DNA of 64,000 nucleotides, taken from positions 92,256,001 to 92,320,000 of the forward strand of contig OX597823.1 of assembly GCA_951406725.2 (NCBI GenBank), written 5' to 3'. Made by a program: the position numbers and the translations under genes. This DNA is from Octopus vulgaris (taxonomy: Eukaryota). Below are positions 1 to 64,000 of this stretch, one piece after another (the first letter of the stretch is position 1; each line of letters opens with the position of its first letter). The notes under the pieces are model-generated. The model ran no database searches, was not told the origin of the DNA, and saw only the letters and a list, made by a program, of their open reading frames with translations.

Positions 1-3000
1 TTTTAACAACTTTCCCTACCATTCAATAAACTCACTCGAGGGCAGCACTTATATCTCCACTCTAAATTTCCTCTTCAAGTAAAACTTGAAGAAGTCAATG
101 AAAGCTCTGCCAAAGAGGAATGTATCTGTCTTCATGCATTTCAGCCTTGCCCAGCAAATAGTCTCTTTCGCCACAGCCACCAGGCAAAGGAAACTGCCTT
201 GCCATCCCGATAGAAAGAAGGTGCCGATACGATCATCAGTACAGACTCGACCGACAGAGGGATCCATCCCACCCATGACAGCAGCTGTTCGACATAGCCA
301 CACAATTCAGCACTGACCGGACACTGAACGAGGGCGTGCAGAACGGTTTCATCGCTCTGCGTGCACCTCGGACAAGCCCGTCTGACAGCACATCCGTACC
401 TGTAGGATTTATCTCAAACAGGTAAGCGTCCCGCGGTAGCATTTCCAGGCCAAGATCTGGAAATTGTACATGATAGTTCCCAACCGGAAAGTCTTCCAGT
501 ACAGACTAGCCAGTTCATTCTCGTCAGTGCCCAGAGTTTTTCCGAGAATGTCGTCACACTTACCTGCCACTAATCCCCTAAAGCGGAGTACCCACCGATC
601 CCATTGCCCGACTGGTACAGGGCTGTGAGCGCCTGACGACATTCAAGGTGCCAGGCGCTTAGTCTCGATCTTTTCTTCACCCAGGATTGCAGCTCCGTCA
701 AGGAGACTAGTTGCGGAAAGACGAGCCTCAGAAACGGGGTCCACACACCCTCACCGTCCAGAAATCGTTGCGGGTGGCGTAACGTAATGGCGTGTCTGCG
801 CATTAGGTGCCACAGCATACCTACCCCGCCACTCACAGGATGCTGGTTACGAATTGGCCGCCTGATTATTGGAACGCATCCTTCTACAATTTAAAGGAGG
901 CGCTCCGACTTGGTCAAACGGTAACCGGGGCAAAGCACGACGGTAAGGCGATAAATGATAACTGAGGCGATGGAAGCATTCACCACATTAGTCCGATCTT
1001 TAGGCGACAGTTTCCTTTCAGCTCATTTCTGGGTAAGACTAGCCACCCTGGTCGCACCTCGTCCTATTTTTTTATCAACCTAGGGGTCGGTAGCAAACCA
1101 GATCCCGAGAAGTTTATCTGGTCCGTCGGTCCAGCGTCATCCGGTGGCATCGTCCTGCCTCTCCAGGAGCCCAACCACAAATCCACCGCTTTGTCGGCGT
1201 TGATTTTAGCCCCTACAACAGTCTCATTTTCCTTTAGGATTTTGCTGACCGTCCCCACTTGGGAGGTGCCCGACACCATGATGGTGGCGTCATCCGCGTA
1301 TGCCCACACCACTCTTCCATGTCCCTGTTCGAAAGGAGGACCCTCAATTGTTCCTACTTACACAGCTTCCGCTCGCCTGACAATACATACAGAAGAGGCG
1401 ACAGCGGGCAGCACTGACAGACCGAGCATGCGCTGCCAAACGGCTCCGTTAGGTGGCCGTCTTCTTTCACCACCGAACAGGTGTCACTGTGCATTGCAGC
1501 GACCCAGCCTCTGAAAACGTGTCCGAAACCGTCTGCTGTCGGGACGGCTTCCAAGTAGAGATGGTCGATCCTATCGAATGCTTTTGATTGATCCAAATTG
1601 ATTAGAGCACCCCCGAAGCCAGCTTTGGTCCCAGCCCTCTCTATGATATATCGCATAAGGTGAAGGTTGCTGTGGATAGACCTGTTCTAGACTGCACACG
1701 TTTGCGCTTCTCCGACCAGGCTACCGACGACAAACGCCAGCCTTTTCGTTAAAACCTTGGCCAAAATCTCAAACTCTGTCTTTAGCAGAGTTATGGGCAA
1801 AACATTTTCTAGTACGTCCCTATTGTCGGCGTATGCCTCCGCAGTGTCACCACACCTCTGCCAACAGCACTAGGAATTCTCCCGTTCTGCTGCCAGTTGC
1901 GGTAAACGTTTGCCAAGAGTTTGCCAATCAAATCTTGCATGAATACATAGAATATCGAGTAAACCGTCCAAACCGGGCAATCTGGGACTTGTTTGAGCGC
2001 ATGTGCGGTAGTTCTGACAACGCAACCTTCGTGTTTCGCTTTGAGGAAATTGTCAAGGGTCATTCTAACCTCTATCACAACGGTCGGAATGCCCTTTTTT
2101 AATCTCCTCTTTTAATTTGCTAACTAGTCTACTCTCTAATTTATTTCTATTGCGTAATCTTTGCTAAATGCCATCGATTCTGCTCTAATCGCCCTCTCCA
2201 GGGTAGCCCACCACCGGTTATTGACGATTGCCCCCATCAACTACCGCTTACCTAGTTCACTAACCCGGGCCATGTAATCTTTGTGTGCAGGAAAGGACTC
2301 GTCTAACTTCCAGCAACCGGGTCCCTGTGTACGGGTCCTATCTAGCTCAACTGTGCAGATCACAAACTTATGGTCTGTGTAACCGACCAACTTAAATTCA
2401 GAACAGCCTACACTATCCCTCTCCTCTGACCTAACAAAGATTCTATCTAGATACGATTTATATGATCAATTGCAGTTACTCGTGTTCATACTGGCACGTA
2501 AGAAAAATCCAGTCGGTACCTATCAGACAACTGGATGTCTCTGAGTAGGTTTTCGAGGCTTTTGCATCCCCTTCATCTGTGTACTAAACGCACACGGTCC
2601 TTCCGTGCGTCAAAAATCGCATTCCGGTCCTCTACTAGTACTAAACTGCGATACGTTCCCAGGAATATTCTAGACGCCTGAAGAATTCTGACCTTTCATC
2701 CCCTGTCGGGGCATAGACGAGCACCGGTCTAAAGGTACCACCTTCGCTGTCATTCACATCTAGGACCACCAACCTGCCACCCGGGTCCAAGAAGATTGCC
2801 TTTACTTCGAGATCTAAGGATTTGGGGAATAACACTGCTATCCCGCCAGCTGCTCCCGATAGACCGCATGCTAAGAATATATCATAGTCATGGAAAATGG
2901 TGGCTAGTGCTTGTGCACTAGAAATCCTTGTCTCGCTAATTGCAGCCACATGTACATCGAACGTCCTGAGATCGTTTAGCAAGTGACCTTGCTTCCAAGC

Positions 3001-3072
3001 TGAGCTCAGGCCACGAAGATCCACACATCCCACTCTGAAAACGATCTGAAAAACAAAATGGAAATTAGTCAC
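1..3072 (-). mobile_element. Degraded L1/Tx1-clade LINE ORF2 (APE endonuclease + reverse transcriptase), with many stops/frameshifts; runs off the window start
   Basis: Minus-strand peptides: APE (VAAISETR, GGIAVLF, GRLVVLDV, VYAPT, YLDRIFV, YTDH, GPGCWKLD); RT (LINLDQSKAFDRIDH, QCCPLSPLLY, AYADD, GAKINADK); post-RT RKLS-like segment. Confidence 0.9.
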
Positions 3073-3099
3073 TTAATTCGGATTTTGGGAGAGTCGGCT

Positions 3100-4700
3100 G
3101 ACTCAGCTGCCTCGTCCAACTCATTACCATTAATGAAGGGCCTTCCTAAATTCCAGCTTTAACCTAAGAGATCCAAAGTCTTTTTGGTTCTAGGAATGTT
3201 TGTATCAGTTTTATCAGCTGTCTGTCATGGGGTGCTTTCGACAGAAGTTTGTCGAACCTTACTCGTTTTGTATCAGCTTGCTGTTGCTCTTGCGAACGAC
3301 TATGATGTCGATGATGCATTCGGATTCTCTAGTAAGTTGTACGAGTTATTCTTGTGACTGTTGTTTCTCTTCGTGTATTTGATTCTGTTTTTGGTGATTT
3401 TTGTAGTTGTGGCCATGGTTGAATGAGTGTGCATTGCTTTTGTTGTTGGGTTTTGGATGGATGTGTCGGTGCTGTTGTTAGTGTAGCCTATGGATCACGT
3501 GAATTTTCCTCGTCCTGTCTTTTCACTTTCAGCTTAGGACCGCTTTTTCTTGAACTATTTTCCCGCTTTTCCCTAACACCAATCTTTCTTGAAGCATTCA
3601 ATTGCTCCTTGTCGCATGAAAAGGCTTCTGAACCGCCAATGTTGGCATCACTCGGTGTATCTGTGTCACCCGTCTTTAGGGATGGTCCTATGCTTATGTC
3701 ACTTCTGTGATGTAAGCATAGGACCATTCTAACCTCTACTCCAAGTTATTCTTCCTTGATCTTCCGGCCCCTTGGAATTCCTTCCCAGGATGTTTCTCTT
3801 CAGCTCACTTGCCACAATTCAAATGGAAATTCAGTTACATTAACTTCCTGAATCATGAAGTGCAAACATAAAACTCGAGTCTTCGAGAGACTTCTCCTTT
3901 GATTTCAATCTACCTGTTGTAGCGCTCCAGACACTTTGTGATGGCCCCATTGAATTCCCCCAAGTTGTAGGTATCTGGGTTCTATGTCACAGCCTCCGTC
4001 GCTTTCTCGTTCAGCTTGGAGAACAATCACAGCTCACAGGGACTTTATGGTTGGGAGTAGGTTGAGGTGGTGTTTTGATGCCTGTATCTGTCAAGTAGTT
4101 TGTTACCAAAATGGAATTTTGAAATGAAATTTTGGCTTGGTTTGGGTGCACCGGACTTTTGCGACGAAATCTATTCCTGAACTATCTAAAAACTTCCACA
4201 AAATTTCTTTGTTGAGTGTCTGGCGAGAGGAAACCCAATGGATGTAGGTGATGTCCTTGATATCGACAAAGAATATCACCATTAACTTCTCGTTCGATTT
4301 GCTTTGCCTTGCTTCTTGTGCCAGCGAAAAACAAATGCATGACTATACCGAAAGAGTGAGATATAGCCAATGGTCAAATGTCCTTTGGGTCACCTCTTCT
4401 CCTTCAACTTTCTAACACCCTCCTTAGAACCCTTTCTGGTCCTAATACGGCTAAGCAATACCCACAGTAATTGCCTTGTTCTTTTTTCTACAAGGGTGTT
4501 AGTTATTCTAGCCACAATAAAATGGTGACACTGGATGGTCACATCCGACAGGATCTGGAGCATTTCATAAGTTTTGTAGCCTTTTATCCCAGTTTAACAA
4601 AACTTTATCGCATAACGGGCTTCTAAATAGCTTCCCCGTTCGACTGTTACCGCAAGCAGTCGGCTGTGATGATCAGTCTTTAGTAAGGAGTGTTCAAAGT
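3100..4700 (-). mobile_element. Probable decayed ORF1/5' region of the same Tx1-like LINE
   Basis: Lies directly upstream of the APE domain on the same strand; basic low-complexity peptide (3488..3727) and a decayed C..G.....H knuckle-like segment near 3780-3830. Confidence 0.45.
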
Positions 4701-4749
4701 ACCGTTACAGCCAATATCAATCTGCAATGACAAAAGTTGGCAGGTTAGC

Positions 4750-5870
4750 TTATTTGATATCCAACAATGACACACTAAGATTACAATAGTCTAGAACGGT
4801 TATTTACTGCTTCTCCTAAGAATGTCTCAAAGCTTTCGGAACCTACCTCGTTTCCATTGTTAATGATATTTTATTTAGAGAATGAAAGTATCACACAGTC
4901 GAATTGGATAATAATTGTAAAAGCAATCGTTATTACGCTTGTGTTAAGTATTTGAATATTATGCAGTGTGGTGTTTCTATGTAACGATTTGGGTGTAAAT
5001 ATGCAAAGCTGCACATATCTACTCCTGGCGTAAACTACAGCACCGAAATATTGCATTCGGTATAAAGGAAAATGAATAATTTAGGAAAAATTACCAATTA
5101 ATAGCTCTGTGAGTCCAACATCGTAATGCTTATTGAGAAGCAATATATGTAGCTTGGCATTTGGATACAGCAAGAGAATTGTTATATTAAAATAACAGCA
5201 ATGCCTAAAGAAAAGCAAATGGAGACTGAGCAATATCAGAATAATGGTAGACGAATAAAGAAGAAAAATAAAAGGAAACATGAAACCATATAGGGAATGT
5301 TAGAAATTAATTATAGTGAAAAAGAAAACAGGTTTACTTAAGGGAAAAACAACAGAAACAGTGTTAAAAATACTCCACTTAATTACTAAATTTGTGACTG
5401 GAAAAATATGAGCATCGTAATGAAAATGAGATAATAAAATATCTCCCTGTAGCTGGTATCCTGTCGAACAGGACAGAACAGAAGTGAGCTAATTTAAAAG
5501 GGAACAATGACTTAAAAGCTTTGTACTGAAGACATAAAGGGGACACTATGAGTTTTACTGCAGCAGATGAATGAACAGACATAAAGGAATTAGCAAAATA
5601 AGGATTACAACAACTTTGGTCGATGTAATCAATATAAGAATCCATTGATCATATGATTTCTGGCTTTCGAATCCATACAAAGGAGAAAATATCAGCGGAT
5701 ATGATTTGATAGGCTGGCATAATCATTGAGTCGTATGTAGACATTAACACATCGACAATGAGCATACATTTGCGTAATGATATTCTAAATCGAATGCGTG
5801 TGTATGGACGGGTTGATATGGGAAAGGAAATCATTCTACTCAAATGCCATATAGAAGGATCTAATAAAGA
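4750..5870 (+). mobile_element. Old, heavily decayed R4/Dong-like RLE LINE fragment
   Basis: Remnant peptides KGDTMSFTAAD (cf. KAETEGFLIAAQD) and RCNQ..ESIDHMISG...YDLIG (cf. CRxC..ETxxHIISxC...RHD) at about 5530-5730. Confidence 0.55.
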
Positions 5871-5955
5871 TTATGCAGCTTGGGTATATATGTATGTATA
5901 TGAATATGTATGTATATGTGTGTATGTGTGTATGTGTGTGTGTGTGTGTGTGTAT

Positions 5956-6333
5956 TGTGGCACTCCGTCGGTCACGACGACGAGGGTTTCAGTTGATTCG
6001 ATCAACGGAATAGCCTGCTGATGAAATTAACGTGCAAGTGGCTGAGCACTCCAAAGACACGTGTACCTTTAGTGTAGTTCTCGGGGAGATTCAGAATGAC
6101 ACAGAACGTGACAAGGCTGGCCCTTTTGAAATATAGGTACAACAGAAAGAGGAAGAAAGAGTGAGAGAAAGTTGTGGTGAAAGAATACAGCAGGGTTCGC
6201 CACCACACTCTGCCGGAGCCTCGTGGAGCTTTAGATGTTTTGGTTCAATAAGCACTCACATCGGCCGGTCTGGGATCGAAACCGCGATCCTATTACCGCG
6301 AGTCCGCTACCCTAACCACTGGGCTATTGCGCC
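5956..6333 (-). mobile_element. tRNA-derived SINE family A, full length
   Basis: Minus strand starts GGCGCAATAGCCCAGTGGTTAGG (A box) then GGTTTCGATCCC (B box); body matches copies at 22741, 29647 and 53002. Confidence 0.85.
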
Positions 6334-6350
6334 TACACGCACACACAAAC

Positions 6351-6536
<186 letters not shown>

Positions 6537-6926
6537 CAGAAAAGGAAGTGGGAAACTGATTATTTGATTCTGTCCGAAAAATTTGTAATAGGAGGTTTAT
6601 CCGATGTGTACAGCATTTTGATTCCAATTAGGAAATGAAAAATATGCAATGGTGAATAAATGATATCCAAAATTGTCAAACTCCCTGTTTCGTCGTATAA
6701 TAAATCTCCGAACAATATTCCCAGATGTTTCAACACTAGGCTACACTTAACAACAATACAACAATGACAACTACACACTAAATTGTAACATTCGAATAAG
6801 CAGTTGCGTTTCAAGAAGATACACCATGGATTTTATCTCACCTACACGAATTATACACACACACATATATACATATATATATATATATTTATATATATAT
6901 AAATTTAAAGTATTAAATAGGTAATA

Positions 6927-7050
6927 GGCACCGGAGTAGCTCTGTGGTAAGTAGCTTGCTTACCACCCACATGGTTCCGGGTTGAGTCCTACTACGTGGC
7001 ACCTTGGCCAAGTGCCTTCTACTATAGCCACGGGCCGACCAAAGAGTCCC

Positions 7051-7131
<81 letters not shown>

Positions 7132-7333
7132 TTGTGTGTCTGTGTTTGTCCTCTTCACATCGCTTGACAACCGATGCTGGTGTGTTTACGTTCCCATAAT
7201 TTTGCGGTTCGGCAAATGAGACCGATAGAATAAGTACTAGACTTACAAAGCATAAGTCCTGGGGTCGATTTGCTCGACTAAAGGCGCTGCTCCCACATGG
7301 CTGCAAGCAAATGACTGAAACAAATAAAAGAAT
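6927..7333 (+). mobile_element. tRNA-derived SINE family B with internal (TA)n/(TG)n microsatellite
   Basis: Head TAGCTCTGTGGTAAG...GGTTGAGTCC, internal TA run, tail ...ATGACTGAAACAAATAAAAG; many other copies in the window. Confidence 0.85.
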
Positions 7334-7929
7334 GTCTCATAATAAAGCTACAAATTCCTATATTTTGGTTGGTCATTTAATTATCAAACTTGTGGGGATT
7401 GAGTAAATGAATGAAAATATATTTCTTCAGCTACATGAGGAATAAACATTTAACACAAAATCTTATTATCGCTCATACAGAGGAAGTGCGTTGACTTTTA
7501 GAGATAGCAACAGCAATGATTGCTTACTACGTGAGAGATACTGCTTTGTGTTTACAGCAAGCTATTGGCACGGCAACCTCTAGTCGGGCACCAACAGAAC
7601 TGGAAACAATCCTGTTATATTCGTGGTGACGGACGTTCCTGTCATCTATATGAAACATCTGTCGCAGCTGACTTCTCGAGTTGTCTTGCTGTCAAAAATG
7701 TGCAGCCAACGGCTTTTATACGGGACCGGAAGTAAAATTCTAGAATGTGCGTGAAAATGTCAACGCTGATTGGTTGGTTAATAGACCAACCATGTAAAAC
7801 AGTAATAGTTAGCTGAATAGTCCTATGGAACTGAGAATGGAGAATGAAGTAAACGGTAAATCAAAGCTATGCATATGTATATGATGCAATGTGGCAGGTG
7901 ATTTTCATTAGACATTCAATCGCACCTCG

Positions 7930-8770
7930 TACAAACATCTATAAAATAGGAATTTTGCTAGAACTGACAGTGCCATGGGAAGAGAACATCAGCAATGCAG
8001 AGGAACGGAAGGAGAAGAGGTACGAAAAACTAATCGAAGAGTGCAGAGAACAGGGATGGAATGTCGAGTATTACTACTTGGCAGTGGGGGCTAGGGGCTT
8101 CATTGAAAGAAAAATGACAAACTTATTCAAAAGAAGATTTGTTTTTTTCTAGCTCGGAGCTGCGAAAACTAATAAGGATAGTACAGGAGGCGGTCGAAAA
8201 CGCCAGCATTTATTAATGGCTGAAGTGGGAAGACCGAAAATGGCTTGAAAGTCATATCATGCCGGCGGAAAATAATATCACTAGATGAGACAAGCTGACA
8301 TTGAATTAGCTTCGCTGACTGACAGGTGAGGACCGGTTAGAGAATGCGTGGGCTAAGACTACGCGCTTTCATTGGTCAGTTAAAGTTGAGACAGTGTCAC
8401 GTGACAACTTGCTGGGGCTGCCTGCTGAAGCCTTGCGGCAGGTATTTGAAGAGAAAAAATTGACAAGTCAGTCATTCACCGGCTGACATTCGCTGACGAT
8501 ACATCGAAGAGGCCAGGGAACAGAAGAAAGAATAAGGAAGACATGCACCCAACACCAGAGCTGAAGACACCTCCGAAAGGAGGGGGGACGTCAAAACGGT
8601 AGAGGAGTAGGGGCCGAAACCGGACGTGGCTTCACCTGATGATGTCTTGAGCTAACTGGATCCTATAAAGGAGCTGTTGTGGTAGCAGACCACGAAACAC
8701 GGTTGAAATTGTCGCGTATCCACAGATTCAGCTTCCATTCCCCGCTATAGATCCCGAAAACAAGAAATAA
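7930..8770 (+). mobile_element. 5'-truncated HERO-like RLE non-LTR retrotransposon (endonuclease C-terminus + 3' UTR)
   Basis: ELTVPWEE..AEERKEKRYEKL..C..QGW....AVGARGF, followed after a frameshift by EAVENAS..WLKW..W, typical of HERO-clade C-termini. Confidence 0.75.
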
Positions 8771-9069
8771 GTCTGTATCGTAATAGTAACAGAAGACATT
8801 TGTCAATGTTACTGATGTAAGAGACCAATAATCTGCTGTTCATGACTCGAAATGTTGCGCTTCTTGTCTCGAGCTATATGTCTTTTCCAATTACAGTCAA
8901 AAATCACACAAGCTGCTCGGTAGACCCCTACATTTTGTAGATATTTGTACGAGGTGCGATTGAATGTCTAATGAAAATCACCTGCCACATTGCATCATAT
9001 ACGTATGCATAGCTTTGATTTACCGTTTACTTCATCTTCACCGTTTTGATATTGATGCGGCTCATTGTA

Positions 9070-9323
9070 AAATGATGATGACGACGACGGACGACGACGA
9101 TGACGACAACGATGATGATGATGATAATGATGATGAAGATGATGACGACGATGATAATAATAATAATAATTATAATAAAAGAATAATAATGAAAATGATA
9201 ATAATAATAATAATAATAATAGTAATAATGATATTAATAATGATAATAATGATAATAATGATAGTGATAATGATAGTGATAATGATAATAATAATCATAA
9301 TAATGATAATGGTAATAATAATG

Positions 9324-9417
<94 letters not shown>
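9070..9417. repeat. Compound (GAT/GAC)n-(AAT)n microsatellite
   Basis: Directly visible; it explains the poly-D/N/I N-terminus of ORF 8964..10235. Confidence 0.97.
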
Positions 9418-11814
<2,397 letters not shown>

Positions 11815-11815
<1 letters not shown>

Positions 11816-12080
11816 TTATGGTGTCCATTGCAACTGCTCATATTTTAGGAAAATTACTATGTAATTCCAAAAGCATATTAATCTCTAAATATATCAGAAG
11901 TACTATTAAATGTACTTAAGAGCAAACACCTTTTACTGTTATCTCAAGATCGCATTATCATCTTATCACCAAACCAATTTTAAAATGAACTTTTAATTTT
12001 CTTATATTTTGACAGACATTCTCTGGACAACACTTCGTACAAATCCAAAAACATGACAGTTATCAACCATACAAGTCATA
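11815..12080 (+). mobile_element. Very short 3' end of an R4/Dong-like LINE
   Basis: IATAHILGKLL at about 11825-11860 resembles the LGTAHILRRTL C-terminus; follows (AAT)n. Confidence 0.45.
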
Positions 12081-12169
12081 ATATTGACTTGAATTCAGAA
12101 CATGGCAACGGGCGAAATACTGCTAAAGCATTTCGTCCAGAGTGCTAATGATTCTCCCAGCTCGCCGTC

Positions 12170-12236
<67 letters not shown>

Positions 12237-12321
12237 TAATACTAATAATAACAACAACAACAACAACAAAAAATAATAATAACAATAATAATAATAATAA
12301 TATTAATAATAATAATAATAA

Positions 12322-12720
12322 TTTTTTCCATTGAGTCTACTTCCCATAAGTAACTTGGTCCTTCTAAAATGTTCTCGCCTAAAGAATGTTTTTCCATTTA
12401 ACTTTCCTTGTTTTTGTCCTATTCTAAACTCCCCAGATATTTATATCCACTTGCCTCAATATCCCTGAGTTTCTCGCCGTAAGGCGATATTACTTTGCTA
12501 CTTTGTATTATAAGCATAGCATTCTTTTTAGTGCTAAATTCCATTCCATCATCCTTACTGAATATCTTCTCTATTGAATCTAGGTTATTTATTTCCCGAT
12601 ATCTGCAATGCAGGAACTAGGTCATTTATTTCACGGTATTTACACTGTTGCTATTAGGCCATTTATTTCACGATATCTGTACTGTTTGACAGACTTGCTT
12701 GTCGCTGTTAGAATTAACAA
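12322..12720 (-). mobile_element. Inverted R4/Dong-like RT fragment
   Basis: Minus-strand IFSKDDGMEFSTKKNA and KYLGSLE match the FxxDIxMxFGxxKCA and KYLG motifs. Confidence 0.7.
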
Positions 12721-12739
12721 TATAATACTTACCGAAAAT

Positions 12740-13430
12740 GTGATGCACCCATAAGCATTTAATAAACAAGATGAAGAAGAAAGAGTAAACAACTGGAAAA
12801 TGTAACCACTGCACAGGAAATATCACAAAGAAATCAAAGGAAAAGACAAGATCAACAATTGGAAATGGATATGAAGAAGTGATCTGAAAGGATGCACTGG
12901 GGCAATGCTATGTAGCGCTCAAGAACAAGCTCTGATAACTAATTACACCAAGTTTCAAATAGATAAGAGTAGCTAATCGCCCTTTGTAGGATGTGTGGCA
13001 GAGGAAACGAAACACTCTCACATATTGAAAGTGAGTGTATCAAGCTGTCCCCAAAGCACGACAAAAGGAAACACGATAACGTGGCTAAGGTCGTCCACTT
13101 GAGGCTACGTGCAAAGTACGGCCTGAACAGAGAACGGAACTGTTACGAACATGGACCAGGAGGAGTCATTGAGAACAAGGAACATAAGACACTGTGGGAT
13201 TTTACAATCCAATGTGACTCCCTAATCGAAGTTCGGAGATCAGATAATATTGTGGTAGATAAAGGAAAAAAAGAAACGAAGTTCATAGATATTGCAACAC
13301 CTGAAGATGCACGCATTGGTGACAAAGAAAATATTGAAAAATACAGACTACTAAAAGACGAAATTGCAATAATTTACCTGAAAAAACAAAACAAAAAAAC
13401 AAAAAAAACAAAGCGGAATGTTCTGAGAAG
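12740..13430 (+). mobile_element. R4/Dong-like C-terminal fragment (zinc knuckle + RLE)
   Basis: CRMCGRGNETLSHIESEC, KHDNVAK, LWDFTIQCD, IDIATP, EKYRLL; ends at (AAT)n. Confidence 0.85.
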
Positions 13431-13859
13431 TAAAATAATAATAATAATAATAATAATAATTTCGATATAGGATGTATTATCCATAGGGATAATACATCAC
13501 AAGGGGTAATACAGATCAAAACGATTAGTACAACTATAAAGATAGAACGCCAACAAAAATCATTTTGTTGGGGAATTTAATTTACAGATGGAATATTTCC
13601 TTTAGAGATAAATGTTTTATCAGTCTCAATAGTATAAAAGACTAAGTTGACCACGGCAGGATTTGAACTCAGAACGTCAGGTGTCGGAAGAAATTATTTA
13701 AAAAATATATAATGACGAATGATGAAGAGACACCTCAAAACGACGAGTTCGGTGTGAGTGAACAGAGCAGAAGGGAGCAAAACTGAACGGAGGAAATGGC
13801 ATAAAATCTTCCTATAAATGCAAATACGAAAAGATTCTTTTTAGGTCAGTCACAAAGAA

Positions 13860-14460
13860 ATTATCAAAATAACAGTGATATAAACCACAATCGATGTGAT
13901 CAATAGAAGATAACATTGACCATATTTTTTTTTGTTCGGTTTTCCTGTGCATTCAAAGAAGAAAATAGCCTGATGTGATATGATAGGTAGCAATAACGAT
14001 CGTATAGTGTTCAATCAGTTATGTATCAAAACTGAAACTGAATTCAATGAGAATATTTCCCGTCGTTATAATAACGATGTCCTAGAGGAAGCTGATGCGA
14101 ACAAATACGGAGATCAAATCAATCCGACTCGATAAAATTATGAAATTCAGAAATGAAAGCTTATGCAAGCTAATAGACTGTTATATTCTCTATAACCAAT
14201 ATATCAACCGGAAAGTTATAAAATTATATCGAAGTTCTCGATATGGAAATATGTACGATGGGGACATGATAATGAAAAAGGGGTAGTCATATCATTTGAT
14301 GTATTGTGTAGGAGAAAGAGTAGCATGAACCAAATTATAAAGATTATTATGAAGCAAATTGGATACAAAATGCTAAAATATCCCACGCTCGGGAAAGACA
14401 TCGGAAAACAGCAAAGAATAACTTGTGGTGTCGTAGAAAATTATATGAAAACATATTGCA
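13860..14460 (+). mobile_element. Decayed R4/Dong-like RLE fragment
   Basis: MRTNTEIKSIRLDKIMK...CKLIDCYI aligns by eye to IHTDREIKANRPDIVV...CFLIDVSI. Confidence 0.55.
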
Positions 14461-14519
14461 AATGCAGAATAATATAAATAATTAATGATAATAATTTTGG
14501 TACAAAAGAACATTCAGAA

Positions 14520-15110
14520 CCAGAGATAAGGAAAACATGATGGTCCTCTGGCGGACATTCGTCCTCAGCCGCCTGGATTACTGCTCATAGCTATGGTCAC
14601 CCACCAGTGTGTGAAATTAACAGCGGACCTTAAAGCAATCCAGAGAAAATTCACAAAGAAGATCGTCTCTTTGCAACAGCTCAGCTACTGGGAAAGGTTG
14701 AAACAGCTAAGACTGTACTCCCAGGAGAGAAAACGGGAGAGGTATGCAGTAATATATATATGGAAGATCCTGGAAAGAATTGTGCCAAATTTTGGTATTG
14801 AAAGCTACACCAGAGCCAGAACGGGACGACACTGCATAGTGCCAAAGGTCCCAGCAATGCCATACGCTTCAGGACCAGTTACTGCAACAGCCTGGGTTTC
14901 AAGGGCTCATAGCTTTTTAATATTCTCCCAAAGAGTCTGAGAAACTTGCACAAAGTAGATGTAGGGTTTTTTAAATTAAAGCTGGACCTCTTCCTGTCGA
15001 GAGCCCCAGATGAACCTACCTCACGGAAAGAGGTGCAAATGAGGGTAGCTATATTAAACTCCATTCTTCACCAAATGCCCCATATTACAGGAGGCTCTTA
15101 GTAATAACAG
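14520..15110 (+). mobile_element. CR1/L2-group LINE 3' fragment
   Basis: RLDYCS.LWSP, LKAIQRKFTK, LSYWERLKQLRLYSQERKRERY. Confidence 0.8.
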
Positions 15111-15169
15111 TGTAGCAAAACTGTGGTGCATCAGCATGGCCGCAGCTCTGAGCTGAAATTAAAAGAGAG

Positions 15170-15385
15170 AAAAATGCCAAGGCCAGCAATAGCAATTTCG
15201 TGGATGTGGGCTAAGTCAGTTGCATCGATCCCAGTGTTCCACTTATCTTATGATACTTATTTTATCGAATCGGATTAGATGAAGAGCAAAGTCAACCTCG
15301 GTGGAAGCTGAAATAAGAACGTAAAGACAGACAGAATACCTCTAAGCCTTTTGTCCGACCTGCTGGCGATTCTGTCAGCTCACCA
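15170..15385 (-). mobile_element. Diverged SINE family C copy
   Basis: Reverse complement matches GAGCTGxCAGAATCG...CGAGGTTGACTTTGC...CGATAAAATAAGTA. Confidence 0.65.
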
Positions 15386-15394
15386 ATTCCAGCT

Positions 15395-15700
15395 AATAAC
15401 GAAGTCGATTCTAAAGTTGATACTCAGGAGTTGACCAGAGAGCTGAAGAGATTGTAAAAGACTAAGACAACAATGAATTCTACGGTAAATGGTGCAATTA
15501 CAACAGCAGCCGAACTTAGAGACCGAACTGAGACATGCGTTATCGACCTGTAGAAAATACCATCCTGTATTATTAATGAATCCTGCGAACGACTGGAATG
15601 TGAGGAGAGCTATTGTGACCTCTCCTCTAAGCCTTCATTCAGAGACTAGTTTCTGAGTCTTTGCTCAGAAACATAAGGACACAGGAAATGTGTCAAGGCC
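15395..15700 (+). mobile_element. Decayed R4-like 3' end
   Basis: ELTRELKRL*KTKTTMNSTVNGAIT resembles ELKRLW.....PIVIGALG. Confidence 0.45.
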
Positions 15701-15967
15701 GACAGGAAGCGTTGCTCCTTCCTAGGGTTAAATAACAGTAGTATGATTCCCTTTATGGCGCTGTCACATTAAGTTGACAGTAAACAACTACGTTATCGTA
15801 CCACTAATGCATAATTCTCTCTGAAATATTTAGAAATGTATTATTTCTATTTACTACAAATAAAACAAACCAAGAATCTTTAATTTTTATTCCCCATTTC
15901 CTTTTATTGACTTTTGAATTGTATATATATGTATGTATATATATGTATATATATGTATGCATATATA

Positions 15968-16150
15968 TGGGGAGAATTCACAAAGAAAAAACAATAGACG
16001 AAGACAGGTGGTGTAGACAACAAACAGCTGTATCAGTTTAACGCTCGGGAAGTGAAAAAGTCTTTAACGTTTAGAGCCTTCGCTCTTCAACAGGAACACA
16101 TAAAGAAACAAGGAGAGAAAATAAAGAATGTGTAGTGGCTAGCGATCTAT
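15968..16150 (-). mobile_element. Penelope pseudo-LTR-like fragment with degenerate hammerhead
   Basis: Minus strand TTC-CTGTTGA-AGAGCGAAGGCTC-TAAACGTT-AAA; flanked by TA-rich microsatellites. Confidence 0.6.
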
Positions 16151-16321
16151 GTATATATATATATGTATATATATATGTATATGTTTATATATATATATGT
16201 ATATATATATGTGTGTATATATATATATATATGTGTGTGTGTGTATATATATATATACATATATTTATATATGTATATATATATGTGTGTGTGTATATAT
16301 ATATATAGATAGATAGATATA

Positions 16322-17055
16322 GGCGCAGGTGTTACTTTGTGGCAAGGGGTTTGTTTCGCGACCGCATGGTTCTTGGTTTAGTACCAGTGCGAGGTAACAA
16401 GTGACATCTACTATAACCTCGATCTGATCAAAGCCTTGTGAATTGATTAACTAGACGGAAGCTGAAAGAAGCCGGCCCTATATACATGTTAATGGCAAAG
16501 CATCGATGTTCATCGCTCCTGAATGACGAACGGAGCGACTTTTAATACTCGGCGCTTTATGAGAGTCATCTCACCACGTCAAATCGCAGCTTATCAGCGA
16601 ACAAGCGAAGAGCGTATATTGTGTATGTGTTCGATAACTTTTGCTAGACTGCAACTGCTTCTAATTGCTCTTTCAAGTTAATCCCACTTATACGTCTTCC
16701 CATACATACAGCATGGACAGGTAATTCAGTTCACTTGGGCATCGTTTCAGGTACGTGATGTTGATAAGCCACGAATATGGCGAACCATCGATGTCCACCG
16801 CTCCAGCATGGGCCTCGGGGAGATTTCGCTCGCCTGGCTTTACCTTAAAGTGTTTGGACACCCGGAGGTTTAAGAGAGTTATCTTCACCGCGACAAATCG
16901 CAGGTATTTGTGTTTGTATGTGGTGTGTTTGTGTGTGTGTATGTGTGTGTGTGTGTTTGACCCCTCACGCAGTTTGACAACCGGTGCTGTTGAGTTTACG
17001 TTCCCGTAAGATAGCGTCAAGAGACGGATAGAATAAGTACTAGGTTTAAAAACGT
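16322..17055 (+). mobile_element. SINE family B interrupted by an approximately 420-bp insertion
   Basis: Head 16322-16480 and tail 16905-17055 match family B; the central part does not. Confidence 0.7.
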
Positions 17056-17135
17056 ACTAATGTAAGAAACATGAAAAAGATAACAGATAATAGATGAATG
17101 TATATTTAAATACATGCTCTGTATACTATCCCAAT

Positions 17136-17185
<50 letters not shown>

Positions 17186-18312
17186 CGATATATATTGGGA
17201 TAGTATACAGAGTGTGTTTAGTGATATTTTGCCAAACAACGATATCTTTGATATTTATATATATGTATTATATATATATATACACGCACACGCACATACA
17301 TATATATATGTATATTGAAATACATGCACACACATATGCGTCTGTATATATATATATATATATATATATGCATGCGTGTGTGCGCGTATGTATGTGTAGA
17401 GATGAACCTCCACTAATGGATTGCTGTTCAGACATTCGAGAAAGCAACATCGACAACCATAACAACAACAACAACGACGACGACGACGACGACGACGATG
17501 ATGGTGATGATGATGATGATGATGATGATTTACATAAAATTAAATGATGACATGAGCGAAGAAGTATTCAAAACATACAAGTAATAAAATGTGAATACAT
17601 AAATATTAATTAATTAAAAAGATAAATTTGAATGCTGTTCAAAATAGTGAATATTCACTGATATCTAAGCTGTTTTCTTATTGATTCAGTGATTTCTGTT
17701 TCTCTTTCAAGTCTTCGTAATTTTTTTCCTTTACTGATTAGCTTTTTTCGTGTTCATATTTTCTTCTTTTTCTTTTCGATATGTGTTCATTATTTTTTTT
17801 CATACGTATTTATCTGTATTATATATTATTGGTTTTCATTTTATGCTGGTGTGTGTGAGTATGCATCGGTAAGCGTGTGTGAGCGTGCATAATAACTCAT
17901 TAATTTTAATCAGGCAATAGTAATTAATGATTAATATATCCATGTCTGACGGAAGTATACCGGGACAGCTAAAGTGTACGCATCAGTTTATTAGCAGCTG
18001 ATGCCGTCCATTAGTCTATTTAACAGACCATGGCGCAATTACCATAATTCTTGCTCTCTCTTCAATATCCCCCGTCGATAGTTCGACTTTATTTCTATCC
18101 ATATCACTCTCCAAGTACCTTATTATCTGTCTAAATCACTGTTGTGCTTTATATCTTACCCGCTATCTACCTAGCTATATAACAATATATCCCTGACAAT
18201 ATACAGAATATCACATACACACACACACAAACATATATAAATACCTACGTACACACATATATATGTACATATGTGTGTATTTATCTGTCTATATATATAT
18301 ATTTTATATTAC

Positions 18313-18544
18313 AAGGCGGCGAGCTGGCAGAAGCGTTAGCAAGCCGGGCGAAATGCTTAGTGGTATTTCGTCCGTCGTAACCTTCTGAGTTCAAATTCCG
18401 CTGAGGTCGACTTTGCCTTTCATCCTTTCGGGGTCGATAAATAAAGTACCAGTTTCGCACTGGGGTCAATGTAATCAACTTAATCCGTTTGTCTGTCCTT
18501 GTTTGTCCTCTTTGTGTTTAGCCCCTTGTGGGTAGTAAAGAAAT
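18313..18544 (+). mobile_element. tRNA-related SINE family C
   Basis: AAGGCGGCGAGCTGGCAGAAGCGTTAGC...GAGTTCAAATTCC (B box)...GCCCCTTGTGGGTAGTAAAGAAAT; near-identical to copies at 49701 and 51731. Confidence 0.85.
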
Positions 18545-19322
18545 ATATATAATAATATTACACACACGCACACATGCATGTAATTATATATATATATATA
18601 TTTGCGTGTGTGTGTGTGTGTGTGTGTTCGTGCGTGTCGAAAGGTTTTTTCTGATCCACCATACAGTTCTGCATGATCTGTACGTGCTCTGGTTTGGCTA
18701 TTACAATATCTATAACCCATATCTGAGATCCTGACAGGTTCTAGGGTGCGGTTTAGAGTATACCTAGGAATAGTATTGGTTAAGAGACGATACCTAAAAA
18801 CCTTGGAGAACCCCAAGTAGGGCCCTATTACCGGATAATTTAAACTTATATACACGTAAACAACAAGGGCAAAACAAAAACAAAACAGAAAAACAACAAA
18901 AGTTATCCTCTGTAGTCGTGGCATGTGCAGATGAGATATTTCCTTTAGCAAAAGACCAACCTAACTGCAACCCTAGTAAGATGTCACGTGGTGTCACTAT
19001 CGGAACATCTAACGAGGAAGAGTTGCATTGGTCCGGGCAAGACAACTGACCGAATGACGATGGTCTTCCTAACAACTGACAGTCTTCCCTGAGTTTCTGC
19101 TCAAAATGGCGTGTCCACGACAACCGTAAGTGGGAGGATATTTGCTACAATAAACATAACTACTCTCACGGCCCTATGTCTTCGGTTCTGTATAACATTA
19201 TGAATGGACGTTGTGGAATATGTATCTTTTGTATAATGTTCAACTCTTCCAATTTGCTCGCAATCACGACGCACACATACAACTACTTATAGAATTAATA
19301 TATGTATTTGCATGTGTGTGTG

Positions 19323-19362
<40 letters not shown>

Positions 19363-19397
19363 TGCATCCACTTATATGTATATATATATATATATAT

Positions 19398-19603
19398 ACC
19401 GCGTGTGTACCGTTGGCGATTTTTTTCCCTCTGTCTTCCCTTCTTTGGATCATTCCTTTTCCTATGTTTCTGACGAAGAGCTCCGCTCGAAACGTTAAAC
19501 CCTCTTTCTTTCATTCTTTCCTAAGCGTCCAATAACACTATACTTGTTCCACGTCCTCGCGTTGTTGTGTTTTCTCTTTGTGTTTTCATGTTTGGATTAA
19601 CTA
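19398..19603 (+). mobile_element. Penelope pseudo-LTR-like short element carrying a hammerhead ribozyme
   Basis: Contains the HHR below; a homologous copy lies on the minus strand at 57600-57840; sits between (TA)n runs. Confidence 0.7.
19466..19500 (+). ncRNA. Minimal type I hammerhead ribozyme
   Basis: Stem I GTTT/AAAC, core CTGACGA, stem II GAGC-TCC-GCTC, GAAA, palindromic stem III ACGT, GUU cleavage triplet. Confidence 0.75.
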
Positions 19604-19630
19604 TATATATATTTTTTATATCTATCTATC

Positions 19631-19680
<50 letters not shown>

Positions 19681-19771
19681 TAACCGAAGAGATTGTGTTG
19701 TGGATTTCCACTTCGGCATCCGAAACTCAGAGTTTTATCTTGGCTATTGAATAAAAGGTAACGTATTAATT

Positions 19772-19833
<62 letters not shown>

Positions 19834-20004
19834 GAATGAATGGAATCTCGAGCGCTGTGAAAACAGCGTAGAGAGTTGAATAAAATGCATTTATAGGCGA
19901 AAAAACGTGGCTAGCAAACCTCTGCAAAGAACCATACCACAAGAAGTTCAATTCGCATCTCTGTCTTGGTTCGCTGGCACACATTCTATAAGAGCATTTT
20001 GCCT

Positions 20005-20806
20005 CCACCAAATTTGGAAGTGGTCTAACGATTGGGACCTGTGTCTGAACGTGTCAAAGTGCTGTCATCTGCCTGTCGGCTCTACTCCTGCAACTCAACT
20101 TGATTTCGAGCCGGGTCGTCTGCTGCTGGAGAGGACCGATCAGGTAAAGGACCTGGGTATCTTGGTGGATTCCTCCTTTTCGCCTTCGGCCCAGTGCGTC
20201 CATGCTGCCAACAAAGCGCGCGGAATTCTGTTTTTGATTCGACGGTCATTCGGAATGCTCACAGCAGCCATATTCCTACCACTCTATGTCACGCTGGTGA
20301 GACCCATATTGGAGTATGGGATTCAAGCCTCTTCTCCTTATCTCCTCAAAGACATACAGCATCTCGAAAGAGTCCAGAGGCTGGCTACCCGCATGGTTCA
20401 TGGTCTCAAAAATTTGTCCTACGAAGAAAGGCTGAGGACGCTCGACCTTTATTCTCTTGAAAACGCCGCCGCCGTGATGATCTCATTCTCGCCCACAACA
20501 TCATAAGTGGGAAGTGTAACCTCTCGAAAGAGCTGTTCTTCACTCCTGCTCCAGAGCGTCGGCTGCGGGGTCATTCCGAAAAGCTCTACCTGCGACGATT
20601 TCATCTCAATCGAAGGAGAGGAGCTTTCTCCGTCCGGGTTGCGGATCCGTGGAACAAGCTGCCAGACGAGATGGTGAAGATGCCGACGACCGCTTTGTTC
20701 AAAGCCTCCCTGGACCTCAAGTGGCCTGAACTCTTTACATGAACACCACCCTGTACTTAACTCCATGTCCCCCTACATGGCCTTGCTATTTGCTTTTGAG
20801 CCAAAT

Positions 20807-20846
<40 letters not shown>
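20005..20846 (+). mobile_element. CR1-group LINE 3' fragment with (TAAC)n tail
   Basis: LNVSKC, KDLGILVD, LYVTLVRPILEY, LERVQRLAT, YEERLRTLDLYSLE; frameshift near 20460 then LRGH..KL...FSVRV...WNKLP; tandem ACTA tail 20807-20846. Confidence 0.9.
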
Positions 20847-21226
20847 CGATCCTCTAAAGTATTTACACACATACTTTTCTGCGTTCGAGATTTTCTTCAT
20901 TTCTATAATACTAAATCACTCGACTTTCCAATGTTTATTTATGCAAATATGCTTTGTAAATAATTTGGGATGTCATTTGTTGCGATATTCGGAAAATACA
21001 ATAACAGTAAAAATTCTGAATATTAAGATTTTAGCTTTCATTTGTTCAGTGACATCTTCCACAGATAATATCCATAGTATCCCAGCGTTCTTCAGAATTG
21101 TTACCAGAATGCTAATCAGGGTCACATTCCTCCACTCACAAGAGTACATGAAACCAGCCTTATGAGCATGTGGCTCGGAAAGCCTATTTCTCCAGTCATA
21201 CACACACACACACACACACACATACA

Positions 21227-21297
<71 letters not shown>

Positions 21298-21328
21298 ATA
21301 TGTACATATATATATGCATATATACATA

Positions 21329-21356
21329 TCTTTATATATATAAAACTGAAAATGTG

Positions 21357-21387
<31 letters not shown>

Positions 21388-22066
21388 GTGTTTCCCTAAA
21401 AATTGAGAGCCAATTTCATTTAAATTTTACACATGCCTTACTTAGGGTCAATGTAGTTTCATGGGCAAAAAAAAATGTTCAACCTCTTGCCTAGAGTGAG
21501 CCCATAGTACTATCATATCTTCTCCACTATTTCAGTATTACGTGTTAAAAGTGAAACAAAAATATTTCTCTCTTTTATGTCAGATGATTTCACTTTAACA
21601 ATAAAAATAATAATTGAATTATATGTAGTAAGTAATAATTAAAATCAAACTAATGTTTAATATAATCGTAACATAACAAAAGTAAAAATAGCAATTGGTA
21701 TAAAATTGCATCAATGACTTGAACTTGAATAAGTGGTTTCACATGAATGGGAATAAATTAAAATTAAAATTAGCGTGCAGAAATGGAATAGTCCAGATGG
21801 ATTAATTAAATTAAATTAAATTAAATTAAAGAAAAGACTATCGTCTATAAAGTATACAATGTAGAGAAAAAAGAAAAGCTAACAATTCCAGTCTGTTATA
21901 TATTTTGAATATTGTTATCACTAGCGATATCAAGATATAACTTTGTATTTTGCATTTTATGTGTAGATGTATATATATAGATGTACATGTAATATGTACA
22001 CATATATATACACATATATACATGCACTAGCACTATGACCCGGCAACGGCGGGTCTTTAATGCTAG
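21329..22066 (+). mobile_element. Non-autonomous Helitron-like element
   Basis: A|TCTTTATATATATAAAA 5' end, (GTCT)n, 3' GC hairpin GACCCG-GCAACGG-CGGGTC, then CTAG|T. Continuity between the two ends is inferred. Confidence 0.7.
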
Positions 22067-22102
<36 letters not shown>

Positions 22103-22243
22103 TGGGTGTGTGTGTATGTGTGTGTGTATGCATATATACATACGTACATACATGCATATACATACGCACATGCATATCTTTTCTCAAGTTTATAAGGATG
22201 TAAAATAATTTACGTTGTTGTGTTTTCTCTTTGTGTTTTCATG

Positions 22244-22284
<41 letters not shown>

Positions 22285-22740
22285 TACGCGTGTGTGTTTG
22301 TGTGCGCGTGTGAGTCTGTGTGTACAAGAATACGCAAACGGGCATAAAATATTTTACATCCTCATGAACTTGAATTTGCAATAAATTTCACCCCAGGATC
22401 ACTATTGATTCCCGTGATCATTATATGTTATGTTGGTATTCTTAAAGCCTTCTAGAAATAGTAATCTTAGTTGTGGTAATTGTAAACAGTTCACATTTAC
22501 CAAAAAGAAAGAAAAAACAATCATTGAAGTTCTCATAGAAGAGTTTTATAAACAAAATATTAATTTGCACTTTAGTGTTACATTCCATCTGAATGAATCC
22601 TTTTCGGCATCTGGTGAATAAAATTCTGAAACAAAAATGTTATTATAAAATTCAGATGTAAGCAAAATCGAAAATTTTGATTTTAGAAGCATAAACAATC
22701 AGAAATATTCACCGTGGAGATGTACCGCAGTTTGACAAGC

Positions 22741-23055
22741 GTGGGCGTTGTGAGTGTTTATTGAGCGAAAACACCTAAAAGCTCCACGAGGCCCCGGCAG
22801 GGGATGGTGGTGATCCCTGCTGTACTTTTTCACCACAACTTTCTCTCACTCTTACTTCCTGTTTCTGTTGTACCTGTATTTCAAGGGGCCGGCCTTGTCA
22901 CTCTCTGTGTCACGCTGAATATCCCCGAGAACTACGTTAAGGGTGCACGTGTCTGTGGAGTGCTCAGCCACTTACACGTTAATTTCACGAGCAGGCTGTT
23001 CCGTTGATTCGGATCAACCGGAACCCTCATCGTCGTAACCGACGGAGTGCTTCCA
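22741..23055 (+). mobile_element. SINE family A, 5'-truncated
   Basis: Matches the body and tail of the 53002..53372 copy. Confidence 0.85.
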
Positions 23056-23448
23056 ACAGAATACTTTATATGGCAACATTAAAAAGAAACTACAGTGCAT
23101 GGTTACAGAAGAGGCTATGGATGCACGTATTCATGACCGATGGTTCTTGACGTTGGTCGTCCATCAGTTAGATGCAATCAACAATTCGGTGCAGAAATGT
23201 TTGCTTCAGATCCCCGGCGAGGATGAAATTACAAGGCGAGAAGCGGTGCAAGGAGAGAAACGTACACAAACGAATACAGAAGGTCCACGTGAGTATAGTT
23301 ACTCAGAGATACAAAGAAAACACGTACACAAACACCTACGCAAACGCAAAAACTCACACTTATATACATTCATATATATGTATTCCTCATCCTCTGTGCA
23401 TTACTGTCTGTGTATATATATATACGTACGCATATGTACACACACACA

Positions 23449-23528
<80 letters not shown>

Positions 23529-23678
23529 AATATATATGAGTGTGTGTGTGTGTATATGCGTAATCATATATACACATAGACTCGTAGATAGGTAGATATA
23601 CATATAGGTATGTATATATACATGTGTATATTCATATGTATATATATATACATATATGTATACATATGTTTATATATA

Positions 23679-23729
<51 letters not shown>

Positions 23730-24455
23730 ACTGTATCAATTTTATTTCTATCACTATCATTCTATCCCCGCCCATAATTTTTATTCATTTCATTTAATTT
23801 ATTATTATTATTGTTATTATTGTTGTTTTTATCATCATTATTATTATTATTAGTAGTAGTAGTATGAGTAATACTATTATTATTGTTACTATTATTATTT
23901 TGTTTTGTAATATTTTCTCTCAATTATTTCCTCTTATTTCAGATAACTTCTTTTATTTTTTCAACTGAACCAAAAACACCGTACTTCTCTTCCTCCGGTT
24001 CTGTTTGTTTGCTTATACGTCTGATTGCTTTTTGCAAATCGCAAGAGAGCCAAAGTCTCAGACGCAGATTTCAGTTTATTTGGTCAGGCAAAGTAAAATG
24101 AAATTTCGAAAATATAAAATTGAAAAGAGAATAGTGGGTATGGGGTAGGAAATACAGAGAACGTATTTGAAACATAAAATTCAAAAAAAAAAATAATAAT
24201 AAATAAATAATAATTAAGGGAAAAGATAGAAAGAATATGCAACAAACACATCTACGCCATCGGCTATGAAAAACATTAAGGGGGGTGTTTGTTCGTTGCT
24301 TCTTGTTTTTTTGTATCTTGTTTTGTTATATGTGATGGGATTACTTATTTGAATATTATTTAAATTCTTTGTTTCATGGGCATAGGCATTACTGCATACA
24401 TAACTATCTCACCATATATACATATGTATATATGGGTGTGTCTGTGTATATGTGA

Positions 24456-24512
<57 letters not shown>

Positions 24513-24614
24513 AATGGATATATAGACTTGGATGCGGAAGAAAAATTTCAAACAAACCCCCTCATATGGATAAGCAAATATACACATGCATATTTATACA
24601 TATTTATGTGTAGC

Positions 24615-24647
<33 letters not shown>

Positions 24648-24780
24648 TATATACTAATATATATATATACATACATGCATACCTGTATGTATATAGATGT
24701 CAGTAAACACAGAAACACGCCCACACTCACAGATACATACACACCTCGATTTATACTTCAATTTATGAATGAATATATGA

Positions 24781-24824
<44 letters not shown>

Positions 24825-24827
24825 TAA

Positions 24828-25381
24828 ATGCCCTGATGCAGTACAAGGCAATGACTCTCGTGGCTTCTGATCTTAACTGATTGGAAGTGTTATCATGTAC
24901 ATTGTTTTGTTTTGTTAAAAAAGATGGGCTACAGCAAATATTCTGCTCAATACCACAGATTTCCTTGTCGGTTGTTTGACCTTAACCAGTTGAGCATGTC
25001 CCTTAGTGGCTGATGATATGTGCATCTCTGATCACGAGCAGAAGTACTGGGGGAGCGTCAGAGCCATGTGTTGAGAGGGATTCTTTGGGGTTTGAATAAT
25101 TCACCTTTGGAGACATGGGTGTTTCGTTCAACGTTCTTAAACAACTTATATCGAGGGACCTGTTCAGTAGGATGGCTAACTCGACCAGAAGAAAATCCTT
25201 ATTGGGCCCCACCTGCAAGGTCATGTGCTGTTTATTTTGATATGAGATCACCATGTCGCACACATATGTTTGTGATGCATGTGCTAGTCTACCGTTATCA
25301 GATGGGTAGTCATTTGGGTATTCTGGGTTTCGTATATTTTACCCCAGTGTCACTTTGATGGCATACACTGCTCTCTCACTC
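24828..25381. mobile_element. About 550-bp non-coding dispersed element embedded in (AAT)n
   Basis: Collinear with 45758..46308 along its full length; both copies are flanked by AAT/GAT arrays. Confidence 0.8.
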
Positions 25382-25456
<75 letters not shown>

Positions 25457-25475
25457 GATGATAATAATAATAGTA

Positions 25476-25509
<34 letters not shown>

Positions 25510-25517
25510 CGATAATG

Positions 25518-25572
<55 letters not shown>

Positions 25573-25598
25573 CAATAACAATAACAATAACAATAATA

Positions 25599-25662
<64 letters not shown>

Positions 25663-25713
25663 CGACGACGATGATGATGATGGTTGGGTTGGTGATGGTG
25701 GTGGTGGTGGTGG

Positions 25714-25750
<37 letters not shown>
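25382..25750. repeat. Compound (AAT)n/(GAT)n/(GGT)n microsatellite
   Basis: Directly visible. Confidence 0.97.
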
Positions 25751-25752
<2 letters not shown>

Positions 25753-27200
25753 GGCAATACGAAAAAGGCAATTCGGTAGACAATTATAGGCCGATATCCT
25801 TCTTGCCACCTATGTGGAAATTATGAACTGGAATAGTCGCAGAGTCAATATACGGACATCTTAAAAGAAAAATGGCAGAAGGGATGCAAACATAAGTGCA
25901 GAGATACAAAGGATCAACTCCTGGTAGAGAAAACTGTACTTAGAGACTGCAAGAGGAGGAAAGCTAACTTAGCCATGTCATGGATCGATTATTGTAAGGC
26001 GTACTATATGATCCCACATTCTTGGATTATGGAATGTTGGGCGATTGCTTGGAAAAAGTATGGCGAATTGGAGGACGGACCTGACGTCATACGGAAGAAG
26101 CTTAGGGACAATAGAAATTGGGAGGGGCATCTTCCAAGGGGACTGTCTGTCCCTACTGATCTTTGTATTGTGCTTAATATCACTAACACTGATTCTGATG
26201 AAAGCAAAAGCTGGGTACGTGTTCAAAAGCCGCCAACAAAATGTCAACCACTTGCTATTCATGGATGTCCTCAATCTTTAGGATTAAGATGAATCTCAAG
26301 TCAGCTCCCTCGTTGATACAGTGTATACTTTCACTGCTGATATCAGAATGGAGTTCGGACTGAGAAAGTGTGATGTGTTAGTCTTGAAGAGAAGCAAAAT
26401 CAATTTCTTAGAGATGTTGAGAATAAGACAGGCAGAAAAAAGATGGCTATGGTTGGCTAAAAGTGATTTAAAACCGGAAATGGAGGCTCTAATCATTGCT
26501 GCCCAAGAGCAACAATTAAGAACGAATTACATCAAATACAAAATAGACAATACATGGAAACGTGCAGAATTTGTGGTGCAAATGGTAAAAACGCATAGCA
26601 TATCACAGTCAATGTACGCCTAATGCCCAGAAAGTATATAAGAGACGTCATGACAATAGAACAAGGGTTGTCTATTGGACATTTTGCAACAAGTATGAAC
26701 TTGACGGAGCAAAAAGTTGGTATGAACATAAACCCGAATCATTGTCGAAAATAGAAATGCAAAGATCCTATGGGATTTATGATTCACTGCGACCATGAGA
26801 AAGAGAATAGGAAAGCAGACATAGTGTTAATTGAGAAAGAAAGCAATCTATGCTGGATCATAAATATAGCATGCCCAGCTGAAAACAAGGTATGCGACAA
26901 GCAAGAAAGAAAGGTCGATAGATATGACAGGTTAGCTTGGGAAGTTAAGCAGTTGTTGTCGATGAAAAAGGTAGCAGTAGTACCAATAATTGTCGGAGCC
27001 CTGGGAACAGTGAGCAAAAACCTTGAGAAGTACATGAAACAATAGAAGCTGCAATAAGGGTACAGCAGTTGCAGAAAACTGCACTGCTTGTAACCGCTGG
27101 AATACTTCGGATGGTGCTCGAAAAATAAGGGTTGCTATCTAAGTCTACTGGTAGTGAACAGCTGACTTCGTTGTACTTCTGCAGCGTTAGAAACTGTGCA
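25751..27200 (+). mobile_element. Degraded, internally deleted R4/Dong-like LINE
   Basis: [68 protein letters not shown]; ends in (AAT)n. Confidence 0.9.
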
Positions 27201-27201
27201 A

Positions 27202-27290
<89 letters not shown>

Positions 27291-27349
27291 TAAGGCGGCA
27301 CTCGAGCATGGCTGTAGTCAAATGACTGAAACAAGTAAAAGTATATGTG

Positions 27350-27413
<64 letters not shown>

Positions 27414-27513
27414 AATAATCACCCCATTTTGAATTATATGGATAATTTATACTAAATTCTGGTGCCTTTAACTTAAGTACCATATTTAACTGAATCTAAA
27501 TTTTACTGAACTT

Positions 27514-27602
<89 letters not shown>

Positions 27603-28009
27603 AATACAACTGGCCTCTTTCAATTTTCATCTACCAGATCATTCCCTAACAATGTTTCGATCGACCCGAGCTTATGGCAGGAGAGACTTGCTCAATGTAC
27701 CATGCAGTGAGACTGAACCCGGAACCGTATCATCAGGAGGAAAACTTCATACCGCACAACCATGCCAACACGTATGTTAGTTCTGAAAGCAGTCGTATTG
27801 TTTCGCTACATAATTGCTTACATCTATTTTTGTATTATGATATAGGAGATATTATGATTTCTATAATGTATGATAGTTAATTTAATCGATGATGGTAATT
27901 AATTTGATAAATAATTTAGAAAAATCACAATCATTTTTTTAAAGGAACTTTAAAAACATTTGACCCAAGCCGAAAAATGTTAAGCCTCAAATGTCTCATA
28001 ATAAACCGG

Positions 28010-28308
28010 CCCTCCGTCGGTTGCGACGGCTAGCACTCCAGTTAATCCAATCCACAGAATAGCCTGCTCCTAAAATTAACAGGCAAGCACCTGAGCTTAA
28101 CATAGTCCTCAGAGAGATTCAGCGTGGCACAGAATGTGACCAAGTAAGCTCTGGGAATTACAGGTACAGCACATTTTTGCGAGCTGAGGGTAGTGGAGCA
28201 TCGTGAAATAAAGTGTCTTGCTGAATGACACAATGCCCCGCCGTGACTCGAACTCAAGACCTTATGATTACGAGCCGAACACTTTAACAGTTAAGGCACG
28301 CGTCTTCA
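28010..28308 (-). mobile_element. tRNA-SINE with family D-type head and family A-type tail
   Basis: Minus strand TGAAGACGCGTG...GAGTTCGAGTC...GCAAGACACTTTATTTCAC, then CACGCTGAATCTC...CGACGGAG. Confidence 0.7.
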
Positions 28309-29554
28309 TTATGTCTCATGATAATCTCAGTTGCATAAGAGGTAAAAATATGGAAGAGCAAAAGGAACAGGAAAATTATTAACCCAACAAACGAACCAAT
28401 GGAGAGGAGGATGATAGTATAAAGTCTTTATGAATATATTTTGTACGCGAAAACTTATATAAACATATATAGAGTGATTTCCTGTATAATAGAAAAAAAT
28501 GTTAGCAAGGCGAGATGTGGATGAAGAATTGAATGAGTTTGGCAGAGCATAACTAATGAAGCGACGGGTGAATAAGGGACAAAACAAAATCTCAAATTCC
28601 AGCAGAGCAAAAAGGAGAATTCACTTAATCAAAAAGATGAAATCTGACGGTTATCGCAATAATAAACGAAGATTAATATCGATACAAATAGATTTCTGTA
28701 AAGACAAATTGAGACACCAGGATCTGATAAATTATTTAAAGACGAACCACAGCGACATCAGTTACTAAAACAGAAGCAATCGAGTAATGTGTAAAATGAA
28801 AGGACGACCACAGTCATGTGGAAAAGATCAGAAATAGAGAGCAGAATATTAGGAACTGGTCGGGGAAGCCTTTAAATATGGCTTAATGAATTAATCTGCT
28901 CCGGTGTATATGTGTAAACAAAAATAAGGCAAAGGACGAGAGTCTCTCCTGAAACTGCATTGTCTGAAAAACACGTATTTAGTTCTTGCACACAGAAATA
29001 TATATTGATGTATACATACATACATATGTGTGTATGCGTGTGATTATGTGTGCCTATTGGTTCTTTCCATTACTCTCTCTCTCTCTCTCTGTCACTATCG
29101 ATCTATCAATATCTTTATATATACAAACACACACATACATACATATATGTGTGTGCATGTATACACATATACGTGCAAACACATGCTCATAAGAGAAGGA
29201 AGCTAAGCTAGAAAATGCACGTGATATTTGTCGCTTTATTTACTATTTACATAAAGATATAAAAAATGTCTGCATGTTCACATTTTCCATAGAAAATTGT
29301 AAAACGTTGCTTCTGTTGTTGTTTTGTGTACTTGTCTAGCGATGGAGAGTAATCTTTTGTCTTCTAGCGCAAGAAAACTACGCAAATGTTGACTGACCAG
29401 CGCCAGACATCTACACGCACAGAACTTTATTATAATTTCGTTAGGTATATATCAATTTTAATATTAGTTTACTATATAAATAACGAAAAAATAGCTGCCC
29501 TTTTTGATATATATTCTCTACTATTATAAGTATATTTCTCTGTTTACTTACAGA

Positions 29555-29607
<53 letters not shown>

Positions 29608-29646
29608 CTACTCACACGTCATACCACTACACTCTAAAAGAAACTA

Positions 29647-29865
29647 CACTCCGTCGATTACGACGATGATGATCCCAATTAATCTGATTGATGGAACAGC
29701 CAGCTCGTGAAATTAACGTGCAAGTGGCTGAGTACTCCACAGACACGTGTACCCCTAACATAATTCTCGGGGAGATTCAGCGTGAGACAGCATGTGACAA
29801 GAATTACAAGTACTACTCATTTTTTGCCCCCAGGGATCGAACTCAGGACCTCACGACCGTGAGCC
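29647..29865 (-). mobile_element. Partial SINE with family A tail
   Basis: CACTCCGTCG...GAAATTAACGTGCAAGTGGCTGAG...GGGGAGATTCAGCGTGA...GGGATCGAACTC. Confidence 0.75.
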
Positions 29866-30326
29866 ACATCGAGGTACTGCAAATCCATACACATAACACA
29901 GAATATATTTTTCGGTGACCTTCTTTTTAAAAGTAGTTTAATGAAGATTTATCAATTCACGCAGACCATATTGAAGTCAGTCCGAAATCCATATTCCTGC
30001 AAGGAGTGGTTTTATTTCTGACGCCATCTTGCTATAAATGAGCCGGACCTCTTCGGTCGAGTGTTTGGTGTGCTGAAACACAAAACGGAATGGTGTCATC
30101 GAGTCCCCACATCAGATACATATATACATACGCATACAAACACACCCATCCACACACACACATGTGCACATGCGAAGGCACACACATATATGTATATATA
30201 ACACACACACATATATACATTATATACATATGTTATCCACACAAAAATATACACATATTTAATATTCATCTATATTCACCTGATTATGAAAACCATTAAT
30301 CTGTGTGATATATCACATCATTAAAG

Positions 30327-30381
<55 letters not shown>

Positions 30382-30387
30382 GTGCGA

Positions 30388-30425
<38 letters not shown>

Positions 30426-31365
30426 CATGCATACATATCCTTACATATGGATATATATTTATATGTATGTATATGTGTGTGTGCGTGCTTGAGTGTATAC
30501 GTTTCTTTTATTGGGTGTACGTATACATGAATGTACACACGTCTATGTATATTAGTCTCTTTTAGGATGAACAACTCATTTAAAACATATTGATTGAATA
30601 TACATTTAAAAGATTATTATCATAATATTTTTGTTAATTTTCGCATTTTTTCTAATGCGATTTTCTTGTAAGCTCGTAACTCAAATATTTACTTATTTAA
30701 GTCACCTTGATTTTTTTTTCTGTATCTCATGATTTTTCGCTGATTCATTTTATGGAATTTCATTTAAGTTGCCGTGTACGAGAATGTGTCCATTTGAATG
30801 TATATGAACGTAGAGAAACACAAGGCAGCCACGTGTGTATGTGAATGTTTATATAAGAAATCAATAACTCATTATTTTCCTTTTGAAAAGGCAGTGAGTT
30901 GGCAAAACAAGAGAATGTTTGACTAAATGCCTTTCAGAATCGATTTGTAGTGAGACCACAGTTTAATAGGACTAAACTCTTGGCAATCCGTTACTCATTC
31001 TGAAAATTCTGTTTGTCTTCCTACACATCAATTACACAAATAAAGCCCCAGACGAACACCGAATATTTATTTACTCGTAGATTTACCTGTTTCCATCACC
31101 CCTGCTGGAAATAAAATAGTTAATCTCTCTCAAATCACACCCTACTATCAAAAAATAGGAAGAACTGAATGGACGGTATAGTCCTAGATAAACAAGTACT
31201 CGTTCGCTATCAATTATATATTTACTAAGTCTATATTGAGCTCAAATACTCAGTCTCTGTTGTATACCGGTCAAGAATATTCGAAAGGCTTTCATCAAAG
31301 AATATATGTTTTCCAACCATTACAACACCTGAAAGACAGAAAGTAAGAAATGAAAATTATGACAC

Positions 31366-31760
31366 TCTCTTTTACTCTTTTACTTGTTTCAGTCATTTGA
31401 CTGTGGTCATGCCGGAGCACCACCTTTAGTCGAGCAAATCGACCCCAGGACTTATTCTTTGTAAGCCTAGTACTTATTCTATCGGGCTCTTTTGCCGAAC
31501 CGCTAAGTTACGGGAACGAAAACACATCAGCATCGGTTACAAAGTGATGTTGGGGGGACAAACACAGACACACACACACACATATATACATATACATATA
31601 TTCTACGGGCTTCTTTCAGTTTCCGTCTACCAAATCTACTCACAAGGCTTTGGTCGGCCCCAGGCTATAGTAGAAGACACTTGTCCAAGGTGCCACGCAG
31701 TGGAACTGAATCCGGTACCATGTGGTTTGTAAGCAAGATACTTACCACACAGCCACTCCA
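31366..31760 (-). mobile_element. SINE family B, full length
   Basis: Reverse complement of the family B head, body and (AAAAGAGT)-like tail. Confidence 0.88.
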
Positions 31761-32545
31761 ACACCATTCCGCCCAGCCACTTTGGTCTTTAAGATTCGGT
31801 TCTACATAAGGTTTCCCTAGACTTTAGGATTCGTGATAATAGTGATTCTGCTGTTAAATTCATCCGTGGTATTGAATCAAGCCTAATATTTCAGAGGTTC
31901 TAATGCCGAAAAGGCCAAGTATTTTGATGCTCCATTCCAGACTAAATCATCTTAACACAAATATAAAATTGCTTATTTCTGGTCTCGGCTACAACTCACA
32001 AACTGTGACCGAATATCAAAAAAATATGTCCCACTCCACATTATAGAATGCATTTATGTATGAAGTCAGAAGTTTGTGATTTTATTAAATCAGTTTCTCC
32101 TCGTAGGCGGCCCAGAAACTGCGTAGGCGTGGAAGTTCATTAAATAAATGCTCGGTTTCATACAGTTAGCTGGACTTTCAAGGAAATGGCTCATATGTTT
32201 CACCATAAAGCTTACATCAAGAGTTTAGTTTTTATCCTCTAAGGATAAAATGTACGGATGCGTAATTCAATGCTCTTATCACATATGGTCCAAAATTGCA
32301 ATTACAGAATGTATGTACTTAATGTCAGCTATCGTTTTCTACTTTAGGCACAAAGCCCGAAAGTTTGGGGGCGGGGTCGAGTTGATTTAATTTATCGACC
32401 TCGAAAGGATGAAAAGCAAAGTCGACCTTGGCAGAACTTAATATCAGATGTTAAAACTCAATACGCCTGCATTGGTATTCGTAGTAATTCTGTAGAACTA
32501 GTATGAATATATGTGTGTGTGTCTGTGTGTGTTTGTGTGTGCGTG

Positions 32546-32577
<32 letters not shown>

Positions 32578-32585
32578 AATATATA

Positions 32586-32920
32586 GGGTAAAAGCCCATG
32601 AATGACCATGGAATTGCACCCAGAAAGTTCCCTATCTTGGCACAAGTCCGGACAAGTATGTTTTTTTTATAAAAGACTAGCAGTCATCCATACATACCAG
32701 ATTCCCCCTCTCCATGCCACCGATATTTTCCAAGGTAAAGGCAAAGGAGCCGATACAGCTTGGCGCCATTGATGTCGCAACTCATTTCTACACCTGAGTG
32801 AACTGGAGCAATGTGAAATAAATTGTATCAAGAACACAACATACAGCCCGGCTGGGAATCGAAGCCACTACCTTGTGATTGTGGATCCGATGCTCTAACC
32901 ACTGACCTAGGCGTCTTCAT
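32586..32920 (-). mobile_element. tRNA-derived SINE family D
   Basis: Minus strand TAGGTCAGTGGTTAGAGC (A box), GCTTCGATTCCC (B box), central TTTATTTCACATTGCTCCAGTTCACTCAG, distinct tail. Confidence 0.75.
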
Positions 32921-32999
32921 ATACATATATATACATACACACACACAAACACACACACAAACACATACACACACACACATATTCTTTTATCCTTTTATT

Positions 33000-33209
33000 C
33001 ATTTACTTGTTTCAGTTATTTGACTGTGGCCATGCCAGAGCAGCGCCTTTTAGTCGAACAAATCGACCCCGGGACTTATTCTTTGTAAGCTTATTACTTA
33101 TTCTATCGGTGTCTTTTGCCGAACAGCTAGGTTACTGTTACAGCATCAGTTGTTAAGTGATAGTGAGGGGCAAACACAGACACACAAACACACATATACA
33201 CACACATAT

Positions 33210-33277
<68 letters not shown>

Positions 33278-33432
33278 GCATAAACGACGGGCTTCTTTCA
33301 GTTTCCGTCTACCAAATCCACTCACAAGGCTTTGTTCGGCACGAGGCTGTAGTAGAAGATACTTGCCCAAGGTGCCACGCAGTGGGAGTGAACCCAGAAT
33401 TATGTGGCTGGTAAGCAAGCTACTTATCACAA
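33000..33432 (-). mobile_element. SINE family B
   Basis: Matches family B with internal (CA)n(TA)n. Confidence 0.85.
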
Positions 33433-34667
33433 AATACACACACACATACATATATACATACATACATATACATAAATATATATATGTTATATATATATAG
33501 GTATACATACATACACACACGCACACACACATACACACACGCACACACATACACACGCACATATATATATATGAAGAAAGATTTTAAAATGAGAAGTTGT
33601 TAATTATATAGAAAAATGCCACAGATCCGACTTAACACAGAAATTGCACTTTCTTCAAATTTTCAAACGCAAATGATATGAAATAAATCGTACCGCAGTA
33701 ATGGCTTTCGATAGCAGTTGTAATGTCCAGAATCACTTCAAAGTGAAGAACTTCATTAAATATATCCTTTTCCTTGTCGCAATCAAATATTTTCTTCCTG
33801 CATTTTGAATGAAGAAGGAATAGTTCGAATTTCATATTCGCACAAATCTGGGACATTCGTAACTGTGAAATTGATGTGTTGTTTATGACGCCAAATCCGG
33901 TTCATCAGTTTTGTTTCTATTTGATCGATATTGTTCACACTTGATTATGGACATTTAATGCAGTAAATATCATTTTGGAGGATGCTGTAGCCCATATATT
34001 TGTTAACCTTTATTTCCTTTCCACTTTTGAACTTTTTGCTTTTACTTTATTGAGTCAGAACATCAGAGGTCTTTACAGTTTCCTACCTGCATCATTTTCT
34101 GGGGATATTAACTTTAGTAAGAGTCTTAGAATTTGTGGTTCCCTTTGACTGTTATTAACTTTGGAATCTTTAATTATTTTCATCCGTTTTTGATGACTGC
34201 TGTAGAACTGGAAGACTGTTGGACAGCCTTGTTTCACCGAATATTACTTGCTGTTTATGTGATCGTGGCTTTCACGAATGAAATATTTTAAATTCTCTCT
34301 TCCAATTCCTTACAAGAAATCTTACAATGAAGAATTTCTCATAAATTGGTATTTGTTTTGCAATAGTTATGGTATTATTTATTGCGTTTCTAAGGGGTTT
34401 TTCTTTCAAGAGGAATAAAATTGTACCTTAGATCACTCTCGTCTAATTCCTCTATAAGTATACATATACGATTTATCATATTTGATCAGATATTTATATT
34501 ATCATGGGATGGATGGTATCTAAGCTTTATTGTTTGCGTGTGTTTGCAGTAGATGCCTTTTACTATACTCTAGTTGTCGACTGTCATGAAAATTCTCAGA
34601 AATGGAACTTTCATTTCCATTAAGATCTGAATCAATATACGAATGCCATTAATTAATTTATGAAATA

Positions 34668-35345
34668 CTAGCAGTATCACCCGGCGTTTCTCGTGTTTGT
34701 AAGGGAAATAACTTTATAAGCATTTTTAGAGAGTTATAGCAAAAAAATTAGCAAAAAAAAAATGCATTAAAAATGGAATAAAAAATGATGGTAATTTTTT
34801 TTTTAATCGTTGACTCATTGTAGACATTTTTAGAGAGTTACTTCCCTTATATAATAGCGAAAAAATGCATTAAAATGGAAAAAATGATGGTAATTTTTTT
34901 AGAAAATCGTAGACTTATCGTAGACGCTTTCTTAGCCATTTCTGTTTTGGTGTATTCAAGCCATGAAGTCGTTGTTCTAAAAGAACGCTGGTCTCCTTGA
35001 CAACGCTTTACGACGTTGATTTCCTTACACTCCCTTCCCCACGGCTTCACGAGGGAGGGAAGAAGGGAGAGAAGCAAACAGGTGCAGGTGTGAGCGTGGA
35101 CGCCAACTCCGCCGCCATCGACACACGAAAAAATATGCATTAAAATGGAATAAAAAATGATGTTAAATTATTTTTAAAATCGTAGACTCATCGTAGACGC
35201 CCGCTAATACCCAGACGGACTCGATATGACTCACGACTATAAGATACCCGAATTTGGTTAAACTGCACCGCAAAATGTGGGAGTAGTTAGGAATCTAAAT
35301 CGAAGGGGACAGACACTCACACAACTACAGTTTTATATATAGAGA
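34668..35345 (-). mobile_element. Non-autonomous Helitron
   Basis: Minus strand A|TCTCTATATATAAAACTG start and ...CGAGAAACGCCGGGTGATACTGCTAG|T end; the 5' end resembles the 21329 element. Confidence 0.8.
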
Positions 35346-35802
35346 TTTTAAGGCCTTCGTCATTTTGTTTCCAAAATATAAAAGCAGGCGTTCAGCCATT
35401 TTCCTCGGGTTTTATTTATATGGGATTAGAATCTAATGAAAACTTATCCTGAAATAGCAAACCCATTCAGACATAGATTGTTCTTTCAAGAACCATATTT
35501 ATAGTGTTTCAAATGTGGGAGCGACGTTTGTGACTATTGTTGTCCTTTTATTTGACTGTAGTAAAGATGTAGTTGCTTTCTAACACCATATATTTACTTT
35601 CGATTCGGAATTCTGTTGATAAACTCTTCTGAAAAATGATGGAAATATGTTTATCAGGAATATACTAATGACTCCAACCTTAATCCGTTATGTATATTGG
35701 ATTAGTATCTGATCGTATCGAAACTCTGTCTTTGACTTTCTGGATTGTTGTTTTAAAATCCGTGTTTCTCTGATGGAAACAGACTATACAATAGATGTAA
35801 TA

Positions 35803-36368
35803 CGAGGGTGAGTCAAAAAGTAATGCCATTTTCTTTAGGGCAGGTATAATTACCAACACAGGAACATGTATCATACATCAAAACGAAGCTGGTAATCTGT
35901 GGATCACATCCCTACTTCTCAACATAGTCACCGTTTCTCTCAATAGCAATATTCCACCTTCGAATGAGGGCATGTATCCCTGCCCTGTAAAATTTCTGTT
36001 CCCTATTCTTTGAGCCACTTCTTCACTACAGTTTTCACTTCCTCATCACTGGAATAATGTTTGCCTCTCAAACCCTCTTTCATGGGGCCGAAAAGATGAT
36101 ACTCCACTGACGATGATAGTCCAGTGACGAGGAAGTGAAAACTGTAATGAAGAAGTGGCTCAAAGAACAGTAAAAAATACTTTACGGGGCAGGGATACAT
36201 GCTCTCATTCAAAGGTGGAGCATTACTATTGAGAGAAACGGTGACTATGTTGAGGAGTAGGGATGGGATCTACAGAAGAACAGCTTCATTTTGATGTATG
36301 ATGCATGTTCCTGTGGGGATAATTATACCTAACCTAAACAAAATGGCATTACTTTTTGACTCACCCTT
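35803..36368. mobile_element. Mariner-derived palindromic MITE
   Basis: TIR GAGGGTGAGTCAAAAAGTAATGCCATTT at both ends, TA flanks; each arm carries a mariner C-terminus (YHLFGPMKEGLRGKHYSSDEEVK..KWLKE...GDYVE). Confidence 0.88.
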
Positions 36369-36445
36369 TAAATTGTTTCGACATTAGGTGTAATGTTTGT
36401 TGAGTAACAAGCGGGCGTCGTTTGAAATCGAGTGTCTAGGAATCG

Positions 36446-36512
36446 ATATCTATCTATATGTCTATCTGTCGGTCTGTCTATCTATCTGTCTTTCTTTCTG
36501 TCTGTCTGTCTC

Positions 36513-36544
<32 letters not shown>

Positions 36545-36556
36545 TCTATCTATTTG

Positions 36557-36634
<78 letters not shown>

Positions 36635-36660
36635 CATCTATCTATCTGTCTGTATATCTT

Positions 36661-36747
<87 letters not shown>

Positions 36748-36762
36748 ATCTATCTATTTATC
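36446..36762. repeat. (ATCT)n/(GTCT)n tetranucleotide microsatellite
   Basis: Directly visible. Confidence 0.97.
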
Positions 36763-37697
36763 TGTAATTTAGGGGGTCTACTAAAGTACTTTATATTTTG
36801 TTAGATATCGGTATTCTATAAAAATATGTAGTTTAGAACCCAAAATAGATAATCCAGCAATTTCCATGAAATTAGACAAGAAATTGTCCATTAAATTTCC
36901 AGTTCTCTATATTGTATGCTTATCGCCGTTCCTTTATGGTTAGAAGGATTATCGATCAACCAATTGTTCTAAAACCGTTTCTCCAAATAGGTTCTGGTGC
37001 ATTATTGCAGTGGCTCCCACTTTAACATATGTAATGACGACCGAAAAATCTTTCCGTAGACACTCCAAAGCTACGTGCTCTTGTTTCCTAAAGTTTCATT
37101 TTAAAGGTATTCCTGGAATGTATGATTTTGTTAATATTTTCAGACACATAATATATTTCTGTATTGTTTTATTCCTTTTCAAAAGAGATTTTGAATTCAG
37201 TTTTGTTGTTTACCAGTGATGGATCTTAAAAAAAAAAATTACGAGACGAAACAGTAAATTTTAATTAGATCTCTTGTGCCTCTGGTTGGAAAGAGAATTT
37301 AACTCTTTTTGGATCGTCCTGAAAAAATTGTTAACATGTATTTTCAGAAATATTAATTTCGATGTTATTTTCTATATCTAAATATGTTGGTAAAACAGAA
37401 ACAATCATCGGCTTTCTTCGGTAAATTCAAGAATTAAACACGTGATTTTCTCACTCCCTATTTTTCTTGTCTAATATTCAGCATTTCTCGTAATTTTTCT
37501 AAATGCTATTTAGAGCTATTCGTCATACATGAGGAATTATTTTGGATGCGTTTTCTACTTGCATTTACGGATGTTTGATTTCTGGATATTGTTAATCAAA
37601 TTCGTTTAAAACTATGCGTTATTGATACCTGCCTGGATTCTTAATCCCATTTTTATTCAGATACATACATACATATACATACATACATACATACACA

Positions 37698-39078
<1,381 letters not shown>

Positions 39079-39172
39079 TATATATATACAGGTGTGTACG
39101 TGTGTGTATCTATCTATCCATATACATATTCTCTCTCCCTCTCTCTCAATTTCTCTATCTCTCAGTATATAG

Positions 39173-39335
<163 letters not shown>

Positions 39336-39480
39336 GAAATAGAAAGATGAATAATCTTGTTGCAGATTAATCAAAAGTTTAACCGATACCTTGGTAGCAA
39401 AAATCACAGCAGAAGACAGCACGGTTGGAGGTACAACCATATGGTGTTGCAACCATGCGTTGGTGCGGATAATTGAATTT

Positions 39481-40199
39481 TAATATTATTAGTGAATTGA
39501 AGAAATGGAGTTGAACGAAGATTGAACAGAAATCGTTTTATTGCATTCTACACGTGTTTCGAAAGCCACAATTTACCAAATTCCGATTGAATAAGGAGAC
39601 CATATTGTGTCTTTCTCTTTAGGAAGAAATAGGAAATCCGTTGGAAAAAACAAAAACAGAACAGAGGCGGAGCAAAACAAATCGAACGAGGCTCCTAAGA
39701 GCCCATGGCCAAACTGTTTATCAATGTATGTTGAAAACGGGTGGTGGGTGCGTTGAAGATTTTAACAGGTCAGGCAGCGGTCATTCCGGTGGGTGAGAGC
39801 ACGGGGTGCTTAGATGTTCTTTGTGACCGAGACTAAAGAACTTTAGTCTCGGTCACAAAGAACATCTAAGCACCCCGTGCTCTCACCCACCGGAATGACC
39901 GCTGCCTGACCTGTTAAAATCTTCAACGCACCCACCACCCGTTTTCAACATACATTGATAAACAGTTTGGCCATGGGCTCTTAGGAGCCTCGTTCGATTT
40001 GTTTTGCTCCGCCTCTGTTCTGTTTTTGTTCTTTCCAACGGATTTCCTATTTCTTCCTGAAGAGAAAGACACAATATGGTCTCCTTATTCAATCGGAATT
40101 TGGTAAATTGTGGCTTTTCGAAACACGTGTAGAATGCAATAAAACGATTTCTGTTCAATCTTCGTTCAACTCCATTTCTTCAATTCACTAATAATATTA
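39481..40199. repeat. Near-perfect DNA palindrome (about 358-bp arms, 2-nt spacer)
   Basis: Centre GACTAAAG-AA-CTTTAGTC at 39831-39848; arms are reverse-complementary out to TAATATTATTAGTG / CACTAATAATATTA, with three differences seen by eye. Confidence 0.97.
40054..40134 (+). ncRNA. Type I hammerhead ribozyme with long stem II and palindromic stem III
   Basis: TTC-CTGAAGA-GAAAGACACAAT...ATTGTGGCTTTTC-GAAACACGTGTA-GAA; GUA cleavage site; AATAAA just downstream. Confidence 0.75.
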
Positions 40200-40235
<36 letters not shown>

Positions 40236-40999
40236 TGTATGTATGTATGTATGTATGTATGTATGTATGTATGTATGTATGTATATATATACAAACTACC
40301 AAAACTTCTCCGTGCTAAAATGTTTGAAAGAGTGCAACGAGTTTTTCAAAAACAACATTGTGTCCGGCTCAATAAAATGTCTAAAAATGGAAGTATTCGA
40401 TTTAGTTCATTGTATAACTTTGATGCTATAAGATTTGAATTTATATCCTGCGTTGTGGAAACATGGAAGCAGTGACACACTTCGGAATTGGCTCAATCGC
40501 ATTCTTTGACGATACTGCTGGTTTGATACGTCATATTAAGCCTCTGGAGTTCAAGGTGGTTTGTGAAATGTAGTGATTCCGATATCTCCAGAGGAATACA
40601 ATTCCCTCCTACGGTATCCCATCACTCTGATTCTTTCATTGCTCTCCTCAACTCTTCAGGAAGAAAGAGGTTTTCATCAATGGGCGAAGGTTGATCAACC
40701 ATTGGTGAGAGAGATGACAAAATCAGAAATTCAGTGTCAGTTACGTGACACCTGGGCTTTTTTTTCTAAAGCGAGATGAGATGTACCTATAGAAGATTTT
40801 TTGTATCTTCTATAGTTCCTGGCAGTTTGAACTTTGAATCTGTGTATCTTCTACCAGTCAATTCATCTCCATCTCTCCATGCAGCTGCGACGCGTACGAA
40901 GCATTTCAGTTATGTTTTCCATGATGAAGATGTATGATTCTTCGGCTGTCTTATTTCGTTTTGATTTTGCGTTTTCAGAATAGAAATTTGTTATTAGCA

Positions 41000-42590
41000 T
41001 TATATTTGTTTGATTTTTGAAAGGCATTTTGATTCCATATTTAAGGAAAGAATGTTTCAAATTCTTGAAGATCACGGTGTACCACCATCAATAGAAAATG
41101 CATTTAAACTAATCACAGAAGCCCAGGTGTTCATCCCAGATGAAAAATCTTCTTTTTATATTATCTTAACTGGCTTATCTCAAAATAACACATTAGATCC
41201 AATTTTGTTCATAAATGCTTTGGATTAATCAAGGAAAAGAGCATTCGAAATGCTTGATAGAAACTGAGGGATTGTTATAGAATCTAGGAAGGTGACACAG
41301 AAACTAGAGGTACGACTAAAGGATTTCGCAGATGTTGATGCCAACGCACCGGTCAACGAAGCACTTTAGTTAACTGAAAGTTTATTACAGAGTGTTGAAC
41401 ACGTAGCAAATCTAGTTGTTTTACGTCTTAATGCTAGCAGACGAGACATTGTAACATATGGAATATAAGATGATTTGCAAGTAGAAGCCTTTACTGTTCA
41501 TTAATCGAGTGGAGCAATTAAAATATTCAGACGTTTATATCCCAGAAAGCAAGGATGATTCTAAAGTCAGGAAAGGACGGGTATAGCTTACAACAAATAA
41601 ACTGGACAAAATATGGAAGTCTAACATGGACAGAAAACTGTAACTTAGATTTTTCAGTGTAATTGGAGACAGTATTCTGCTAAAAAAATATTTAAATTGG
41701 AATATAACACGAAACCTAAAAATAAAAATAGATAGATTATATTCTAAGTAGGAGTGGATGTGTGGTAAGTAGCTTGCTTACGAACCACATGGTTCCGGGT
41801 TCAGTCTCACTGCGTGACACCTTGGGCAAGTGTCTTCTACTATAGCCTCGGGCCGACAAAAAGCCTTGTGAGTGGATTTTGGCAGACGGAAACTGAAAGA
41901 AGCCCGTATATATATATGTGTGTGTGTGTGTTTGTGTGTCAGTGTTTGTCCCCCCACCAACATCGCTTGACAACCGATGCTGGTATGTTTACGTCCCTGT
42001 AACTTAGCGGTTCGGCAAAAGAAACCGATAGAATAAATACTAGGCTTACAAAGAATAAGTCCGGGGCTCGATATGCTTGACTAAAGGCGGTGCTCACAGT
42101 ATGGCCACAGTCAAATGACTGAAACAAGTAAAAGAGTAAAAGAGAGAGTATGGAGTCATAACTTTCATTTCTTACCTTCTGTCTTTCAGGTGTTGTAATG
42201 GTTGGAAAACGTATCTTCCTTGATGAAAGCCTTTCGAATATTGTTGACCGTAAGTTATTGAGAAGAACTTTTAACATCAGCTGGAGTGATCATACAACCT
42301 AACAGAGAGCTATACCAAGACCGGTCAAGGATGTCACATACAATTCGGCAGAGAATATTATGCTTTGTTGGACATTTCCACAGGGCTAGGGACCAGCAGA
42401 TTTCCAAGCTTCTATTTTGGTTACCATCATATGGTAGGTAACACAGAAGAGTTAGAATTAAGATCTTTCCGTAAATACTCAGAGAAGACACGGATATAAA
42501 ATCTGATTCTCAAATTAAAGTTACCATAGGGGGACAAAAAAAGTTAGAGGCAGAGAATGGAAGATTTGATGGTTCTGGTAATTGACGATG
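41000..42590 (+). mobile_element. Decayed RTE/Proto2-group LINE (RT and C-terminus), interrupted by a SINE
   Basis: FERHFDSI..MFQILEDHGVP, GLSQNNTLDPILFINALD, DFAD, NKLDKIWKS, FVGHFHRARDQQISKLLFW.P. Confidence 0.7.
41748..42148 (+). mobile_element. SINE family B, full length
   Basis: GGAGTGGATGTGTGGTAAG...GGTTCAGTCTC...GAAACAAGTAAAAGAGTAAAA. Confidence 0.88.
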
Positions 42591-42619
42591 ATGATAATTA
42601 AATATATATATATATATAT

Positions 42620-43047
42620 ATAGCAGTCAAGAATGCTTATTTCTATCAAAGTGGGACTCCGGGCATGGCAAAATTTTTGGAGGGAAGATTTACGAATTCA
42701 AACGTCTATGTAGGTTTAGCTTTTGCTCACTTTCTTCAAATATTTTGATGTCGCATGGTCAGAAGGTTTGAGGTACGTAGCATTTGATAAATCTATGATA
42801 AATCTATTTCAATGGAAAGCTGTGCTGAAGAAGGATGTGAAATATATATGCAATGTATATGAAATATATATCAAAAATATATATGAAATATATATTCAAT
42901 ATGTTTATAATCCAGAAACATGATGTTCACAGATAACCACCAGACTTCGTCTTCGATATCTATTCCTTCTCTTTTGCATATGTGAATTACAGGGTTTGTC
43001 GTGCCCGGAGTCCCACTTTGATAGAAATAAGCATTCTTGACTGCTAT
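42620..43047. repeat. Segment bounded by 53-bp inverted repeats
   Basis: ATAGCAGTCAAGAATGCTTATTTCTATCAAAGTGGGACTCCGGGCA.. at 42620 and its reverse complement at 42995-43047. Confidence 0.85.
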
Positions 43048-43236
43048 TTCTATTTTTTCGGTATGCGGTCAAGCAACCTGTTGCCTGTCCCTTTTTCTTA
43101 TATACAATATATATACTGAACTTTACAGAAGTTCCTGCCGGTAATCGGCTATATTTACATACCGAATTCTACCAGTAAATAATTGTGGTTTCTTTAAAAA
43201 CCTTTATAGAAATTATTTACTCTTATTATTATATTA

Positions 43237-43790
<554 letters not shown>

Positions 43791-45264
43791 TGTGAGAGAG
43801 GCAAAGAAGTGAGAAATAATGCAGATATAATTTCATAACATTGAAAACAATATTTATTTTGATAAATGTTATATTTCATAACAAAGACAATCATTTATTT
43901 ACCATTATATATTATCGTATTAAAAACAACTTTTGTGAGTACGATTTCGTTGAATTATTTTCACTATTTTGTGAATAAATAAATATTGACATCACTATAT
44001 ATAATGATTTCTAATACAAACAAGAAAGCACAAACTTTATTGTGAGGTGAGGGATGGCAAATTTTATCGATCATACAGCTGAAATTATATTTATCTTATC
44101 GATACTGTAAAGATGAAAGACTAAATCGGGGGTTTTGTGTTTTTAATTCAATAGAAAATAAAGTATAACTGAATATCAGAAGTAATTTATCCTGGCGTTT
44201 TTAGTAATTCTAGCATTCACTGCCGTCGATTATATCGACCCATTATTCAGCCGGACTTTATTTCAAAAACCCCGACGTAATGGAAATAAAAGTTGTCTCG
44301 CATGGATTCGAACTTGGAACATAAAGATTTGGAGATAATATTGCAAAAATAGTTCGTTTGATTCTGTAACGATTCCACTAAGCAAATAATAATGGAACTA
44401 TCTCCTCCTCTATTTGATACAGCGGGACCAATGGTAGCACTGGATAATCAAAGACAGGGCAGTCACCAGTGTATGGTGGGGATTAGTAGCGATAAAACAA
44501 CTATTTGGAAACGGGTATCTGAGCGTTTATAGAATAAAAATACTGAATATATAAAATATATGCATACGTGCATACACACATATATGCGCTGAAATTGAAT
44601 AGTGAGAATGATTACTCATCGATGAATTGGTGTATAAATATTATTTATAATAGATTTAGCAAGACTACCAATGCTTTCAAGTAGGAACTGATCGCTTAAC
44701 TATTATCTAGTTTGTCTCCTGGTAAGGTTGATACCTGTTTTCTATCGAAAAAGCAGACTAGTTTCAGTTCCTCTTCTTCAACAAATGAAGAGTGCATGCC
44801 ATGCATATCAGTCACGGTTGCCTTAGATTTGTCTTTCGAAGCATGAGGAATACCATTGAATCTTTCATGATTCAGAGATGGGATGGTTTATTTTCATTTC
44901 CCGCTGCTGGACACCGGAATGTATTATGGATACACATTCCTGTGTCATACCGCTTTGCCAGATAGGCAATTTCCCACCAAATAAGCCTTTAATATTGGAA
45001 ACAACTCAGATGGAACTATCCAAACTGGAAATCCTTTCCCTATTTTGCAATTTGAATTTTATATCCGTTTCTTCGTTTGTCTTCTAATGTACACATTGTG
45101 CGTTGGAGTGGATTCTTCTCTCTCTCTGCTTCTCTCTCTCTGTTTTTCTCCCCTGCTTCTCTCTCTCTCTCTGCTTCACCTTCTCTCTACTTGTCTCTCT
45201 GCTTCTCTCTCTGTCTCTGCTTCTCTCTCTGCTTTCTGTCTCTGTTTTTCTCTCTCTCTCTGCT

Positions 45265-45295
<31 letters not shown>

Positions 45296-45691
45296 AGCTT
45301 TTATCCTAATCTGTGTTGAATATAGTATTTCTCCAAAAAAATTAATATTTCTTGTTTTCAAACAAATGTGTTCTGCGGAAAAATTAAAATTGTTGCCTCG
45401 TCTGTTTTTTGTTTAAAGTCATTTTTCTTATTTTTCGTTCGAATTTTTGTGCGTGGGAGATGGAATGCTCTCTAGCAATTTCAATTTTGCAAATCAAAGT
45501 ATCTTTCCTCCAAAAACTGAACAAGCAATGCGGCCAAAGCATATCCATATCTCTCTATTAAAAGGAAAATTAAGCGTTAAACATAATTCCATGACCACAG
45601 ATTGTCATTAGGTAAAATTGTCCACTACAAGTGAGCGCTAGAAGAGAGAGGCGACTGTAAACACGCAGAACCAATGATGATGATGATGATG

Positions 45692-45756
<65 letters not shown>

Positions 45757-45757
45757 A

Positions 45758-46308
45758 ATGCAGTACCAAGCAGTGGCTCTCATGGATTCTCATCATAACT
45801 GATTAGAAGTGTTATCATGTAGATTGTTTTGCCTTGGTGTAATAGATGGGCTACGGCAACTATTCTGCTAAACATGACATATTTGCTGGTCAGTTGTTTG
45901 ACCATAACTAGTTGAGCATGTGCCTTAAACGCTGACGATATGTGCATCTCTGGCCACGAGCAGAAGTAGTGGGGAAGCATCATAGCCATGTGTGGAGAGG
46001 AATTCTTTGGGTTTATGGATAATTCACCTCTGGAAACATGGTTGCTTCGTTCAAGATCCTCCAACAATCCTTATTCAGGTACTTTTTGAGCGGGATGGGT
46101 TACTCGACCTGCAGAAAATTCTAATCGGACTCCACCTGCAAGGTCATTCCCATTTAATCTTGATGTAAGAGCACCATGTCGCGCACATATAGTTGTGGTG
46201 CATGTGCCTGGTGTACCCTTATCAGATCGGTAGTCATGATGAGTATACTGGGCGTTGTATATTTTACTCCAGTGTCACTTTGATGGCATGCACTGCTCTA
46301 TCACTCAA
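45758..46308. mobile_element. Second copy of the 550-bp (AAT)n-embedded element
   Basis: Collinear with 24828..25381. Confidence 0.8.
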
Positions 46309-46316
46309 GGATAATT

Positions 46317-46376
<60 letters not shown>

Positions 46377-46384
46377 ATGATAAT

Positions 46385-46444
<60 letters not shown>

Positions 46445-46499
46445 TATGTGTGTAAATAACTAATTCTAAAAGTTAAAATGGTGTGATTTACGTCGATGT

Positions 46500-46990
46500 C
46501 CGCAAGCGTTTGCCAAGTACGATAGCAACATAAAAGTCAAGTGGTCATCGCAAATGTCGTCAGCGATGAGATCAGAATGGGAATTTGGAAGAGAATTAAA
46601 TGTGCTACAGTCATATTTAAAAGAGGAAAAGTGATCAAGACTGAAAATCTAATCTTTGATAATGACACCAGGATCAAGGATTTAAACACATACAAGTCAC
46701 TTGAAAGGAACGAAGTCGATAGAATATAACACGAGAGAAAAAGATGAACCAAAGGAGAGTGAGTATGGAACCGAAAAGGAAAGTGAAAGCAGCTACCAGA
46801 CTTAAAGCGATTGGCACTTTACCAAAATCCGTAGATTTTTGAAGGGTTTCGACACCAAATGTAAACTGAATAACATCTGAAACTCAACTCTAAAACACAA
46901 AAGATGCAGACATTAGAGATAAAGAATCACTCAAAAGGAGATGTCGGGTGGTTGTACTTACCTGGAATAACCTTACGACACATCCTCTAC
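46500..46990 (+). mobile_element. Decayed R4/Dong-like RT thumb fragment
   Basis: SDEIRMGI...KCATVIFKRGKV..IKDLNTYKSL; follows (AAT)n. Confidence 0.6.
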
Positions 46991-47709
46991 ACCATTTTGA
47001 AATGCACTGAGCAAGGGCTGGAAGAATTTGATGTCAGCAAACCTTGAACGATTCGATCACAATATAATACTAAAGAGACAATCTGATACTGAAATACGTG
47101 GATAGCAGCTACAATGAGCCAAATTTTTTTCTGACAAACAGAACGTAGTATGTCGTGGGAGAAGTACCTCACCCAAAACCAGCAGAAGTTATCAGTGGAG
47201 TTCTGCAGGAGAAGGCGGCATAATTGAACCAGAACAGGCTCTCAACACTACCACTTCAAGACCCATTCTTCCGAATGGTAAAACATCAGATATACGACAT
47301 CAAGAGAAAACAGGGTGATTCAAGAAAGAGTCTGATATTCCAGAAACCATATCAACAAAAGACGAGGTGACACACTTATTTATGCCAAGCGAGTGAAAGA
47401 GGAGGATGCAAAATACGGTTAGTTTCCAGTTCAGTAAGCCTGGTGAGAAGACTATGTAATGCAGGGGAAGTAGGTTAAAGGGCCACGGGACGAAGATGTG
47501 CAGATAATACGGCACATAATTTGTACTTAATATTTGTATTTTGCTTTTTTACTTGCATTATTGATAGAAAATTATTTTGTAGTTTACGTCATTCTAAACA
47601 TTTGCTACGACTCTCTCTTGAGTCCCACGACCATACTCCAGCGGACGAAATTCTTTGTTAGGTTTTATCCACTTTTCCATTTTACGGACTATCTTGTATG
47701 ATAGTAGTA

Positions 47710-48022
47710 AAGATGCGTGTCTAAGTGGTTAGGGTAATCGGTTGGAGATCATAAGGTCGTGAGTTCAATCTCCGACTGCTCGTTTGTTAAACAAGACATT
47801 TTATTTCATGTAACCTGCAGTCAACTCACCTGACAGAAAAAAGGTAGTACCTGTATTTCAAAGGGCCAGCTTTGTCACATTCTATATCACGCTAATTCCT
47901 CCGCCAGCTACGTTAAAGCCATACGTATTTGTGTGGTGCTCAACCAGTTGCGTTAATTCCATCAACAGGTTGTTCCGTTCATCAGATCCACTAGGACCCA
48001 ATGTGTCGACGGAGCGCCAGTT
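47710..48022 (+). mobile_element. Old tRNA-SINE (D-type head, A-type tail)
   Basis: AAGTGGTTAGGG...GAGTTCAATCTCC...GTACCTGTATTTCAAAGGGCCAGC...CGACGGAGCGCC. Confidence 0.7.
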
Positions 48023-48625
48023 ACATGTGACAGTAAAATTCTTATGAACATTTCAGAATATCCTTTTGTAACCCATCCGTAACAAACTTTTCAGCATTTA
48101 TCTCTATTTTTCCAACTCAGTCAATTGTTTATTTGAGCTTCTCATTTTATTTCTATTTGTGTTTGATTCCGAGTAAATTTAAAATTATATTCATGTTTTA
48201 AAAAACAAACAAAAAAATCTTACTTAGTCTCCAATTTTATACATTTAGAAATATTTGTATTCACACGGTAAATAATTCCAATTTTTTTTTCCGGTTGTAA
48301 ACCTTTCTTCTGCATTGCGTTCGTAAATAAAGAAGATATTCTATGTCACACTTGGTGTGCATTATTTTAAAAGCAAATATCTCTTTTTCGTTAGCTTTAT
48401 ATGCAGCTTTCACAAAAGCTGTTGAATTTTTTTTATTTTCATTTTTCGGCGAGTGGGTGAGTGAGTGCACAGGACGAACCAGACTCTTACCTGAGTGACT
48501 GAATAACACCTAATAACTTCACCGGAGTCTCGAACATCAAATGCGGTTTATTTGGGAATGTCACACTGCTTTTGTCTTAATAAAGTGCAGAAACGAGGAT
48601 GTGTATAATGATAGATATATCCAAA

Positions 48626-48659
<34 letters not shown>

Positions 48660-49136
48660 GGTATGTAGAAAAATACATCATGGACAAGAACGTATAACTC
48701 TTAGAAAACGATACAATAAACACGGACAGGACATTCGAAACCCTCCGTCTTCAGTCAAGAACCGGATCATCGTAGTAATTTCGGCTGATTAATCTTGAGA
48801 TTACTAGATCACGGCCAGCCCTCCAAGAAAAACTAAGCAACAAGCATTAGAAAAACTAAGCTGGAAGCGTAGATTTCCTGGAAGAAAGATCGAATGCATA
48901 CGAACACCAGGACAGCAAAAGGGACAGATATAAAAAAAACAAAAAAACAATAATGGAATACAGAAACATGAAATACAGAAGCATTAACGGTGAAAACGAC
49001 AAGTGTCTTACGACTGATAACAAGCAAACAATTTTTTTTTCTCTGGCGCATTGGAAGGAGCCTTTATAGCGGCGGACGAAAAACAACGATGTTAACGTGA
49101 CGATGGTCAGAAGCTGAAAGGCAGATTTCAATATTT

Positions 49137-49266
49137 ATTTATTTTATAGAAGGAGCTTCTACAGGACTAGAACTGTTTCATTCAAAAGAAATCATCAGGA
49201 AGCTTCCTGATGATTTCTTTTGAATGAAACAGTTCTAGTCCTGTAAACTCCTTCTATAAAATAAAT
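49137..49266. repeat. About 130-bp palindrome with no spacer
   Basis: Centre ATCATCAGGAAG|CTTCCTGATGAT; arms match except for a small deletion in the right arm. Confidence 0.95.
49154..49204 (-). ncRNA. Type I hammerhead ribozyme
   Basis: Minus strand AGCTTC-CTGATGA-TTTCTTTTGAAT-GAA-ACAG-TTCTAGTC-CTGT-A-GAAGCT: 6-bp stem I, 4-bp stem III, GUA site. Confidence 0.8.
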
Positions 49267-49331
49267 TAATTTACTCTGCTATGTATTGAGTACCTTATTT
49301 ACTGTGGTTAACCCCGACTCAACCCGGTACC

Positions 49332-49386
<55 letters not shown>

Positions 49387-49599
49387 GTACACATACACAT
49401 ACATATGTTTGCATTTATTACAGAAACGTGTGTGTGTGCTGTTGACACCGCTTGATTGAATGGTATTACCCAGGTGTGGAAATTATAATGATATCGGTGG
49501 GGCAGCTGATGATGGAGGGATGTTGGATTGTTGGTGTGGCTGTTTTGTATATGTGGAATAGTATTATAACACATAGTACGACTTATTTTTTGAAGCTTC

Positions 49600-50080
49600 G
49601 TACTTATTCTTGTGGAATGTTTAGCCGAACCACTAACTGACGGGGACACGAACAAGCTATCACCGGTTGTCAAGACACAGAAACACACAGACAAATATAT
49701 AAGGCGTCGAGCTGGCAGAATCGTTAGCACGTCGGGTAAAATGCTTAGCGGTATTTCGTCTGCCGCTACGTTCTGAGCTCAAATTCCGCCGAGGTCGACT
49801 TTGCCTTTCATCCTTTCGGGGTCGATAAATATAGTACCAGTTTCGCACTGGGGTCGTTGTAATCGACTTAATCCCTTGTTTGTCCCCTCTATGTTTAGCC
49901 CCTTGTGGGCAATAAAGAAATATATATAAGACGGGCTTCTTTTAGTTTCCGGCACCCAAATCTACTCAGAAGGCTTTGGTCAGCCCGCGGGTATATTAGA
50001 GGCCACCCGCCGAATGCGCCACGCCGTGGGACTGAGCCCGAAACCATGTGGTTGGGAAGCAGACTTCCTGCTATACAACC
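49600..50080 (-). mobile_element. Diverged SINE family B interrupted by a family C SINE
   Basis: Tail part at 49600-49695 and head part at 49930-50080. Confidence 0.7.
49701..49921 (+). mobile_element. SINE family C
   Basis: Near-identical to 18313..18544. Confidence 0.88.
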
Positions 50081-50214
50081 AAGATCGATAGACTAAGAAC
50101 GATGTTTTGAATTAAATGTATTGGATGGATTTATTCCAGTAAAATCTCCATAAGGGAAAGCTCCAGCGTGGCCACCGTCAGAACGACTGAAACAAGTAAA
50201 AGAAAAAAGATAAA

Positions 50215-50732
50215 TATATATGTGTCTGATTCGGATGTATATATATGTATGTGTGTATGCATTTATCTATGTGTGTGTATGTGTGCATAGATCTATGTGT
50301 GTGTATGTATGTATGTATATGTGTGTATGTGCGTATGTGTACATGTGTGTATGTGTGGACGTGTATATGAACATGTGTGTATGCTTGTATGTATGTGTGT
50401 ATGTGTGTACGTGTTTATGTACATGTGTGTATGCTTGTATGTATGTGTGTATGTGTATGTGTGTATGTGTATAGGTATGTGTGGATATGTGTATGTATGT
50501 ATATGTGTATGTACGTGTGTATGTGTGTAGGTATGAATGTATGTGTGTATATGTATATATATATATACATGTATGTATGTGTGTATGTGTCTATGTATGT
50601 GTGTATGCATGTATGTGTGCGTGAGTGTATGCATGTGTGTATGTACGTATGAGTGTATGTATGTATGTATGTTTATATGTGTATGTATGTGTGTCTATGT
50701 ATGTATGTGTATGTGTGTGTATGTGTGTATGT
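50215..50732. repeat. Degenerate (TG)n/(TATG)n simple-sequence tract
   Basis: Directly visible. Confidence 0.93.
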
Positions 50733-50953
50733 AATAAGGAGAGGGGAGGCAAAAACAAATTCACTGACAAGATTCGGAATGCGCCTGAAAGAGTTTGGCA
50801 GAATACGAGAAGCCATTAAGAGAAAGAGAAGGGAATCTGGATAGGGAGAGGAAACGGCAGTGGGAGGGAGGAGAAATTAAGAGAGAGAGAGAGAGAGACG
50901 ATATGTGGAAGGAGGCCAGAAATATCTAGTTATATACAAGGAGAGAGAGAGGG

Positions 50954-50990
<37 letters not shown>

Positions 50991-51061
50991 TGATTTATGT
51001 GTGTGTGAGAGAGATAAAGAGATAGATAGATAGAGAGAGACAGAGAGATACAGACAACCTG

Positions 51062-51100
<39 letters not shown>

Positions 51101-51105
51101 TATAC

Positions 51106-51160
<55 letters not shown>

Positions 51161-51163
51161 AAG

Positions 51164-51215
<52 letters not shown>

Positions 51216-51730
51216 TGATTGATTGATTGATTGATAGACCGATAGTTAGGTAGATAGATTGAGAGATGGACCAATAGATAGATAGATAGGAAGAAAAAGG
51301 GAGAGAGAGATTTTGAGGGACAGCTTGAAACTCGATATATATATATAAAGACAATGTATTGCCGTGTAAGGAGAGTAAATCTGCAAAAATCTGCTAATCA
51401 CCTTTTTTAAATCTTTCTCACCTCACCAATCTGTCACTCGCTCGATTTCCCACTGTTATATTTATATATATATATAGCTGCACTGTACACACGCATAAAT
51501 ATATTCGTATACACACTGCCACACACGTAAATATAAAATACACGCACGCAGATATATTCACACATTGAGTTCGAGATTTATTATAGAGAGCAACAAGTTG
51601 CATCGCCTCCACCAAGCGTCACTCTAACAAATATGTCAGCGTCTCATTTCGCCTCCATTATCAGCAGTAAGTAGAACACTATTATCTTTAGTAACAAGAC
51701 CGCTACTATCTTATCACCGTTGCTAGTACC

Positions 51731-51962
51731 GATTTCTTTATTGCCCACAAGGGGCTAAACATAGATGGGACAAACAAGGACAGACAAACGGATCAAGTCG
51801 ATTACATCGACCCCAGTGCTTAACTAGTACTTAATTTATCGACCCCGAAAGGATGAAAGGCAAAGTCGACCTCGGCGGAATTTGAACTCAGAACGTAACG
51901 GCAGACGAAATACCGCTAAGCATTTCGCCCGGCGTGCTAACGTTTCTGCCAGCTCGCCGCCT
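51731..51962 (-). mobile_element. SINE family C with 17-bp target-site duplication
   Basis: TCACCGTTGCTAGTACC at 51714-51730 and 51963-51979. Confidence 0.92.
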
Positions 51963-53001
51963 TCACCGTTGCTAGTACCACCACCACCACCACCACCACC
52001 ACCACCACCACCGCCGCCGCCGCCACCACCACCACCACCACCACCACCACCACAACCACCATCACGACCACAACCATTATAACAACCTCACCCTAATTAT
52101 CGCCATCACAACCACCACCACCACAGTACCACCATCACCAACGCCACTGACCTCACTACCGCCACCACCGTCACCACTGCAAGCACCATCACCACCGCCA
52201 CCACCACAACCACCACTCAATCATCACCACCTCTATCGCCTCCACTCTATTACCATCACTAATACTAACAGCGGAAAAGCTATCCTGAGAACCGAAACCA
52301 CAACCCTCCCCACCACTGCCTCTTGTACTCCTTCCAATCACCAACAACCAAGGAATGGATCATAAAGTGGTCACTTTAAGATGCTAGAAATAACAGCAAA
52401 ATATTCGTCAAGTGATACTGCTTTTTTTACAAAGTGCAATACGATTTGAATATCATCCCAGGAATATTGTGATATGGTAAAAGACGGGATGGCCATGAAT
52501 GGGCTAGTTTTGATCATAGGTCTGCTCGACCACTTGGTGCAATAGCAACCAGTAACACAAATATCCCTGATATTACAAACTGCAATACCTTTATCTTCAC
52601 CACCCAAAATGCTCTGCATTCCCATCAGAAAATACTTCGATGCAGCTATAACAGCTTGTATTCGATTGTCAGATATATTCGTTCGTTCTGTTCTTTACAT
52701 GGCGCCTTATTCGTCATATGTCTGAAACCAGGTCGGATTTATTTAAATTTCTAAAACAATAAATAAAAATCATAGAGGAAGAATTAAACTAGGAAGATCC
52801 ATGAATTAACGATTAAAGCATTTTGTGTGTCAATTCAAATAAGACTGAAAAGGACTGAAATAAATGGAAAAGAAAAAGATTAAGAGTGAGATAGAAAGAG
52901 AGAAAAGAAAACGAACGAATTATATGACACCCCAATAAAATTCCGATTTCATCACAGTGATTACTATCGCGATAGTAATCACTGTGAAAATAATTCAATG
53001 T

Positions 53002-53372
53002 GTGGAGGCTCAATGGCCCAGTGGTTAGGGCAGAGGATTCGCGGTGGTAGGATGGCCGTTTCGATTCTCAGACCGGGTGTTGTGAGTGTTTATTGAGCGA
53101 AAACACCTAAAGCTCCACGAAGCTCCGGCAGGGGGTGGTGGCGAACTCTACTGTACTCTTTCACCACATCTTTCTCTCACTCTTTCTTCCTGTTTCTGTC
53201 GTACCTGTATTTCAAAAGGTCCAGCCTTGTTACACTCTGTGTCACGCTGAATCTCCCGTGGACTACATTAAAGGTACACGTGTCTATGGAGTGCTCAGCC
53301 ACTTCCACGTTAATTCCACGAGCAGGCTGGATCAACTGGAACCCTCATCGTCGTAACCAACATTGTGCCACG
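53002..53372 (+). mobile_element. SINE family A, full length with 10-bp TSD
   Basis: A box TGGCCCAGTGGTTAGG, B box GTTTCGATTCTC; AATTCAATGT at 52992 and 53373. Confidence 0.88.
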
Positions 53373-53609
53373 AATTCAATGTAAGAGACGTGTAGAGCAC
53401 CCGAACAAAATGCTTAGCGGCAATTCTTCTGTGTTCCTCCTTTCATGAGGTCGATGTAGTCGCCTTGATACACCCCCAAAATTATAGGCCTTGTGACAAT
53501 ATTTGAAAGAAGTGTTTAAAGGAGCGAAATGATACAATCGTTAGCACGCCGGACATAGATATTTAGCGGCATTAGAATCGGAGTTCAAATTTCACCGAGG
53601 TCTCAACAC

Positions 53610-54192
53610 TATTTTGTTTGTTTCAGGCATTTCACTGCAGCCATACCTTTTGTCGAATAAATCAACCCCAGGACTTTTTTTTCTTTGTAAGCCTAGTACT
53701 TATTCTTTCGCTCTCTTTTGCCGAACCGTTGGTTTCGGGGATGTAAACACACCAACATCGGTAGTCAAGCAATGACACACACACACACACTCAAACATAT
53801 ACATGCATGCGCACACACATACTCACACACACACACTCAAACATATACATGCATGCGCACACACACACTGACACACACACATTCAAACATATACATGAAT
53901 GCACGCACACACACACACACACACGCACTCAAACATATACATGCATGCGCGCACACACATACACACACACACACACTCAAACAAATACATGCATGCACGC
54001 ACACACACACACACAGGCACATAAGACTGGCATCTTTCAGTTTGCGTCTACCAAATTCACTCAAAAGTTTTTGGTCGGCTTGAGACTATAGTAGAAGACA
54101 CTTGACCAAGGTGCCACGCAGTGGGTCAGAACCAATAATCATGTGGTAAGAAAGCAAGCTACTTATCACAGCCACCTATTAGCCACTCCTGC
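53610..54192 (-). mobile_element. SINE family B with expanded internal CA-rich minisatellite
   Basis: Family B ends with repeated CACACACTCAAACATATACATGCATGCG units inside. Confidence 0.8.
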
Positions 54193-54239
<47 letters not shown>

Positions 54240-54243
<4 letters not shown>

Positions 54244-54402
54244 TTTTCTTTCATTTTCCATCTACTAAATCCACACACAAGGCTTTGGTAGGCTCGAAGC
54301 CACAGTATAAGACATGTGCTCAAAGTGCCGCGCAGTGGGACTGAATCCAGAATTATATGGTTGGGAAGCAAGCTTCGTACCACACAGGCCACGCTTGCGC
54401 CT
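54240..54402 (-). mobile_element. SINE family B head fragment
   Basis: Reverse complement GGCGCAAGCGTGGCCTGTGTGGTA...GGATTCAGTCCC. Confidence 0.7.
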
Positions 54403-54843
54403 TTTTTTTTTTTTATAAAAGGGTGCAATGGCTATGAGGGTCTACCGGAGTAAAATAGGGTATCATAGGTAAAAACGAAAACAGCTGAGAACCGCTAACA
54501 ACGGAGTAGTAACATCACAAGCGACCTCACCTCTTCGCTTCCTTCCTCCAAAACCACCACTACCGCCACCAGCACCACAAAGTTAACCACCGCCGCGAGC
54601 ACAACGAACACCAATGAAGCAGCTACCACCACGGCTACGACCACAATAAATAGCAAATAACAATTTATTATCCAAATTGATTGGTTATGTGTTGTTAAGT
54701 TGGCATAAAGTCAATAAGGGTTGCTTCATTGGAATTGTAGTTTTGTTGACAAATGAACTGGTTGGGAAGTCTAGCATTTTACACAACAACAATGGACATT
54801 GTCTCCTTTCTGAAGCTTTTTTAAAAAAAATTTTCTCTATTTC

Positions 54844-55357
54844 ATATATATATATGTGTGTGTGTGTATGTGTGTGGATGTACATACGTATATACATACA
54901 TATATGTGTGTATGTACATAACGTATGCGTATATATATATATATACGCATGTATATATAGATAGATGTATGTATATGGAGATATGCATATATATATATAT
55001 GTATATATAGATAGATGTATGTATATATATATATATGTATATGTATACATATATATGCATATATATATATAAAAATATATGTATACATATGTATATACAA
55101 ATATATATGTATATAAATATATGTATATATATATATATACGTATATATATAGATATATATACATACGTATACACAAACGTATATGCATATATACACAGGT
55201 ATAAGTCTATATATACATATACACATATATATCTACAAATACATACATACATACATACATATGTGTGTGTGTATGTATATAAAGTATACTTATATATATC
55301 AACATATGTATATATACATAGATGTATGTATGTACGCACACATATATATATATATAC
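54844..55357. repeat. Degenerate (TA)n-rich tract
   Basis: Directly visible. Confidence 0.93.
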
Positions 55358-55813
55358 AGTGATATAGTTTAGATTTCCTCTGATGTATTCTATGCATTTT
55401 ATATTTTCTCCGCATTCATTTCTATTTCATTTTTTTCTCATGTTTATTTTATGTTTTTCGTTGCTTTGTTATTCTCCTACTAATTCCCTTACTCTTGCTA
55501 TTGTTTCAAATGATTCTAATGCTTGTTCTATTGTTGTTCTTGTTGTTGTTGTTCAACTTTATTTTTGTTTTATACTTGTTAGTCTTGGTTTTAGTTTTAT
55601 CATTGGACTGGTCGTCAATGTTGTTGCTGTTGCTGTTGAAGGTGATGGTAATAATGATGATGATAATGATAATGATACTGATGATGTTTATGTTTATACG
55701 GTTCTATTGTTGTTTAGGTTTATAATAACTAGGATGTTGACTTCAACATAATATTTATCGGTTGTTTTGTTCTGTTAGGTGTTTTCTATACACACACACA
55801 CATACACACACAC

Positions 55814-55857
<44 letters not shown>

Positions 55858-55900
55858 TTATGTATATATATATATATGTATATGTATGTATGCATTTATG

Positions 55901-55935
<35 letters not shown>

Positions 55936-55976
55936 TTATGTATATATATATATGTATATGTATGTATGTATTTATG

Positions 55977-56008
<32 letters not shown>

Positions 56009-56015
56009 TACACAC

Positions 56016-56073
<58 letters not shown>

Positions 56074-56139
56074 GTATATATATACACACATATATTTATA
56101 TACATATATACACATACACATATACATAAATATATAAAC

Positions 56140-56183
<44 letters not shown>

Positions 56184-56224
56184 TTATGTATAAACATATA
56201 TATATATATAATTTTATTCATTCA

Positions 56225-56603
56225 TTCTTGTATTTTTCAGCTATTTGACTGCGGCCCTGCTGGAGCACGGCATGTAGTCGAACAAATCAATCCCAGGATA
56301 TATTCTTTGTAAGCCTAGTATTTACTCTATCATTCTCTTCAGCCGAACTGCTAGAATTACGGGGACATATACAAACTAACATCAGTTGTCAAGCGATGTG
56401 GCAGTGGTGGTGATGGCGGAAAAACACAGACACACAAACATATACACACGTAGGGGCCTTTCAGTTTCCGTGTACCAAATTCACTCAAGCCTTTGTTCGG
56501 GCCGAGGCTATTGTTGAAGACATTTACCCAAGGTAACTCGCAGTGGGACTGAACCCGGAACAATGGGGTTGGGAAGCAAGCTACTTACCACAAAGGCACT
56601 CCT
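56225..56603 (-). mobile_element. SINE family B
   Basis: Matches family B head and tail. Confidence 0.8.
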
Positions 56604-56684
56604 GTATACACACAAAACACACACACACACACATATAGATATGTTTGTATCTGTATGTAAAGAGAAAAACAGAATTATAGATAA

Positions 56685-56716
<32 letters not shown>

Positions 56717-56752
56717 TTATCTATAATTCTGTTTTCTCTTTACATATATATG

Positions 56753-57025
<273 letters not shown>

Positions 57026-57178
57026 GTATAGTTAAAAACACATACACGATCCTACTGCATTATCTCTGGATATCCTTGTTGCTTATTTTGATTGTAATCA
57101 CCCCATTTTAAATTATATGGATGATACCATACAAAATTCTGGTACCTTTAACTTAAGAACCATATTCAACTGAATCCA

Positions 57179-57259
<81 letters not shown>

Positions 57260-57280
57260 ATCTATGTATCTATCTATCTA

Positions 57281-57313
<33 letters not shown>

Positions 57314-57442
57314 TATCTAGCTATCCATATATCTCTCTATATATATATTTATATATATCCATAAATATATACATACATGTGTGTATATATATCTATAAAT
57401 ATCTATATGTATTATATATATAAATACATATACATTTGCGTC

Positions 57443-57473
<31 letters not shown>

Positions 57474-57599
57474 GCGTGTGTGTGTATATATGTATGTATG
57501 CACATGGATATATATGTGTATGTAAAAACAAATGAGTATATTTAGATATGTATATATATATGTATAGATACATACATATATATATACATATATAGTAAA

Positions 57600-57840
57600 T
57601 CCCCCCACCCCATAGAAACGAAAAACGCGCACCAGGAAAAAAACAATAACGCGAAGGACATGGTAGATGCAAAGTATTAGCAGAGGCTCAGGGAAGGAAA
57701 GAAAGGTGGATTTTATATTTCGAGCAAAGCTCTTATTGAGAAACAGGAGACAGAGGAAAGTCCAAGAGAAAAGGAAGACGGAGGGGAAAAAGCCGCCAAC
57801 GATTCACATGTGATTACATTTTGAAATGACCGGAAGGGAA
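57600..57840 (-). mobile_element. Diverged copy of the 19398 HHR element
   Basis: Minus strand CGTTGGCGGCTTTTTCCCCTCCGTCTTCC...GTTT-CTCAATA-AGAGCTTTGCTC-GAAATATAAAA; core decayed. Confidence 0.7.
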
Positions 57841-58285
57841 TGGGTGAAGGAAAAGTTCTTTCTAAGACAGGAGAGTGTAAGAGAAAGAGATATGTGGGTG
57901 TGCGCGCGTCTGTGTGTGTGTGTGTGTGTGCGTGTGTATGTGTGAGTGGTATTTGTGTGGTTTGGCTGTTTATATGTGTCTGTGTGTTGAATAAGAATTC
58001 ACTGCTCATATATGAATTGTTATCGTTAATATCAGTATTATTACCCTCATAATAAACAACCGTTATACTTCTTAGGGTCATTATTAATCTCCCTTTATCC
58101 TGAACATTATCGTCATAGCAGGGACTTCACACTGATTTTGATGCTTGAGAACGATAAGGGACTCTCCCTAAAATAACTGTAACTGGTTGTTGAAACTACA
58201 TATTCCTAGATTATTAACATTTGACGGATTTTTGTCCTCATCTTGTTTGTTGTTAACACAGCGTTTCGGCTGATTTACCCTCCGT

Positions 58286-58357
58286 GAGCATATGGCATAG
58301 TAAAGAGCGCGGGCTACTAACTACAAGATTCCAAGTTCGATTCCAGGCAGTGACCTG
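58286..58357 (+). mobile_element. Short tRNA-like retroposon followed by (AAT)n
   Basis: TGGCATAGT (partial A box) and AGTTCGATTCC (B box); about 70 bp. Confidence 0.55.
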
Positions 58358-58364
58358 AATAATA

Positions 58365-58422
<58 letters not shown>

Positions 58423-58448
58423 TGATAATAATAATAATAATAATTATC

Positions 58449-58683
58449 ATGCATTAGGCATGATAAAAAAATATTCAGACAAATACATAACAAAAACACC
58501 AGGACTTACAAACACATATAACATACAGAAAATTGCACTACTAGGCACTGCACACATCCTACGCAGAACACTTTCCATACAATAACCATCAGAGCATCAC
58601 AACAAATCACAGCACATACCCAAGGCACACAGAGCTGCGCTCGGTAGTGAAGTGAAAGCACGCTATAAAATATAAAACTACTG
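58449..58683 (+). mobile_element. 3' end of the Dong-like LINE, same family as 9418..11702
   Basis: Almost identical to 11472-11702; (AAT)n on both sides. Confidence 0.95.
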
Positions 58684-58684
58684 G

Positions 58685-58754
<70 letters not shown>

Positions 58755-58769
58755 CAACAACAACAACAC

Positions 58770-58940
58770 CATCCAAAAATATTTTAGGAATGAGACCCCA
58801 GGTTTGAAATTTCCCCAAGCCACCTGATGAAGGCTGGAGGGTATACCAGCTGAAACGTTGTGTTAAAAACAAACAAGATGAGGACAAATATCCGTCAAAT
58901 GTAAATAAGGTAAATAATTCCTCATCTCTTAAATATAGCA
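58770..58940 (+). mobile_element. Penelope pseudo-LTR-like segment; inverted partial copy at 58218-58284
   Basis: GGAGGGTATACCAGCTGAAACGTTGTGTTAAAAACAAACAAGATGAGGACAAATATCCGTCAAATGT is the reverse complement of 58218-58284. Confidence 0.7.
58821..58862 (+). ncRNA. Minimal type I hammerhead ribozyme
   Basis: CAC-CTGATGA-A-GGCTGG..CCAGCT-GAAACGTT-GTG; stem I CAC/GTG, palindromic stem III ACGT. Confidence 0.72.
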
Positions 58941-58959
58941 CTGTACATATTTCTATTCC

Positions 58960-58995
<36 letters not shown>

Positions 58996-59240
58996 GTTCT
59001 TTCTTACTTGCTCCTTCCTTATTTCCTTTTATTCATTTTTACATTCTTTTTTCATTCTTTTCGTCTTCCTTTCTCCTTTTCCTTCTTTCCTATTCCTTCG
59101 TTTCTTTCATACCTGCTTTTTTTTATCCTTTTTGGTTTTAAAACCAATTTATTCTTCGTTTTGCGTTATGGCAATCGCCCCAATCCCATTTGTTTGCCAT
59201 ATTTGTTTTATCTCCAAAATTTTCGGTGCTCTTGGCCAAT

Positions 59241-59326
<86 letters not shown>

Positions 59327-59911
59327 ACACCACCACCACCACCACCATCATCCCCATCATCATCGTCATCATCATCATCCTTTTTATTTTATTTTCCGGA
59401 GTAGCAACTGTTTACGCACTTCCGAGGCGTGCCAGCGGTCTGAGAAACGGAATCAAAGCGGTGGCGAGAAGTCTGAGAGTCCGAAACGACCAACGAACGG
59501 ACCCGCTGGTGTCGGCAATGCGTATGATCACGAAGGAACCAACGGGGGAGTGTGTGACCGAGCACAGCGGTTAGGAGAGACGTGGCAGAGTTTGACAACG
59601 ACAGCAACGGTGACGCTCTCACGTGTGGACGGACGTGTTGGCGACGGCACATTGAGGACTCGCCGTCGTTGTAGGATCAAGAGGCACGTACTCGCATCAG
59701 CGATCGCAAAGCCGACCAGAGCGACGAGAGTTACCCTCCTATACAATAACCTAGTGCAATCAGCAAGGCCCCCTCCCCTTCTTCTTCTTCCTCCTCCTCG
59801 TCTTTGTCCTCCTCCACTTCCTCTTCGTCCTCGTCTTCGTCCTCGTCCTCCTCCTCCTCGTTGTCCCCTTCCTCGCTCTCCTCGCCGCCGTCGTCGTCGT
59901 CCTCCTCCTCT

Positions 59912-59956
<45 letters not shown>

Positions 59957-59974
59957 CACTACTACTACTACTAC

Positions 59975-60029
<55 letters not shown>

Positions 60030-60030
<1 letters not shown>

Positions 60031-60420
60031 GGGCGGCGAAGTGGCAGAACTGTTAGCACGCCAGCTAAAATGCTTAGCTGCATTTCGTCCGTCTTCACGT
60101 TTTGAGATCAAATTGGACTTTGCCCTCCATCATTTCGGTGTCGATAAATTAAGTACCAGTAAAACGCTATGGTTGATGTAATCGACTAGCCCCGATCCCA
60201 CCAAATGTCAGGCCTCGTACCTATATTAGAAAAGATTATTATCACTAATTACTATTTAAGGCCGGGAACTGGCAGAACCGTTAACACGCCAGGCAAAATG
60301 TTTTTTGACGCTTCGTTCGATTTTACATTCTGAGTTCAAGTCACGCTTAAGTCGATCTGGCCGTTCGTTCTTAAGAGGTCCCCCCGAATTTCTTAAATGT
60401 GAGCCAAAATTTGAAGCCAT
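60030..60420 (+). mobile_element. Two tandem diverged family C-related SINEs
   Basis: GGCGGCGAAGTGGCAGAACTGTTAGCACG at 60032 and GGCCGGGAACTGGCAGAACCGTTAACACG at 60260. Confidence 0.7.
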
Positions 60421-60519
60421 TATCGTTATCTTTATCATCACTTCGTCAATCGGCATCATTCGTACAGATCTTATAATGTGGTTGTATGTGCCTTATATAT
60501 TTGCAGTGTTTTGTATATT

Positions 60520-61000
60520 AGGAAGACGTTACGTACAAGGTGGCCAACCTCTGTCAGAACTGGGAGGAGACGAAGCTTTCCTTTAAGGGTCGAATAGAGG
60601 TGGCAAATGCCTACATGTCCTTTGTAATATCTTACTGTGGTCGTTGTCTATGTTCCTGTTCACTTTTGGATGTACCGGAGCGTCAACTTTTCCACTCTGT
60701 ATGGAAAGGAGGAGCTCCACTTACTGGCGGTCATCAGCGCCTTCTGGAAGTTATGCTTGAGATGTCGTGGCTTCAGATGCTGGTCGTCCAGGAAAATCTG
60801 CTAGACGCTGAACCACCAACTGATTTTCCTAGTTGGCACTTTCAATGATTGAATGAGACGTCATTCTGCAATTCATCTCTCTTAGGAAACACTATTGGGC
60901 ACCTTTCACCTGAAATGTTGCAATGTGCTCACTACTTTTTATTAATCGAGCGATGCGGTCTGTGGAAATTCAATGTTAACAATATATAGAGATCGAGTGA
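60520..61000 (+). mobile_element. Decayed Tx1/L1 ORF2 post-RT fragment
   Basis: WEETKLSFKGRIEVANAYMSFVISY...LFHSVWKG matches W..R.LS..GR..V.N.....F.W.G. Confidence 0.6.
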
Positions 61001-62126
61001 CAGGTAAGGTCAGTCACATTCTCGAAGAAACTCTCGACGTCGACGAGGACGAAATAGCTATTGTTATTCGAGGACGAAATAGTTAATGTTATGCATGTCT
61101 GTGGAGTACTCCTCCATTCCTGAGTTAATTTTATCCTCGTGTGACAATGAAAAGTGAAATTGACATCCAATATTTGCTGTGTATATGTATCTATGTGTGT
61201 ACTTTTCCTTCAATTTATGTATTTGCTGTCTCTCTCCCTTTCTCTCTCATTTCCGTTGTGTCCCTCTTCTCCTCCGCTTCTAATTTAACAATGTGTATAT
61301 GTATCTAGTTTTCTTGCGATGTGACAAACATTTATAAACACAAAGCCAACGCCGTCACCATTCACTGTCTCTTTCACTCCCTCTCTTTCTCTCTCACACT
61401 CTCATTTTCCCTATCACTCTCCCTTTCTCCCTCTCTCTCTCACACACTATCTCTCTCTTGCTTCCTCTATATCCTCCTCCCTCTCACTTTGCCACTTCTT
61501 TGAAGTAAGTGTGACGAACACAACTGTTACGTACAAAAACAAAAAATTAGCGTATTAATACTATTGATAATATCAACAGCCCCATTCTATTTTAAACTGC
61601 TGGGCTGGATGGTAATAAAAAGAATAACATGAGAAGGTTAACAGGTATTGATGTGGTAAAGAATACCACGAATAATGGCGATAGATCATCGTGATGTTTG
61701 TGGAAGATTTCTTCTTTAGTCTTCATCGAGTTAATCTATGATCAAGGACATTCCTGTCATAACACCCACTATTTTATTTAACATTACATTGTCTAACTGT
61801 CTTTTTCTTAAAATGTCAGTGTTGCGAAGAGGAAGGTGTTGGTATTTTTATCATGCCTGACTACCGTGAAGAGAGGTTCCCAGTGGCTCAAAAAATGTTT
61901 TGTTTTTGTTGTTTATTAATGATGATCGGCTGATATTTAAGGAAACATAGGATTGTGGTGTTTATGGAGGTCGCGCCGGAAATGGTGTTTGTGGTAGAAA
62001 TATTGGACCTTTCAGCGACTACGATGCTGCAGCTGCTGCTATTATTGGTGATAGAAAAGATAACAGCGATGAGTAGTTTCAGAATGAATGAGCGTTAGAG
62101 AAAACATTAATATATAAGGAACATTT

Positions 62127-62464
<338 letters not shown>

Positions 62465-62654
62465 TGGAAAATCATTTCGTAATTTACTTGATTCATTTTC
62501 ACCATATGTCTTAATTAGTGCCTTTATGTCGGTGGTAATTAATTTAAGTAGTTGGTGGATTTAGCTGAGAGGGTTGGTGTCTCCTATTAGAAGTTTTGTA
62601 GAAATAATTCACTGTTAATATTACTTTTCACAAAAGCAACCATCTGGAAGAATC

Positions 62655-62835
62655 TTTACTATGCTTAGCGGCATTTCGTTCGTTTTTAAGTTCGGAGTTC
62701 AAACTCCGCCGAGGTCTCTCTTACTTTTCATCATTTCTAGGTCGATAAAATTATACTAGCTGAATACTGGGGTCGATATAGTCAACTGATACGCTTCCCC
62801 GAATTTCCTGGCTTTGAACCAAAACTGGGAATCAA
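62655..62835 (+). mobile_element. Diverged SINE family C copy
   Basis: ATGCTTAGCGGCATTTCG...GAGTTCAAACTCCGCCGAGGTC...CTGGGGTCGAT. Confidence 0.7.
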
Positions 62836-64000
62836 TATTTCTCTTCACTCTCAACAGTTTTTAATACCCATATTTACTACCAAAGCAAACTTCAAACTGG
62901 AGTAAAGTAACATTCATTTATTTATATATAGTGGTACCTGAGAGCAAGAACATTGCCATTCAGGCCTGCATTAATCTAACAGTAATATATTTCTTCAGCC
63001 ACTCTTAGTAATGTGATTCGCTATGGACACGATATTAGATAAATAACGATATTCGGTTTAATGTTATTATTACAGCGATACTTTACTAAAAGTAACTGCT
63101 TACCATACATTGCAGTGACAAATCAAATACTTGCACATATTTCTAGTTTTATTAGCTTAGCTACAACTAACAGCACATATTTTAACCCTTTTTATTCGCG
63201 CTTTCATGATAATTGATCGTAAATAAACACCTAACATGAGAAAGCTGCAATGAAGGACACTGAATCACAACTCATGGATTATAGTAGACATTCGTTATGG
63301 CAAACATATGTATTTTATACATTGTAGACAATGATATTTTCCATAAGATTTCTACTAATGCTTCTGCCAGTGTCTCTGTATGCTAGTGTTTAAATATTTT
63401 CATATACATGATATGGAGAGAGAAGGAGTGAAGGCTGTAGGAGCTGTCTTATTGCACTCAGTCACTATGAAGCGAACATAATGCTAGAGAAGATCGATAA
63501 ATGAAGGAAACATTGAATTATTGACAGGATTTGACATATTTCATTATGGATCCTGTGCAGTTATGTCAACTCTCTGCATCCATATTACATCCGGTTAACT
63601 TGCTGTAATTGGCACCGTGTTATGTCATGAAGGAGGATGTTGGAGAAAGTGAAAGTAAAAGGAAGAAAGAGAGAGAGAGATGAGAGAATGAGAGAGAGGT
63701 CATAGAGAGAGAGAGAGAGGACATAGAGAGAGAGAGAGAGTTAAAAGTGAAGACCGGTCAAGAACCACATTACAGGACATATATAAAACTACGTATGTAT
63801 ATGTGAAATGTGTGTATACATTTGTTGGTATATCTTGGCATGTGTGTATATGTGTTTCTATGTAGCTGCGCGTTTATGCGTAGGTAATATCAGTGTGCGA
63901 TTATGTATGTCAGTAAATCTACCCGAAATGTTGGAACATTAAGGCTATTAACGAAACATGGTGTGACGTATAACACAAGCCGTTGTCTGTGTATGTCATA

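Follow-up and report, generated by a model that had tools for sequence, protein, structure and literature searches.

A palindrome at positions 49133–49270 of the 64,000-nucleotide stretch of Octopus vulgaris DNA analysed here (the window) belongs to a many-copy repeat family whose unit combines a hammerhead ribozyme motif with an AT-rich end and, on one side only, a tail of 64 bases. The palindrome is probably a dead, 5′-truncated, head-to-head insertion of the terminal repeat (pLTR) of a Penelope-like retrotransposon (PLE), and its family is likely a new family-level example of an insertion pattern that has already been described. The structural marks of such insertions are present, namely an inverted 5′-truncated copy, a palindrome at the junction, a one-sided tail and a hammerhead in the terminal repeat. 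The family was not described in the literature searched for cephalopod PLE hammerheads and PLE snap-back insertion; Repbase, Dfam and supplementary files lay outside that search, and the family may be catalogued there.

Palindrome geometry and the hammerhead motif

The palindrome is spacer-less and centred on AAGCTT, as a first-pass annotation made from the letters alone had proposed, and its centre lies between 49202 and 49203 (AAG/CTT). It is perfect over 43 + 43 bases (49160–49245), and the arms can be aligned outward to 49133 and 49270 with 94 % identity over 140 bases. The element is larger than the 49137–49266 first assigned to it and has a one-sided extension of 64 bases, to 49334. By arm alignment, arm 1 (49133–49202, minus strand) is a 5′-truncated repeat end without a tail, with its outer edge at 49131–49133 in ambiguous AT, and arm 2 (49203–49270, plus strand) is the same repeat end, with the core and stems II and III intact. 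Folded as RNA, the palindrome reaches −92 to −96 kcal/mol (z about −18 to −21), a value equalled by none of 200 shuffled sequences. Self-comparison revealed no second copy elsewhere in the 64-kb window, and exact 29-base matches were absent from both the viral and the prokaryote contigs.

Type I hammerheads are defined by a core of CUGANGA, GAAA and UH in type I order together with stems I to III, and the minus arm contains this core and these stems in that order, as an intact motif at 49151–49208 (minus strand) located by descriptor match and predicted fold. Stem I (AGCUUC/GAAGCU, 49204–49199 paired with 49159–49154) consists of 6 bp followed by a bulged A and 3 bp more, reaching across the fold centre. 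The core sequences are CUGAUGA (49198–49192) and GAAA (49179–49176), stem II (UUC/GAA) has 3 bp with a 4-base loop and a U.U at its base, and stem III (ACAG/CUGU) has 4 bp with an 8-base loop. The cleavage triplet is GUA, with the predicted cut between 49160 and 49159. The stems, core and GUA of the complete minus-strand ribozyme are as the annotation had described them; the U.U at position 10.1–11.1 and the longer stem I had been overlooked. The minus arm is the sole strict type I descriptor match on either strand of the whole 64 kb, and none of 300 block-wise dinucleotide-shuffled windows produced a match as strong (five produced a weaker one).

The U.U at position 10.1–11.1 departs from the usual G-C. 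The same context is found in 4 of the 92 distinct microbial motif matches listed, three of which fold completely, and the axolotl hammerhead HHR_Amex2, with U.U at the base of stem II, cleaves according to the available portion of Cervera and De la Pena (2020, PMC7229834). Since the U.U is tolerated in HHR_Amex2 and seen in microbial motifs, G10.1-C11.1 is a common feature of hammerheads and not a strict one.

The hammerhead fold of the minus arm was predicted at −11.3 kcal/mol, 0.3 above the minimum free energy of −11.6. Predicted pair probabilities are 0.5–1.0 for stem I, 0.13–0.18 for stem II and 0.30–0.35 for stem III; in the predicted ensemble stem I is firm and stems II and III are weak. 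A 202-base minus transcript has a predicted energy of −107.1 kcal/mol when free to fold, against −41.6 with the hammerhead enforced, and in a read-through transcript of this copy the long hairpin is predicted to hide the ribozyme. Common substitutions (at least 5 %) listed within 49133–49335 are only two, at 49187 (loop II) and 49171 (loop III), with none in the core or stems. The common variant at 49171 extends the loop III palindrome from 4 to 6 bases and would favour dimer formation; in the window's own form the stem III self-duplex has a predicted energy of −12.8 kcal/mol.

In a scan of one arm with Rfam covariance models the best match was Hammerhead_3, at 13.7 bits (E 1.2) and under the gathering score of 48.5. 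No hammerhead was listed among the best 150 of 248 matches to the whole window or the 52 matches of a 241-base scan, and the matches listed from these two scans are hairpin and snoRNA look-alikes, all below gathering score. One candidate, SNORD102 (19.3 bits, gathering 47), was rejected as a chance match owing to the UGAUGA in common. Rfam scans score such palindromes as microRNA hairpins, which calls for caution in annotation.

The repeat family, its tail and its relatives

Part of 49131–49345 was found in 21 of the 24 public runs listed, which come from 13 studies. Contigs from four runs of four studies (X1, X2, X5 and X12) were aligned to 48657–49335 at 85 % likeness; including the left-flank repeat, the aligned contigs numbered 3312 (X1), 1064 (X2), 2605 (X5) and 314 (X12). 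None of the runs is listed as RNA; X12 may be an RNA run, and its contigs are given no weight as a sign of transcription. The tail occupies 49271–49334 on the plus strand, as defined by the joint 49133/49270 in all four runs; 15 contigs in X1 have loose ends before 49133, at this boundary. One X1 contig over 49221–49301 carries the two bases missing from arm 2 (see below) and continues into the tail. As intact-arm contigs run into 49271–49334, the family unit consists of an intact ribozyme, the AT-rich end and the 64-base extension, whose end is predicted to form a stem-loop with an A/C-rich loop (−10.5 kcal/mol). Other copies end at the AT-rich end and are followed by (TA)n, among the rows listed for X1, X5 and X12, and loose ends before 49131 occur, among the matches listed, in 16 contigs of X1, 25 of X5, 7 of X12 and none of X2. 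Given the tailed unit and the tail-less ends beside (TA)n, the present copy has one tailed and one tail-less arm.

The end of the tail touches an (AT)n microsatellite (49335–49385, from repeat analysis), which is likely the insertion target. On the left, arm 1 is preceded by a separate many-copy repeat (48657–49130) that lies outside the element, between (AT)n at 48629–48656 and arm 1, and ends at 49129/49130, beyond which its copies diverge in all four runs. The element probably inserted at the margin of an (AT)n tract that already contained the left-flank repeat. A target-site duplication is not readable against (AT)n; the AT-rich, microsatellite character of the target is present. The left-flank repeat itself has a core-like word, CUGAAGA, at 48754 (minus strand) without canonical GAAA or UH, and its contig depth is highest at 48749–48794.

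The plus-strand twin of the ribozyme has a damaged 3′ stem I strand, as the annotation had recognised: by arm alignment two G are missing near 49245–49248 (GTAAACT, compared with GTAGAAGCT in the other arm), and the predicted fold of this arm, at −6.8 kcal/mol, is not a hammerhead. The missing G's are restored in most of the covering contigs, and most of the covering depth, in X1 and in the single covering contig of X2. In X5 the unrestored form has a depth of 32 at 49246–7, compared with bin depths of 10^5–10^6 nearby; summed contig depths are not copy numbers and serve only to contrast rare with common forms, and the preferential placing of intact contigs on arm 1 lowers the depth at 49245–7. 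The two-base loss is a rare form of the repeat. The damage to the plus arm is likely ordinary decay or drift and not design, and as the ribozyme occupies most of a 70-base arm, nearly any change strikes it.

The layout agrees with that of inverted insertions of EN+ PLEs made of a pLTR and a tail, which in the available portions of PMC3846280 and PMC8557442 are head-to-head and 5′-truncated, with a palindrome at the junction, a hammerhead in the repeat, an extension at one end and an AT-rich or (TA)n target. The accessible text of Craig (2021, PMC8557442) describes an inverted 5′-truncated copy, a tail of 30–40 bases that is frequently found at one end, pLTRs with hammerheads and a bias towards microsatellites, and that of Arkhipova (2013, PMC3846280) describes palindromes at the inverted junctions, interpreted as self-priming, and an 18-bp palindrome at the 5′ end of a pLTR. 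Compared with these insertions, the octopus copy has very short arms (about 70 and 132 bases) in which no coding frame was found, a tail of 64 bases instead of the 30–40 given in that text, and a junction palindrome that overlaps stem I and the core of the ribozyme. GIY-YIG domains were absent from the 137 of 266 low-complexity-filtered frames of the window that were scanned with Pfam, and the scanned frames include no reverse transcriptase (RT) or GIY-YIG frame linked to the palindrome, as is expected of a truncated end.

The motif also shares with PLE hammerheads (PMC4209133; anole Poseidon PAc, PMC11167929), as characterised in excerpts of these papers, the type I order with a full core and the occurrence as dispersed, high-copy motifs and opposite-strand pairs. 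Excerpts of Cervera and De la Pena (2014, PMC4209133) place the opposite-strand pairs of Schistosoma 100–700 bp apart and report low in vitro activity for PLE hammerheads. Minimal animal PLE hammerheads, as described in the same excerpts, differ from the present motif, with its short 3-bp stem II bearing U.U and its long 4-bp stem III; further differences from PLE hammerheads are the 8-base, partly palindromic loop III, the 9-bp bulged stem I, and a ribozyme at which no start codon opens a long frame. The tail end and the start site of the anole PLE, in the portion of its description available, are both A/C-rich stem-loops, which is a resemblance only.

Non-LTR retrozymes such as HHR_Amex2 share other properties with the repeat, being non-coding and low in GC, with a type I motif and U.U at the base of stem II (PMC7229834, in the part available). 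The palindrome might be an inverted fragment of a non-autonomous retrozyme, a short tandem repeat with a type I hammerhead that spreads via circular RNA, inserted by PLE proteins. The complete-looking type I motif, stable stem III and U.U do resemble retrozyme hammerheads, the Pfam-scanned frames of the window link no coding frame to the palindrome, and retrozymes have been proposed, in the accessible text of a preprint (Li 2026), to be PLE derivatives. Against this, the arms are head-to-head and not tandem, there is no monomer repeat at the locus, head-to-tail monomers of 150–450 bases with a hammerhead were found neither at the locus nor among the contig joints listed, and the one-sided tail with head-to-head arms is a mark of PLEs. 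A retrozyme origin is thus considered improbable, and a PLE terminal repeat is preferred.

The fold centre and the route of inversion

The fold centre lies in a perfect, self-complementary palindrome of 14 bases (49196–49209) that shares bases with the 5′ strand of stem I and with C3-U4-G5 of the core. The 3′ strand of stem I pairs beyond the centre, and only 70 of 20000 random 5-base continuations pair equally well; in addition, each arm of one X5 contig (depth 14.3) contains the 14-mer, and 17 more letters separate the two. Because stem I pairs across the centre and this contig holds the 14-mer on both arms, the 14-mer is likely native to the parent element and not made by the inversion. Two X12 contigs that depart at 49204 into other letters count against this, and may be truncation junctions or represent a different upstream sequence. 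As DNA the 14-mer is predicted to pair weakly as a hairpin (−2.5 kcal/mol) and strongly as a self-duplex (−17.6 kcal/mol), and is likely a hot spot for annealing or fold-back.

Perfect spacer-less palindromes are a recognised type of artefact, and the palindrome data come from contigs and not from raw reads, so a fold-back chimera of assembly or library preparation has to be considered, together with a MITE-type DNA transposon. The same centre is bridged by X1 and X2 contigs with at least 31 letters on each side and 3–5 other letters, and is crossed by an X12 contig with 25 letters on one side. The X1 and X2 contigs show that the centre did not arise as an artefact of a single assembly and that it probably occurs more than once. 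The two arms are also not identical, one lacking two bases and their outer ends differing, and an X5 contig covers 49246–7 in the unrestored form. A MITE would not show the one-sided 64-base extension or several junction positions. Both an artefact and a MITE are therefore regarded as extremely unlikely, and a genuine retrotransposon insertion is the reading followed here.

The fold-back point had been placed at the 5′ edge of the ribozyme. The centre at 49202/49203 coincides with the 14-mer and not with the predicted cleavage site, and the fold point is not fixed: the aligned contigs contain 12 other antisense-to-sense junctions (10 among the 12 joints listed and 2 added; the remaining two listed joints are one tail continuation and one internal deletion). 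The second palindrome of the window, at 39.5 kb, has its fold point away from the edge of the ribozyme. The antisense arms of these alternative junctions extend from just after the predicted cut to past the 14-mer. Each is represented by one contig at 85 % likeness, with 20–29 letters on the shorter side where this is given, and subsequent deletion across a hairpin may account for some of them. Ends defined by ribozyme cleavage were considered and set aside: one of the 12 junctions begins at 49159, precisely where the predicted 3′ cleavage product would begin (X5, depth 7.5), and another at 49161, two bases off, and with a span of about 45–60 positions this is within chance, hence no claim of cleavage ends is made.

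These junctions bear on the proposal of a dedicated snap-back element, with one live and one dead ribozyme and always folded at the 5′ edge of the ribozyme. The ribozyme is altered in one arm of both long hammerhead palindromes in the window, and the centre crossed in X1, X2 and X12 with 3–5 other letters would also suit such an element. The damaged form is nevertheless rare, contigs with the intact ribozyme and tail are common and occur in all four runs, a ribozyme filling most of a 70-base arm is easily hit, a read-through transcript would mask both ribozymes, and the arm differences at 39.5 kb look like drift. A design of one intact and one damaged ribozyme is not upheld, and a dedicated element of this kind is most unlikely.

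Host DNA metabolism offers another source of inversion. Fold-back during replication or repair could plausibly be seeded by a native palindrome of short length, and a single copy could in principle have been made palindromic later by the host, at the 14-mer. Arm 1, however, ends at the tail-less end where many copies end beside (TA)n, the flanking host DNA is not duplicated, and the same layout is present in an unrelated family. There is accordingly very little probability that the palindrome arose by host replication or repair, and inversion during PLE insertion is preferred.

In such an insertion, a PLE protein with RT and GIY-YIG domains, encoded elsewhere, would nick AT-rich DNA at the edge of (AT)n. 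Both nicked strands would then prime reverse transcription, one from the end of the tail and one from the tail-less start; two starts are proposed because the anole element has two start sites flanking the tail (Frangieh 2024). The two cDNAs would stop about 70 and 135 bases in and anneal via the self-complementary 14-mer, which would leave a centre without a spacer, and drift would afterwards remove two bases from arm 2. The ribozyme would be active in the parent RNA. The available text of Frangieh (2024, PMC11167929) describes a PLE protein that cuts and extends both strands of AT-rich DNA, starts at two tail-flanking sites in an A/C-rich stem-loop with a predicted dimer, and inserts in vitro with ribozyme cleavage dispensable.

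Annealing of two cDNAs at the 14-mer is judged slightly more probable than not, and snap-back at this 14-mer by one cDNA alone is a real possibility that falls somewhat short of an even chance. The two routes predict identical sequence and are not separable here, because at each of the two variable sites the majority base is present in both arms. Of the recurring snap-back mechanism suggested for these insertions, recurrent inversion remains plausible; it has already been described for PLEs (Arkhipova 2013; Craig 2021), and snap-back is one of two fitting mechanisms.

A more speculative idea, which we hold to be rather unlikely, is that the ribozyme-embedded 14-mer is a programmed annealing or self-priming site for the second strand, giving a recurrent palindromic mini-insertion of 200 bases. 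If true, the 14-mer would connect the formation of inverted insertions with the PLE hammerhead, a motif of unsettled role, and fold-back and two-cDNA models could be separated with the help of thousands of short copies. The route of head-to-head PLE insertion and the role of the hammerhead are open questions in the accessible text of Craig (2021) and Frangieh (2024). In a short, high-copy family whose centre overlaps the ribozyme, junctions can be mapped against both the 14-mer and the cleavage site, and variants between the arms of family copies could distinguish snap-back from two-cDNA annealing.

Other hammerhead-like loci and the remainder of the window

A second palindrome of 719 bases (within 39335–40199), with arms 98.9 % alike, lies between TA-rich tracts. 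At 40057 (plus strand) it has a relaxed type I hammerhead whose stem II is long and whose stem III is palindromic. Its centre is a short loop that lies well upstream of this ribozyme, and a 146-base extension is present only on its left side. Its arms differ at three internal places in 360 columns, including one core G and one indel at the end of stem II. The two palindromes had been taken for unrelated sequence families, which is borne out, as self-comparison gave no cross-match between them. They share their architecture: the arms stand head to head and carry a hammerhead motif, the end is AT-rich, and only one side is extended.

Two segments at 58211–58283 and 58824–58908 are inverted relative to each other, head to head, with 552 bases between them. 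A minimal hammerhead is present in the right copy (core at 58824, 6-bp stem II, GAAACGUU), and the left copy breaks off inside stem II; the pair is likely a third Penelope-type family. Another motif resembling a minimal hammerhead is present at 19470 on the plus strand (CUGACGA, 4-bp stem II, GAAACGUU).

A degenerate hammerhead motif was found at no fewer than 121 loci in metagenome contigs (L001–L121). No homologue of the palindrome was found among these at least 121 loci, the best blastn match having an E value of 0.003 over about 30 core bases. Most of the loci listed carry a type III-like hammerhead motif of microbes or phages, which is often followed closely by an apparent start codon. 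Among the matches listed, stem I is closed in 77 of 84 distinct G-C contexts and in three of four U.U contexts (L061, L069 and L088). The microbial type III-like motif is unrelated to the octopus palindrome.

The window is rich in repeats and microsatellites and contains remnants of LINE-type reverse transcriptases, which fits an animal genome. Pfam RT matches lie at 1.1–1.7 kb and 9.0–10.2 kb and zf-RVT matches at 0.1–0.4 and 10.7–11.6 kb, and these look LINE-like; broken frames of LINE-type retrotransposons with RVT_1, zf-RVT and endonuclease matches were seen at 8964–11607 and 144–3072. Inverted-repeat elements are present at 35805–36367, 7844–9035 and 42614–43053, and we take these to resemble MITE or Tc1/mariner remnants. 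Short isolated palindromes occur at 52952–52987 (36 bases, perfect), 38196–38230 (35 bases) and 3682–3727 (46 bases).
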